Shown here: positions 1-38,019 of the stretch, in pieces
Layout: every line of letters starts with the position of its first letter
Numbering within the stretch: the stretch's first letter is position 1
Virus record (IMG/VR): IMGVR_UViG_3300022218_000007
Location: 1-38,019 of that record
Length of the DNA stretch: 38,019 nt
DNA from: a virus
Taxonomy: Duplodnaviria; Caudoviricetes
Direction: 5' to 3' (one strand)
Notes under the pieces: model-generated
Databases searched by the model: none
What the model was told of the DNA's origin: nothing
The model's input: only the letters and a program-made list of their open reading frames with translations
Made by a program: the position numbers and the translations under genes

Positions 1-5
1 ATGGT

Positions 6-1223
6 TTGAATGATATCGAATCAGACGGGTCTTTTGTACCTTGCGATATGGGGGTGGAAGAAGTTGCTATAGGCGTGACTACTCATAAGGTAAAACGGGG
101 CCGCTATGGGGAACTACGTTTTGCGGATGTTGCCTCTACAAACAAGCATCTTTGCAAAATTAAATATAAAGACGGAAATGGTAGGAGTATTAAATATATA
201 GATGCTGATAGTGGTCTTCCTGACGTGGCAAATGGCAAGCCGAAGTTTACGGCAGATAATGGAATAAGTATTGAGCATACACCAATATATAATGGGGTGA
301 AAATTGAGCTTGTCATTGATAATCCTTTGACGGCCCCCTTGGAATATAGTTTTTCAGTCAAGGATTATGGACAGACATATACAGAGGAATTGATTGAAGG
401 GGCGATAGTTTCAACGGGTGAGGATGGAAAGAAGATCACTTTCCATCCTCCTTATGCAGAAGATGCCAACGGAGATATAGGGCAGGTTTATTATGTTTTA
501 CTTGGCAAGCTGGATGGGTATTTTAGATTTAAAAAGGTAGTTGATGAGACATGGTTTAGGCAGGCCGCTGCACCGGTAAAGATTGACCCGACTGCCACTA
601 TTGAAGACGGTGTAGCTGGTGGAGTAATTGAAGATGCGGTTATGGCTGGAGGGTCTACATTAAACTATGGTGCCAGAATTAATATGAACTGCAATGATTT
701 TACAGCAGGGACTTATCAGAACTGGTGGATAAACGTGGACTTATCAGGGGAAGACCCGGCAAGAACGGTAACGCTAGCAAAGTTTATAAATTATTGTGAT
801 AATATCGTAGGTGGTGGAGGATTTGAATGTAGTTTATGGCCTAGCCTCAGAGAGGCAGTAGAAGGCACAAAGGATGGGACTTCTGAAGTTGGCTCTATTT
901 GTGGATTGGCTGCCAGACATACAATAGAAACCTGGACTACAATAAATGGTCAAGACGCTGGTACTGACTATGATAATACTCTTGCAACAGCTACTTTTAT
1001 TGCACCAACGACAACAGGTTTTTATGATATCGTTTGTGATAACAGTATTATTCAGAGTAGGCTTGGCAATAGCTACTTTGGGGACATTATACATCCCACA
1101 ACAAAAACAGGCCTCAAGGCTTTTAGAACACAAACGAGTGAAGATACGAATCACCCGCAATTTTATTATGAATATACGGAGGGTGATATTCAGATTTTAA
1201 GACGCCGAATGGAGGGGTATTAA
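6..1223 (+). CDS. Virion structural/tail-associated protein (true start probably at 37929, across the circular junction)
   Basis: 405-aa Gly/Thr/Asp-rich ORF directly upstream of the large virion protein; no RBS before the TTG at 6; the frame continues from 37929..38019. Confidence 0.6.
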   Translation: MNDIESDGSFVPCDMGVEEVAIGVTTHKVKRGRYGELRFADVASTNKHLCKIKYKDGNGRSIKYIDADSGLPDVANGKPKFTADNGISIEHTPIYNGVKIELVIDNPLTAPLEYSFSVKDYGQTYTEELIEGAIVSTGEDGKKITFHPPYAEDANGDIGQVYYVLLGKLDGYFRFKKVVDETWFRQAAAPVKIDPTATIEDGVAGGVIEDAVMAGGSTLNYGARINMNCNDFTAGTYQNWWINVDLSGEDPARTVTLAKFINYCDNIVGGGGFECSLWPSLREAVEGTKDGTSEVGSICGLAARHTIETWTTINGQDAGTDYDNTLATATFIAPTTTGFYDIVCDNSIIQSRLGNSYFGDIIHPTTKTGLKAFRTQTSEDTNHPQFYYEYTEGDIQILRRRMEGY

Positions 1224-4200
1224 ATGTCAAAAGTGATATTAAGAAAATATGGTGAAGCTGCAACTTTTAATTTTGATTTATTTGAGATAGATGGAATTAA
1301 TTTTAAAGTTGATGCGGTTCATGTAGCAGGCGATACTAAAATAATGAAGGATGAGGGAGTTGAGGCTAATACAACGAATGGCTTCGTTGATGAGGGACAG
1401 GGTTACTCTATAACTTTGACTGCTACGGAAATGCAACACGCTAGAGGCAAGGTTTATATTGTCGACCAAGGCACAAAGGCATGGCTTGATACTGGTATCA
1501 CTATTGAAACATACGGACACGCAAGCGCACAGCATGAAGTTTTCCCGTCTGATATGGTTCAGGTAAGCGGGGATGAGGCAGCAGCCGACAACCTTGAAGC
1601 TACTTATGATGGAACTGGATATATAGATGATAATGCGCCATCTACTCAAAGTCAATTAGCAGGGTTGGCAAATGTCGGGTCAGCCGTCAATAGACCAGCG
1701 GCAAGCTATACGCTAACAACTGGAACGCAATCGGCAAACACTTATACATCAACACAAGCCCTTGATGGTACAAGGCATGAGCATACAGATACGGCAGGGG
1801 CGCTTGATCTTTATTATGAGTTTAATATCGGGGCAGGATTCGCAAGCTCTGTACAAGTGACAGGATATCTTCAAGGCAACAATGATGATCTTGATGTTTT
1901 CGGTTATGATTGGGTTGCGGCTGCATGGGTTCAAATTAACAATCTTCAAGGCAAGGCTCTTGCAACAAACGAAGTTAACTCATATGATCTATATGTTGAT
2001 ATGGTTGGAAGCGGTGCGAATCAAGGCATAGTAAGGGTAAGATTTTATAAAGCAGCGGGATTAACAGGGGCCACTCTTGCGATAGATCAAATATTTACAG
2101 CGTTTAATCAGACATCAGAAGGGTATCAGAATGCGGCTATATGGTTTGATAGTAACGCATCAAATACAAGCACTGTTAAGGGAATTGATGGAACTACTAC
2201 AAATCCAGTATCAACTATGGCGGCAGTAAATACCTTGCTTGCATCAACTAATTTATCAAGGGTTGAGGTTCTGCCAGGATCAACGGTAACGCTTGCTGCC
2301 GCACAAAATAATCAGGTCTTTAATGGTAAAAATTGGACATTAGATATAAACGGACAGGATTATTCTGGAACTGCATTTATAGGGGCCAGAGCGTCAGGCA
2401 TAGGGTCAGGCGTGGGAACATTCCAGTCATTTACTGATTGCATAGTTAGTGCTTCAACTCATCTTAAAAATACTCATTTAACTGGATGTGGTATTGCTGG
2501 AACTCAGACAATGGGAGAGGCTGGAGATATATTCTTTGATAGATGTCACTCCCATATAGCAGGTACTTCAACGTGGGTGTTTGACTTCGGGGCATTAATA
2601 GGCAATACAAACTTGAATATGCGAAATTACTCAGGCGGTGTTCAGCTTGAGAAGATGGGAGATACTGGAATCGATACAGCTTCTATAGAGGGTAGAGGGC
2701 AATTAATAGAAGGTACTTGCACAGGTGGAACGGTTGCGATTAGGGGGCTGTTTACTGCTAGCGGAATAACAAACTTAACCCTTGTGGATGGCGCTAGGTA
2801 TGAAAGAGGAACACAGGTTGATGCTACATGGAATGCCCTTCTTATAGCAGCAAATTATAATATTAGTAAATCAGCTGGAAAAATAGTTCGAGAGCTTAAA
2901 GAGGTTGCAGGATATGAAGGTGGGTTTGTTTATTATGATGACGTTAATGGAGCCGCAGGCGATGAAGCTTTTATAAATGGAACGCTTGAAAATCCGGTTA
3001 ATAATGAGACAGACCTTAATACTCTCTTGACTACCCTTAATATTAGAGATGTAAAAGTAGTGGCTGGTTCTACACTTACTCTTACCGCTGCCGCTGAAAA
3101 GAGGGTTTATGATGGTGAAATATGGACTCTTGCTTTAGGTGGTCAAAGCGTAAGCGGAACTACCTTTCATGGAGCTACTGTAAGCGGTATATGTACCGGA
3201 GCAATAAAGCCTAAATTTGAAGATTGTAACATGGGGGCTGTTACATTACCCCCTTGCCATATGGATAAATGTGGTATAGTAGGGCCAATAACAGCAGGGT
3301 CAGTGGGAGACTTCTTTATTGCTGATAATTGTCATTCTGCGGTTGCCGGTACAGGCGCTCCAGTTTTAGATTTTGGGGCTGCAATAGGTGATGTTGGATT
3401 TAACCTTAGATGGTATTCAGGTGGTATTGATTTAAGGAATATGGGCCAGAGTGGAACTGATAGGATAAGTGTTGAGGGTAACGGTCAAGTTATAATTAAT
3501 GCAAATTGTATCGGGGGAACCATAGCGATAAGAGGGCATCAAACCTTAACTGGAGACGGTGCTTTCTTGGCAGCCGGTGGAGTTATATCGGATGGGGCAA
3601 GATTCTCTGTAGACCAAATCCCTCAAATAATGGTAAGCACGACTATTGCAACCTTGACCAGCCAGACAAGCTTTACCTTGTCGGAAGGTAGCAGCGATGA
3701 TGACGCTTATAATAACGCTCAGATAGTTATTACAGATGGGACAACACGGGAGCAAAAAGCCTTCGGGTTGGTATCTGATTATTTCGGATCATCTAAGAGG
3801 GTAGAATTAGCAGTTGATCCAGGAATATTTACTATTGCGGCAGGTGATAAGGTTGGAATCATGGCGGCATCCGTTTCGACTGCCTCTCTGGTCAATGCGG
3901 TAATAAGCGAAGTGACAGACACTTTACTAGATATAAACAAGTCTCAAGACCTTACTATTAACACTACTACAAGGCTAGAATATCAATGGTTAGATGTTAA
4001 TGGTGATGCTGTAGATATAACCGGCTTGACTTTTACTTTCAAAGCTGTTAAAGATGCAGGAGAAACAAGCCCAGCTATTCCAGAAGTAACGGGAACGATT
4101 TCAGACGCACCTAATGGCAGATGGTATTTTGATGTTATACCGACAACTGTATTTAAGGGTAGATATGAAATCTGGGCGGTAGATGGAGCATCGAAGATTA

Positions 4201-4253
4201 CAACTTTAACTAGAGCAGGTGGCGCAAGGATTGAAACTCATCCAAGGTTATGA
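1224..4253 (+). CDS. Large virion/tail fibre-like protein with internal ~230-aa duplication
   Basis: 1009 aa, G/T/A rich; two similar blocks (nt ~2118-2804 and ~2910-3608) sharing G-T-x-x-NPV, NLRxYSGG, SxEGxGQ, DGAR; RBS GGAGG; located between tail and lysis genes. Confidence 0.65.
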   Translation: MSKVILRKYGEAATFNFDLFEIDGINFKVDAVHVAGDTKIMKDEGVEANTTNGFVDEGQGYSITLTATEMQHARGKVYIVDQGTKAWLDTGITIETYGHASAQHEVFPSDMVQVSGDEAAADNLEATYDGTGYIDDNAPSTQSQLAGLANVGSAVNRPAASYTLTTGTQSANTYTSTQALDGTRHEHTDTAGALDLYYEFNIGAGFASSVQVTGYLQGNNDDLDVFGYDWVAAAWVQINNLQGKALATNEVNSYDLYVDMVGSGANQGIVRVRFYKAAGLTGATLAIDQIFTAFNQTSEGYQNAAIWFDSNASNTSTVKGIDGTTTNPVSTMAAVNTLLASTNLSRVEVLPGSTVTLAAAQNNQVFNGKNWTLDINGQDYSGTAFIGARASGIGSGVGTFQSFTDCIVSASTHLKNTHLTGCGIAGTQTMGEAGDIFFDRCHSHIAGTSTWVFDFGALIGNTNLNMRNYSGGVQLEKMGDTGIDTASIEGRGQLIEGTCTGGTVAIRGLFTASGITNLTLVDGARYERGTQVDATWNALLIAANYNISKSAGKIVRELKEVAGYEGGFVYYDDVNGAAGDEAFINGTLENPVNNETDLNTLLTTLNIRDVKVVAGSTLTLTAAAEKRVYDGEIWTLALGGQSVSGTTFHGATVSGICTGAIKPKFEDCNMGAVTLPPCHMDKCGIVGPITAGSVGDFFIADNCHSAVAGTGAPVLDFGAAIGDVGFNLRWYSGGIDLRNMGQSGTDRISVEGNGQVIINANCIGGTIAIRGHQTLTGDGAFLAAGGVISDGARFSVDQIPQIMVSTTIATLTSQTSFTLSEGSSDDDAYNNAQIVITDGTTREQKAFGLVSDYFGSSKRVELAVDPGIFTIAAGDKVGIMAASVSTASLVNAVISEVTDTLLDINKSQDLTINTTTRLEYQWLDVNGDAVDITGLTFTFKAVKDAGETSPAIPEVTGTISDAPNGRWYFDVIPTTVFKGRYEIWAVDGASKITTLTRAGGARIETHPRL

Positions 4254-4262
4254 GGAGCTATT

Positions 4263-4481
4263 ATGGCAGCCGGTATAGATGAAACATCTTTTGTTTTAGG
4301 AGAATTAAAAGGCAGACTAGCGCAAATAGAGAAAACACAAACTGCTATGTTTGAGAAACTTGACAGCATAGAGAAGTCAGTTACGCATATAAAAGTTAAA
4401 GCGGCTGGATCATCTGCAACGGTGGCAATAATAGTTACTCTTGTTATTACTTTCTTTACTAAAACTTTAAGGGCAGGTTAG
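4263..4481 (+). CDS. Putative holin/XhlA-like membrane protein
   Basis: Coiled-coil N-terminus plus C-terminal hydrophobic helix (ATVAIIVTLVITFF), immediately upstream of the endolysin. Confidence 0.5.
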   Translation: MAAGIDETSFVLGELKGRLAQIEKTQTAMFEKLDSIEKSVTHIKVKAAGSSATVAIIVTLVITFFTKTLRAG

Positions 4482-4487
4482 GAGATA

Positions 4488-4916
4488 ATGAAACTATCTA
4501 AAAATTTTACTCTTGATGAATTAATAGTAACAAGTACAAGCGGTTCTAATATTCCCCCTGGCATACATAAAGAAAAATTGCTTTATACAGCTAACTACTT
4601 GCTGCAACCTATTCGGGATAAGTGGGGGCCGGTAGTTGTTAATTCAGGATATAGGTCTCAAGCCGTAAATACCGCCATAGGGGGCAGTTCTACCTCACAG
4701 CATTGCAAGGGTGAGGCTGCGGATATTAGAACGCCTACAGCGGACTTGTGGGAGGTTTATTTGTGGATACTTGATAACCTTAGTTTTGGTCAATGTATCT
4801 ATGAAGAAAAAGGGGTGGCTAAGTGGATTCATATTAGTTTGCCGAGGGTGGATAAACCTAATCAGCAGGCTTTGTTATTCAAAGATGGTAAATACACTAA
4901 TTATAAGGAGGCATAA
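4488..4916 (+). CDS. Endolysin, peptidase M15A (Peptidase_M15_3) family
   Basis: Motifs LSKNFTLDE, NSGYRS..VN..IGG, SQHxxGEAAD, WIHIS (Zn ligands H, D, H). Confidence 0.9.
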   Translation: MKLSKNFTLDELIVTSTSGSNIPPGIHKEKLLYTANYLLQPIRDKWGPVVVNSGYRSQAVNTAIGGSSTSQHCKGEAADIRTPTADLWEVYLWILDNLSFGQCIYEEKGVAKWIHISLPRVDKPNQQALLFKDGKYTNYKEA

Positions 4917-5087
4917 ATGACATCATTTTTTGTAAAGCTAGGCATGGGTATACTAGGCGAATTAGCAATAAGAGTTATGAAACCTGAAATGATAGTAGAT
5001 TTGTTAGTTGCGATTGCGAAGAAAGCAGCCGCCAAGACTGAAACTGAAATAGATGATATGATAGTTAAAGCGTTGGAAAAATCATAA
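4917..5087 (+). CDS. Small lysis-region hypothetical protein (56 aa; not in ORF track)
   Basis: AAGGAGG RBS, ATG abutting the endolysin stop; MTSFFVKLGMG...TETEIDDMIVKALEKS. Confidence 0.65.
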   Translation: MTSFFVKLGMGILGELAIRVMKPEMIVDLLVAIAKKAAAKTETEIDDMIVKALEKS

Positions 5088-5144
5088 TTACTAATTCTGT
5101 ATAGATTAGTATTAAATTAGTATCTTCCTGATCCTCCTCCTTTA

Positions 5145-5176
5145 GCCCTCTGGCTTTCCACCAGACGGGCCTTTTT
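5145..5176 (+). terminator. Intrinsic terminator ending the late/lysis operon
   Basis: GCCCTCTGG-ctttcca-CCAGACGGGC followed by a T run. Confidence 0.65.
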
Positions 5177-5263
5177 ATACACTGTCCATGCCTCTTAACA
5201 ATGCACACTTTGGGCAGTTTTTTTATGCCTGTAAAATAAATATAAAATAATTTAAAATAAAGC

Positions 5264-5291
5264 TTGCTTTTTATATTCTAGCCTGTATAAT
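5264..5291 (+). promoter_or_regulatory. Sigma70-type early promoter with AT-rich UP region
   Basis: TTGCTT (5264) -16 bp- TATAAT (5286), A/T tracts upstream. Confidence 0.65.
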
Positions 5292-5309
5292 AGTATTTAA
5301 GAGTTGATA

Positions 5310-5371
5310 TTATAACAGATTAGCTCAATCGCAAGGCGCAGCCGCAGTCGTTTTGCAGCGTTGGGTTAGTG
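5310..5371 (-). repeat. attC-like site (solo cassette A)
   Basis: TAAC agatta GCTCAA...TTG C AGC gttgg GTTA; related to the site at 10370; ~60 bp like a 59-base element. Confidence 0.8.
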
Positions 5372-5398
5372 CGCCTTAACTTATAAAGGAGATATAAA

Positions 5399-5578
5399 AT
5401 GAAGCCTATTAAAACAACAGAATATTTTAGAGCTGAAAGACTGCATAAAGAAGAATGGTGTTGGAACACTTTTGGGACATGGGAAGAAGCATTAGAGAGA
5501 TATGAGCGGGACAAGGCGAAAGGCAAATACCCTGAATGTCGGATAGTAAAAGAATCAATAGAAATATTTAAACCGTAG
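5399..5578 (+). CDS. Cassette-borne hypothetical protein (59 aa; not in ORF track)
   Basis: AAAGGAG RBS; bracketed by GTTAGTGCGC (5365) and its exact reverse complement GCGCACTAAC (5578). Confidence 0.75.
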   Translation: MKPIKTTEYFRAERLHKEEWCWNTFGTWEEALERYERDKAKGKYPECRIVKESIEIFKP

Positions 5579-5580
5579 CG

Positions 5581-5603
5581 CACTAACCAAGGCTTATACG
5601 GAC
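5581..5603 (-). other. Unpaired core half-site (attI/secondary-site-like) closing solo cassette A
   Basis: TAAC caagg CTTATACGGAC with no downstream partner arm; resembles 16668 TAAC aaggc GATATCAGGAC. Confidence 0.45.
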
Positions 5604-5668
5604 GCTTCATCCTGCGTAACACAGGGGAAAAAGCGTATATAATATTAAAATACGGACAAGGAGGGTAT

Positions 5669-5860
5669 ATGAACATCGGGCTACAACTAAAGATAGCAAG
5701 GATAGAGAAGGAATGGACTCAAGAGGAATTAAGCAAGAAGTCAAAGGTATCGGCAGCGACCATAATAGATATTGAAAAAGGGAACGGCAATCCGAAACTT
5801 AAAACGGTTCAGAAGCTAATTGAATGTCTCGGCTATGATTTAAGGATAGTGAGAAGGTAG
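5669..5860 (+). CDS. XRE/Cro-family helix-turn-helix regulator
   Basis: LKIARIEKEWTQEELSKKSKVSAATIIDIEKGNGNPKLKTV, classic HTH_3 pattern. Confidence 0.9.
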   Translation: MNIGLQLKIARIEKEWTQEELSKKSKVSAATIIDIEKGNGNPKLKTVQKLIECLGYDLRIVRR

Positions 5861-5896
5861 AAGCAGTTACACTTTGGATGAATAAGGAGGGGTAAG

Positions 5897-6097
5897 ATGA
5901 CAAGCGATGAATTATTAAATATGGCAGAGCAACAAATATTGGGCTTTACTGCGGCTATGAGAGGTGATGGTATTGTAAATCTCATAGAGGCTATGGGCTT
6001 AACCTACCACGAATGGGAGGAAGTGAAAAAAGACACATCGCTATATATGCGAGAAGAGGATATTGAAACTCTTGATGAACATTTTTTAAGTCAATAA
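5897..6097 (+). CDS. Hypothetical protein
   Basis: AAGGAGG RBS, 66 aa acidic ORF. Confidence 0.7.
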   Translation: MTSDELLNMAEQQILGFTAAMRGDGIVNLIEAMGLTYHEWEEVKKDTSLYMREEDIETLDEHFLSQ

Positions 6098-6163
6098 GGA
6101 GGCTTAAATGACCAAGAAAACAAAGGCTCTTGAATACCTTAAACGAGTAGGAAAGGAGACTCC

Positions 6164-6322
6164 ATGAAAGACGTTCAATGCAAAAAGAATCGCAATGAAG
6201 TTATTCCGGTATCTCAGGCGGTGACAGATTTTGAACTCGATTCCGTATGCCACTCTTGCTTAGAATTTGACAAATGCCGGGAAGTATCGGAGCAAGCCGA
6301 GATAGATAAGCAATCTAATTAA
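6164..6322 (+). CDS. Hypothetical Cys-containing protein (52 aa; not in ORF track)
   Basis: AAAGGAG RBS, ATG 6164 to TAA 6322, contains CHSC. Confidence 0.55.
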   Translation: MKDVQCKKNRNEVIPVSQAVTDFELDSVCHSCLEFDKCREVSEQAEIDKQSN

Positions 6323-6333
6323 AGGAGGGGGCC

Positions 6334-6585
6334 ATGCCAAAGTATATAGCTTATAAGGATCCATCAGGTAACGAATATATAATGACTTTTCCAAGCGATA
6401 GAGATCAGCCCCAGCATAGAGATATAGCTAATGCAATGGGTTTTGAAAAAGAAGATATCTTGGGAGCTGGACAATATATTGATGTTGGGGGGAGAATAGT
6501 TTTTGGTGGCGATTCTTTGACCCTTGACATTAAGAGTCGGGGCGATATCGACAAGGCACTTTATATTGAGCAATCAAGAAGATAA
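6334..6585 (+). CDS. Hypothetical protein
   Basis: AAGGAGG RBS, 83 aa. Confidence 0.7.
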   Translation: MPKYIAYKDPSGNEYIMTFPSDRDQPQHRDIANAMGFEKEDILGAGQYIDVGGRIVFGGDSLTLDIKSRGDIDKALYIEQSRR

Positions 6586-6596
6586 GGAGGGTAATC

Positions 6597-6752
6597 ATGG
6601 AAAGTAAGAAAGATATGCCGATAACATTAAATCCAGTATTTGCAGCTACATTTAATCAGGTATTCGGGGAGCCTACACCAAAGAAGGACACCCGTGAAGA
6701 GGACAAGCAGGAGGCTAGGCAAAAGGAGAAGAAGAGGAGGGATGATGAATAG
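6597..6752 (+). CDS. Hypothetical protein (51 aa; not in ORF track)
   Basis: AAGGAGG RBS, ATG 6597 to TAG 6752. Confidence 0.55.
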   Translation: MESKKDMPITLNPVFAATFNQVFGEPTPKKDTREEDKQEARQKEKKRRDDE

Positions 6753-6900
6753 ATTAAATATTGTTACAACAATACTGTGGGGAGTTGCTGGACTTACATA
6801 TATTTCGGCAAGCGCAATCAGGCAAGAATTTATATATATGCCGATAGGGATAATTCACTTAGGGATAGCTATTCTTTATTCATCAAAGGTTGACAAATGA
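6742..6900 (+). CDS. Small two-TM membrane protein
   Basis: Start moved to ATG 6742/6745 after GAGGAGG; two hydrophobic segments. Confidence 0.6.
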   Translation: MMNRLNIVTTILWGVAGLTYISASAIRQEFIYMPIGIIHLGIAILYSSKVDK

Positions 6901-7109
6901 TGATTGAACCAAGACCATACTCCCATATACTAAGGGATACCTACTGCCCAGAAGATCAGACCATTGGCTGTGATGGTTGCCAGAATGATTCTGAATGTGC
7001 TATACGGGCGCATGACGAGGAAAGTTGCTGGGAGTTACCAAACTTTGGCCTTACCTGCGAGATATGCGTCAAGCAGGATAAAGACATACGAATGAGGGAG
7101 GGGGAATAA
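6897..7109 (+). CDS. Cys-rich hypothetical protein
   Basis: CDGC, CEIC motifs; ATGA overlap with the upstream stop. Confidence 0.6.
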   Translation: MMIEPRPYSHILRDTYCPEDQTIGCDGCQNDSECAIRAHDEESCWELPNFGLTCEICVKQDKDIRMREGE

Positions 7110-7607
7110 ATGCTGAAAATATATGAAATCAATGAAGAGATGCAAGCACTTGACGGCCTGTTAGATAGTTGGGCTGGTAATCATGAGGGAGATATAACGG
7201 ATTTCCCCCTTAATGACGAACTTGAACGCCTGGAAGGTGAAAGAGAAGAAAAGCTTCTAAATTTAGCCGTATGGGTCAAAGATCTTAAAGCCGAGGCCGA
7301 GGCATTCACAAATGAAATTAAGCGGCTACAGGGGCGGCAGAAGGCCTTAATCAACAAGTCTGAGCGCATTAAAGAGTTCATTGACTACAATCTGCAAAAG
7401 GGGGAAAAATTATCAGATGTTCGGGCTTCTTTGAGTTATCGGAAATCTACTCAAGTGGTTTTGGATGTAGCAGAAAGTTTATTGCCTCGTGAATTTTCTA
7501 AGATGGTGGTGACGGCAGATAAGGCAGCTATCAAAGCATATTTAAAAGATCATGATAAATGCGGTTTTGCTCATCTACATGAAAATCATAGCTTGCAAAT
7601 TAAATAA
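7110..7607 (+). CDS. Siphovirus Gp157-family protein
   Basis: MLKIYEI...coiled coil...EIKRLQGRQKAL...LSYRKS...DKAAIK...SLQIK pattern. Confidence 0.8.
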   Translation: MLKIYEINEEMQALDGLLDSWAGNHEGDITDFPLNDELERLEGEREEKLLNLAVWVKDLKAEAEAFTNEIKRLQGRQKALINKSERIKEFIDYNLQKGEKLSDVRASLSYRKSTQVVLDVAESLLPREFSKMVVTADKAAIKAYLKDHDKCGFAHLHENHSLQIK

Positions 7608-7655
7608 ATATCAGTTATTCCAATTTATCGAATAACTGGCAATGTAATTGGAGGG

Positions 7656-7850
7656 ATGAAGATGAAATGCCCATATTGTGACTATATAGATGGATGGGAT
7701 AGCGAAAAGATGGAATCAGTTGGTGGCAAGGAGGGAGTTTTCTGGAAATTACCGATAAAAATGGAAAGACCAGAAGGCTATATGGAATTTACAAGGTCAG
7801 TGTTTGGGTGTCCTAAGTGTCGGAAAATTTTTATTGACGAATTATCTTGA
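7656..7850 (+). CDS. Zinc-ribbon hypothetical protein
   Basis: CPYC ... CPKC. Confidence 0.65.
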   Translation: MKMKCPYCDYIDGWDSEKMESVGGKEGVFWKLPIKMERPEGYMEFTRSVFGCPKCRKIFIDELS

Positions 7851-7875
7851 CTTACCCTTTCATATGCAATATAAT
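7847..7875 (+). promoter_or_regulatory. Sigma70-type promoter (leader 1)
   Basis: TTGACT -17 bp- TATAAT. Confidence 0.75.
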
Positions 7876-7898
7876 GATTCATACATAGCAAGATTAAA

Positions 7899-7997
7899 CA
7901 GTTGGTGAGAACTGGGTATATATCAAGCATGTTTTTGTCTCACGGCAAAGACTTTAAAGCCCTTTTAGGTACGCTCACCCGTCCTTTAAGGGCTTTT
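7899..7997 (+). promoter_or_regulatory. Structured leader/attenuator 1 (hairpin, hairpin, terminator with complementary loops)
   Basis: CAGTT-GGTGAG-AACTG; middle hairpin 7931-7952; terminator AAAGCCCTT...acg-CTCACC-cgt...AAGGGCTTTT. Confidence 0.6.
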
Positions 7998-8016
7998 CAC
8001 TTTTAAGGGGATAGAT

Positions 8017-8481
8017 ATGCATAAGAATGAACATAAAATAACACATGGAGAAACCGGAACGCCAACATATGAAACATGGAAAGGAATGATGAAGAGATGC
8101 TATAACGAAAACCATATAGCTTTCCGTCATTACGGTGGCAGGGGGATAAAGGTATGCGAGAAATGGCATAAATATATAAATTTCAAGAATGATATGGGAA
8201 CCAAGCCTGATAATCTATCTATAGATCGTATAGATAATGATGGCAATTATACTCCCGATAATTGTAGGTGGGCCACAATGAAAGAACAATCTTACAATAG
8301 AAGAAATAATAAACGATTAACATATAAAGGAATGACTAAAACTTTATACCAATGGGCTGAATCTGTAGATATGGATCCTCATACATTTACTAACCGAATA
8401 AGAAATGGGTGGTCTATAGAAAAGGCACTATTCCATCCAGTAGGCCCATGTCATAACCCAAATGGTAACAATGGGAGGTAG
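8017..8481 (+). CDS. HNH-type homing endonuclease
   Basis: HGETGTPTYETWKGMMKRCY, YGGRGIKVCEKW, SIDRIDNDGNYTPDNCRWAT..Q..NRR. Confidence 0.85.
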   Translation: MHKNEHKITHGETGTPTYETWKGMMKRCYNENHIAFRHYGGRGIKVCEKWHKYINFKNDMGTKPDNLSIDRIDNDGNYTPDNCRWATMKEQSYNRRNNKRLTYKGMTKTLYQWAESVDMDPHTFTNRIRNGWSIEKALFHPVGPCHNPNGNNGR

Positions 8482-8567
8482 TACTCTAATCTGTTACATG
8501 CAGATGATTCTTTTAGGATCAAGGGGAAAAGCCGTATTGCCTCTAAACTTAAACAAAGGAGAGTAAA

Positions 8568-8759
8568 ATGAGTAACTTATCGTTTAGAATTATAGAGGCA
8601 TTGCTTGGTAGCCTTGTGGCAGGGTCTTTATGTATTAGCACTGACTTAGTTACTTATGAGGAGGCGCTGGCTGGGTTTATAGCATATAATGTTGGGTGGA
8701 TACATTGTCTATTGAAAATAAAATCAGGTAAACTGAGGTATGATCTTTCGATAGACTAA
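8568..8759 (+). CDS. Small membrane protein
   Basis: AAAGGAG RBS, hydrophobic 63 aa. Confidence 0.6.
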   Translation: MSNLSFRIIEALLGSLVAGSLCISTDLVTYEEALAGFIAYNVGWIHCLLKIKSGKLRYDLSID

Positions 8760-8794
8760 TTAATTAAGTTTAAAATAAGATAATGGAGGGTAAG

Positions 8795-8947
8795 ATGAAA
8801 ACAGTAGAAGTGAATCCGGTAGATCGGTGGGGTTGGGAGTGTCCAAAATGTAAAGATTGGAATGAGACAGAAGATGACCCAAACTATCAAGACACTATAT
8901 ATTGTGAACAGTGTGGCGGAGAATTTGAGCCAGATGTTCAAGGATAA
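8795..8947 (+). CDS. Zinc-ribbon protein (50 aa; not in ORF track)
   Basis: GGAGG RBS; CPKC ... CEQC. Confidence 0.6.
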   Translation: MKTVEVNPVDRWGWECPKCKDWNETEDDPNYQDTIYCEQCGGEFEPDVQG

Positions 8948-8987
8948 ATAATATTTTTACCCCTTTATAAAACAATAGGAGTATATA

Positions 8988-9677
8988 ATGAGCGAAGAGA
9001 ACGACAAGCAGTATTTAGCACAGATATTGCCAAAGCTTAAAGAGACTATGCCTTACAAATGGCGGGTGCAATCATTCAATAAGAACAAGCCGCAGGCAAC
9101 CTGTGTCGCATACATTGATGCAAGGGATGTTATGGATAGGCTTGACAATGTTTGTGCTTATGGTTGGCATAGAAATCATCAAGAGATGAAGGGCCGTATC
9201 TATGCCGGAGTAGGAATAATTCTCCCCTCTGGCAATATCATGTGGCGGTGGGATTGTGGAACAGAATCAAACACGGAAGCCGAAAAAGGGGAGTCCAGCG
9301 ATAGTTTTAAACGTGCAGCAGTTAATGTTGGAGTAGGACGTTTTCTTTATGATTTAGATATTAAATATTTAGATGCAAACGAGAAGAAAACAAGCAATAA
9401 CTATCCTTATGTGGTGGATAATAAGGGCAAGAGAGTTTGGGATATTACCAAACATATTAATAGGCCAAACAAGCCACCTAAACAACAAGAGCCTGAAAGA
9501 AACTGGATAGCTGAAATAAAAACAGCTTCTACAGAAGAGGAACTAAAGGCTATATTTGGTGAAGCTTATAAATCAACGAAAGGAGAAGAGAAGGCAACAG
9601 TAAAGAGAGAGTATGATAAACGTAAGATTGAAATAACCGAGCTTGGCGGTCGTAGTCAGGCGCAAAGAGGAGAATAG
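8988..9677 (+). CDS. Rad52/Rad22-family (Sak-like) single-strand annealing recombinase
   Basis: AYIDARDVMDRLD ... EKGESSDSFKRAAVNVGVGRFLY, Rad52_Rad22 signature. Confidence 0.88.
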   Translation: MSEENDKQYLAQILPKLKETMPYKWRVQSFNKNKPQATCVAYIDARDVMDRLDNVCAYGWHRNHQEMKGRIYAGVGIILPSGNIMWRWDCGTESNTEAEKGESSDSFKRAAVNVGVGRFLYDLDIKYLDANEKKTSNNYPYVVDNKGKRVWDITKHINRPNKPPKQQEPERNWIAEIKTASTEEELKAIFGEAYKSTKGEEKATVKREYDKRKIEITELGGRSQAQRGE

Positions 9678-9678
9678 A

Positions 9679-9900
9679 ATGGCTAAAAAGTTTGATGTCG
9701 TGTGTATAGTTGGAGAATATAACGGTAAAAAGAAGTATAAGAACGTAGGGATGGTTAATGAAAATGCAGAAGGGAGGTTAAGCCTCAAGCTAGATCATCC
9801 TGTTACGGTAGATGATGAAGGAAAGGTAGTAAGTTGGTTTAGTTTCTTTGAGCCAAGACCAAAAGAGAATGAAGATGATGGCGGGGACATTCCCTTTTGA
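9679..9900 (+). CDS. Small single-stranded DNA-binding protein-like
   Basis: Follows the SSAP; acidic tail ending DDGGDIPF; start reassigned to ATG 9679 after GAGGAG. Confidence 0.65.
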   Translation: MAKKFDVVCIVGEYNGKKKYKNVGMVNENAEGRLSLKLDHPVTVDDEGKVVSWFSFFEPRPKENEDDGGDIPF

Positions 9901-9911
9901 TCTAATCTAAT

Positions 9912-10014
9912 TTTGATGGGGAGTGGAAACACTAGGGAAATGGTTCCCTGCTTTATTTGGCAGATACGCCCCCATCAAACTTTTAATGAGCCTATTAGGT
10001 AGGTTGATTAAAGG
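9912..10014 (+). other. Structured non-coding segment (multi-branch stem plus hairpin) upstream of the cassette array
   Basis: TTTGATGGGG (9912) / CCCCATCAAA (9970) enclosing AGTG-gaaa-CACT and AGGGA-aatggt-TCCCT; a further hairpin at ~9982-10012. Confidence 0.4.
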
Positions 10015-10115
10015 GCTAAATATGCGGATAACCCGCAGCCAAAAAGAGTAGCGATATTGGACACATGGATTATGTTACCGCAGTTTATTTCGGGAACAAG
10101 ACCGAAGAATATTTA

Positions 10116-10220
10116 AATTAACCAGTTTATGGATTAAGGAGGAAACGATGAGCGAAGACAGAGAAGCATATAAAACGAAAAAGCCTATGAGCCAGTCCGC
10201 TGTTGAAGGACTGGTTATAG
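10116..10220 (-). repeat. attC-like site 1 (left arm degenerate)
   Basis: TAACCAGT ... GCCAG T CCGCTGTT G AAG gactg GTTA; contains the RBS and ATG 10148. Confidence 0.55.
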
Positions 10221-10351
10221 CCCTTGAAGCAACCAACAATGCTATGGTGGGGCTGATGACAAGCATAGCACAGCAAGGGACATTGCTGCCGGGGCGGTGG
10301 ATAGAAGAAGATTTAGCCAACATGGCTGACGCAAGAGAAAAGCTGGCCTGA
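10148..10351 (+). CDS. Cassette 1 hypothetical protein
   Basis: AAGGAGG RBS in the site; cassette ends GTTATAGCCC (10214) / GGGCTATAAC (10367). Confidence 0.65.
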   Translation: MSEDREAYKTKKPMSQSAVEGLVIALEATNNAMVGLMTSIAQQGTLLPGRWIEEDLANMADAREKLA

Positions 10352-10369
10352 CTAAAGAAAGACATGGGG

Positions 10370-10491
10370 CTATAACAGATTAGCTCAACTGCGGCCTGAC
10401 CCGCTTGAGCAAGGAGGATTTTAGATGAAAGACCAAGTAAAAACTGAGAATAATGCATCGTTGGCCGTCAATTTGCAGCGTTGGGTTAGGC
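10370..10491 (-). repeat. attC-like site 2
   Basis: TAAC agatta GCTCAACTG CGGCC ... GGCCG T CAATTTG C AGC gttgg GTTA. Confidence 0.8.
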
Positions 10492-10682
10492 GTTTTTTCC
10501 CTTACAAAGCGCATTTTGCCCTTGAATATGATAAAGGCTATGGCGTATTCAAAAGAACAGGGTGGACGGTTATAATAGGGTATTCGATAGTTTGTCAACT
10601 TGAAAAGTATCTTATTTGGGCGCTAGTTAAATCATTATGGCGATATCAAAGCTGGGAGTTAGAGAGCAAACTAAACGCATAA
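10425..10682 (+). CDS. Cassette 2 hypothetical protein
   Basis: Starts inside site 2; ends GTTAGGCGTTT / AAACGCATAAC (1 mismatch); stop codon is the TAA of TAAC. Confidence 0.65.
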   Translation: MKDQVKTENNASLAVNLQRWVRRFFPYKAHFALEYDKGYGVFKRTGWTVIIGYSIVCQLEKYLIWALVKSLWRYQSWELESKLNA

Positions 10683-10874
10683 CAATTTAATTCAATGGCA
10701 TTTGCCACTGAGGAGGACGGAAAGATGGAAGAAATATGGAAATGCGATAAATGTGGACATGAAGGCGGCAACAAGGGCGACTACTCCATTATTCACGAGA
10801 ACTGTGGGGGACAATTTTGCCTTACAACTCAAACAGAACCCGTGGCAGATGTCCTTTGCAATGTGGGGTTATCT
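10677..10874 (-). repeat. attC-like site 3 (long coding loop)
   Basis: TAAC aattta ATTCAATGG CATTTGCCAC ... GTGGCAGATG T CCTTTG C AAT gtggg GTTA. Confidence 0.75.
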
Positions 10875-11030
10875 GCCATTGCTGATTTAATAGAACGGGC
10901 GCAAGATGACACATGTAGGGCGCAAAGACGACTTAGCATGTTTAGAGAAGGGGCGGCAAGAGTTGAGGCGTTGAACGCTAAGCAATGTTTAATCTTGGCT
11001 ATTGATAAATTTAATGAGCTTGGCATATAA
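10725..11030 (+). CDS. Cassette 3 hypothetical protein (N-terminal CxxC encoded in the site loop)
   Basis: GAGGAGG RBS; ends GTTATCTGCCA / TGGCATATAAC. Confidence 0.65.
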   Translation: MEEIWKCDKCGHEGGNKGDYSIIHENCGGQFCLTTQTEPVADVLCNVGLSAIADLIERAQDDTCRAQRRLSMFREGAARVEALNAKQCLILAIDKFNELGI

Positions 11031-11148
11031 CGGGTGAGATAACTGGAAGGTTCCCCGCTCAATGCGGGGGTTCTTCCGGTTCATCGTATGGTTAGGGCGG
11101 CTGTCTCTATAGCCGACCCTCATTATGAAGTTATCTCACCCGTTAAGG
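11025..11148 (-). repeat. attC-like site 4 with nested inverted repeat
   Basis: TAAC gggtga GATAACTGGAAG...CTTCCGGTT C ATC gtatg GTTA (to 11094); 11028-11043 is also exactly inverted at 11130-11145. Confidence 0.75.
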
Positions 11149-11182
11149 CGTCGCGGAGCGATAAAATTAAAGGAGATTTAGT

Positions 11183-11368
11183 ATGAGTGATGAAAAGATT
11201 ATTTTGAAGCCCTGTCCGTTTTGCGGAAAGGAGCCAAGAACAGGACCATCGCCCCGGCATGGCGATTGGGCAATATATTGTCCGAATGTAGTTTGTGGAG
11301 CTATGATTGATCGTAGAAAATCGTATGTAGCGGCAGCAAGTGCGTGGAACCAGAGGACAGGGCGATAG
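11183..11368 (+). CDS. Cassette 4: Lar-family (restriction alleviation) Zn-finger protein
   Basis: LKPCPFCG ... CPNVVCG ... AASAWNQR; cassette ends GTTAAGGCGTCGCGG (11142) / CCGCGACGCCTTAAC (11383), 15/15. Confidence 0.75.
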   Translation: MSDEKIILKPCPFCGKEPRTGPSPRHGDWAIYCPNVVCGAMIDRRKSYVAAASAWNQRTGR

Positions 11369-11390
11369 GCACTTACACGCTACCGCGACG

Positions 11391-11458
11391 CCTTAACGAA
11401 ACGCTAAGCTGTGAGCGGAACGAATTGTAGCGAGTCCGTCTTCAGCAGTGTGTTATAT
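11391..11458 (-). repeat. attC-like site 5
   Basis: TAAC gaaac GCTAAG ... GCGAG T CCGTCTT C AGC agtgt GTTA. Confidence 0.75.
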
Positions 11459-11476
11459 TTTGCGTTCACTTTTAGC

Positions 11477-11505
11477 TTGACATTAGCAAACCGCTTTGTT
11501 AAGGT
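11477..11505 (+). promoter_or_regulatory. Cassette-internal promoter
   Basis: TTGACA -17 bp- TAAGGT with extended -10 TG. Confidence 0.55.
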
Positions 11506-11534
11506 TAAGTATAACCTAAATTAAGGAGGGTACT

Positions 11535-11984
11535 ATGAAATGCTATGACTGTGAAAAGGAATTGACGAAAGAGAAAGAAGAGTTTGGAATATGTGAGCCG
11601 TGCGAAGAAATTAGGGCTAACAAAATGCTTGATGAGATGGAAGAAGAAAACGCACAAAAAGAGATGGACAGAGTTAATAAAGAGGAATGGCAGAGAGAGT
11701 TTTCCAAAAGCGGTGGGTTAAAGAAGAGTGAGAAAAAAACTGAGGCCTGCCGAAAGAATGCAAGCAAGCCTAGGGCGAGGTGGGCAACGGCAATATATTA
11801 CGAGATAGAATATAAGGGGCCAAATGGCAAACGAGGGATTAAGGACGGCCTAATATTGCAAAAAGGGTGTATGAACACCTCCCTTGATTGTAACCGTGAG
11901 GAAGTTGTTGAATTGCTAGAAAAACATTCAGGACAGAAAATAGTTGATTTAAGAAAGTTTCAATCAATGATTAAAAAAATATAA
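11535..11984 (+). CDS. Cassette 5 hypothetical protein (Zn-finger plus basic GG..KSEKK..ACRKNASKPR motif, possibly DNA-binding)
   Basis: AAGGAGG RBS; ends GTTATATTTT (11452) / AAAATATAAC (11976). Confidence 0.7.
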   Translation: MKCYDCEKELTKEKEEFGICEPCEEIRANKMLDEMEEENAQKEMDRVNKEEWQREFSKSGGLKKSEKKTEACRKNASKPRARWATAIYYEIEYKGPNGKRGIKDGLILQKGCMNTSLDCNREEVVELLEKHSGQKIVDLRKFQSMIKKI

Positions 11985-12102
11985 CGTGAAGCTCAACCGC
12001 CGCATTTAATGGCAAATAGGAGGGATGAGGAAATGACAACAGAAAGCAAAGCAGATCAAGAAGCAACCAAGGTTAGCGGTCATTTGAAGCGTGGGGTTAT
12101 GC
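11979..12102 (-). repeat. attC-like site 6 (near-identical to the site at 22589)
   Basis: 25-bp and 60-bp exact matches to 22589-22613 and 22651-22710. Confidence 0.85.
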
Positions 12103-12287
12103 AAAATACGGGAGTTATGTGCATGATTACAGTTAATGACAATAACGCTATTGACGGAATAAGGCATGTAGATATGGGAAATTATTATAAGACTGAAACA
12201 GGTGAACAAGTGGTAGTTACCACAAAAGAATTAGCACAAAGATATCATAAGCTGATAGATGACACTATTTACGTGAGGAAAGCATAA
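12033..12287 (+). CDS. Cassette 6 hypothetical protein
   Basis: Starts inside site 6; ends GTTATGC / GCATAAC. Confidence 0.65.
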   Translation: MTTESKADQEATKVSGHLKRGVMQNTGVMCMITVNDNNAIDGIRHVDMGNYYKTETGEQVVVTTKELAQRYHKLIDDTIYVRKA

Positions 12288-12405
12288 CGTGCAAGCTAAA
12301 GGGCTGGCACACCAAGACTAAAGAGAGGAAACCATGACCAAAGATAGAGAGTATCCCAAAAAAGATGCGCCCCTTAGCCAGTCCGGTTTGAGCGATTTGT
12401 TATCT
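12282..12405 (-). repeat. attC-like site 7
   Basis: TAAC gtgcaa GCTAAAGGG CTGGC ... GCCAG T CCGGTTT G AGC gattt GTTA. Confidence 0.8.
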
Positions 12406-12606
12406 GCGACTCAGGCCGAAGAGGATAGTCATTTTGACGAACAGGTTGCAAAGTGTGGTGACTATGACAACCCTGAAAATGGATGCCCGAAATGTGGCAG
12501 ACAAAGGGTGATGTTGGATGCTGATAAAAAACACAGATGCGAAAAATGCGCTTGGTGCATTGAGGACAATGACTATGACGGAGACTTCTTTCGTCATTTG
12601 AGATGA
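12334..12606 (+). CDS. Cassette 7 zinc-ribbon protein
   Basis: CPKCG...CEKC; starts inside site 7; ends GTTATCTGC / GCAGATAAC. Confidence 0.7.
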   Translation: MTKDREYPKKDAPLSQSGLSDLLSATQAEEDSHFDEQVAKCGDYDNPENGCPKCGRQRVMLDADKKHRCEKCAWCIEDNDYDGDFFRHLR

Positions 12607-12608
12607 GC

Positions 12609-12738
12609 AGATAACGGTGAATTGAGGAGCAAGCGAATGGATGAAATATTACATACAAAACTAGGACCAGGACTTGATTTTGACCCGCTGGAAGAGAAGC
12701 AAGAAGTGAGCGCAGTCGCCTCGAATGTGGGGTTAGAC
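12609..12738 (-). repeat. attC-like site 8
   Basis: TAAC ggtga ATTGAGG ... CCTC G AAT gtggg GTTA. Confidence 0.7.
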
Positions 12739-12891
12739 AGCATCACCTTCTCTAGGGCGCAAGAAAAACAATTAAAATATTTAATAGAAAATGGCGGCAA
12801 ATATAGCGCAGGAACTGTATTTGTGCAAATGCCTAACGGCAAAACAATGTCAGTTGACCCTTTCGGGCGTGTCAAAACGATTGCTGGCTAA
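12637..12891 (+). CDS. Cassette 8 hypothetical protein
   Basis: GAGGAG RBS lies in the site arm; ends GTTAGACAGCA / TGCTGGCTAAC. Confidence 0.65.
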   Translation: MDEILHTKLGPGLDFDPLEEKQEVSAVASNVGLDSITFSRAQEKQLKYLIENGGKYSAGTVFVQMPNGKTMSVDPFGRVKTIAG

Positions 12892-12975
12892 CGAAAAGGG
12901 TAACACGCGCCTGTAAAGCGCACCCTATGAAATTAAAGACGCCGTTAGGCGTCAGATTTAATTTGATGGTTAGGC
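12886..12975 (-). repeat. attC-like site 9 (degenerate)
   Basis: TAAC...CGCCT / AGGCG...tgatg GTTA, with an internal GACGCC-gtta-GGCGTC hairpin. Confidence 0.55.
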
Positions 12976-13005
12976 AAAACAACTTTAATTGATAAGGGGG
13001 TTTAA

Positions 13006-13266
13006 GTGGAATTTATAGAAGGAGATGTTCTTTCGTACAAAGGCGGCTTGGCTATTACTAGCACCGAGGCTGGAATAGTAAAAATGTATGAAGGCCGATT
13101 AGTTAATTTTTACGGGCAAGCCTTTGGAGAAGATAATTTCGATGAAATAGATGATGTTATTAGTGCAGGATTTGAGCATATCGGGAATATAAACACAGAT
13201 AAGGAATTGCTTGAAAGAATGGAGGAAGCTACCCGAGTGCATAATGACTGGATGGACCAGAATTAA
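13006..13266 (+). CDS. Cassette 9: YopX-like C-terminal domain protein
   Basis: IEGDVL ... FEHIGNINTDKELLE resembles the YopX EGDI...EVIGNIYENPELL pattern; ends GTTAGGCAA / TTGCCTAAC. Confidence 0.55.
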   Translation: MEFIEGDVLSYKGGLAITSTEAGIVKMYEGRLVNFYGQAFGEDNFDEIDDVISAGFEHIGNINTDKELLERMEEATRVHNDWMDQN

Positions 13267-13268
13267 TT

Positions 13269-13401
13269 GCCTAACGTTTGACTTAACGGGCTTGCGGCCC
13301 AGGGAGGAAACATGATACCACCAAACGAAAGAGGGTTAAGCACCCTAAAAACTTCAGATGACACCAGTGTTAGCGAGTCCGAGTTGAAGGAATTGTTATA
13401 T
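13269..13401 (-). repeat. attC-like site 10
   Basis: TAAC gtttga CTTAACGGG CTTGC ... GCGAG T CCGAGTT G AAG gaatt GTTA. Confidence 0.8.
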
Positions 13402-13557
13402 GGCGGTGCATACAATTTTAAATATCAGACAGATCGACTCAAATATATTGGCAAGAAAGGCGGCTGGCACCAATTTGAAAAGGTTGGAAAGATGGGGGTG
13501 TGGTGCGAGTTGCTTGATAGTGACCTACACCTGATTGAAGAAACTCAAGACAGATAA
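13312..13557 (+). CDS. Cassette 10 hypothetical protein
   Basis: GGAGG RBS in the site; ends GTTATATGGC / GACAGATAAC (2 mismatches). Confidence 0.65.
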   Translation: MIPPNERGLSTLKTSDDTSVSESELKELLYGGAYNFKYQTDRLKYIGKKGGWHQFEKVGKMGVWCELLDSDLHLIEETQDR

Positions 13558-13614
13558 CGGTGAGGTCACCAGCCGGAGCCATCGGCGACGGTCCGGTGGA
13601 GCGCTGGGTTCTAT
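13552..13614 (-). repeat. attC-like site 11
   Basis: TAAC ggtga GGTCACC ... T CCGGTG G AGC gctgg GTTC. Confidence 0.75.
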
Positions 13615-13639
13615 TTCGCGCCAATAAAGGAGGATAGAT

Positions 13640-13843
13640 ATGATTAAAAAAGTAGAGATTACAGACTGTCATGACACAAATGTGCATTGGGAGGGAACAG
13701 GTGAGTTTACATTGTGTGGATTAGAGGCTTTAGACGGTGACCCTGGCATAGGATTGGGGGCAGCTAAAGAAACAAGAAAGAAAGTTGACTGCCAAACTTG
13801 TCTTGATATAGTCGATCATGTTCGACATATATTAAAGAAATAG
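13640..13843 (+). CDS. Cassette 11 Cys/His protein
   Basis: AAAGGAGG RBS; ends GTTCTATTTC / GAAATAGAAC, 10/10. Confidence 0.7.
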   Translation: MIKKVEITDCHDTNVHWEGTGEFTLCGLEALDGDPGIGLGAAKETRKKVDCQTCLDIVDHVRHILKK

Positions 13844-14053
13844 AACGAATTAATTCAGGGGCTTTTTGCCACTGAGAGGAGATGGGAAAATGGACAGGTT
13901 GAAAGTAGAAATAGAAATAGCACAATTGATATATGACAATATAAGCCCGGATGATCGGAAGCTAACATCAAGGACAATGGCTGCAAAAATAATGACCCTT
14001 ATAACCGAAAAAGAACCCGTGGCAACAAGTCCCGCTGCAATGACTGGTTCTGC
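13840..14053 (-). repeat. attC-like site 12 (long coding loop; related to site 3)
   Basis: GAAC gaatta ATTCAGGGG CTTTTTGCCAC ... GTGGCAACAAG T CCCGCTG C AAT gactg GTTC. Confidence 0.75.
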
Positions 14054-14213
14054 TGCGTTGCTTCGTGAAATGAAAGACGAACTTAGAGGGCATATAAGCG
14101 AACATGAGCTTGATGACGGTGACGAACTGGACACTGAAACCGAGGATTTGATTCTCGGCTGGATAGATAACTTTTTTGAAAACAAAATACATGACATGGA
14201 GCAAGAGCAGTAG
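13890..14213 (+). CDS. Cassette 12 hypothetical protein
   Basis: GAGGAG RBS in the site; ends GTTCTGCTGC / GCAGTAGAAC. Confidence 0.65.
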   Translation: MDRLKVEIEIAQLIYDNISPDDRKLTSRTMAAKIMTLITEKEPVATSPAAMTGSAALLREMKDELRGHISEHELDDGDELDTETEDLILGWIDNFFENKIHDMEQEQ

Positions 14214-14287
14214 AACAGACCAGCTCAGCAGCAGACATAAGCGAAGCAAAGCGAGTGTTGGCTGTCAGCTGGAGCGCCTTGTTAGGC
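14210..14287 (-). repeat. attC-like site 13
   Basis: GAAC agacca GCTCAGCAG CAG ... CTG T CAGCTG G AGC gcctt GTTA. Confidence 0.8.
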
Positions 14288-14293
14288 GAAACC

Positions 14294-14527
14294 ATGGAGA
14301 TTAAAGTGATGGAATTTACAGACAAAGAATATAAATGGCTCAAAGAAGCGGATAGACTATTTAAAAAGAAACCTAAAGGCTTGATGTTATATTCCTGCGA
14401 CAGCGACATTATAGTGTGCAAAAAGGGAGCGAACTGTGGTGATGTTTCCCATAAGATATTTAACAGTGATATCAATTGTTGTAATGTGCTTGTTGATGTG
14501 CATGACGACTATGGTTATGGAGCCTAA
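14294..14527 (+). CDS. Cassette 13 hypothetical protein (start uncertain)
   Basis: Ends GTTAGGC / GCCTAAC; stop codon is the TAA of the core. Confidence 0.6.
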   Translation: MEIKVMEFTDKEYKWLKEADRLFKKKPKGLMLYSCDSDIIVCKKGANCGDVSHKIFNSDINCCNVLVDVHDDYGYGA

Positions 14528-14610
14528 CAAATGTGATAACCAGCGGCAGGAAACGAACACTTAAAAAGCAGAATGGCTGTTAGCCGTCTGCGTTGATTAG
14601 GGGGTTAGGA
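14522..14610 (-). repeat. attC-like site 14
   Basis: TAAC aaatgt GATAACCAG CGGC ... GCCG T CTGCGTT G ATT agggg GTTA. Confidence 0.8.
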
Positions 14611-14616
14611 GGATCT

Positions 14617-14943
14617 ATGAGCGATATATTTACGCACGGCCAACAAATAGAATGCCCTGAATGCCCAGGGACTGGTAAAAGGCAAAGAAAGCCCGTATTA
14701 GAAATGTTGTCAAAAAACTATAGTGGTTGCTCGGTTGACTTTGGCGGTTGCCCAGAATGTGGAAAGGCATGGCAAGTTAGCTATAAAATTGACAACATGA
14801 CCCACGAAGCCGACTGGGATATTCCTTCAAGAAAAGAGAGAGAGCAAGCAGAGGAAAAGGAAGCGGCTAGAAAGCTAGAACAAAAGGAACTGGAAGAATA
14901 CAAGGAATTTGAGAGGCTTAGAGTAAAATTTGGAGCCTCCTAA
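14617..14943 (+). CDS. Cassette 14 zinc-ribbon/coiled-coil protein
   Basis: CPEC x2; the cassette end GTTAGGAGG doubles as the RBS and is matched by CCTCCTAAC (14936). Confidence 0.7.
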   Translation: MSDIFTHGQQIECPECPGTGKRQRKPVLEMLSKNYSGCSVDFGGCPECGKAWQVSYKIDNMTHEADWDIPSRKEREQAEEKEAARKLEQKELEEYKEFERLRVKFGAS

Positions 14944-15022
14944 CTATGAATTAACCAGTGGCGCAACGAAGCCCACTGGAAAAGAAAACGTAACCGCCAT
15001 CTGGTTGAATGGCGTGTTATGC
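14938..15022 (-). repeat. attC-like site 15
   Basis: Minus strand reads TAAC acgcc ATTCAACC AGATGGCG...; plus strand has unpaired T and G on the right arm. Confidence 0.85.
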
Positions 15023-15035
15023 GCGAGGTGATTAA

Positions 15036-15257
15036 ATGAGAGTTGAAAAAACTGGGTATGGAGATAGAGAAGTAGATCACTTGAAAGACGCTGGTCTTGA
15101 AAATAAATTTGCTTCTTTTGAGCAAGTAGAGGACTCGCAGCCAGAGATAGGAATGTATATCGGCTGGAACGAGCCTAAAAAGTTTTGGAAACCATTTTTA
15201 TATATCTCACTCTGGCGGGTTAATTTGAGAATAGGCTGGCTTTGGGAGAGCGCATAA
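15036..15257 (+). CDS. Cassette 15 hypothetical protein
   Basis: GAGGTG RBS; ends GTTATGCGC / GCGCATAAC. Confidence 0.65.
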   Translation: MRVEKTGYGDREVDHLKDAGLENKFASFEQVEDSQPEIGMYIGWNEPKKFWKPFLYISLWRVNLRIGWLWESA

Positions 15258-15338
15258 CAAGTTTAATAAGCTGGCTGTGAACACAAACACTAAAAACGAA
15301 AACACCCCTAACAGCTCCGCTTGATTTAGGGGTTATCT
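15252..15338 (-). repeat. attC-like site 16
   Basis: TAAC aagttt AATAAGC...CTGT ... ACAG..CCGCTT G ATT taggg GTTA. Confidence 0.75.
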
Positions 15339-15350
15339 TGCGAGGATATT

Positions 15351-15551
15351 ATGAAAAGAATAAATTTTAACTGGTTATTTATATGCGGACATATCGGCCC
15401 TGATCTGATTTGGTTTAGAATGGGAACATGGGGCGCAGGAATTGTGGCAAAAAACACCCCTGCTCTTTATAGCGAAAGATGCAAATTTATGATATATCAT
15501 AAAATACCTTTCTCGAAGTGGAGATGTGGATTTTTAAAGGCAGCAAGATAA
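15351..15551 (+). CDS. Cassette 16 hypothetical protein
   Basis: Ends GTTATCTTGC / GCAAGATAAC, 10/10. Confidence 0.65.
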   Translation: MKRINFNWLFICGHIGPDLIWFRMGTWGAGIVAKNTPALYSERCKFMIYHKIPFSKWRCGFLKAAR

Positions 15552-15675
15552 CGATTTGAGCTAAGCGGCTTGTGGCTTAAATTGTTAGAGCCGCTTCAAA
15601 GTAAATAAATATTAATATACCAACGCTGAAAAAGAGGCCACTATTAACAAGTCCGTCTTCAGCGATTGGTTAGCA
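15546..15675 (-). repeat. attC-like site 17
   Basis: TAAC gatttga GCTAAGCGG CTTGT ... ACAAG T CCGTCTT C AGC gattg GTTA. Confidence 0.8.
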
Positions 15676-15713
15676 CCAATATGCTTCTTATGGACTACCC
15701 GTCTGCAAACTAC

Positions 15714-15836
15714 CTATTTGCCGCATTTGCGACCGATAGGCTTGGGCTTAGACCGTTTATGTGCCGGAACACTAACAGTTTTTGGCCCAGGTTTTTTGCC
15801 GACCCGTACAGGACGACACTTGACCTTTGTTGCCAT
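15714..15836 (-). CDS. Cassette 17: 40-aa highly basic peptide (not in ORF track)
   Basis: AAGGAGGT RBS; MATKVKCRPVRVGKKPGPKTVSVPAHKRSKPKPIGRKCGK. Confidence 0.55.
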   Translation of the reverse strand: MATKVKCRPVRVGKKPGPKTVSVPAHKRSKPKPIGRKCGK

Positions 15837-15947
15837 TTGAACCACCTCCTTTTTTGGCCAGTTGCCAACCCATGAATCAACTGACCATATAGAGTGATAT
15901 CAAAAGTGACGGGTAGCCCATAAGGGGCATATTGAAAGGAGTATACT

Positions 15948-16169
15948 ATGAAAAAGATAGAGCAAGAAATAAGACAGCAGGTGGCACTTCAATTAATTAA
16001 AGCTGATGTACCACCCGCAGATATCCTAAATAATGCAGGTCCAATTTCAGAGTGGATTATTTCGGGCTACCACCAGCAGCAACATTCCAACATTCAGAAT
16101 AAAGCGCAAGCCAATATTGTCTGTCCTTTGGTTTTGTGTCCGTCTCTGAGTTCGCAATCCTCTTCATGA
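15948..16169 (+). CDS. Cassette 17 hypothetical protein (3' half overlaps an antisense ORF)
   Basis: AAAGGAG RBS; 73 aa. Confidence 0.45.
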   Translation: MKKIEQEIRQQVALQLIKADVPPADILNNAGPISEWIISGYHQQQHSNIQNKAQANIVCPLVLCPSLSSQSSS

Positions 16170-16224
16170 GATCGTATGCAACGCGGGACTTGGAATCGTT
16201 CTCTAATACAACTTTTTCTGCCAT
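16057..16224 (-). CDS. Cassette 17: 55-aa hypothetical protein (not in ORF track)
   Basis: AAAGGAGG RBS; MAEKVVLENDSKSRVAYDLMKRIANSETDTKPKDRQYWLALYSECWNVAAGGSPK; cassette ends GTTAGCAC (15669) / GTGCTAAC (16258). Confidence 0.6.
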   Translation of the reverse strand: MAEKVVLENDSKSRVAYDLMKRIANSETDTKPKDRQYWLALYSECWNVAAGGSPK

Positions 16225-16258
16225 GATATATCCTCCTTTGGATTTATTAGGGTTTGAG

Positions 16259-16391
16259 TGCTAACAAATTAAATTCAAGGGCTTGCGGGTCAAGGAGGGA
16301 ACACATGGAAATGACAGCAGATTATTACCCAAAAGGGAAACCTGAAAACGAGAACACCATTAGCAAGTCCTTTTGCAATGATGGGTTAGGC
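16259..16391 (-). repeat. attC-like site 18
   Basis: TAAC aaattaa ATTCAAGGG CTTGC ... GCAAG T CCTTTTG C AAT gatgg GTTA. Confidence 0.8.
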
Positions 16392-16670
16392 CCCCGTATC
16401 TTACATTTAACTCTCAAAAAAAAGTGGTTTGATATGATTGCCTTTGGAGTCAAGAAGGAAGAGTATCGAGAGATGAAGCCGTATTGGCATAAGAGATTGC
16501 TTAATAAGGGCTATGATGTGATTCGTTTCAGAAACGGATACGCAAAAGATTCTCCAACCCTGACAGTAGAATATAAAGGACTTGAATCTAGCCTGGGAAT
16601 CATTGAATGGGGCGCCCCAGAAAAAACGCCAGTTTATATATTGAAGCTTGGAAGGATTCTAGGGGCATAA
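16305..16670 (+). CDS. Cassette 18: ASCH/PUA-like domain protein
   Basis: LHLTLKKKWFDMIAFGVKKEEYRE...FRNGY...YILKLG; starts inside site 18; ends GTTAGGCCCC / GGGGCATAAC. Confidence 0.75.
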   Translation: MEMTADYYPKGKPENENTISKSFCNDGLGPRILHLTLKKKWFDMIAFGVKKEEYREMKPYWHKRLLNKGYDVIRFRNGYAKDSPTLTVEYKGLESSLGIIEWGAPEKTPVYILKLGRILGA

Positions 16671-16687
16671 CAAGGCGATATCAGGAC
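16665..16687 (-). other. Unpaired core half-site (attI/secondary-site-like) at the array end
   Basis: TAAC aaggc GATATCAGGAC; no partner arm downstream. Confidence 0.45.
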
Positions 16688-16702
16688 TTCTCAAAGTAAG
16701 CT

Positions 16703-17068
16703 ATGACTGGATATAATAAAAAATTCAACTACTTACAAAGACTATCTAAGCGACAACTTGAGGCGGCTGATCGTGCTAGGTTAGAACGTGAAATATATTA
16801 TCCTGAGTTGTTTGTCGAGCCTGATGTATGGTATGAAAATACATTAAAGGATAGATTTGGCAAAGAGCACACTATGCGCTTACTTAATCGTGAGGGTAAA
16901 AGATGCGATAGCTATATAGTTGAGTATATGGGGCATATAGTGTATGTAAATAGGTTTGGTAATTTGGTATTAAATGAAACTAGGAAGCCATTAGTGTTGG
17001 GTTTATCTGAGGCTATGAGATTTATGGCAAAGCAGTTTCCGAGGATATCAAGGAGGCATGATGAGTAG
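16703..17068 (+). CDS. Hypothetical protein
   Basis: 121-aa ORF overlapping the start of the next gene. Confidence 0.6.
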   Translation: MTGYNKKFNYLQRLSKRQLEAADRARLEREIYYPELFVEPDVWYENTLKDRFGKEHTMRLLNREGKRCDSYIVEYMGHIVYVNRFGNLVLNETRKPLVLGLSEAMRFMAKQFPRISRRHDE

Positions 17069-17465
17069 ATTTATAGGTATAGATCCTGGCAAGAAGACAG
17101 CAATTGCAGTTTACGACTCTACCCTTAAACGTGTTATAGATGTTTTCAATACCGACTTTTGGGGGGCTTATGAATATTTACAGACAGAACAGAATGATAT
17201 CCTAATAAAGAAGGTTATTATCGAAGTGCCGCGAACTAAATCAAACTGGCATAAAAAGGGATGCGATATAACCTCTGCAAACATTGGTGGTATTTATCGA
17301 GAGGCGACTTTACTTGCTGATGGCATAGAAAGAATGGGGCTGAAAGTAGTCCGGCAACATCCGCAAGGTAAGGTTGATGCGGCATACGTGAAGAAGATAA
17401 CTGGCTATCAAGGGAAGACTAATGAACATTCAAGAGATGCAATTATGCTTTGTTGGGGGTTTTGA
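17058..17465 (+). CDS. RuvC-like Holliday junction resolvase
   Basis: FIGIDPG, IIEVP, EHSRDAIML: RNase H-fold acidic residues. Confidence 0.75.
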   Translation: MMSRFIGIDPGKKTAIAVYDSTLKRVIDVFNTDFWGAYEYLQTEQNDILIKKVIIEVPRTKSNWHKKGCDITSANIGGIYREATLLADGIERMGLKVVRQHPQGKVDAAYVKKITGYQGKTNEHSRDAIMLCWGF

Positions 17466-17676
17466 TATATTTACCATATACACAACTGAAGATACTACTT
17501 ATCAGCTTTACAAAACGCCAACTAAGGACATCAAGGATTGCCGTGAGGGCGAGTTTGCTATTGACTGTATGCGATTGCTTGGCCTGGGATTAGTTTATCT
17601 ATTTGTAAGCCCTGTACAGTTGATGGTTTTTTATGCCTTAATATTCTGGCCTGCTTATTTAGGCTTGACAAGATGA
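17422..17676 (+). CDS. Possible membrane protein
   Basis: Hydrophobic C-terminal half; start uncertain. Confidence 0.35.
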   Translation: MNIQEMQLCFVGGFDIFTIYTTEDTTYQLYKTPTKDIKDCREGEFAIDCMRLLGLGLVYLFVSPVQLMVFYALIFWPAYLGLTR

Positions 17677-17693
17677 AATATATAGTGTAGAGT
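17665..17693 (+). promoter_or_regulatory. Sigma70-type promoter (leader 2)
   Basis: TTGACA -17 bp- TAGAGT. Confidence 0.65.
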
Positions 17694-17708
17694 ATATTTA
17701 ATAATTAA

Positions 17709-17806
17709 TTCAACAAGTCGGGTCGGATGAGTTGAAAATAAATAGAGTTTGCTTCGGCAGACAAAACTTAGCCCTTGAGACGCGACCCCGTTGATAGGGC
17801 TATTTT
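17709..17806 (+). promoter_or_regulatory. Structured leader/attenuator 2
   Basis: Loop GGGTCG (17720); GTTTGC-ttcg-GCAGAC; terminator TAGCCCT...acg-CGACCC-cgt...AGGGCTATTTT. Confidence 0.6.
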
Positions 17807-17825
17807 AATTTAAGGAGGATATGAT

Positions 17826-18389
17826 GTGGAAGATGAAGTAGACCAAGATGCTGTATGTAAACTATGTGAAGCTCACTATGAGTGGGGCAGTAGTTTATGC
17901 GAAGGCGCCAGGTGTCAGGAATCCCATGACATGTATTTGGAAGAGCAAGAAGAATACCTAAACGAAGGAGGGAAAGATGTGAGTGAGTTTAAAAAGGGTG
18001 ACAAGGTAGAATGTGTTAACACAAATAGCTATGGAAAGTATGATGCTCAAAATTTAGAGAAAGATGGTATTCAAGTAGGGAATCTCTATATTGTAAATGC
18101 TATATTATCTACAAATTATATAGGATTTAAAGGTTCAACTTATTGTCATCACCCTAGTAATTTTAAACTAGCAACAACCAAAACTCAAACAACAAAGGAG
18201 AACAACATGAACATCAGCGATAACATATTAACAGTATTTGAAGACTCAGCAACAACAGCAGGTAAGGTAGCAAAGCGTTTCGGTAGTGAATACGGTGATA
18301 CTACTCGTGATTTACTGGCGCTCAAAAGAGATAAAAAGGATCTGCTGGCTATAATTAAGGATGAGGAAGAAGCGGAAAAAGATAAGTAA
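17826..18389 (+). CDS. Hypothetical protein with in-frame internal RBS/start sites
   Basis: AAGGAGG-GTG start; further RBS+start at 17979 and 18207. Confidence 0.6.
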   Translation: MEDEVDQDAVCKLCEAHYEWGSSLCEGARCQESHDMYLEEQEEYLNEGGKDVSEFKKGDKVECVNTNSYGKYDAQNLEKDGIQVGNLYIVNAILSTNYIGFKGSTYCHHPSNFKLATTKTQTTKENNMNISDNILTVFEDSATTAGKVAKRFGSEYGDTTRDLLALKRDKKDLLAIIKDEEEAEKDK

Positions 18390-18449
18390 ATATTCTGCTC
18401 ATCTCTTTAATCGGAGGTGGGTAGAGTAATTATTTATCAAGGAGGTAGT

Positions 18450-18671
18450 ATGAAAGATCCACTACGGATAAGGTTAACCAGAACAAAAACCATCCCTGAA
18501 ATAGAAGCGATGATTCAGGAAATCAATAATGACCCTGATTCTAAGATCGGGGCAACTGGCCTTGATATTTATAATAAGGCTACAATGAAGAAGCTTGATG
18601 AAATGACGTGGGCTATATATAGTATCAGGCAGAAAATAAACAAAAAGCTTGCAAAACAGGTTATAGTGTAG
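18450..18671 (+). CDS. Hypothetical protein
   Basis: AAGGAGG RBS before ATG 18450. Confidence 0.65.
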   Translation: MKDPLRIRLTRTKTIPEIEAMIQEINNDPDSKIGATGLDIYNKATMKKLDEMTWAIYSIRQKINKKLAKQVIV

Positions 18672-18677
18672 TAGACT
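18649..18677 (+). promoter_or_regulatory. Sigma70-type promoter (leader 3)
   Basis: TTGCAA -17 bp- TAGACT. Confidence 0.6.
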
Positions 18678-18692
18678 AGTTTCATCATAGAA

Positions 18693-18796
18693 GTTCAGGC
18701 CGTAACGGGGCTAAATAGAACATACAAGTTTATCCCGACAGGGTTAAACCTTAACCCCTTTCTTAATGGCCGTTACCCATTTTGAGAGGGGTTTTT
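18693..18796 (+). promoter_or_regulatory. Structured leader/attenuator 3
   Basis: GCC-GTAACGG-GGC; GTTTATCCC-gaca-GGGTTAAAC; terminator AACCCCTTTC...atgg-CCGTTAC-ccat...GAGAGGGGTTTTT. Confidence 0.6.
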
Positions 18797-18809
18797 ATTT
18801 GGAGGTAAT

Positions 18810-19442
18810 ATGAAATAAAAAATTAATTTACACGCTCATACAATATTTTCAGATGGGTGCAACACGCCTTATGTAATGGCGCAGAAGGCAAAAGAGCTTG
18901 GATTTTCAGCCTTAGTGATAACGGATCATTATTATATTAATAGTGATGATTCCGAGTTTTCTTTAAGCGAAGATAGATTCCAATTGTTACGGAGAGCATG
19001 TAGAGAAGCTAAAGAAGTATTGCCTATAATAATTGGCATCGAAGCATCATTTATGGGGCAGGAAGTTTTAATTTTTGGTGGCGAGGCTATCAAGAGAATA
19101 TTCAAAAGCAAGAGTTTGACCCCTGATGAAATGATGTTACTGCGGAAGGAAACGCATTGTGCAATAATATTATGCCATCCAGGGGGCGATATTGACCCAT
19201 TAGAACCGTATATAGACGGGTTTGAGCATTACAATTCTGGTCAAGATTGGTTTAAGGGAAGAGACTTTGGTAAACTAAAAGACAAGCAAAGATGGTGCAA
19301 TAGTGATGCTCACGGTGTTAGGTGTTTAGATAGGAATTATAATATAGTAACCCATAAAATACAAAACGAGAGCGACCTCATTAAATATATCAAGACCGGA
19401 AAGCAGCCTGAATTTTATGTGAAAAATTTTGAGGATAAATGA
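18810..19442 (+). pseudogene. PHP-domain phosphoesterase with an in-frame TAA at codon 3
   Basis: GGAGGT-ATG AAA TAA AAA ATT AAT TTA CAC GCT CAT...: NLHAHTIFSDG, ITDH, GIE, CHP, NSDAH motifs all in one frame. Confidence 0.7.
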
Positions 19443-20149
19443 AAAGCGGTAACTGGATCGGCTTAGATAAAAATATAGTTAAGTTATTGCCTCATGGCAG
19501 AGCCTACACTATCATAGAAGCCTTGATAAGTTTCACCATAGATATTGATAATAAAAGAGATTGGACTATCAATGGGTATGCTAAACAATGGACTTGGAGC
19601 CGTAATAAAGTGCGTAAATTTACCTCTGAGTTAAGGACAGGTAAGGGACACTTAGCGGACAGGAAGGGGACAGGAAGGGGACACCTAATAACCTTAAAAC
19701 TCAACAACTTACACGAAGTAGAGGACAGGAAGAGGACAGGTAATGGACAGGAAGAGGACAGGAAGAGGGACACTACTATATATCCTAATCCTAAACCTAA
19801 TCCTAAACCTAAAAAGAAAGAGATAAAAGAATACTCTCTCTATGGTGAATTTAACAACGTAAGATTAACAGATGAGCAATACCAAAAGTTATCCGACAAA
19901 TACAACGGCAAGCGTGATGGCATGATAGAAACAATGAGCCAACATATCGATTCTAAAAAGAAAGACCCATATACCGGAAAAACTCATTACTCAGCCATTT
20001 TAAAGAATGACCATTGGCTAGACAAAAGCAACGGTAACAACAAAGGTTTTAAGACACGCTCAGAGCGAAACGCTGAAGCCAAGGAAGCCTTTTTAAACTC
20101 AGCAAACAATGAGAAAGATATAACACCAACACTGGAGGCAATAGAATGA
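19439..20149 (+). CDS. Phage replication initiator (lambda O / replisome-organizer-like)
   Basis: N-terminal GNWIGLDK..., HTH-like WTWSRNKVRKF, repeat-encoded linker, followed by a loader-like gene. Confidence 0.7.
   Translation: MKSGNWIGLDKNIVKLLPHGRAYTIIEALISFTIDIDNKRDWTINGYAKQWTWSRNKVRKFTSELRTGKGHLADRKGTGRGHLITLKLNNLHEVEDRKRTGNGQEEDRKRDTTIYPNPKPNPKPKKKEIKEYSLYGEFNNVRLTDEQYQKLSDKYNGKRDGMIETMSQHIDSKKKDPYTGKTHYSAILKNDHWLDKSNGNNKGFKTRSERNAEAKEAFLNSANNEKDITPTLEAIE
19635..19773 (+). repeat. Iteron-like 11-bp-phased GGACA(G/C) repeats, putative replication origin
   Basis: GGACA at 19635, 19646, 19657, 19668, 19679, 19723, 19734, 19745, 19756, 19768. Confidence 0.7.
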
Positions 20150-20691
20150 CTAAAGACGATATGAAAGAGTTTACCGAAATACTTGATTTTATGGCTGAAG
20201 GTTTGGGAGTAGATATGACGGAGGTGAAATACAGGTTTTACTTTGCCGCCTTATCTGATCTCACTATTGAAGAAATAAAGAGGGCCGCAAATCATATAGC
20301 CAGAACTGCAACCTTCTTCCCGAAGCCGGTGGACTTTAGAAACGCAATAAACGGCAATCAAGATGAGGCCGCAATAATAGCATGGGAGAAAGTACAGAAA
20401 GGAAAATCAAAGGCCGGTCAGTATCAATCTGTTAAATTTGATGATCCTGTTATCCATACCGTGATAAAATTGATGGGTGGATGGGGGGCGGTGTGTAGAT
20501 TAGAGGGACACGACGACGAGAAATGGCAGAGAATCGACTTTGAGAAGACATACAAGGCAATGCAAGGGTCAAATAAAGATCATCCAGAATACTTGCCAGG
20601 CATAAGCGAGATTGAGAACACTGCTAAAGGTTTTCTTATTAAAAAAGAGGTTTTGGCGATAGGTGAAAAGATAGAAACGCTTTTGCTTTAA
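20146..20691 (+). CDS. Replication accessory / helicase loader-like protein (DUF6475-like C-terminus)
   Basis: FFPKPVDFR...AWEKV...FDDPVIHTVIKLMGGW...FEKTY; ATGA overlap with the initiator. Confidence 0.6.
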   Translation: MTKDDMKEFTEILDFMAEGLGVDMTEVKYRFYFAALSDLTIEEIKRAANHIARTATFFPKPVDFRNAINGNQDEAAIIAWEKVQKGKSKAGQYQSVKFDDPVIHTVIKLMGGWGAVCRLEGHDDEKWQRIDFEKTYKAMQGSNKDHPEYLPGISEIENTAKGFLIKKEVLAIGEKIETLLL

Positions 20692-20762
20692 TAGTTCAAT
20701 TTGATTGGGAGAGTCACAGGAAGAGTAAGACTTGAATTTATTTTAATTAATGGGAGGGTAGG

Positions 20763-20963
20763 ATGAATGATATATATGTGAATAAAGCTTATGTATATAA
20801 AGATTTTAAAGCAGCAATACATACATTAAAAGCTTCACGGTGGGAATTACTAAAGGCCCGTTTATTTGGTACGAAATCAGTTCATAGTGATGGGACTATC
20901 CGAGTGACCACGGTGGATTATAATGGAAAGACTTATCTCTTTGATTATGGAAAGGCGATATAA
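20763..20963 (+). CDS. Hypothetical protein
   Basis: GGAGG RBS, 66 aa. Confidence 0.6.
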   Translation: MNDIYVNKAYVYKDFKAAIHTLKASRWELLKARLFGTKSVHSDGTIRVTTVDYNGKTYLFDYGKAI

Positions 20964-20987
20964 TAGGAATGTATAAGGAGAAATGAA

Positions 20988-21179
20988 ATGGAAGTAGTTT
21001 TGAGAAAAAACACAACAGATGATGATATGATAGATATTGTGACAAAGCAAGCTGCCATCGGCAAAGAGATATTATGGGGTGTAGTTCATCAAGATTTTAT
21101 ACAGGGAGAAAGTGTTGTAATGGATGAACTAATGAAGATGAACGGAGAGATAACCGTTACACTTGAAGTAAAATTTTAA
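20988..21179 (+). CDS. Hypothetical protein
   Basis: AAGGAG RBS, 63 aa. Confidence 0.65.
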   Translation: MEVVLRKNTTDDDMIDIVTKQAAIGKEILWGVVHQDFIQGESVVMDELMKMNGEITVTLEVKF

Positions 21180-21181
21180 AT

Positions 21182-21517
21182 ATGACTAAGCCTCAAAAGA
21201 AAGCCTTAGATATTCTCTGGCAGCAAAAAGTTACAGAGAATAAGCCCTGTTCATATCCTGGATGCTGCAAGATGGGTAACGAGGGACATCATATATTTAA
21301 ACGTAGATACCTAAATACCAGGTGGAGTATAGAAAATGGCAGGGCGTTGTGTAGAGAGCATCATGATTGGGCTGAAAAGCATCCTACGGCTTACGAGGAT
21401 TGTATTGTGGACGAGATAGGAGTAGAAGCCTATGGAGTACTTAGGCAGGAAGCGTTAATGGTCAGAAAACAGTTCTATGATGAAATATTAAAGGAATTAG
21501 AGGAGGGAATATGTTAA
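21182..21517 (+). CDS. NinG/HNH-like nuclease
   Basis: C..PGC, HHIFKRR...TRWSIENGRALCREHH. Confidence 0.65.
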   Translation: MTKPQKKALDILWQQKVTENKPCSYPGCCKMGNEGHHIFKRRYLNTRWSIENGRALCREHHDWAEKHPTAYEDCIVDEIGVEAYGVLRQEALMVRKQFYDEILKELEEGIC

Positions 21518-22035
21518 TACAAGAGGCATTGAAAGAAACAGGGTTTGCGATAGTAGGTAATTGGATTATTAATTGGAATAGTCTTGATGGGTATTTTCAA
21601 AATACTTGGCCAGATGGTAAAATAACAAGATTTAATTTTGGTAAGGACGATATTCTGCGTGACGATTGGCAACCTTACCACGAAGTAGAAGAGATAAGAC
21701 CGGAGAAGGCGGGGGAGTTGTGGAGATATAGAAATAGCGATAATTATGCTCACACGTTTGCAGATGATGATGATATCTATTTTATATCAGATGGATGCTC
21801 ACCTAAATTAGTATCTAATCTTGAATGTGTTGTACATAATCAATACTGGACTCGCCTCTTCCCCAAAGTAGAAGATGACAGCGTTGAGAGGATAGAGATT
21901 GAAGGGGTAAAGTGGCAACAGTTAGGTGAGGGGTGGGCAGTACCAACGAAAGGTCCACAATCTGGGGGCTCCTTCCATGATTTACTTAGTAAGCCATTTA
22001 TGAAAATGATTCTTGAAATACCAAAGGAGGGGTAA
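21511..22035 (+). CDS. Hypothetical protein
   Basis: GAGGAGG RBS, 174 aa; IQEALK...DILRDDWQ N-terminus. Confidence 0.65.
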   Translation: MLIQEALKETGFAIVGNWIINWNSLDGYFQNTWPDGKITRFNFGKDDILRDDWQPYHEVEEIRPEKAGELWRYRNSDNYAHTFADDDDIYFISDGCSPKLVSNLECVVHNQYWTRLFPKVEDDSVERIEIEGVKWQQLGEGWAVPTKGPQSGGSFHDLLSKPFMKMILEIPKEG

Positions 22036-22250
22036 TGAAAAAGAAACGATGTAGTTGTTGTGAGGCGAGAAAACCTCTTGATGATTTCAATAACGATAAA
22101 ACTACTAAAGATGGTAAGAAATATCAGTGTAGAGATTGCACTAAAAAGAATCGACCAAGTAGAGCTGGGCAGCCTGTATATACTATTACCCCACCTGAGA
22201 TAGTAAGCGAAAGGATTACAAATAAGTGTATGGAGAGGTGGTGGGTATAA
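22035..22250 (+). CDS. Zn-binding protein (HNH/EndoVII N-terminal-like CxxC...CxxC)
   Basis: KRCSCCEARKPLDDF..DKTTKDG..YQCRDC. Confidence 0.65.
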   Translation: MKKKRCSCCEARKPLDDFNNDKTTKDGKKYQCRDCTKKNRPSRAGQPVYTITPPEIVSERITNKCMERWWV

Positions 22251-22594
22251 TGGAAGATAAAAAACAAAGAACGCCACCACAGAATAGATCTTTGCACAAG
22301 TATTGCACTAATCTTGCAAATGCTTTAAATGACGCTGGCTTAGATATGAAGAAAACTCTCAAGCCTGAAATAGATATACCTTGGACTTGCGAGAGCGTAA
22401 AGACTCACCTATATAAACCTATATTAAAATCTCTCACCGGTAAAGAATCGACTATAGACATGGACACGAAAGATCCTTCAATAGTGTATGAGATATTAAA
22501 CAGATTTATGGGGGAAAAACATGGTATAATAGTAGACTGGCCTAGCAGAGAATCACAAAGCAATGAAGCTATGGGGATTAAGAAAAGCATATAA
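22250..22594 (+). CDS. NinB/DUF1367-like recombination accessory protein
   Basis: KQRTPPQNRSLHKY...ST..M...GIIVDWP; TAATG coupling; stop codon is the TAA of the attC core. Confidence 0.55.
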   Translation: MEDKKQRTPPQNRSLHKYCTNLANALNDAGLDMKKTLKPEIDIPWTCESVKTHLYKPILKSLTGKESTIDMDTKDPSIVYEILNRFMGEKHGIIVDWPSRESQSNEAMGIKKSI

Positions 22595-22712
22595 CGTGAA
22601 GCTCAACCGCCGCGTTGAGAGAGGAGAACTAAGAATATGAAAGAACCTATAGAAAGCAAAGCAGATCAAGAAGCAACCAAGGTTAGCGGTCATTTGAAGC
22701 GTGGGGTTATAT
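22589..22712 (-). repeat. attC-like site (solo cassette B)
   Basis: Same length as site 6 and identical to it over 25 + 60 bp. Confidence 0.85.
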
Positions 22713-22933
22713 TTGACCAAGAGGCATTGAAAATCAAGCTCAGACGGGCCACGATAGCTAAGACAAAGTGGGATAACAGGGGGTGGTATATCTGTGATAG
22801 TTCTGGAATATATCATCTCTATGATGATGGGATAGTTCGACATGGCGCAACAAGCCCAAGAAGTGAAGGAGTGTCGGCTTTTTGGAGGACAAGGAAAGAG
22901 GCAAGAATGTTTTATGACGGGTGGAAAATATAA
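22637..22933 (+). CDS. Solo cassette B hypothetical protein
   Basis: Starts inside the site; shares ESKADQEATKVSGHLKRGV with cassette 6, then diverges; ends GTTATATTT (22706) / AAATATAAC (22926). Confidence 0.7.
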   Translation: MKEPIESKADQEATKVSGHLKRGVIFDQEALKIKLRRATIAKTKWDNRGWYICDSSGIYHLYDDGIVRHGATSPRSEGVSAFWRTRKEARMFYDGWKI

Positions 22934-22989
22934 CGCCAAGCTATCTTTGATAGCAAAACATAATCCAACATTTAATATTGATAATAAGC

Positions 22990-23019
22990 TTGACAATTAG
23001 TATTGATATATAGTATGGT
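22990..23019 (+). promoter_or_regulatory. Putative promoter for the packaging/late genes
   Basis: TTGACA -18 bp- TATGGT upstream of terS. Confidence 0.45.
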
Positions 23020-23047
23020 CTTTGTTGATTAGTATATCAAGGAGCAT

Positions 23048-23545
23048 ATGGCTGACAAGTTAAACGAAAAAAACAAATTATTTGCAGATGAATATATTAA
23101 AGATTTGCATATCACTAATGCGGCTATCCGTGCCGGTTATTCAAAAAAAACCGCCCATGTCCAAGGGCATGAACTCTTAAAAAAACCTAAAATTCAAGCC
23201 TATATTCAAGAGAGAATGAATAAGAGGGCAGAAAGAACAGAGATAACTCAAGACAAAGTTCTGAATGAAATAGCAAAGATGGCTTTTGTGAACGCTAAGA
23301 GCTTGTTTGATGATAATGGACATTTGAAAAAGATTAATGAATTACCAGATGATATAACAGCGGCTATATCTGGCATTGATGTCGGTGAGGTAAGATCTAA
23401 TGATAGTTTGACTGTTGTGGTAAAGAAAATAAAGTTTTGGGATAAGCGTGGAAGCCTTGAGCTATTAGGCAAGCATCTTAAATTGTTTGACGGTGATGGC
23501 GCAGGGAAGCAAGCTCCTAAACCGTTAGACCCTGCATTCCTTTGA
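23048..23545 (+). CDS. terS: Terminase small subunit
   Basis: LFADEYIKDL..TNAAIRAGYSKKTA...LLKKPKIQAYI...KIKFWDK..SLELLGKHL. Confidence 0.92.
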   Translation: MADKLNEKNKLFADEYIKDLHITNAAIRAGYSKKTAHVQGHELLKKPKIQAYIQERMNKRAERTEITQDKVLNEIAKMAFVNAKSLFDDNGHLKKINELPDDITAAISGIDVGEVRSNDSLTVVVKKIKFWDKRGSLELLGKHLKLFDGDGAGKQAPKPLDPAFL

Positions 23546-24807
23546 GTTTTTGGCGCAAGGATGATCCAGTTATTAAGGCTGGCAAGTTTCCCTTAGTAGT
23601 TACAGGTGGAATGTTCTCAGCACAAAGGGAATGCTGGCAATCAGATCATTTTTATAAGTTTCTGGTCGGTGGGTATGGCTCTGGTAAGACAAGGTGGCTA
23701 GGAAAAAGAATGATAGCATTGAGTATATACAATGCGCCTTATCCATGTATGGTAGTATCGCCTACTTACAAAATGGCTAAAAGGACTATCATACCAACAA
23801 TAAAGGATTTGCTTGATGGGAGAGAGATTAAATATAAGTACCATAGCTCAGACCATTATTTTACTATTCATTATGATGGTCATGTCGGTACTCTTTGGGT
23901 TGGTTCTGGTAATGACCCTGATAGTCTTAAGGGTTCAAATTTGGCGGCAGCGGGTATTGATGAACCGTTCCTGCAAAAGTATGATGTATTAACTCAGTTA
24001 TCTGCAAGAGTAAGGGAGCCAATGGCTAATCACTCAGAGATATGTGCAGCGGGTACGCCAGAAGGTATAGGTGGATGGGGGTATGATATATGCGAAGGAG
24101 AATTACGAGAAAGTTATGATATAGGGGTATTTAGAGCAAAGACAAGCGAGAACTTGGCATTGCCTGCTCATTACTTAGATAACCTTAGAAACACTTATGA
24201 CAAGAAGATGCTGGAGGCTTATTTTGATGGCGAATTTGTTACCATATCTAATCTGCTCGTATATTACAACTTTACTGACGATAACATTATTGACTTGCCT
24301 GATCCAGGAGGTGAGCTTTGTATTGGTTTGGATTTTAACGTCAATCCTATGGCTGGCGTTGTATTCTGGAAACATGGTAGCAGGATGCATTATATCGATG
24401 AGATCGAACAGCCAAATAGTGACACAGAGACATGGATGCAAATAGCGCATGAGAGATACCCTGATAGAATAAAGACAGCGTACCCAGACCCTACAGGTAA
24501 GAAAAGACAAACGAGCGCACAAGTAGGTAGAACAGATTTTACTATTATTCAAAATACTGGCGTTGAGGTAAAGGCAAGAAAGCAGCAAGGAATTAGAGAT
24601 CGTCATAACTCAGTCAACAAGAAATTAGAGGATGGTACTTTGACAGTTTCTCCTAAATGTAAAAAGCTGATAAGATATTTTAAATCATCGGCTCATGATG
24701 ATATTGATGATTCAATGACACATCTACTTGAGGGTGCTACTTATCCAGTGGCATTTATTTATCCACTCAATAAACCGCAACTTAACGCACTAGAAGCGAG
24801 GAAATGA
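23542..24807 (+). CDS. terL: Terminase large subunit
   Basis: Walker A GGYGSGKT, Walker B AGIDE, coupling motif GTP, nuclease GLDFNVNP. Confidence 0.92.
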   Translation: MSFWRKDDPVIKAGKFPLVVTGGMFSAQRECWQSDHFYKFLVGGYGSGKTRWLGKRMIALSIYNAPYPCMVVSPTYKMAKRTIIPTIKDLLDGREIKYKYHSSDHYFTIHYDGHVGTLWVGSGNDPDSLKGSNLAAAGIDEPFLQKYDVLTQLSARVREPMANHSEICAAGTPEGIGGWGYDICEGELRESYDIGVFRAKTSENLALPAHYLDNLRNTYDKKMLEAYFDGEFVTISNLLVYYNFTDDNIIDLPDPGGELCIGLDFNVNPMAGVVFWKHGSRMHYIDEIEQPNSDTETWMQIAHERYPDRIKTAYPDPTGKKRQTSAQVGRTDFTIIQNTGVEVKARKQQGIRDRHNSVNKKLEDGTLTVSPKCKKLIRYFKSSAHDDIDDSMTHLLEGATYPVAFIYPLNKPQLNALEARK

Positions 24808-26222
24808 AAATGACTGAATTCCCCAGACATCCACAACTTGAAGTATTACAAGATAGATTAGCCTTTTTGCGTGACTCATATCTAGGCGGCATTGATTACA
24901 AGAAAAAAGCTTATTTACCTGAATACGGGAACGAGGATAAGGAAGATTACGAAAGGCGATTAAAACAGGCAACATATACTAATCATTGCTCATCCATACT
25001 TGAGGCATATAATAATTATCTATTTAGTGGAGAGATAAGCCGCGATTCATTTAAGGGTTTATCTGGTGTAGAGTTTGATGCGTTTATGGCTGATGCTGAT
25101 ATGATGGGCCGAAGTTATGAGAAGATGATTAGAGAACTAAGCAAGCAGGCTGGATCATCTGGCTTTATTGGTGTGATATTAGATAAGCCCAAAGGAGAGG
25201 AGGCAAGTAAGGGCGCAGAGATAGCGGCAGGAATAAGGCCTTATATGTCTGCTTATGTCGCATCAAGTATCATTGATTACGAAATGGAGTATATAGACGG
25301 ATCAAGAACACTTACTAAGCTTGTGCTAGAAGAGGAAACGGGAGAAACGGACGTACTTACATACAAGGTATGGTATAGGGATAAGTGGCAGCTATGGGAG
25401 AAGAAAAAAGAGAAAGAATGGGTAATGACTCAGGAAGGAACTAACCCTATTAATACCATCCCTTTTATATCCATCATAAATAGAGATAAAGACTTTCATC
25501 CAATTATAGGCAAATCAGATATAGCGGATATTGCTGATATAAATAATAGAGTATATCGTTTCGATTCAGATGCAGAGAATATCATAGAACAATGCACTTT
25601 CCCGTGGTTGCAAGGGCCACAAGCATCTATTGACGCAATATCAAAAGGGGGACTATCCACCAAGACCGCTGTCCCTGTCCCTGATTCTGATGAGGGGGCG
25701 GCAGAGCTTAAATTTACCGAGCCTGTACACAGTTCTTTACCTCAGATAATGGCATGGAGAGAGGCGGCTGTACAAGATATCAAGGATATGTCTAAGCTAG
25801 AGGCAGGGCAAGGCACTCAGCAGGCAGAAAGTGGGATTGCTCTTGAGATACAATTTAGGCCTCTTAATTCTATGCTTACCGAGAAGGCCGAGAATATGGA
25901 ACTGGCAGAAACAAGGATATTGGAATTATTAGGCGCATATTTAGGACAGACATTTGCCGGTGTGGTAACTTATCCAAGAGAGTTTGCCGTCATGGATTTA
26001 ATGCAAGAGCTTGATATAGCTATAACTGCTAAATCAGCAGTTAAGTCGAGAACGTTTGCGGCAGAGATAGAGAAGATAGTTGCAGACAAGGCTTTGCCCG
26101 ATGTAGATCCTAAGACAATGAAGATTATAGTTGCGGAAATAGATGCAGCGGCAGCAGAGCCGGACATGACTGACATTGATAATATTAATCAAGGGGGCGG
26201 TGATGAGGAAGAGACTACGTAA
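24804..26222 (+). CDS. Portal protein
   Basis: 472 aa directly after terL; YLP...E....YERRL..A, AESGIAL motifs typical of SPP1/DUF4055-type portals. Confidence 0.85.
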   Translation: MKMTEFPRHPQLEVLQDRLAFLRDSYLGGIDYKKKAYLPEYGNEDKEDYERRLKQATYTNHCSSILEAYNNYLFSGEISRDSFKGLSGVEFDAFMADADMMGRSYEKMIRELSKQAGSSGFIGVILDKPKGEEASKGAEIAAGIRPYMSAYVASSIIDYEMEYIDGSRTLTKLVLEEETGETDVLTYKVWYRDKWQLWEKKKEKEWVMTQEGTNPINTIPFISIINRDKDFHPIIGKSDIADIADINNRVYRFDSDAENIIEQCTFPWLQGPQASIDAISKGGLSTKTAVPVPDSDEGAAELKFTEPVHSSLPQIMAWREAAVQDIKDMSKLEAGQGTQQAESGIALEIQFRPLNSMLTEKAENMELAETRILELLGAYLGQTFAGVVTYPREFAVMDLMQELDIAITAKSAVKSRTFAAEIEKIVADKALPDVDPKTMKIIVAEIDAAAAEPDMTDIDNINQGGGDEEETT

Positions 26223-26370
26223 GAAGAAACTAAGGCTCAGTTATAATCCTATAGATATATTGCATGATATAGCGTGTAGGGTTGCTAAAAAGCATAAATT
26301 AATTGTTGACGATCAATCATTCATGGGAGCGAAGAACCACTATTCAGCCATAGGAGACTTAAAGGACTAA
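26203..26370 (+). CDS. Small basic hypothetical protein
   Basis: Fills the gap between the portal and the next gene; stop abuts the next ATG. Confidence 0.45.
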   Translation: MRKRLRKKKLRLSYNPIDILHDIACRVAKKHKLIVDDQSFMGAKNHYSAIGDLKD

Positions 26371-26820
26371 ATGGCGCTTAAAGGATTAAAAGAATTTGAG
26401 AATAAGCTTAATGCGGTCGGTAAGGTATCGGCAAGCAAAAGGCTATGGGGGCAGATAGGCTTCCAAGCTATTGATATCATCTCTCAGCGTACATTGAAAG
26501 GAAAGGACTATCAAGGGGCAGCATTCACTCGATACAATAAGACATATAAACTATGGAAGCAAAAGAGGGGTGGTAAATTCTTTTCAGGTAGTCCAAATCT
26601 GCATAATTCGGGTAATATGTTTGCTTCAATGAAGGCTAGGTCAACCGATAAGAATGTTACCCTGTTTTTCTCTAAACCTTTGGAAGCTAAGAAAGCATCA
26701 ATACATCATAGGGGGCTTGCAGGGATGCCAAAGAGAGAGTTTTTCGATTTATCCAAGAGAGAGCAAGATGATTTACTTGAGTTGTTAAGAAAGAAGCTTA
26801 AAAAGGCAATTAATGGCTGA
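26371..26820 (+). CDS. Virion morphogenesis protein (Mu gpG-like)
   Basis: NLHNSGNMFASM...ASIHHRG...MPKREFFDLS. Confidence 0.7.
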   Translation: MALKGLKEFENKLNAVGKVSASKRLWGQIGFQAIDIISQRTLKGKDYQGAAFTRYNKTYKLWKQKRGGKFFSGSPNLHNSGNMFASMKARSTDKNVTLFFSKPLEAKKASIHHRGLAGMPKREFFDLSKREQDDLLELLRKKLKKAING

Positions 26821-27574
26821 CATATCAGATAAGGCACTAGATAGTATAGAGAAAGAAATAGAGGCCACTCTAGCCGCTATAAACGCTAAAATAGCCCGTC
26901 TTATAGGTAAGCTTGAGACAACTAAAGGTGATGTATTGGCAAAGATGGAACTCTCCCGAATGAGGGCAACCAGAAAGGCAATTATAAAAGAGTTTATGGC
27001 TTTTGATACGGTTGCTAATGAATCAACTAAGTTTAATCAAATAGGCAAGGCGATTAAATCACGAATTAAGCCGGTTAGCTTATCATTTACTCAATCAGAT
27101 AATGCCTTATTAAAACTTCTCTCTGATTCAGCATATGGGGAATTGTCGGGGATTACCAGTCAATATAGTGAAAGGGTAAGTATGGCAGTAATAAGGGGTT
27201 CTATTGTTGGCGCTAATGTAGATGATATTACTCTTGAAGTGACACAATTAGTTGAGGGCGGGACTGATTTAGCAGGTAGGTCGATGGCCTCACATGCTAA
27301 GACCTTAGTGAATACTCAATACATGGAAGTTGATGCAGCTATGACTATAAGGGCCGCTGATAATATCGGGGCCACTCATTTTAGGTATTCAGGAAGTTTG
27401 ATTAAAGACTCAAGGGAGTGGTGCCAGGATCATGTCGATAAAATATACACTAGAAAAGAGATAGAGGGGTGGGGTAGCTCATCATGGGCTGGTAAGAAAG
27501 AGGGAGATCCGTTTATAACTAGAGGCGGGTATAATTGCCGTCACTATTTTGTGCCAGTAATAGTTGATGGGTAA
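26813..27574 (+). CDS. Minor capsid / head morphogenesis protein
   Basis: DSREWC ... GGYNCRHYF C-terminal motif. Confidence 0.75.
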   Translation: MADISDKALDSIEKEIEATLAAINAKIARLIGKLETTKGDVLAKMELSRMRATRKAIIKEFMAFDTVANESTKFNQIGKAIKSRIKPVSLSFTQSDNALLKLLSDSAYGELSGITSQYSERVSMAVIRGSIVGANVDDITLEVTQLVEGGTDLAGRSMASHAKTLVNTQYMEVDAAMTIRAADNIGATHFRYSGSLIKDSREWCQDHVDKIYTRKEIEGWGSSSWAGKKEGDPFITRGGYNCRHYFVPVIVDG

Positions 27575-27737
27575 AGTAAGGTACTTAGATCAATATAGGC
27601 AGCCAAGGCCATACGAATATAAGTATACTTGTGATAATTGCGGTAATGATTCTTTTTTGTTAATAGGAGATGGCAGTATAGAATGTAGTGATTGTGGAAA
27701 TGTAATTGAAAACTTAACACATAATGGAGGGGATTAG
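27567..27737 (+). CDS. Zinc-ribbon protein (56 aa; not in ORF track)
   Basis: MGKVRYL...CDNCG...CSDCG; stop abuts the scaffold ATG. Confidence 0.55.
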   Translation: MGKVRYLDQYRQPRPYEYKYTCDNCGNDSFLLIGDGSIECSDCGNVIENLTHNGGD

Positions 27738-28400
27738 ATGAGTAAAACAGTAGAAGAGTTACAAGCAGAAATTGACGACATGCAAGCGGCATTAACTAAG
27801 GCAAATGGAGAGGCAGCAGATAGGCGCAAGACTGCTAAAGAATTAAAGGATAAACTAGCAAGCTTTGAGGGTATAGACGTTGAAGAGATAAAGTCTCTAA
27901 AAGAAAAGGCTGCATTGCTTGAACAGGAGAAGCTAAAGGAAGCTGGTAAATTTGAGGAAGCACTTGAGAAGGGGCTCGCAGGTGCCAAGGCTGAAATAGA
28001 GTCATTGAAAGGGCTTATATCTGGCAAAGATTCTAAACTGTCTAAGGTTCTGATTGATAACGCTGTCCTGGCGGCAATAGATGGCAAGGCAATCAATAGT
28101 GAGCAAGTATTAGCTCTTATCAGAAGTGATATTAAGATGGATGGAGATAATCCGGTTGTAATGAATGGGGAAGCTCCAAGGGTAGATGATAAGGGTAATC
28201 ATTTGACCGTTGCCGACTATGCCAAGGCTTTTCTTGATAGTAACCCTCACTTAATGAATCCAAGCGGGGGAGGCAGTGGCAGCCAAGGCAACCAGGGCGG
28301 AGCTAAAGCAAGCAATATCATTACGAGAGAGGAATTTAGCAAGTTACCAGCAGCGGCAGCGGCAGAACATTTCAAGCAAGGCGGAAAAGTAGTAGATTAA
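27738..28400 (+). CDS. Capsid scaffolding protein
   Basis: Coiled coil, NPHL...GGGSGS C-terminus, immediately before the MCP. Confidence 0.75.
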   Translation: MSKTVEELQAEIDDMQAALTKANGEAADRRKTAKELKDKLASFEGIDVEEIKSLKEKAALLEQEKLKEAGKFEEALEKGLAGAKAEIESLKGLISGKDSKLSKVLIDNAVLAAIDGKAINSEQVLALIRSDIKMDGDNPVVMNGEAPRVDDKGNHLTVADYAKAFLDSNPHLMNPSGGGSGSQGNQGGAKASNIITREEFSKLPAAAAAEHFKQGGKVVD

Positions 28401-28402
28401 AC

Positions 28403-28581
28403 TTGACAAGTATATTCTATTTGTGATTTAATGGTTTTTGAGATAGAACCCTCACCGAATTAGGGGAAGTCTCCCCTCTTTGTTAAGAAGGCCAAAGTAA
28501 ATAAGCCTCCTTAGGTTGGGCGTGATGCCTGATGTATAGCTCCATGCTAACATCTACTTCATAAACAATTTAAGGAGGTTT
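28403..28581 (+). promoter_or_regulatory. Promoter plus structured leader of the major capsid gene
   Basis: TTGACA -18 bp- TTTAAT; AAGCCTCCTTAG (28503) can pair with TTAAGGAGGTTT (28570), which contains the RBS. Confidence 0.5.
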
Positions 28582-28586
28582 TTCTA

Positions 28587-29738
28587 ATGCCTAATACACT
28601 AACGAACTTAATCCCAGATCTATATGCCGGACTTGATACCGTTTCTCGTGAAATGGTAGGCTTTGTCGGTGCAGTAAACCGTGACTCTACTACAGATGGG
28701 GCCGCAGTCAATCAAGCCGTAAAGGTTCCTATCGTTGGAGCAATTACAGCAGGCGATATCACAGCAGGGGCAGCCGCTCCTGACGATGGTGATATGGCTC
28801 CTGATAATATCGACGTTAAAATAACCAAATCAAGATATGCGCCAGTTAGGTGGACAGGTGAAGAGCAATTATCTGTAAGTCCTACAGGCCTGTATAATAA
28901 AGTACAAGCTGATAGATTCGCTCAGGCTATGAGGGTACTTGTTAATGAGATGGAGGGTGATCTTGCTGGACTGTATGCTGCTGGTGCTTCAAGGGCTTAT
29001 GGAACGGCTGGAACGCCCCCGTTCGGCACTGCTAATGATTTCAGTGATCTTGCCTTTGCCAGAGAAATACTTGAAAGTAATGGCTCTCCCTTAACTGACC
29101 TACAGTGTGTGCTTGGTACTACTGCAATGGCTAATCTTAGGGCAAAACAATCTGGCCTTTTTCATGTAAATGAGGCAGGTACAGAAAGGATGCTTAGAGA
29201 TGGTATAGTTGATAGAGTACAAGGATTTGCTCTAAGATCTTCTGGGCAAGTCAAATCTCATACTAAGGGAACTGGTACGGCATACACATCTGATACCGCT
29301 GGTTATGCAATTGGGGCTACCTCAATAACGCTTATCACTGGTTCTGGTACAGTAGTTGCCGGTGACACAGTTACTTTTGCTGGTGATACCAATAAGTATA
29401 TAGTTAAGACAGGGGTGGCGGTTCCAGGTGCTATAGTTCTTCAAGAGCCTGGGCTTAAAGTGGCTATACCTGCAAGTGCTACGGCCTTAACGGTTGGCGG
29501 AAACTACACTGCTAATATGGCCTTTGACAGAAACGCGATAGTACTAGCTACTCGTGCGCCTGCTATGCCTGAAGAGGGAGATATGGCTGATGATGTTATG
29601 ACCATACAAGACCCAATAAGCGGCCTTGCCTTTCAGGTCGCTATGTATAAGCAATACAAGCGAGTCAAGTATGAGGTCGGTATAGCTTGGGGCGTTAAGG
29701 AAATCGCTCCAAGACATTCATCAATCATACTAGGTTAA
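28587..29738 (+). CDS. Major capsid protein (P22 coat-protein-like, with insertion domain)
   Basis: MPNTLTNLIPDLYAGLDTVSREMVG...NMAFDRNAIVLATRAP...YEVGIAWGVK. Confidence 0.88.
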   Translation: MPNTLTNLIPDLYAGLDTVSREMVGFVGAVNRDSTTDGAAVNQAVKVPIVGAITAGDITAGAAAPDDGDMAPDNIDVKITKSRYAPVRWTGEEQLSVSPTGLYNKVQADRFAQAMRVLVNEMEGDLAGLYAAGASRAYGTAGTPPFGTANDFSDLAFAREILESNGSPLTDLQCVLGTTAMANLRAKQSGLFHVNEAGTERMLRDGIVDRVQGFALRSSGQVKSHTKGTGTAYTSDTAGYAIGATSITLITGSGTVVAGDTVTFAGDTNKYIVKTGVAVPGAIVLQEPGLKVAIPASATALTVGGNYTANMAFDRNAIVLATRAPAMPEEGDMADDVMTIQDPISGLAFQVAMYKQYKRVKYEVGIAWGVKEIAPRHSSIILG

Positions 29739-29744
29739 CAATTG

Positions 29745-29772
29745 AGGGGCTGGCTTCGGCTGGCCCCTTTTT
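29745..29772 (+). terminator. Intrinsic terminator after the MCP
   Basis: AGGGGCTGGC-ttcg-GCTGGCCCCT-TTTT. Confidence 0.85.
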
Positions 29773-29789
29773 AAAAATGGAGGTTAAAT

Positions 29790-29930
29790 ATGGGAACGTG
29801 CGAAACAGTACAGGTTAAAGGGCAGGACGGCCCTGTGATTATCAACAAAGAAGATTTTGACCCTAAGAAGCATGAACTATTTAATTCGGAGCCTGCCAAG
29901 AGAGGCCCAAAGCCAAAGGATAGCAAGTAA
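29790..29930 (+). CDS. Small head-region protein (46 aa; not in ORF track)
   Basis: GGAGG RBS; IINKEDFDPKKHELF; TAATG coupling to the next gene. Confidence 0.65.
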   Translation: MGTCETVQVKGQDGPVIINKEDFDPKKHELFNSEPAKRGPKPKDSK

Positions 29931-30346
29931 TGGCTAATTATGCCCTTGATTCAGACGTTTATGACGTTATAGAGATTAACCCATTGCCGAGCAATTCGCT
30001 TGTTGATGAGTTGACTACTGCTACAAGGGATGTGCTGCATAAGATCAAATATGAATACTGGCCTCCAAGGTCGATAACTAATTTCGACGAGGCTAACCTT
30101 GATACTACAGCCTTGGTAAAGTTAACAGTTTATCGCGCTCTTGGTTGGTATGTATGTCCATCTTTAGAGAGTTATCAAAACGGTGAAGATGGAAAATGGG
30201 CCAAGAAAGCGGCATATTTTCAAAAGATGTTTGAAGAAGAATGGCTGATTATTCAAGAGATGCCTATTTATGATTTTGATGAAGATACAGTTTTTGAAGA
30301 TACAGACGCACAACCTTTTATTGCTAAGAGATGGAAGAGAGGATAG
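29930..30346 (+). CDS. Head-tail adaptor/connector (putative)
   Basis: MANYA...DV N-terminus; position after the MCP. Confidence 0.55.
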   Translation: MANYALDSDVYDVIEINPLPSNSLVDELTTATRDVLHKIKYEYWPPRSITNFDEANLDTTALVKLTVYRALGWYVCPSLESYQNGEDGKWAKKAAYFQKMFEEEWLIIQEMPIYDFDEDTVFEDTDAQPFIAKRWKRG

Positions 30347-30766
30347 ATGGATAAGGAAACTATCATGGTGGAATTATATAGCATCATTGAATCCTCAAAT
30401 CTTGCCGATTTAGTAGATAGAAACTTTCTCTCAGTGGAGGAAATCCCAGATACAGCTAAAACCGTAGTTATGATAGGTGATGAGGGGGCAGAGGATGACA
30501 TTAGATACACATCAAGTGATGTTGCTGATGTCGAGTTCACCGTTACCCTTCTTTGTCAAGTACAGGCTGAAAAGAATCTATCTAGTGAGATGATAGAGTT
30601 TGATAGAAAGATTAAAGCCCTTTTGGGTAGCAATAGAAAGCTAAACGGGAAGGCTTTTAGTTCTCAGATAATTCCATTGACTGACAAAGAAATAGTGGGA
30701 TCAATAGGAAGATTCGCAAGGCCTTTAAGAATACAATATGAGGGGGTAGTAACAGATGGACTCTAA
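30347..30766 (+). CDS. Tail terminator/completion protein (putative)
   Basis: Acidic 139 aa, located before the tail tube gene. Confidence 0.5.
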   Translation: MDKETIMVELYSIIESSNLADLVDRNFLSVEEIPDTAKTVVMIGDEGAEDDIRYTSSDVADVEFTVTLLCQVQAEKNLSSEMIEFDRKIKALLGSNRKLNGKAFSSQIIPLTDKEIVGSIGRFARPLRIQYEGVVTDGL

Positions 30767-30962
30767 ACTAGATAAATTAAAAAAAGAAGCTGAAAAATTA
30801 GGTATAGAGCTTGATGCAAATGAGACTATAGCTGACCTTGAAGCTAAGATAGCGATGAATAAAAGGAAGCCGGTTACAAAAAAAGACGCACCAAGGCGGC
30901 AACCTGTTAAGAATATAAACTTTACAAGAAGGATAGACAGGGAGGCTAAGAAAAATGGCTGA
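30756..30962 (+). CDS. Hypothetical protein
   Basis: Overlapping starts/stops with both neighbours. Confidence 0.55.
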   Translation: MDSKLDKLKKEAEKLGIELDANETIADLEAKIAMNKRKPVTKKDAPRRQPVKNINFTRRIDREAKKNG

Positions 30963-31869
30963 TATATATGATAGGGCGCTATTTGGCGCAGTCGAGGCAG
31001 TATCAGGGACAGACCAAGTGCCAACCGGTACGGATGTTATAAGGATAAATAGCCTTAATATTGCCACAGATATGACAGTACTTGACAATGCGGTTGTTAA
31101 GAAAACAGCTGGTAATTTGGCACATGACATAGGCAAGAAGATGATGACTCTTGAAGTTGAGTTTAAACTTAGGTTTTCCGGTGCGCTTGGTACGGCTCCA
31201 GAACTCTCACCTATATTCCAATGTTGTGCCATGACTGAAACGCTTGATGCAGGGGTAGATGTAGAGTATGCGCCATCAACTATACCAGCCGCAGCAAAGA
31301 CAAGTACTTTCTATGCCTTTAAAGATGGACTTAGGTATAACTTTGTTGGAGCAGTTGGAAACCTTACGCTATCTGCAACGATTGGCGAGTATGTAATAGG
31401 GACAGCGACAATATCAGCGCCTTATCTTGCCCCTACAGTTGTGGCAGTTCCAGCTTGTACATTCTCAGACGTAGGAAGCCCAATAGTATTTGAGACTGCC
31501 GATATTTTTAATGATGGGGCGGTTATAAAGGTTGGTTCTTTTGAGTTTGATTGCGGAAACAATATTGAAGAGCATTATGTTACCGGAGATCATAGTTTTG
31601 AGGTGTCAGACAGAGCGCCTACTATCACATTTACAAAGGATAGTATAAATACAGCGGCAGAACTTGCAGCCCTGGCAGCCGGTACAGATGTTTCTTTCTC
31701 GGCTACGCTGGATGGTGGGGTAGGTAATAAGCTTGTCTTTACGGCTCCAGTAGCTAGAAGGACTTCGATTAGTGATGCTGAAAGAGGCACAAGAGACATA
31801 AAAGACCTTGCATATAATCTTTATGAGTCAGTTGGTGATGATCAATTCTTAATGAACATAGCATCTTAA
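30955..31869 (+). CDS. Major tail tube protein
   Basis: 304 aa; GTAPELSPIFQCC, YAP, GAVGNLTL; followed by a chaperone with a slippery site and the tape measure gene. Confidence 0.75.
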   Translation: MADIYDRALFGAVEAVSGTDQVPTGTDVIRINSLNIATDMTVLDNAVVKKTAGNLAHDIGKKMMTLEVEFKLRFSGALGTAPELSPIFQCCAMTETLDAGVDVEYAPSTIPAAAKTSTFYAFKDGLRYNFVGAVGNLTLSATIGEYVIGTATISAPYLAPTVVAVPACTFSDVGSPIVFETADIFNDGAVIKVGSFEFDCGNNIEEHYVTGDHSFEVSDRAPTITFTKDSINTAAELAALAAGTDVSFSATLDGGVGNKLVFTAPVARRTSISDAERGTRDIKDLAYNLYESVGDDQFLMNIAS

Positions 31870-31894
31870 TAGCCGAAAGGCAGAAAGGATTAAA

Positions 31895-32275
31895 ATGAAG
31901 TTTTTAGAAAGCAAGGAAATATCATCAGAGAAAGATAATGTAAAGGTCATATTTAAGCCTGTGCAGCCATTAAACCAAGCGGCCTTGCTTGGGTATCAAG
32001 TGGACATGCAGAACGCTATAAAGGCGAATGATACGGCTAGACTTGTCCGTATAAAGATGGAGTGCGTTTTCTATACACTTAGGGAAATGATAAGCAGGCT
32101 GGAAATAGGGGGAGAATTATTTGATTCTTTGCAGGTTGCTAATTGTGCCGACATATCAGATATGGATACGGTGGAAACTCTTAACATTATTTTTGACCTT
32201 GTAACAAGCCTTTTGTTAGAGGGTGAGACTAAAAAAAAATCATCTTCGCGTCCATCGCGTTCAAAGAAGGGGTAA
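31895..32275 (+). CDS. Tail assembly chaperone (gpG-like)
   Basis: Between tail tube and TMP; A9 run at 32231-32239. Confidence 0.7.
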   Translation: MKFLESKEISSEKDNVKVIFKPVQPLNQAALLGYQVDMQNAIKANDTARLVRIKMECVFYTLREMISRLEIGGELFDSLQVANCADISDMDTVETLNIIFDLVTSLLLEGETKKKSSSRPSRSKKG

Positions 32276-32535
32276 GTTGTAAAAGATGTCCTCGCTCTGA
32301 TAGGGGGGCAATGCCTTCGGGCGGCTGTATAGAAAAAGACCCTTGGGAAAAGATAGAGGGGATTGTTGATGAAGCCTGTCCAGTAGTTTATCTACACGAA
32401 TATCATCAAGTATTTGACGCATATACATGGTTTGTGAATGACAGAATACTTCCTTATGGCGGTGGGAGATTAGAGCAACCATACTTAATAATGGAATACC
32501 TTAACCTAATCAGGAGCATAGTCAGTGGCAGATAA
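32231..32535 (+). CDS. Tail assembly chaperone -1 frameshift extension (gpT-like)
   Basis: The -1 frame from the A9 run is open (IIFASIAFKEGVSCKRC...) and continuous with ORF 32311..32535. Confidence 0.7.
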
Positions 32536-34786
32536 GATAAAACTTGTTCTTGAAGGTGATGCAAGCGGATTAAAGGCAGCCTTGCAAGAGGCTACAGGTG
32601 GCCTCAATGGTGTAGAAGGCAAGACAAAAAGTGCTACTGCATCCTTCCTGAAATTTGCATCTGTTACAGCGGCAGCAGGGGCGGTAGGTTTAGCCCTTAA
32701 AGGCTCTATTGCTATTACTGCTAAATTCCAAAGTGCAATATCAGACCTTTCAGCTATTACGGGCGCAAGCGGTAAAGATTTAGAGTTCCTATCTGACAAA
32801 GCAAAAGAGATGGGGGCAACAACTACTAAGTCCGCATCCGAAGCAGCCGAAGCCATGAAGCTTATGGCGAGCGCAAAGCCTGACCTCTTGGAAAATGCAG
32901 CGGCTTTGGCCTCGGTAACAAAAGAAGCCTTAACTCTATCAGAGGCGGCAGGCTCTACCCTTCCAGAAGCAGCTAATACTCTTGGTTCATCTCTCAATCA
33001 ATTTGCAGCAGGGGCAGATCAGGCCGGTAGGTTTATTAATGTCCTGGCAGCCGGAGCCAAAGAGGGCGCATCTGAAATAAGGGAGACAGCGGCAGCGTTA
33101 AAAGAAACTGGAACGGTTGCTAATGATGCTGGCATATCCTTTGAAGCCACTAACGCAGCTATACAAACACTATCTACCGTTGCTATTAAGGGTGGTCAAG
33201 CTGGTACTAATTTAAGAAATGTAATACTTAAACTCCAGAATCAAACTGAAGACGGTTTTAATCCGGCAGTAGTGGGGCTTGAAGCAGCACTTAAAAACCT
33301 ACAGACAGCCAACCTTGACACAACAGAATTGACCAAGCTTTTTGGCCTTGAGAGTGTAACGGCTGCAAAGACCTTAATAAGTCAAGCTGATAGCGTTGGG
33401 GTATTAACTCAAAAACTTACCGACACGAATACAGCATACGATCAGGCGGCAACAAAGACTGATAATATGACTGGAGATATGGCAGCCCTTACATCGGCAG
33501 TAGAGGCAGCCGCTATAGAGTTTGGAGAAGAGCTAGCACCTGTCATTAGGTTTACTTTGCAGACTGCTACAAGTGCAATACAGGAGCTTTTACCAGTTGT
33601 GTCATACATAGGCAAGAACTTTGCAATGGCTTTTCAAATTGCAGAGGTGGCTGGACTTGGCTTTATATCTGCATTGCTTACTGGATTTGATGAATTACAG
33701 CAGGCAGCGTCAGATGTCGCTGAATGGCTAGGGTTTGATGTTGAGCCTTCTGATACTCTGGAGAAATGGGCTAATGATTCAAGACTTGCCTTAGTAGATG
33801 CTAATGCAGAACTGGGTAACTTAGTTGATAATTGGAACACTCCACCGGCAGCAGTTAACATAGCTACCAGCATAGCTGAAGATGTTAAGGCCGCAAAAAA
33901 GGCGATAGCCGAGCCAGTAGCGACAGAGGCAGCAGCAACAGCCAAAAAAGAAGATCCCTCTATACAAGCCGAGATTGACGCACAAGCCGCTAAGTATATG
34001 AAGCTTCGCCAGATGGCAGAACAGTTTCAATTAGGCGAGGAAGAAAGGGAAGTATTAAGGTATGAGCGCGAGAATGAGCAATTCAATCTTGACCTTGAAA
34101 GGCTTATAGAGAATGGCGCAACAGTTGATGAAGTGCTTGAAATGCAGAGGCAGGCAAGGGCAGATGCCGAGGCTATTCATCAAGACAAGCTTACAACTAT
34201 TGAAGCTAATGCATTAAAGCAGAAACTACAGCAAGAGAAATTTGTTGCAGATCAAAAACTAGGTGTAACGGCTGACTTACTGGGAGCTACATCAAGCCTG
34301 TTAATGCAGGGTAATAAGTCTCAATTTGAGGCAGGCAAAAAGCTTGCAGTTGCTCAGACTTTAATCAGTACATATCAAGGGGCGCAACAAGCGTTTACCT
34401 CTCTGTCATCTATCCCTATTGTCGGCTCAGTTTTGGGAGCAATCGCGGCAGCGGCAGCAATAGCAGCAGGTTTATCAAGGATAAGTTCTATTAAGAGTCA
34501 GAAATACTCACAAGCGCACTCTGGCCTTGACCGTAACCCTTCAGAGGGAACTTTTCTACTCAAAAGAAATGAAATGGTTTTAGACTCTGGAACATCTGAA
34601 GCGGTAAGGCAAGCTGCCCCTGCTTTGGCTGGTGGTGGCGGGGGCGGAGAGGTTAATTTAACAATCAATATCAACTCCCCTATGTTTGAGCCTGACTGGG
34701 ATGATATGATTGAGAATAGGATAAAACCAGCCTTTGACAGGCTATTTAATAGGGATGTATTCCTTGAAGGTGTGGTTTATGGCTAA
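32525..34786 (+). CDS. Tail tape measure protein (TP901-type core)
   Basis: Ala-rich helical; FQSAISDLSAITGA...AKEMGATT..SASEAAEAM...GGQAGTNLRN. Confidence 0.9.
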   Translation: MADKIKLVLEGDASGLKAALQEATGGLNGVEGKTKSATASFLKFASVTAAAGAVGLALKGSIAITAKFQSAISDLSAITGASGKDLEFLSDKAKEMGATTTKSASEAAEAMKLMASAKPDLLENAAALASVTKEALTLSEAAGSTLPEAANTLGSSLNQFAAGADQAGRFINVLAAGAKEGASEIRETAAALKETGTVANDAGISFEATNAAIQTLSTVAIKGGQAGTNLRNVILKLQNQTEDGFNPAVVGLEAALKNLQTANLDTTELTKLFGLESVTAAKTLISQADSVGVLTQKLTDTNTAYDQAATKTDNMTGDMAALTSAVEAAAIEFGEELAPVIRFTLQTATSAIQELLPVVSYIGKNFAMAFQIAEVAGLGFISALLTGFDELQQAASDVAEWLGFDVEPSDTLEKWANDSRLALVDANAELGNLVDNWNTPPAAVNIATSIAEDVKAAKKAIAEPVATEAAATAKKEDPSIQAEIDAQAAKYMKLRQMAEQFQLGEEEREVLRYERENEQFNLDLERLIENGATVDEVLEMQRQARADAEAIHQDKLTTIEANALKQKLQQEKFVADQKLGVTADLLGATSSLLMQGNKSQFEAGKKLAVAQTLISTYQGAQQAFTSLSSIPIVGSVLGAIAAAAAIAAGLSRISSIKSQKYSQAHSGLDRNPSEGTFLLKRNEMVLDSGTSEAVRQAAPALAGGGGGGEVNLTININSPMFEPDWDDMIENRIKPAFDRLFNRDVFLEGVVYG

Positions 34787-35525
34787 AGTAAAGGCATATT
34801 ATAAGCATGAGTTAACCGGCCTTGTGGCATCTGCGACTACTACGGGATATAGCGTCGATAATCTCTTGATATTTACAGAAGGGAGTTTGTGGAAAGGGGT
34901 GGGCACGGGAACGCATACTATTACTTTCGATGCAGGGGTAGGTAATACAGTATCGGCTGATTATGTAGGCGTTGCTAATCATAATCTATCGGGGGCAACT
35001 TTTAAGCTTCAATATTCAACTGATAACTTCGCGGCTGATATTAATGATGCCGTTAGTTTTTCACCGGCTGATAATTTCCCTTTCCTTAAAGAGTTCACGA
35101 CTCAAGATAAAAGGTATTGGAGAATACAATTAACAGGACTGACAGCCTTACCATTTATGGGGCTTGCATACTGGGGAGATCGGGCAGAGTGGGACTATCC
35201 GGCTTTATTCGATCCAAGCGCGGAGAGTAACAAGGCAAGAGTGAATGTTAGTTCTACGGGATATCTACTTGCCATTAATAACAAGTTCATAGAGCGTTCA
35301 ATTAATTTAAAGTTTAAACGTGCTGACGATGGCGGGACGCTCTGGACGGCTTTGCGTTATTGGTGGGAGAATCATGGCCTTAATTTATTATTCATTGCAT
35401 GGGAGATTGATAATCATCCTCTTGACATATATTTGGTTTATCCAGACCCGAAATTCAGGGGGCCTTTTATCACTGCAAATAGGCGAGAGGTTTCTTTAAC
35501 TTTTAAAGGTAGGGTTGCAAGATGA
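34779..35525 (+). CDS. Distal tail protein (putative)
   Basis: Directly after the TMP; NHNL, RYWRI discoidin-like motifs; start reassigned to ATG 34779. Confidence 0.55.
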   Translation: MAKVKAYYKHELTGLVASATTTGYSVDNLLIFTEGSLWKGVGTGTHTITFDAGVGNTVSADYVGVANHNLSGATFKLQYSTDNFAADINDAVSFSPADNFPFLKEFTTQDKRYWRIQLTGLTALPFMGLAYWGDRAEWDYPALFDPSAESNKARVNVSSTGYLLAINNKFIERSINLKFKRADDGGTLWTALRYWWENHGLNLLFIAWEIDNHPLDIYLVYPDPKFRGPFITANRREVSLTFKGRVAR

Positions 35526-35653
35526 AGATGAGAGAATTAGTTAGTTTTTTTATGTTATTTAGTTTAGCAGTAAGCGCAATGTTGTATAAGGATATTAAAA
35601 CCGAGAGAAATATTGAGCAAGCGCAAAAGCAGGAGGTCGTAAAAGTTAATTAA
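35522..35653 (+). CDS. Small membrane peptide (43 aa; not in ORF track)
   Basis: ATGA overlap upstream, TAATG coupling downstream; hydrophobic N-terminus. Confidence 0.45.
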   Translation: MKMRELVSFFMLFSLAVSAMLYKDIKTERNIEQAQKQEVVKVN

Positions 35654-37932
35654 TGATTTCTCTCTCCCCCATATTCCAAGAAGCAAATAATCAACCAGAA
35701 AAAGAGCGTGATGTTCTTGTAATGGTTGAGGATGAAACCTTATTTGCGGAAAAATATACAGAGACTGATTGGGGGAATAATACCGCCGAGAGTAACGTTG
35801 ATTATACTTCTCCTACTCCTGATGCTGGCGATGTAATATTAGCGTATTATCCAGATAATTTGTGGGTGGTGGATAGTGTCACAAATAAGTTTTACAATAT
35901 TAAGCAAGATGGCACATGGATTAGTGAGTTTGCCTCTTCTGTCTTTGATGCTAGTGCAACGGATCCCTATGGCGTAGCGCATGCCCCCGATGGAACATTA
36001 TGGGTAGTAGATGTTGCTACAGATAAAATATACAATGTCGAAACCGATGGCACATGGATTAGTGAATTTGCCTACTCTGTCATTGATGCTAGTATTACTT
36101 TGGTTCAATGTATTGAATATGGGGCTAATGATACTTTATGGATAACTGATAAAACAACTTCAAAGATTTATAATTGCGAAACTGATGGCACATTAATATC
36201 ATCTTTTGCATCTTCTGTTTATGATGGTAGTGCGGCAGATCCTTCCGGAATTTCAGAAGGTGCTAATGATACTTTATGGATAACTGATATAGGTATTGAT
36301 AAAATTTATAATACCGAAAAGGATGGGACGTTGATATCGTCATTTGCATCTTCCGTTTATGATTCAACACCGAGCATCCCTGTTGGAATTGATTATGCTG
36401 CGGATGGCACTCTATGGATATGCGATTCATCGGCAACAGATAAAATTTATAATGTGGAAACTGATGGGACGTTGATATCATCATTTGCGACTTCTGTTTT
36501 TGATGCTAGCGCAATTAGTGTCAGGGGGATTTCTTTCGGATATCCATATTATGCTACAGGCAATATTACAACAGATAATATTGACCTGGGAGAAGTGCCA
36601 ACGGCAGTGGGCGAGTGGGTGATTGAAGACATTGTGCCAACTGGCGCTACATTAACATATGCCGCAGAATATTCAACTACAGGCGCATGGGGAGGGGAAG
36701 AGGTTTCTATCGGGGCAATAGTAGACGGACAGGCAATCACAGTCCTTGCACGATACTGGAGGGTAACGGCAACATTAACAGCAAACACGGCAAGAGATGA
36801 AACACCTATACTGCAATCAATAAAAGCAGACTACACAACATACAGGCGATTTAACCGTATACCCGATTTAGGATATGAGCCTCTTGTTGATTCGGTAAGT
36901 TCCCTCACCTCAAAGGTAGACTTTTTCAAGCCTGCATCCATCGGCCAGATATCAGTTGACATACAATTGACTGATGCTGTTAGTGACTGGGTTTACAGTG
37001 ATACTCTATATAATAAAATAGTACAGGTAAAATTGGGCTTTAAATATGATGGATTCACCGAAGCGGATTATATTCATTATTTCACCGGGGCAATTGATGA
37101 TTGGCGGGTAAATGATAATGTCTTAAATCTGACACTTAAAGACTTGTCGAAAGAGTGGAAACTCCCCGTTCCGTCTAAGTGGGAGACTGTAGGAGATGAT
37201 AGAACATGGACAAATACCCACCATACTGACGTTATGCTTGACATATTTCAGAATGATATCAACGTGAGGGATTCGGGCTTATTGCTTGATTCTTTCGCTA
37301 CGGTAAAAGCGGCAACATCGGCTTATAATGTGACCAGAACGATCACAGGTAAGACAGAAGACGCGAAGAAGCTAGTAGAAGAGCTTAGAGTCCTCTTATT
37401 TGCCTTCTTTCTCCCTAGGGGAGATGGTAAAATAGGCATTAAGCAATTTGATAGCACAGAGGCCGCAGTAGTTTCCTTTACAGACGATAATACTATGGGG
37501 ATAAAATGGCAGGCTAACTCTAAAGACCTGATAAACAGGACTTCATTATATTATGACTGGGACACGCTGGGAGACAAAGAGGAGAATTTTGATAGTTATG
37601 ATGGAGGAGATGACACAACGAGCCAAACAGAGTTCCAAGAAATAAGGCCATATATACTTAAAGATAAATGGACTCTGGCTGCACAAGCCTCCCAGATATC
37701 AGACTTGGAGACTAAAATATTAGCACAGTTTGACAATATGCCTGCAACGGTGACTATCACTTGTGATGCTAAAGATATCGCATATGAGGCAGGAGACATG
37801 GCAAACGTGACAACACTTGAAGCCCCTGGAAGTGGTGGGGCTGGAATAACAGATGAGAAGTATTTAATAACAAGTAAGAATCTTGATTTTCTAGGTGATA
37901 GGATAATATTTAAAGGGTTGAAGGTAGCATGA
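35653..37932 (+). CDS. Tail tip/hub protein with an inserted beta-propeller repeat domain
   Basis: 759 aa; five 46-aa repeats; C-terminal DGKIGI and YEAGDMANV hub-like motifs. Confidence 0.65.
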   Translation: MISLSPIFQEANNQPEKERDVLVMVEDETLFAEKYTETDWGNNTAESNVDYTSPTPDAGDVILAYYPDNLWVVDSVTNKFYNIKQDGTWISEFASSVFDASATDPYGVAHAPDGTLWVVDVATDKIYNVETDGTWISEFAYSVIDASITLVQCIEYGANDTLWITDKTTSKIYNCETDGTLISSFASSVYDGSAADPSGISEGANDTLWITDIGIDKIYNTEKDGTLISSFASSVYDSTPSIPVGIDYAADGTLWICDSSATDKIYNVETDGTLISSFATSVFDASAISVRGISFGYPYYATGNITTDNIDLGEVPTAVGEWVIEDIVPTGATLTYAAEYSTTGAWGGEEVSIGAIVDGQAITVLARYWRVTATLTANTARDETPILQSIKADYTTYRRFNRIPDLGYEPLVDSVSSLTSKVDFFKPASIGQISVDIQLTDAVSDWVYSDTLYNKIVQVKLGFKYDGFTEADYIHYFTGAIDDWRVNDNVLNLTLKDLSKEWKLPVPSKWETVGDDRTWTNTHHTDVMLDIFQNDINVRDSGLLLDSFATVKAATSAYNVTRTITGKTEDAKKLVEELRVLLFAFFLPRGDGKIGIKQFDSTEAAVVSFTDDNTMGIKWQANSKDLINRTSLYYDWDTLGDKEENFDSYDGGDDTTSQTEFQEIRPYILKDKWTLAAQASQISDLETKILAQFDNMPATVTITCDAKDIAYEAGDMANVTTLEAPGSGGAGITDEKYLITSKNLDFLGDRIIFKGLKVA
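35860..36540 (+). repeat. Five tandem 138-nt coding repeats (NHL/propeller-like blades)
   Basis: LWxxD codons at 35860, 35998, 36136, 36274, 36412. Confidence 0.85.
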
Positions 37933-38019
37933 TAAAACATAAAGACTGGGATATAAATGAAGATATTCCAACAGGGAAAACATTAAAAGGCAAGCCTGTG
38001 TTGGGCGCATTATTTAAAA
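37929..38019 (+). CDS. 5' end of the gene that continues at window position 1
   Basis: ATGA overlap with the upstream stop; 30 codons + 1 nt, in frame with 6..1223 when the ends are joined. Confidence 0.7.
   Translation, partial: MIKHKDWDINEDIPTGKTLKGKPVLGALFK

Follow-up and report, generated by a model that had tools for sequence, protein, structure and literature searches.

Among the closest described systems are the phage CALINs of Qi et al. 2023 (PMC9892861), which, like the array analyzed here, are clusters of attC sites without intI. The available part of that paper lists 2-4 sites for them, compared with 18 units in the present array. Two sites of cultured phage H101, attC1 and attC2, were recombined by IntI1, with the bottom strand preferred over the top strand, and a third assayed site of the inverted type, attC1 of P12002L, gave no recombination (PMC9892861). 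The H101 array is called typical in the accessible text, in which a word search found no mention of genes inverted relative to attC; the figures may show inverted arrows, uncommented (PMC9892861). When the bottom strands of H101 attC1 and attC2 (PMC9892861, Table S3) were mapped, they fell on the coding strand, ahead of the genes, and in the records the coding strand is likewise the attC bottom strand for the H101 and ctTUS972 arrays and P12002L attC1. R-box partners in the H101 copies are imperfect. The array of phage TJE1 has canonical polarity; therefore, not all phage cassettes are inverted.

The definition of attC includes a conserved T that stays unpaired at bottom-strand position 23/24 (Nivina et al. 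2016, PMC5027507). As far as the available part of that source describes them, integron cassettes share with the window (the whole stretch of 38,019 nt analyzed here, a 38-kb tailed phage genome) the RYYYAAC and GTTRRRY boxes, the L boxes, the extra base at position 16, the T at 23/24, spacers of 5-7 nt, small single-gene units, and R boxes that can pair once the unit is circular. In contrast to those cassettes, the cassette genes in the window lie on the bottom strand and follow their attC, often with the start codon in the loop. Ordinary cassettes inserted by their top strand cannot account for this layout, because flipping a whole cassette turns gene and attC together. Inverted-integrase integrons, as described in the available part of PMC13323075, resemble relatives of the window phage in that intI runs in the same direction as the cassette genes. 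In the related phages L005, L009, L010, and L017, however, intI was found on the bottom-strand side, opposite the attC top strand and not on the side that characterizes inverted-integrase integrons, and the genes alone are flipped. A lone cassette elsewhere in the window is similar to attG insertions (Loot et al., 10.1101/2022.09.11.507474) in standing by itself outside att sites, with expression from a neighboring promoter, and fits an insertion made by an integrase. Those insertions, in the portion of the source available, are canonical cassettes in bacterial genomes, whereas the present cassette has a stop codon of the phage as its target and a gene that runs in the direction of the bottom strand.

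Organization of the array

The window contains an array of 18 small genes and one lone cassette. Complete attC-type hairpins number 17 within 10370-16391, preceded by a decayed site 1, and a further hairpin stands alone at 22589. A PHROG scan of 65 ORFs and tblastn found no integrase in the window; with clustered attC sites (two or more) and no integron integrase, the array is a phage CALIN. The adjoining intI of a complete integron is absent from the window and present in relatives L005, L009, L010, and L017.

All sites are given on the + strand. Site 1 (family D3, about 10104-10220, + being the bottom strand) has a decayed left arm with AAT instead of AAC, and ORF 10148-10351 has its SD and start inside it. 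The start codon lies in the loop for the ORFs of site 2 (10370-10491; ORF 10425-10682, stopping at TAA/C, the slash marking the proposed crossover point), site 3 (10677-10874, 198 nt; ORF 10725-11030), site 6 (11979-12102, of a site family shared with 22589; ORF 12033-12287), site 7 (12282-12405; ORF 12334-12606), site 8 (12609-12738; ORF 12637-12891), site 10 (13269-13401; ORF 13312-13557), and site 12 (13840-14053, 214 nt; ORF 13890-14213). Site 4 (11025-11097) heads cassette 11031-11396, which contains a gene for Lar-like restriction alleviation (11183-11368) and, on the minus strand at 11129-11160, a reversed 32-nt copy of the cassette's own circle junction. Site 5 (11391-11458; ORF 11535-11984) resembles the assayed attC2 of phage H101. 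Site 9 (12886-12975; ORF 13006-13266) pairs weakly and has apparently hybrid arms, and site 14 (14522-14610; ORF 14617-14943) is 86% like an L005 site. ORFs also accompany site 11 (13552-13614; ORF 13640-13843), site 13 (14210-14287; ORF ending at 14527), site 15 (14938-15022; ORF 15036-15257), and site 16 (15252-15338; ORF 15351-15551). Site 17 (15546-15675) heads cassette 17 (15552-16264), and site 18 (16259-16391) encloses the first 29 codons of ORF 16305-16670 (phrog_625).

The right border of the array is a bare closing R box, GCATAAC (16665-16671, +), which may be attI-like or a secondary target; its agreement with the conserved block of the IntI-bearing relatives ends after 7 nt. A possible 19th site at 16665-16786 lacks the T at 23/24, and no closing box was seen by eye. 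The lone cassette (22589-22934, +), beyond the region covered by the earlier note, is inserted where a NinB-like gene has its stop codon and consists of an attC (22589-22712), ORF 22637-22933, and a closing ATATAAC.

The claim that nearly all ORFs are co-directional holds, with the main ORF on the + strand in 18/19 cassettes. These 18 main ORFs are on the bottom strand, unlike the canonical arrangement, in which a top-strand gene precedes its attC. The sole exception is cassette 17, with two minus-strand ORFs in canonical orientation (16224-16057 and 15836-15714), both with a full AAGGAGG, plus one + ORF. ORF 16224-16057 overlaps the convergent + ORF 15948-16169, and a search with the 55-aa minus-strand protein of this cassette recovered only itself. 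The gene start lies within the hairpin loop in 10/19 cassettes, and in 12/19 the TAA of the crossover box serves as the stop codon. The unit order is C-spacer-hairpin-gene-TAA. Phage family matches were obtained for 6/19 cassette genes, Lar among them, and Lar alone of 24 proteins passes its Pfam cut-off. None of three candidates was confirmed as a relative of the cassette 10 protein. Similarity between ORF 16305 and an attC-free phage homolog starts at residue 32, after 29 attC-encoded residues. SD accessibility in the predicted RNA fold was mixed (0.30-0.80 unpaired).

attC anatomy and strand polarity

Polarity was scored on 18 complete hairpins, of which 17 belong to the array and one is the hairpin at 22589-22712. 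The earlier note had placed the extra base on the + right arm, followed by a 5-nt spacer. The two examples quoted for this, site 15 (14938-15022) and site 7 (12282-12405), are present as written, and the minus strand of site 15 does read TAAC-acgcc-ATTCAACC. This arrangement outscored the mirror model in 18/18 hairpins, and left spacers were 5-7 nt throughout, as claimed. Under a stricter script the right-arm model won in 17/18, with a tie at site 9; the + strand is therefore the attC bottom strand. Counted from the right end, a second unpaired base, a T at 23 or 24, was found in 18/18 sites (the mirror A in 5/18), and position 16 was occupied by G in eight sites, C in seven, and A in three. 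A scanner applied to 10001-16800 returned 14 sites on the + strand and 0 on the minus strand; 100 first-order Markov resamples gave means of 0.05/0.07 and a maximum of 1. Control sites showed the mirror layout, with the gene strand as the top strand, in 27/27 (leave-one-out) and in 9/9.

A covariance model (CM) trained on 25 canonical sites only also favored the minus strand as top strand, in line with the structural evidence and with the reading of the earlier note. The ten best window matches, with both strands scored, were all on the minus strand, which gave the best score at 14/18 sites. The exceptions were sites 2 (a slight preference for a + match having a different right end) and 16 (13.2 bits on + vs 12.7 on minus), site 14 with a + match only, and site 3, which was missed. 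A spacer-only sequence matrix favored the minus strand in just 12/18.

RYYYAAC and GTTRRRY boxes surround an imperfect palindrome in the 18 complete sites, site 1 carrying AAT. L boxes pair at 5.5-7 of 7 positions in 17/18 sites and at about 3-4 of 7 in site 9; sites 1 and 9 are damaged. Lengths fall within the attC range of 57-141 nt for 16/18, with 198 and 214 nt outside. Array sites are mostly 60-82% alike, and the unpaired-base geometry is kept nonetheless. For the purine richness expected of an attC bottom strand, the + strand of the sites has a GC skew of 0.15 and an AT skew of 0.19, but the whole genome is skewed likewise. An argument from the lagging-strand template was dropped, since the GC skew at fourfold sites is 0.05. 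Minimum-energy folds of site 15 gave the recombinogenic hairpin on neither strand. The attC bottom-strand anatomy of the + strand is confirmed.

Unit boundaries and proposed crossover point

R boxes on either side of each gene match at 65/72 bases, with 11/18 pairs perfect and the remaining 7 off by one base each. Within one hairpin the match is 30/68, and 100,000 permutations gave a mean of 35.8 and a maximum of 54. This complementarity shows circular units, not polarity. Pairing beyond the R box carried no signal (5.7 vs 5.3 of 20).

Comparisons with related phages support a cassette unit that runs from the left AA/C to the next AA/C. The proposal that each attC belongs with the downstream + ORF, with crossover at the left AAC, is borne out by three duplicated units in relatives; duplicated genes there retain the upstream hairpin, not the downstream one. 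A cassette common to L010 and L014 is 98.6% identical over 349 nt, AAC to AAC, and occupies different array positions in the two phages. One cassette is present twice in L010 (86%), and in L005 one gene end is present twice, followed by different attC arms. Left-AAC crossover is also backed by the boundary between array and integrase platform and by an orthologous AAC whose cassettes differ between phages: the window and L014 have the sequence in common as far as an AAC that follows the NinB-like gene, beyond which their cassettes are not the same, and L016 is empty at that AAC. A further line of support is the reversed circle-junction copy inside cassette 4, which is made of 14 nt of the cassette start and 19 nt of the cassette end, joined at TAAC. 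It scores 59, compared with at most 32 for 34 other junctions (both models tested), and hairpin 11025-11148 has a z of -9.7. Two observations count against whole units alone being exchanged. In about 12 homologous pairs the attC core alone is common, similarity running out 2-6 nt inside the right-arm GTT, and cores therefore also change gene bodies. Three homologous pairs reach 12-19 nt left of AAC.

Related phages and their integrases

Relatives carry full-length IntI genes, which adjoin such arrays at the right end. In L005, L009, and L010 a conserved block begins at the last TAAC, followed by intI co-directional with the genes. IntI of L005 passes TIGR02249 (307.8 vs a cut-off of 265), and L017 has a 43% relative at the same location. 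The earlier note was correct that attC polarity is inverted relative to the genes; it missed that polarity relative to intI is ordinary in these relatives. By a crude rule, the longest SD-bearing ORF is on the bottom strand in 32/38 units of the relatives, a tally that includes one artefact row of zero length and three top-strand calls, two of which look spurious. The last L017 cassette carries top-strand ORFs. An R-box tally for the relatives (145/152) was set aside as biased because the closers had been picked by exact match.

Relatives were sought mostly in viral collections. The array had no blastn match among plasmids and five short matches among phages, all to the last gene, and site 5 gave only short phage matches with E of 0.1 or worse. 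Rfam had no match in the array, and an exact-pattern scan of viral contigs with the right arm of site 6 returned 0. A left-arm pattern scan returned 2 loci, both rejected as chance matches. With an alignment of the phage IntI, a genome scan gave at least one locus, distant (32%) and without such a site among the matches listed, and a metagenome scan gave at least two loci.

Proposed mechanism and alternative explanations

These comparisons point to attC-bounded units with genes on the bottom strand, which are probably cut and joined at the left AA/C by an integron integrase from outside this genome. The + strand would fold, IntI would exchange at AA/C in the manner of ordinary integrons, and a circle with its gene whole would leave the array. 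Its re-entry would be at a different attC or at a secondary AAC, for which the NinB-like stop codon is an example. The likely enzyme is an IntI, either phage-borne and of the type at the right end of the relatives' arrays or supplied by the host. Expression may come from read-through of the upstream phage operon rather than from Pc at attI, and attC would double as a portable 5' leader supplying the SD, the start codon, and the first 23-55 codons. Fusion of an attC core with the body of a phage gene at the right-arm GTT may give rise to new cassettes. Counting against this scheme are the missing integrase, the CM and matrix exceptions, the damaged sites 1 and 9, the two overlong sites, the folds of site 15, the pairs alike in the core alone or beyond the left AAC, the P12002L attC1 result, and the mixed SD accessibility. 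In the window, promoter consensus matches numbered 36, compared with 22.6 +/- 5.0 in shuffles (Pc test). A Pc placed at the right end of the array would point away from the genes.

The array could instead be inverted but frozen, its sites once mobile and now kept solely as translation leaders and N-terminal coding sequence. The missing integrase, the decayed site 1 and hybrid site 9, the long loops full of coding sequence, and the imperfect R-box partners in the H101 copies fit such a history. It nevertheless appears unlikely given R-box pairs that are perfect or one base off, a nearly identical cassette at different positions in two related phages, and full-length IntI genes in relatives. Capture of inverted cassettes from an inverted bacterial integron pool, rather than a phage-made class, is quite unlikely. 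The hairpin family does resemble a canonical Shewanella site (L020:14068-14123), relatives were sought mainly in viral collections, and top-strand ORFs occur in cassette 17 and the last L017 cassette, so that pools mix. However, 6/19 cassette genes match phage families, including Lar, the array is without a plasmid match, and the genome scan with the IntI alignment, which gave at least one distant locus (32%), had no such site among the matches listed. The suggestion of a phage-adapted class has support but falls short of proof, given the canonical TJE1 array and searches mostly of viral collections.

It is very unlikely that + is the top strand after all, with integrases ignoring the side of the extra base, crossing at the right-arm G/TT, and moving each site with its upstream gene. 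Each exchange would then split 10/19 genes, duplicated genes retain the upstream hairpin, the cassette 4 junction copy is joined at TAAC, and the right ends of the arrays are a bare AAC beside intI. These observations weigh against R-box complementarity that is compatible with both polarities, many common attC cores that stop at GTT, and the exceptions in the CM and the matrix. Least credible of all is that the repeats are linkers for homologous recombination, as in ordinary phage mosaicism, and resemble attC incidentally. The phage does have a gene for an Erf-like annealing protein just upstream and one for a junction resolvase downstream, and site 9 appears recombined within the hairpin, but sites that are mostly just 60-82% alike keep the unpaired-base geometry, breakpoints fall at AAC, and R boxes pair across each gene. 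Returning to units exchanged at the left AA/C, an even chance is given to a broader reading, in which tailed phages would have their own mirror-image integron system, with phage IntI shuffling a phage-specific pool, attC serving as the 5' leader, and cassettes made by grafting cores onto ordinary phage genes at the right-arm GTT.

Implications for phage gene exchange

The strand selectivity of integrons is explained as a device that sets genes in the sense direction behind Pc. That the same attC geometry serves reversed genes implies that cassettes come in a second design, one fitted to phage operons, and a cassette of one design would be silent antisense cargo in the other system. The pools would therefore be partly insulated, even with one integrase moving both. 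Tools that pair attC with the upstream gene will mis-cut such cassettes, and many small phage proteins will bear N-terminal extensions that are attC sequence. Genes are likely exchanged through a borrowed integron integrase while remaining aligned with phage transcription. Furthermore, the arrays show joints between attC core and gene body, with one gene known both with and without its attC-encoded leader, and these joints bear on the open question of cassette origin. If the mirror-image system is real, the arrays would be a readable record of integron cassette creation.

Phage genome surrounding the array

The window was a single contig of 38,019 bases with its long ORFs on the + strand and, because it encodes a terminase, portal, capsid, tape measure, Erf-like annealing protein and junction resolvase, it is, judged by gene content, a tailed phage. 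The contig end falls inside an open reading frame, and the genome may be circular. The array is flanked by the Erf-like gene (8988-9677) and one small gene on one side and by the resolvase gene (17058-17465) on the other. No tyrosine recombinase was present among the 65 window ORFs scanned, and tblastn of the window with an integron integrase as query gave no match. Elsewhere in the window, an Rfam abiF match upstream of the early genes (5182-5218) scored 37.8, barely above the gathering score of 37, and a 759-aa tail-region protein with internal repeats (35653-37932) had weak beta-propeller-type matches (Vgb and ScyF models), far under cut-off.

attC anatomy and strand polarity

Hairpin arms were listed by eye and with a script, yielding 18 right and 18 left arms; 17 complete hairpins lie in the array and another at 22589-22712. 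The attC bottom strand is described as opening with RYYYAAC and closing with GTTRRRY, position 16 being an additional base and position 23 or 24 a conserved T (Nivina et al., PMC5027507), and the + strand of the window sites matched this definition. The layout described in the earlier note, with unpaired bases on the right arm of +, proved real: the right-arm model for the extra base won over its mirror in 18/18 sites or, when a stricter script was used, in 17/18, the remaining site being tied. The T at 23/24 occurred in 18/18 sites and the mirror A in 5/18. A scanner called 14 sites on + and 0 on minus; 100 Markov resamples yielded at most one.

Canonical integrons from named records, used as controls, were mirrored, with the extra base on the left arm of the gene strand in 9/9 and a leave-one-out matrix calling the gene strand as top in 27/27. 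Together with the T at 23/24, these controls uphold the claim that minus is the attC top strand. The covariance-model comparison proposed in the earlier note agreed in part: with a model trained on 25 of the canonical control sites, the ten top matches were all on minus and 14/18 sites scored highest there, but sites 2 and 16 were marginally better on +, site 14 was matched on + only, with the wrong end, and site 3 went undetected. A spacer-only matrix preferred minus in only 12/18 sites.

Several individual sites were unusual. The left arm and loop of site 9 (12886-12975) were 91% similar to a site in the related viral locus L009, with a different right arm, and site 9 looks like a hybrid recombined within the hairpin. 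The leftmost site of another array (locus L006, near 5974) shares AAT in the AAC position with the first site of the window; arrays may be anchored by a dead site at their end. Beyond the closing AAC of the lone cassette stands a short perfect hairpin (22935-22960) that recurs at the same locus in L014 (reverse strand, approximately 8190-8220), there ahead of a GTT box, and is probably a collapsed attC remnant.

Gene placement and unit structure

With ORFs called by a Shine-Dalgarno-plus-start rule, the main ORF was on + in 18/19 window cassettes, confirming that nearly all ORFs point opposite to those of ordinary cassettes. Ten ORFs begin 60-157 nt ahead of the right-arm GTT, that is, within the hairpin, and the nine of these with a complete site contain 23-55 attC-encoded codons each. 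The stop is the TAA of the next TAA/C in twelve cases and a TAG right before AAC in two more. Cassette 17, the exception, combines a convergent + ORF with two ORFs on minus, both of which have full AAGGAGG; a top-strand gene is likewise present in the final cassette of locus L017. A 27-nt inverted repeat in cassette 17 (89%; 15677-15703 and 15908-15934) encloses a 40-codon basic minus-strand ORF and adjoins convergent overlapping ORFs (15948-16169 on +, 16224-16057 on minus), both with strong Shine-Dalgarno sequences. No homolog of the 55-aa protein of this cassette was found.

The variable R-box bases (four per right arm) matched the next left arm at 65/72 positions, perfectly in 11/18 cases, versus only 30/68 for the left arm within the same hairpin; in 100,000 permutations the number of matches averaged 35.8 and never exceeded 54. 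Because R boxes match across the gene beyond permutations, each gene body is a unit closing into a circle. R-box pairing is uninformative on polarity.

Position of the crossover

Polarity is revealed by four independent lines: duplicated cassettes, a NinB-like locus, an integrase boundary and a junction copy in cassette 4. Loci L010 (5136-5484) and L014 had 349 nt in common (98.6%) beginning at the upstream TAAC; the genes ahead of this stretch differ between the two loci, as do the hairpins behind it. One cassette was present twice in L010 (86%, same ends), one gene end twice in L005 (99%, then different arms), and in eight further pairs similarity ran from AAC through GTT into the downstream gene's leader. 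Beyond the NinB-like gene, the window and L014 matched as far as one AAC and then entered different cassettes; L016 has no cassette there. The duplicated cassettes and this locus place the crossover at the left AAC on +, as the earlier note had expected. In L005, L009 and L010, a conserved block starts at the last TAAC and runs into an integrase gene whose product passes TIGR02249, the integron-integrase model; in L017 a 43% relative occupies the same position. The block between array and intI (L005 2425-2460, L009 935-970, L010 6094-6130), with a 6-bp inverted repeat at 9-11 nt spacing, is a candidate attI or operator.

Within cassette 4 (11031-11396), positions 11129-11160 are a copy, in reverse, of 14 nt of the cassette's own start joined to 19 nt of its own end; this copy scored 59, whereas none of the 34 other junctions examined with both models exceeded 32. 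Its simplest source would be a template switch on a circular form whose closure lay in TAAC; a circle closed at the right-arm G/TT would not join those ends. The reversed junction copy forms a second, perfectly paired right arm in cassette 4 that lacks extra bases (perfect repeat of 17 bp; z of the fold -9.7; 11025-11160 and 11376-11397), and it may have captured a moment of hairpin repair or of site creation.

The AAC-to-leader units agree with the proposal that each attC belongs to the ORF downstream on +, but in approximately 12 pairs the attC core alone was common and similarity stopped 2-6 nt inside the right-arm box. One such pair is site 6 with the site at 22589, which have the same leader peptide and different bodies, the R box of each matching its own end. 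ORF 16305 resembled an attC-free phage homolog from residue 32, past 29 attC-encoded residues. In three pairs similarity reached 12-19 nt left of AAC. Similarity ending in the right-arm box does mean, as far as these alignments go, that attC cores also swap partners at GTT. The right-arm GTT is read as the probable joint where cassettes are built, for which the repeat families of chromosomal integrons offer a parallel.

Comparison with other viral attC arrays

At least nine viral loci, found by pattern or integrase link, bear such sites; as retrieval used window-derived patterns, counts reflect recurrence, not frequency. Across eight related loci the gene was on the bottom strand in 32/38 units, on the top in 3 and absent in 3 (crude longest-ORF rule; one row is an artefact). 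Larger cassettes (L010 1879-2872, L010 4440-5130 and L005 1624-2412) encode what we take, by eye, to be DNA methyltransferases and a PAPS-reductase-like protein. Virus Rctr41k, an environmental phage, has an integron-integrase-like gene (L021 4680-5678; 38.5%), near which the scanner found no attC. In L001, a homolog of the last cassette gene is preceded by a short hairpin with AAC and GTT ends, uncalled by the scanner (5925-5985), and followed by a gene that by eye is tyrosine recombinase-like (from approximately 6280).

Phage CALINs, clustered attC sites without an integron integrase, have been described and six sites assayed (Qi et al. 2023, PMC9892861); strands were assigned by mapping the bottom-strand oligonucleotides of that study onto sequence records. 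In phage H101, the bottom strands of attC1 and attC2 map to the coding strand, each site preceding genes; both are reported to recombine with IntI1, bottom more than top (PMC9892861). H101 attC2 is present twice with a common downstream leader and resembles window site 5. The ctTUS972 array is inverted too (4 covariance-model matches on minus, genes on +), as is P12002L attC1, which gave no recombination in the published assay (PMC9892861). The TJE1 array is canonical; its genes (L027 77-293 and 318-1075) enter their attC and stop within, the mirror of the window layout. The text of PMC9892861, figures aside, does not mention gene-versus-attC inversion, and no title or abstract treating bottom-strand-gene attC arrays as a class was found in literature that covers subscription journals thinly.

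Implications for cassette recombination

These comparisons establish the anatomy, unit ends and gene placement of the array and the integrase neighbours of its relatives. IntI acts on the folded bottom strand, recombining at AA/C (PMC5027507), and the window sites would recombine in the same way with an integrase supplied in trans. Cassette expression would depend on read-through of phage operon transcription; with a Shine-Dalgarno sequence and ATG in the loop each cassette would be self-starting, and TAA/C stop codons would serve also as targets. Being the lagging-strand template favours attC folding (PMC5371416); the fourfold GC skew of the window, only 0.05, gives no firm sign that + is that template. 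If entry is at the right end, as beside intI in relatives, cassettes would be added at the greatest distance from the promoter, and the oldest would be site 1, which agrees with its decay.

On sequence evidence, the window array would behave as an array of integron cassettes does, and it can be classed among the phage CALINs. Canonical integron cassettes carry the gene on the top strand, a defining feature that the window units lack.

Follow-up and report, generated by a model that had tools for sequence, protein, structure and literature searches.

Integron-type attC hairpins of a tailed-phage genome precede antisense cassette genes and probably provide their translation starts

Arrays of attC sites with no integron integrase nearby are designated CALINs, a term taken from Cury et al. 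(2016; PMC4889954); the criterion used here was at least two attC sites on the same strand, separated by less than 4 kb. One CALIN has been described in phage TJE1 (PMC9892861); our comparison with that paper, which has 16 other CALINs, covers TJE1. Its main text makes no mention of “ribosome”, “start codon” or “translation”. For canonical sites, the sections of Nivina et al. (2016; PMC5027507) drawn on here place extrahelical bases near L'' and the crossover at R', and describe the bottom strands as more stable and purine-rich. Short ORFs within attC sites and ORF-11 in attI1 (Jacquier 2009 and others, as recounted in parts of PMC8876359 and PMC11511950) lie on the top strand, encode separate short peptides and serve reinitiation for the following cassette. 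A literature search returned no published description of the layout reported below.

The window (the whole 38,019-nt stretch analysed; IMG/VR record IMGVR_UViG_3300022218_000007) is a 38-kb tailed-phage genome, classed as linear and given a CheckV estimate of 46%. It carries ca. 20 attC-type hairpins of the integron kind and no integrase: neither an intI gene nor a match to PF00589 or another tyrosine recombinase was found in this genome (G000), the record of which may be incomplete. The sites and cassettes were called with a purpose-made detector, not with IntegronFinder or HattCI models. They form three arrays: the main one at 10107-16783, one at a NinB locus (22592) and one of a single cassette (5313..5587). 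The main array has 19 sites, the last of them decayed, on one strand and at CALIN spacing, and no integron integrase lies near it in this possibly incomplete record. No attI-like site was recognized at the array ends as judged against an attI consensus, and the right ends resemble decayed attC by eye. Hairpin 15549 was matched in none (0/5) of five Desulfobacterota-labelled genomes.

Because the SD sequences and start codons of ten small genes lie inside the hairpins that separate the cassettes, these likely recombination sites are predicted to supply the N-terminal 20-50 residues of the products as well. Our reading, held with considerable confidence, is that these are integron-type attC cassettes whose genes occupy the strand opposite to the normal one, each hairpin standing before its own gene, and that the SD and ATG in the loops of the long hairpins likely start translation, yielding a front of 20-50 residues fused in frame to a body. 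The initial annotation had missed both that these are ordinary attC sites read from the other strand and that fronts are joined to new bodies at the core.

The ends of the sites have the form RYYYAAC/GTTRRRY, with AAC and GTT intact in 19/20 (the exception, 10107, is decayed). An extra base stands on the right arm, before GTT, in all 20. The spacer to R'', on the right arm, is a constant 5 nt and that to R', on the left arm, 5-7 nt, and the L box pairs at 5-6 of 6 positions with a bulge in 19/20 sites (12889 pairs at 3/6). Given the extra base before GTT in 20/20 sites, the canonical attC lies on the minus strand; the genes are thus antisense to it, and the hairpin belongs to the downstream gene. 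The plus strand gave the more stable DNA fold in 16 of the 18 sites folded, and the purine content of the hairpins on the gene-coding strand was 57-63%. The ends of each cassette are complementary over 6.0/7 nt beyond the cores, compared to 2.3/7 across a hairpin.

Related phages were consistent with this polarity. At the NinB locus, relative L392 shares the docking flank up to TAAC-G and then carries a different hairpin and cargo; L391 lacks the cassette. By comparison, the junction in a relative falls at TAA|C. In the complete phage G006, IntI (TIGR02249, 397 bits, cut-off 265) adjoins an antisense array that has loop starts, at an end that is attI-like as judged against the consensus. No tyrosine recombinase was found in G001-G003 or G005. 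The proposal that each ORF owns the site upstream of it was therefore upheld by bulge polarity, by the flank shared with a relative and by the IntI geometry in G006.

The main crossover could instead be placed at the plus-strand GTT core, with hairpin and front remaining in the array as in-frame landing pads for start-less bodies. Such a scheme would account for near-identical hairpins that have unrelated bodies and diverge right past GTTAT (11982/22592, L105/L396 and 12285/L368), and for the mixed combinations of fronts and bodies. However, the bulge indicates the other end in 20/20 sites, the shared docking flank stops at TAAC-G, and IntI and the attI-like end of G006 agree with a minus-strand attC. 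Close homologues also keep arm, frame and body together, and since three frames are in use, routine exchange at GTT would break about two of three fusions. A main crossover at GTT was accordingly considered quite unlikely.

Among the 12 cassettes detected in the window, 11 were called antisense, 0 sense and 1 ambiguous; the typical form (a top-strand gene ending at R'', with a non-coding attC 3' to it) was not found, and sense genes occur only in 15669-16265. With the same detector, 70 of 102 cassettes from bacterial genomes were sense (9 antisense, 23 ambiguous). Viral cassettes were antisense in 112/144 cases (12 sense, 20 ambiguous), proportions that are not those of phages at large because the viral sample was drawn using patterns from the window's own sites and genes. 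Reversed sequences, as a detector control, gave 2 false cassettes.

The hairpins of the main array are given below as minus-strand sites and the ORFs as plus-strand features, except as noted. The first hairpin (10107..10217; left core decayed to GAAT for TAAC) contains, on the plus strand, the SD and ATG of a 67-aa ORF (10148..10351) with a 22-codon front. That at 10373..10488 contains those of an 85-aa ORF (10425..10682), the stop of which is the TAA of the next site. The latter (10680..10871; 198 nt) encodes in its loop a Cys/His mini-domain that heads a 101-aa ORF (10725..11030). A short hairpin (11028-11094) is followed by a gene-less remnant with a second right core at 11142 (together 11028..11145) and by a Lar-like ORF (11183..11368) with its own SD past the core, as also has the 149-aa ORF (11535..11984) behind the short hairpin 11394..11455, which has no internal start. 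Hairpins with SD and ATG inside recur at 11982..12099 (84-aa ORF, 12033..12287) and 12285..12402 (90-aa ORF, 12334..12606, whose phrog_24897 match, when extrapolated, puts the start near the core); the L368 homologue of the latter hairpin is used in a different frame. In 12612..12735 the SD lies in the left arm (84-aa ORF, 12637..12891).

The poorly paired 90-nt hairpin at 12889..12972 has no internal start and resembles a site in the IntI-bearing phage G006; its 86-aa ORF (13006..13266; weak YopX/phrog_98 match) has its own SD past the core. Hairpin 13272..13398 contains the SD and ATG of an 81-aa ORF (13312..13557). The short hairpin 13555..13611 (GTTC core) precedes a 67-aa ORF (13640..13843) with its own SD past the core, and the 214-nt hairpin 13843..14050 (GAAC/GTTC) contains the SD and ATG of a 107-aa ORF (13890..14213), whose loop-encoded fronts differ among homologues. 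Four short hairpins follow. Those at 14213..14284, 14941..15019 and 15255..15335 precede ORFs of 72 aa (14309..14527), 73 aa (15036..15257) and 66 aa (15351..15551), all with their own SD past the core. At the fourth (14525..14612; 108-aa ORF, 14617..14943), the core was said to double as the SD; indeed, the core and the next bases (GTTAGGAGG, plus strand, at 14604) serve the ATG at 14617 (-10.2). The 130-nt hairpin 15549..15672 has no SD and is 91% identical to an L368 site likewise placed before a cassette with a minus-strand gene; here that cassette (15669..16265) has two minus-strand ORFs in the normal orientation, one at 16057-16224 and the other with its end at 15710, besides one on the plus strand at 15948-16169. 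Hairpin 16262..16388 contains the SD and ATG of a 121-aa ORF (16305..16670), and a decayed hairpin (16668..16783) forms the right-hand end. Outside the main array, the minus-strand hairpin 22592..22709, located at the NinB-like gene's stop codon, contains the SD and ATG of a 98-aa plus-strand ORF (22637..22933), followed by a hairpin remnant at 22931. The single-cassette array comprises a short hairpin (5313-5368), an ORF with its own SD (5399-5578) and a decayed hairpin from 5584.

All ten ATGs were thus found inside hairpins as first described, with reading frames that run uninterrupted from there across the right arm and the core to the cargo, and the core is indeed read in all three frames. 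The G of GTT falls in frame 0 in ORFs 10148, 10425, 12033 (core G at 12096) and 22637, in frame 2 in 10725, 12334, 12637, 13312 and 16305, and in frame 1 only in 13890, with core GTTC. The anti-SD duplex energies of the ten starts were -7.8 to -12.1 kcal/mol, computed against a generic anti-SD sequence. In 9/10 the ATG lies 40-52 nt past the left TAAC, just beyond the left arm; that of ORF 12637 lies 25 nt past it, and its SD overlaps the arm. An SD of -7 or better plus a start was present in 10 of 11 long sites (>105 nt) vs. 0 of 9 short ones, none of which contains its gene's start. The further claim, that hairpin starts make cassettes translationally self-contained, describes nothing special to them, as in 9/9 short-site cassettes an SD and start of their own lie past the core.

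Such SD and ATG words could be a by-product of purine-rich loops, with the real starts at or after the core. The hairpin interiors are 61-63% purine on the gene strand, the fronts show no protein-level constraint, and ORF 12033, the weakest case, has in-frame ATGs at the core (12099, SD -4.0) and at 12123 (SD -6.9). Against this, the starts choose the cargo frame: 9 of 9 long-site starts were in it, whereas composition-preserving shuffles of the interiors gave an expectation of 0.17. In this test the cargo frame was fixed from the cargo alone, and two long sites were left out: 10107, with an ORF that ends 24 nt too soon, and 15549, which lacks an SD and precedes a minus-strand cassette. For the other 9/10 ORFs, any in-frame starts close to the core or past it have SDs of -3.3 at best. 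In other phages, the best starts were in the cargo frame in 29/33 cases, and an SD of -7 or better occurred in 20/43 vs. 1.38 expected; a start with such an SD was present in 5/83 bacterial long attC sites. Antisense sites had loop starts in 36/58 long and 3/65 short cases. Loop codons showed a position bias (p = 7e-17); stops numbered 0/626 in the loop reading frame, a zero by construction, and 34 and 59 of 582 in the other frames.

Cassette-free homologues, a check set in the initial annotation, bore out the claim that the site supplies SD, start and N-terminus, since those of two cargos begin at the core. The phrog_625 match of ORF 16305 (distant relatives are annotated as ASCH domain) begins at residue 31, just beyond the core, and in 87 of the best 120 homologues no more than 5 residues separate the start from the domain. 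Seven close homologues keep the core junction but have different fronts and no nearby Met. Three cassette-borne phrog_625 genes retain the native ATG at the core, and hence the loop start is not always needed. In ORF 13312, phrog_30689 begins at residue 28, i.e. at the core, and at 4/5 loci with this cargo the start is no more than 5 codons from the core position. The window's phrog_625 and phrog_30689 bodies lack their families' Met, which also argues against the by-product explanation; we regard that explanation as hardly credible.

Comparison of homologues shows that relatives re-pair fronts and bodies at the GTT core, so the bond between a hairpin and its body is not a permanent one. The 10725 loop domain was found on two other bodies and the 10725 body with four other fronts, the 13890 body occurs with three other fronts, and hairpins 11982 and 22592 are 85% identical with unrelated bodies. 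Homologous cargo pairs were few, 11 among 169 cassettes, the more similar hairpin being the upstream one in 8, the downstream one in 2 and tied in 1; just 2 of the 11 exceeded the 99th background percentile. Fronts of 20-28 residues vary freely among homologues (pN 0.24 vs. pS 0.22, from 4 pairs and 68 codons, part of them in the stem). “Leader peptide” therefore proved too strong a term: with pN near pS, most fronts look like neutral linkers, and a conserved mini-domain is present only in some loops of roughly 50 residues. Nor are the fronts separate short ORFs or conserved peptides, as in a leader-peptide attenuator; they are fused in frame. Most are predicted to be neutral hydrophilic linkers replacing the body's own start, and some loops of roughly 200 nt are predicted to carry a small exchangeable domain.

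It had also been suggested that the hairpin gates translation: SD and ATG would stay concealed in the mRNA until the hairpin is melted by ribosomes that terminate at the TAA of TAAC, each cassette thereby being coupled to the one upstream. In favor of this, the mRNA corresponds to the strand that folds better, four of the ten upstream ORFs stop at the TAA and three others no more than 8 nt away from it, and attC hairpins are reported to hinder ribosomes, with short ORFs inside attC relieving this (Jacquier 2009, as summarized in part of PMC8876359). Modelling of equilibrium folds did not favor gating. The predicted cost of opening the -16..+12 footprint had a median of 5.3 kcal/mol for the ten starts vs. 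6.8 for 31 ordinary window genes, and melting to 15 nt past the stop shifted the opening energy by -1.8 to +1.7 without trend. The SD lies just past the left arm in 9/10, 6/10 upstream ORFs do not end at TAA, and 3/10 have no upstream stop within 20 nt; in class 1 arrays, attC deletion seldom altered downstream expression (PMC11511950, in the portion used). In the predicted folds, the SD is not sequestered pending upstream translation, as it would be in an attenuator. Gating was thus not sustained, and we deem it very unlikely.

The sites might alternatively be attC fossils reshuffled by homologous or illegitimate recombination, with loop starts arising later as genes crept into dead spacers. 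The integrase is absent, an Erf-type annealing protein gene (8988) and a Gam-like gene are present, decay is seen at the end sites, and in L005 the cassette homologous to that of ORF 13312 has kept its front and lost its left arm. Decay, however, would erode the 5-6/6 box pairs and bulge kept in 19/20 sites and the near-perfect complementarity of cassette ends; furthermore, relatives carry different cassettes at one exact base, and loop-start cassettes adjoin an intact IntI in G006. Fossil origin was judged unlikely. As a separate matter, it leaves the reality of the loop starts undisputed.

Under our reading of inverted, self-starting attC cassettes, the phage transcript would equal the purine-rich attC bottom strand, and SD-like words could easily be gained in its unpaired loop. 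An integron integrase acting in trans, from the host or a co-infecting phage, may cut at TAA|C; hairpin, start and body would then move as one unit, so that the frame is undisturbed by cassette order. More rarely, hairpin and body are re-paired at the GTT core, presumably by top-strand (R'') recombination or new cassette formation, and the survivors would be in-frame products or those mended by a 1-nt indel. The hairpin is predicted not to gate initiation. A broader view, possible though doubtful, is that phages run an inverted integron branch that builds proteins combinatorially: bottom-strand recombination would move self-starting cassettes, top-strand recombination at GTT would swap loop-encoded N-terminal modules (including small Cys/His domains) between bodies, and this latter kind of event, by which a hairpin is joined to a gene at GTT-ATG and TAA-C, would offer a visible route to new cassettes.

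Like the TJE1 CALIN, as far as PMC9892861 was drawn on, the window has an attC-bounded array of small genes in a phage without integrase, and its site anatomy matches the bottom-strand oligo of the assayed TJE1 attC1; the TJE1 genes are sense to attC (one cassette detected), whereas those of the window are antisense and start inside the site. Canonical integron cassettes share R and L boxes, the 5-nt spacer, the extrahelical base, the variable terminal loop, complementary ends and a more stable, purine-rich bottom strand, according to the relevant parts of Nivina et al. (2016; PMC5027507) and Loot et al. (2017; PMC5371416). Unlike them, the window gene is on the bottom strand, with attC at its 5' end and the loop and one arm coding; the genome has no IntI or recognized attI, and median cassette lengths were 326-332 nt here vs. 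566 nt in the bacterial cassettes sampled. The attC short ORFs and ORF-11 likewise place translation signals in a recombination site, but the starts in the window use the bottom strand and form the N-termini of the genes themselves. Lastly, attC x attG insertion, which yields SALINs, offers a route for cassettes into GWT sites away from integrons, and the reversed TAAC stop fits the attG consensus GWT; that account, in the sections drawn on (10.1101/2022.09.11.507474), concerns bacterial genomes, without antisense genes or coding loops.

Nineteen hairpins of the form TAAC ... GTTA (with GAAC or GTTC in two) were located at 10107-16783 of the window, the last of them decayed; further hairpins outside this main array lie at 5313 and 22592. 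All ten ORFs that the initial annotation had placed inside such sites begin within a hairpin, have SD energies of -7.8 to -12.1 kcal/mol (duplex with a generic anti-SD), and read through its GTT end (the core), in frame 0 (n=4), frame 2 (n=5) or frame 1 (n=1). The observation of starts inside hairpins is thus confirmed, although the ORF at 12033 is a weak case, having further ATGs at 12099 and 12123. In the cassette whose core had been read as an SD, the SD of the ATG at 14617 is indeed GTTAGGAGG at 14604. A start with an SD of -7 kcal/mol or stronger is present in 10 of 11 long sites (>105 nt) versus none of nine short ones; past the core, each of the nine short-site cassettes has an SD of its own. 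When the frame was set from the cargo (the gene part past the core) alone, the loop starts matched it in 9/9 cases; shuffles predict 0.17. In other phages, the frame of the best loop start is that of the cargo at 29 of 33 long sites, and a comparable start occurs in just 5 of 83 long bacterial attC sites, with the phage-like locus L206, on a bacterial genome contig, entered as viral in these counts. Indirectly, the in-frame SD and ATG, together with the homologue comparison described below, suggest that the loop starts are likely used for translation. None of the ten loop-start proteins scored above the cut-off in Pfam, and no Rfam family was found for the hairpins.

The inner boxes pair when the right arm is given an extra base in 20/20 sites, and placing it on the left is never better; the spacers are 5 nt on the right and 5-7 nt on the left. 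By the attC anatomy described in the excerpt of Nivina 2016 (PMC5027507) that was used for the polarity call, the sites appear to be ordinary attC sites with the minus strand as the top strand, the GTT side being R'' and the TAAC side R', and the crossover point would be TAA|C. The mRNA corresponds to the plus strand, which would then be the attC bottom strand and has the better predicted fold in 16 of 18 sites. The ends of one cassette are complementary at 6.0 of 7 positions, versus 2.3 of 7 across a hairpin. A polarity-aware detector was applied to 269 viral and 128 genome loci after removal of duplicates; most contained no detected cassette pair. With a spacer of 5-7 nt, 12 of the 20 curated window cassettes were recovered (three with the spacer fixed at 6 nt), and a reversed-sequence control returned two false calls. 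Cassettes were antisense in 112/144 viral cases and sense in 70/102 bacterial-genome cases, these proportions being biased because the loci were chosen by window-derived motifs and genes. Counted by locus, antisense cassettes predominated in 39 of 46 viral loci with cassettes and sense cassettes in 23 of 29 such genome loci, with some wrong polarity calls at GC-rich loci. The single cassette detected in the published CALIN of phage TJE1 is sense. The window array has the sequence features of attC sites and of a CALIN, departs from the typical cassette layout, and would work like an integron cassette array.

The initial annotation also held that each site lies upstream of its own ORF. At the NinB-like locus, the comparison locus L392 and the window have a common flank through TAAC-G, followed by a different hairpin and body; the L392 cassette again has a loop start. 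On the left, L392 has a flank that is the complement of the one past its last hairpin, which fits cassettes having entered a resident site at TAA|C; in locus L391 the NinB-like locus has no cassette. Locus L368 has a site 91% identical to hairpin 15549; both are followed by a cassette that contains a minus-strand gene, and the two cassettes agree in their ends. The complete phage G006 has an antisense array with loop starts and an attI-like end; immediately to the right of these lies an integron integrase (397 bits against a cut-off of 265). This geometry agrees with the prediction from minus-strand polarity; according to an excerpt of Cury 2016 (PMC4889954), most cassettes are transcribed opposite to intI. 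In an all-against-all cargo comparison, a weak one with few pairs, the more similar hairpin was the upstream one in 8/11 pairs and the downstream one in 2/11. Given the polarity and the L392, L368 and G006 comparisons, the premise that the site precedes its own ORF holds. The duplicated hairpin had raised GTT as the main crossover; the L392 flank and the bulge polarity place it below TAA|C, which is retained.

Several individual arrays were inspected. G006 (loci L403 and L331; contig 11715-12656 and upstream, minus strand) is a 45-kb phage with about ten mostly antisense cassettes and, besides its true integron integrase and attI-like site, a second tyrosine recombinase. The first cassette of its array has the normal orientation, with a 114-aa sense gene; the loop start in that cassette's hairpin opens an 80-aa ORF overlapping this gene on the opposite strand. 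The sole window cassette with normally oriented genes, at 15669-16265, has two small minus-strand ORFs with SDs, overlapped by a plus-strand ORF, and its ends are close to those of the sense-gene cassettes in L368 and G006; these cassettes may form a shared class, perhaps host-derived. What is apparently left of a deleted cassette lies at 11091-11146: a 50-nt remnant without a gene, between two right cores, whose end pairs anew with the left arm at 11028. A single-cassette array at 5313-5650 is situated downstream of a promoter-like stretch, and the left flank of its first hairpin is approximately complementary (by eye) to the far end of the last one, which is decayed; this resembles L392 and suggests a resident docking hairpin. 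The antisense array with loop starts at L206 5001-7600 is probably in a prophage; no IntI above the cut-off was found in that bacterial genome.

Whether cargo homologues begin only after the core had been proposed as a check, and PHROG profiles do start there: position 2 of phrog_625 aligns to residue 31 of the 16305 product, and position 3 of phrog_30689 to residue 28 of the 13312 product. The ASCH label of the 16305 cargo comes from the annotations of distant relatives. The best 120 phrog_625 homologues, a set that contains the window protein, fall into 87 whose start is no more than 5 residues from the domain, 23 with an extension and no nearby Met (some of these extensions being short and unrelated to hairpins), seven with an extension and such a Met, and three missed by the pattern. 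Seven close homologues keep the window's junction and have different fronts (loop-encoded N-termini). When the DNA was inspected by eye, the native ATG was found retained as GTT-ATG in loci L005, L010 and L029; it is gone, with a loop start instead, in L008 (frame 2) and L018 (frame 1). The 13312 body starts within 5 codons of the core position in 4/5 loci, and five of eight protein homologues have the same junction with unrelated fronts. Near the phrog_625 match in L005, L024 and L029, the core is GTT-ATG or a decayed form of it, and an SD-like word is present in the inner box or spacer; this arrangement is possibly an ancestral state predating loop starts.

Across 45 loop-start cassettes, front length is 14-34 residues, except in the five longest hairpins, where it is 47-52. 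E, K, T, D and S are abundant in the fronts, which also have a codon-position bias. In four pairs, pN was 0.24 versus a pS of 0.22, compared to 0.16 versus 0.86 for the cargo control. Homologous hairpins are read in different frames (in the case of hairpin 12285 and its L368 counterpart, a 1-nt arm indel accounts for the shift); among the similar hairpin pairs listed, at least 34 share a frame and at least 20 differ. The neutral pN/pS and the frame switching point to most fronts being linkers, and the same pN and pS values give no support to the functional leader peptide that had been proposed, as far as short fronts are concerned. Long loops behave differently: the Cys/His domain of the 10725 loop recurs on two other bodies (79% and 47% identity); the 10725 body occurs with four other fronts and the 13890 body with three. 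Total cassette length is equal (medians of 332 nt for loop-start and 326 nt for own-start cassettes), but loop-start bodies are shorter (195 versus 244 nt, p 1e-6); thus, the loop takes over coding space.

Translational gating by the hairpin, coupled to ribosomes ending at the TAA, gained no support from predicted folding. The median predicted opening cost was 5.3 kcal/mol versus 6.8 for 31 ordinary genes, melting past the upstream stop changed it by only -1.8 to +1.7 kcal/mol, and upstream ORFs end at the TAA in only 4/10 cases. The earlier interpretation is thus supported in part: for the site preceding its own ORF and for homologues starting at the core, not for gating or the short-front leader peptide. 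At the sequence level, we regard polarity, borders, in-frame SD and ATG, native-start loss and re-pairing at the core as established. SD words may be gained more easily from a purine-rich bottom strand, and hairpins and bodies may be re-paired through rare top-strand recombination or new cassette formation. Top-strand recombination is given as 1,000-10,000-fold less frequent in the excerpted Nivina 2016 (PMC5027507); a reduced frequency is also reported for five phage sites by the part of Qi 2023 (PMC9892861) consulted. Loop starts may also bring fewer untranslated gaps, which reduced downstream expression in class 1 arrays according to an excerpt of PMC11511950; however, by coordinates, gaps of 83-167 nt are tolerated at the window's short sites. 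The integrase would be provided in trans.

No tyrosine recombinase match was found in the window, which spans the entire record (38,019 nt); its products include terminase, portal, major head, tape measure, Erf-like, Gam-like, NinB-like and resolvase proteins. The window is classed as linear with a CheckV estimate of 46%; since G002, a 36.7-kb relative with terminal repeats, receives the same estimate, the window is probably near complete. Searches with Erf and terminase returned two and four relatives, respectively, in all of which the main array was unmatched save for short hairpin hits, and hairpin 15549, searched in five genomes as a host clue, had no match. A promoter scan gave 71 sites versus 51 expected and was set aside. 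For 10000-17000, neither a sequencing run nor an RNA holder was on record. A marginal abiF match (Rfam; 37.8 bits, gathering 37) lies at 5182-5218, intergenic and ahead of the early genes. Downstream of the Erf operon, 9914-9982 forms a long inverted repeat that encloses an inner stem; it is conserved in a relative (L082 10570-10675), had no Rfam match at the gathering score and is possibly a structured RNA or terminator. The 11-nt tandem repeats at 19618-19779, within ORF 19439-20149, are iteron-like and may mark a replication origin. A 759-aa tail-region protein (35653-37932) contains 138-nt repeats and matches the Vgb_lyase family (85.5 bits, cut-off 50).

These arrays give phages a likely means of exchanging small early genes via integron machinery. 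They account for variable N-terminal extensions of small phage proteins, by which annotation will be confused, and through the exact re-pairing of hairpin and body at the core they are a test case for attC acquisition by cassettes. A literature search with limited subscription coverage found neither antisense phage cassettes nor genes starting in their own attC in the titles, abstract openings and passages covered. CALINs are already known for phages from the part of PMC9892861 consulted, and att sites that carry translation signals, but of another form, are described in an excerpt of PMC8876359. In the usual view, attC is non-coding and placed behind its gene; here, a single DNA stretch would serve as folded recombination substrate, ribosome binder and protein code, and the mirror orientation removes the frame problem that a coding attC poses in a normal array.
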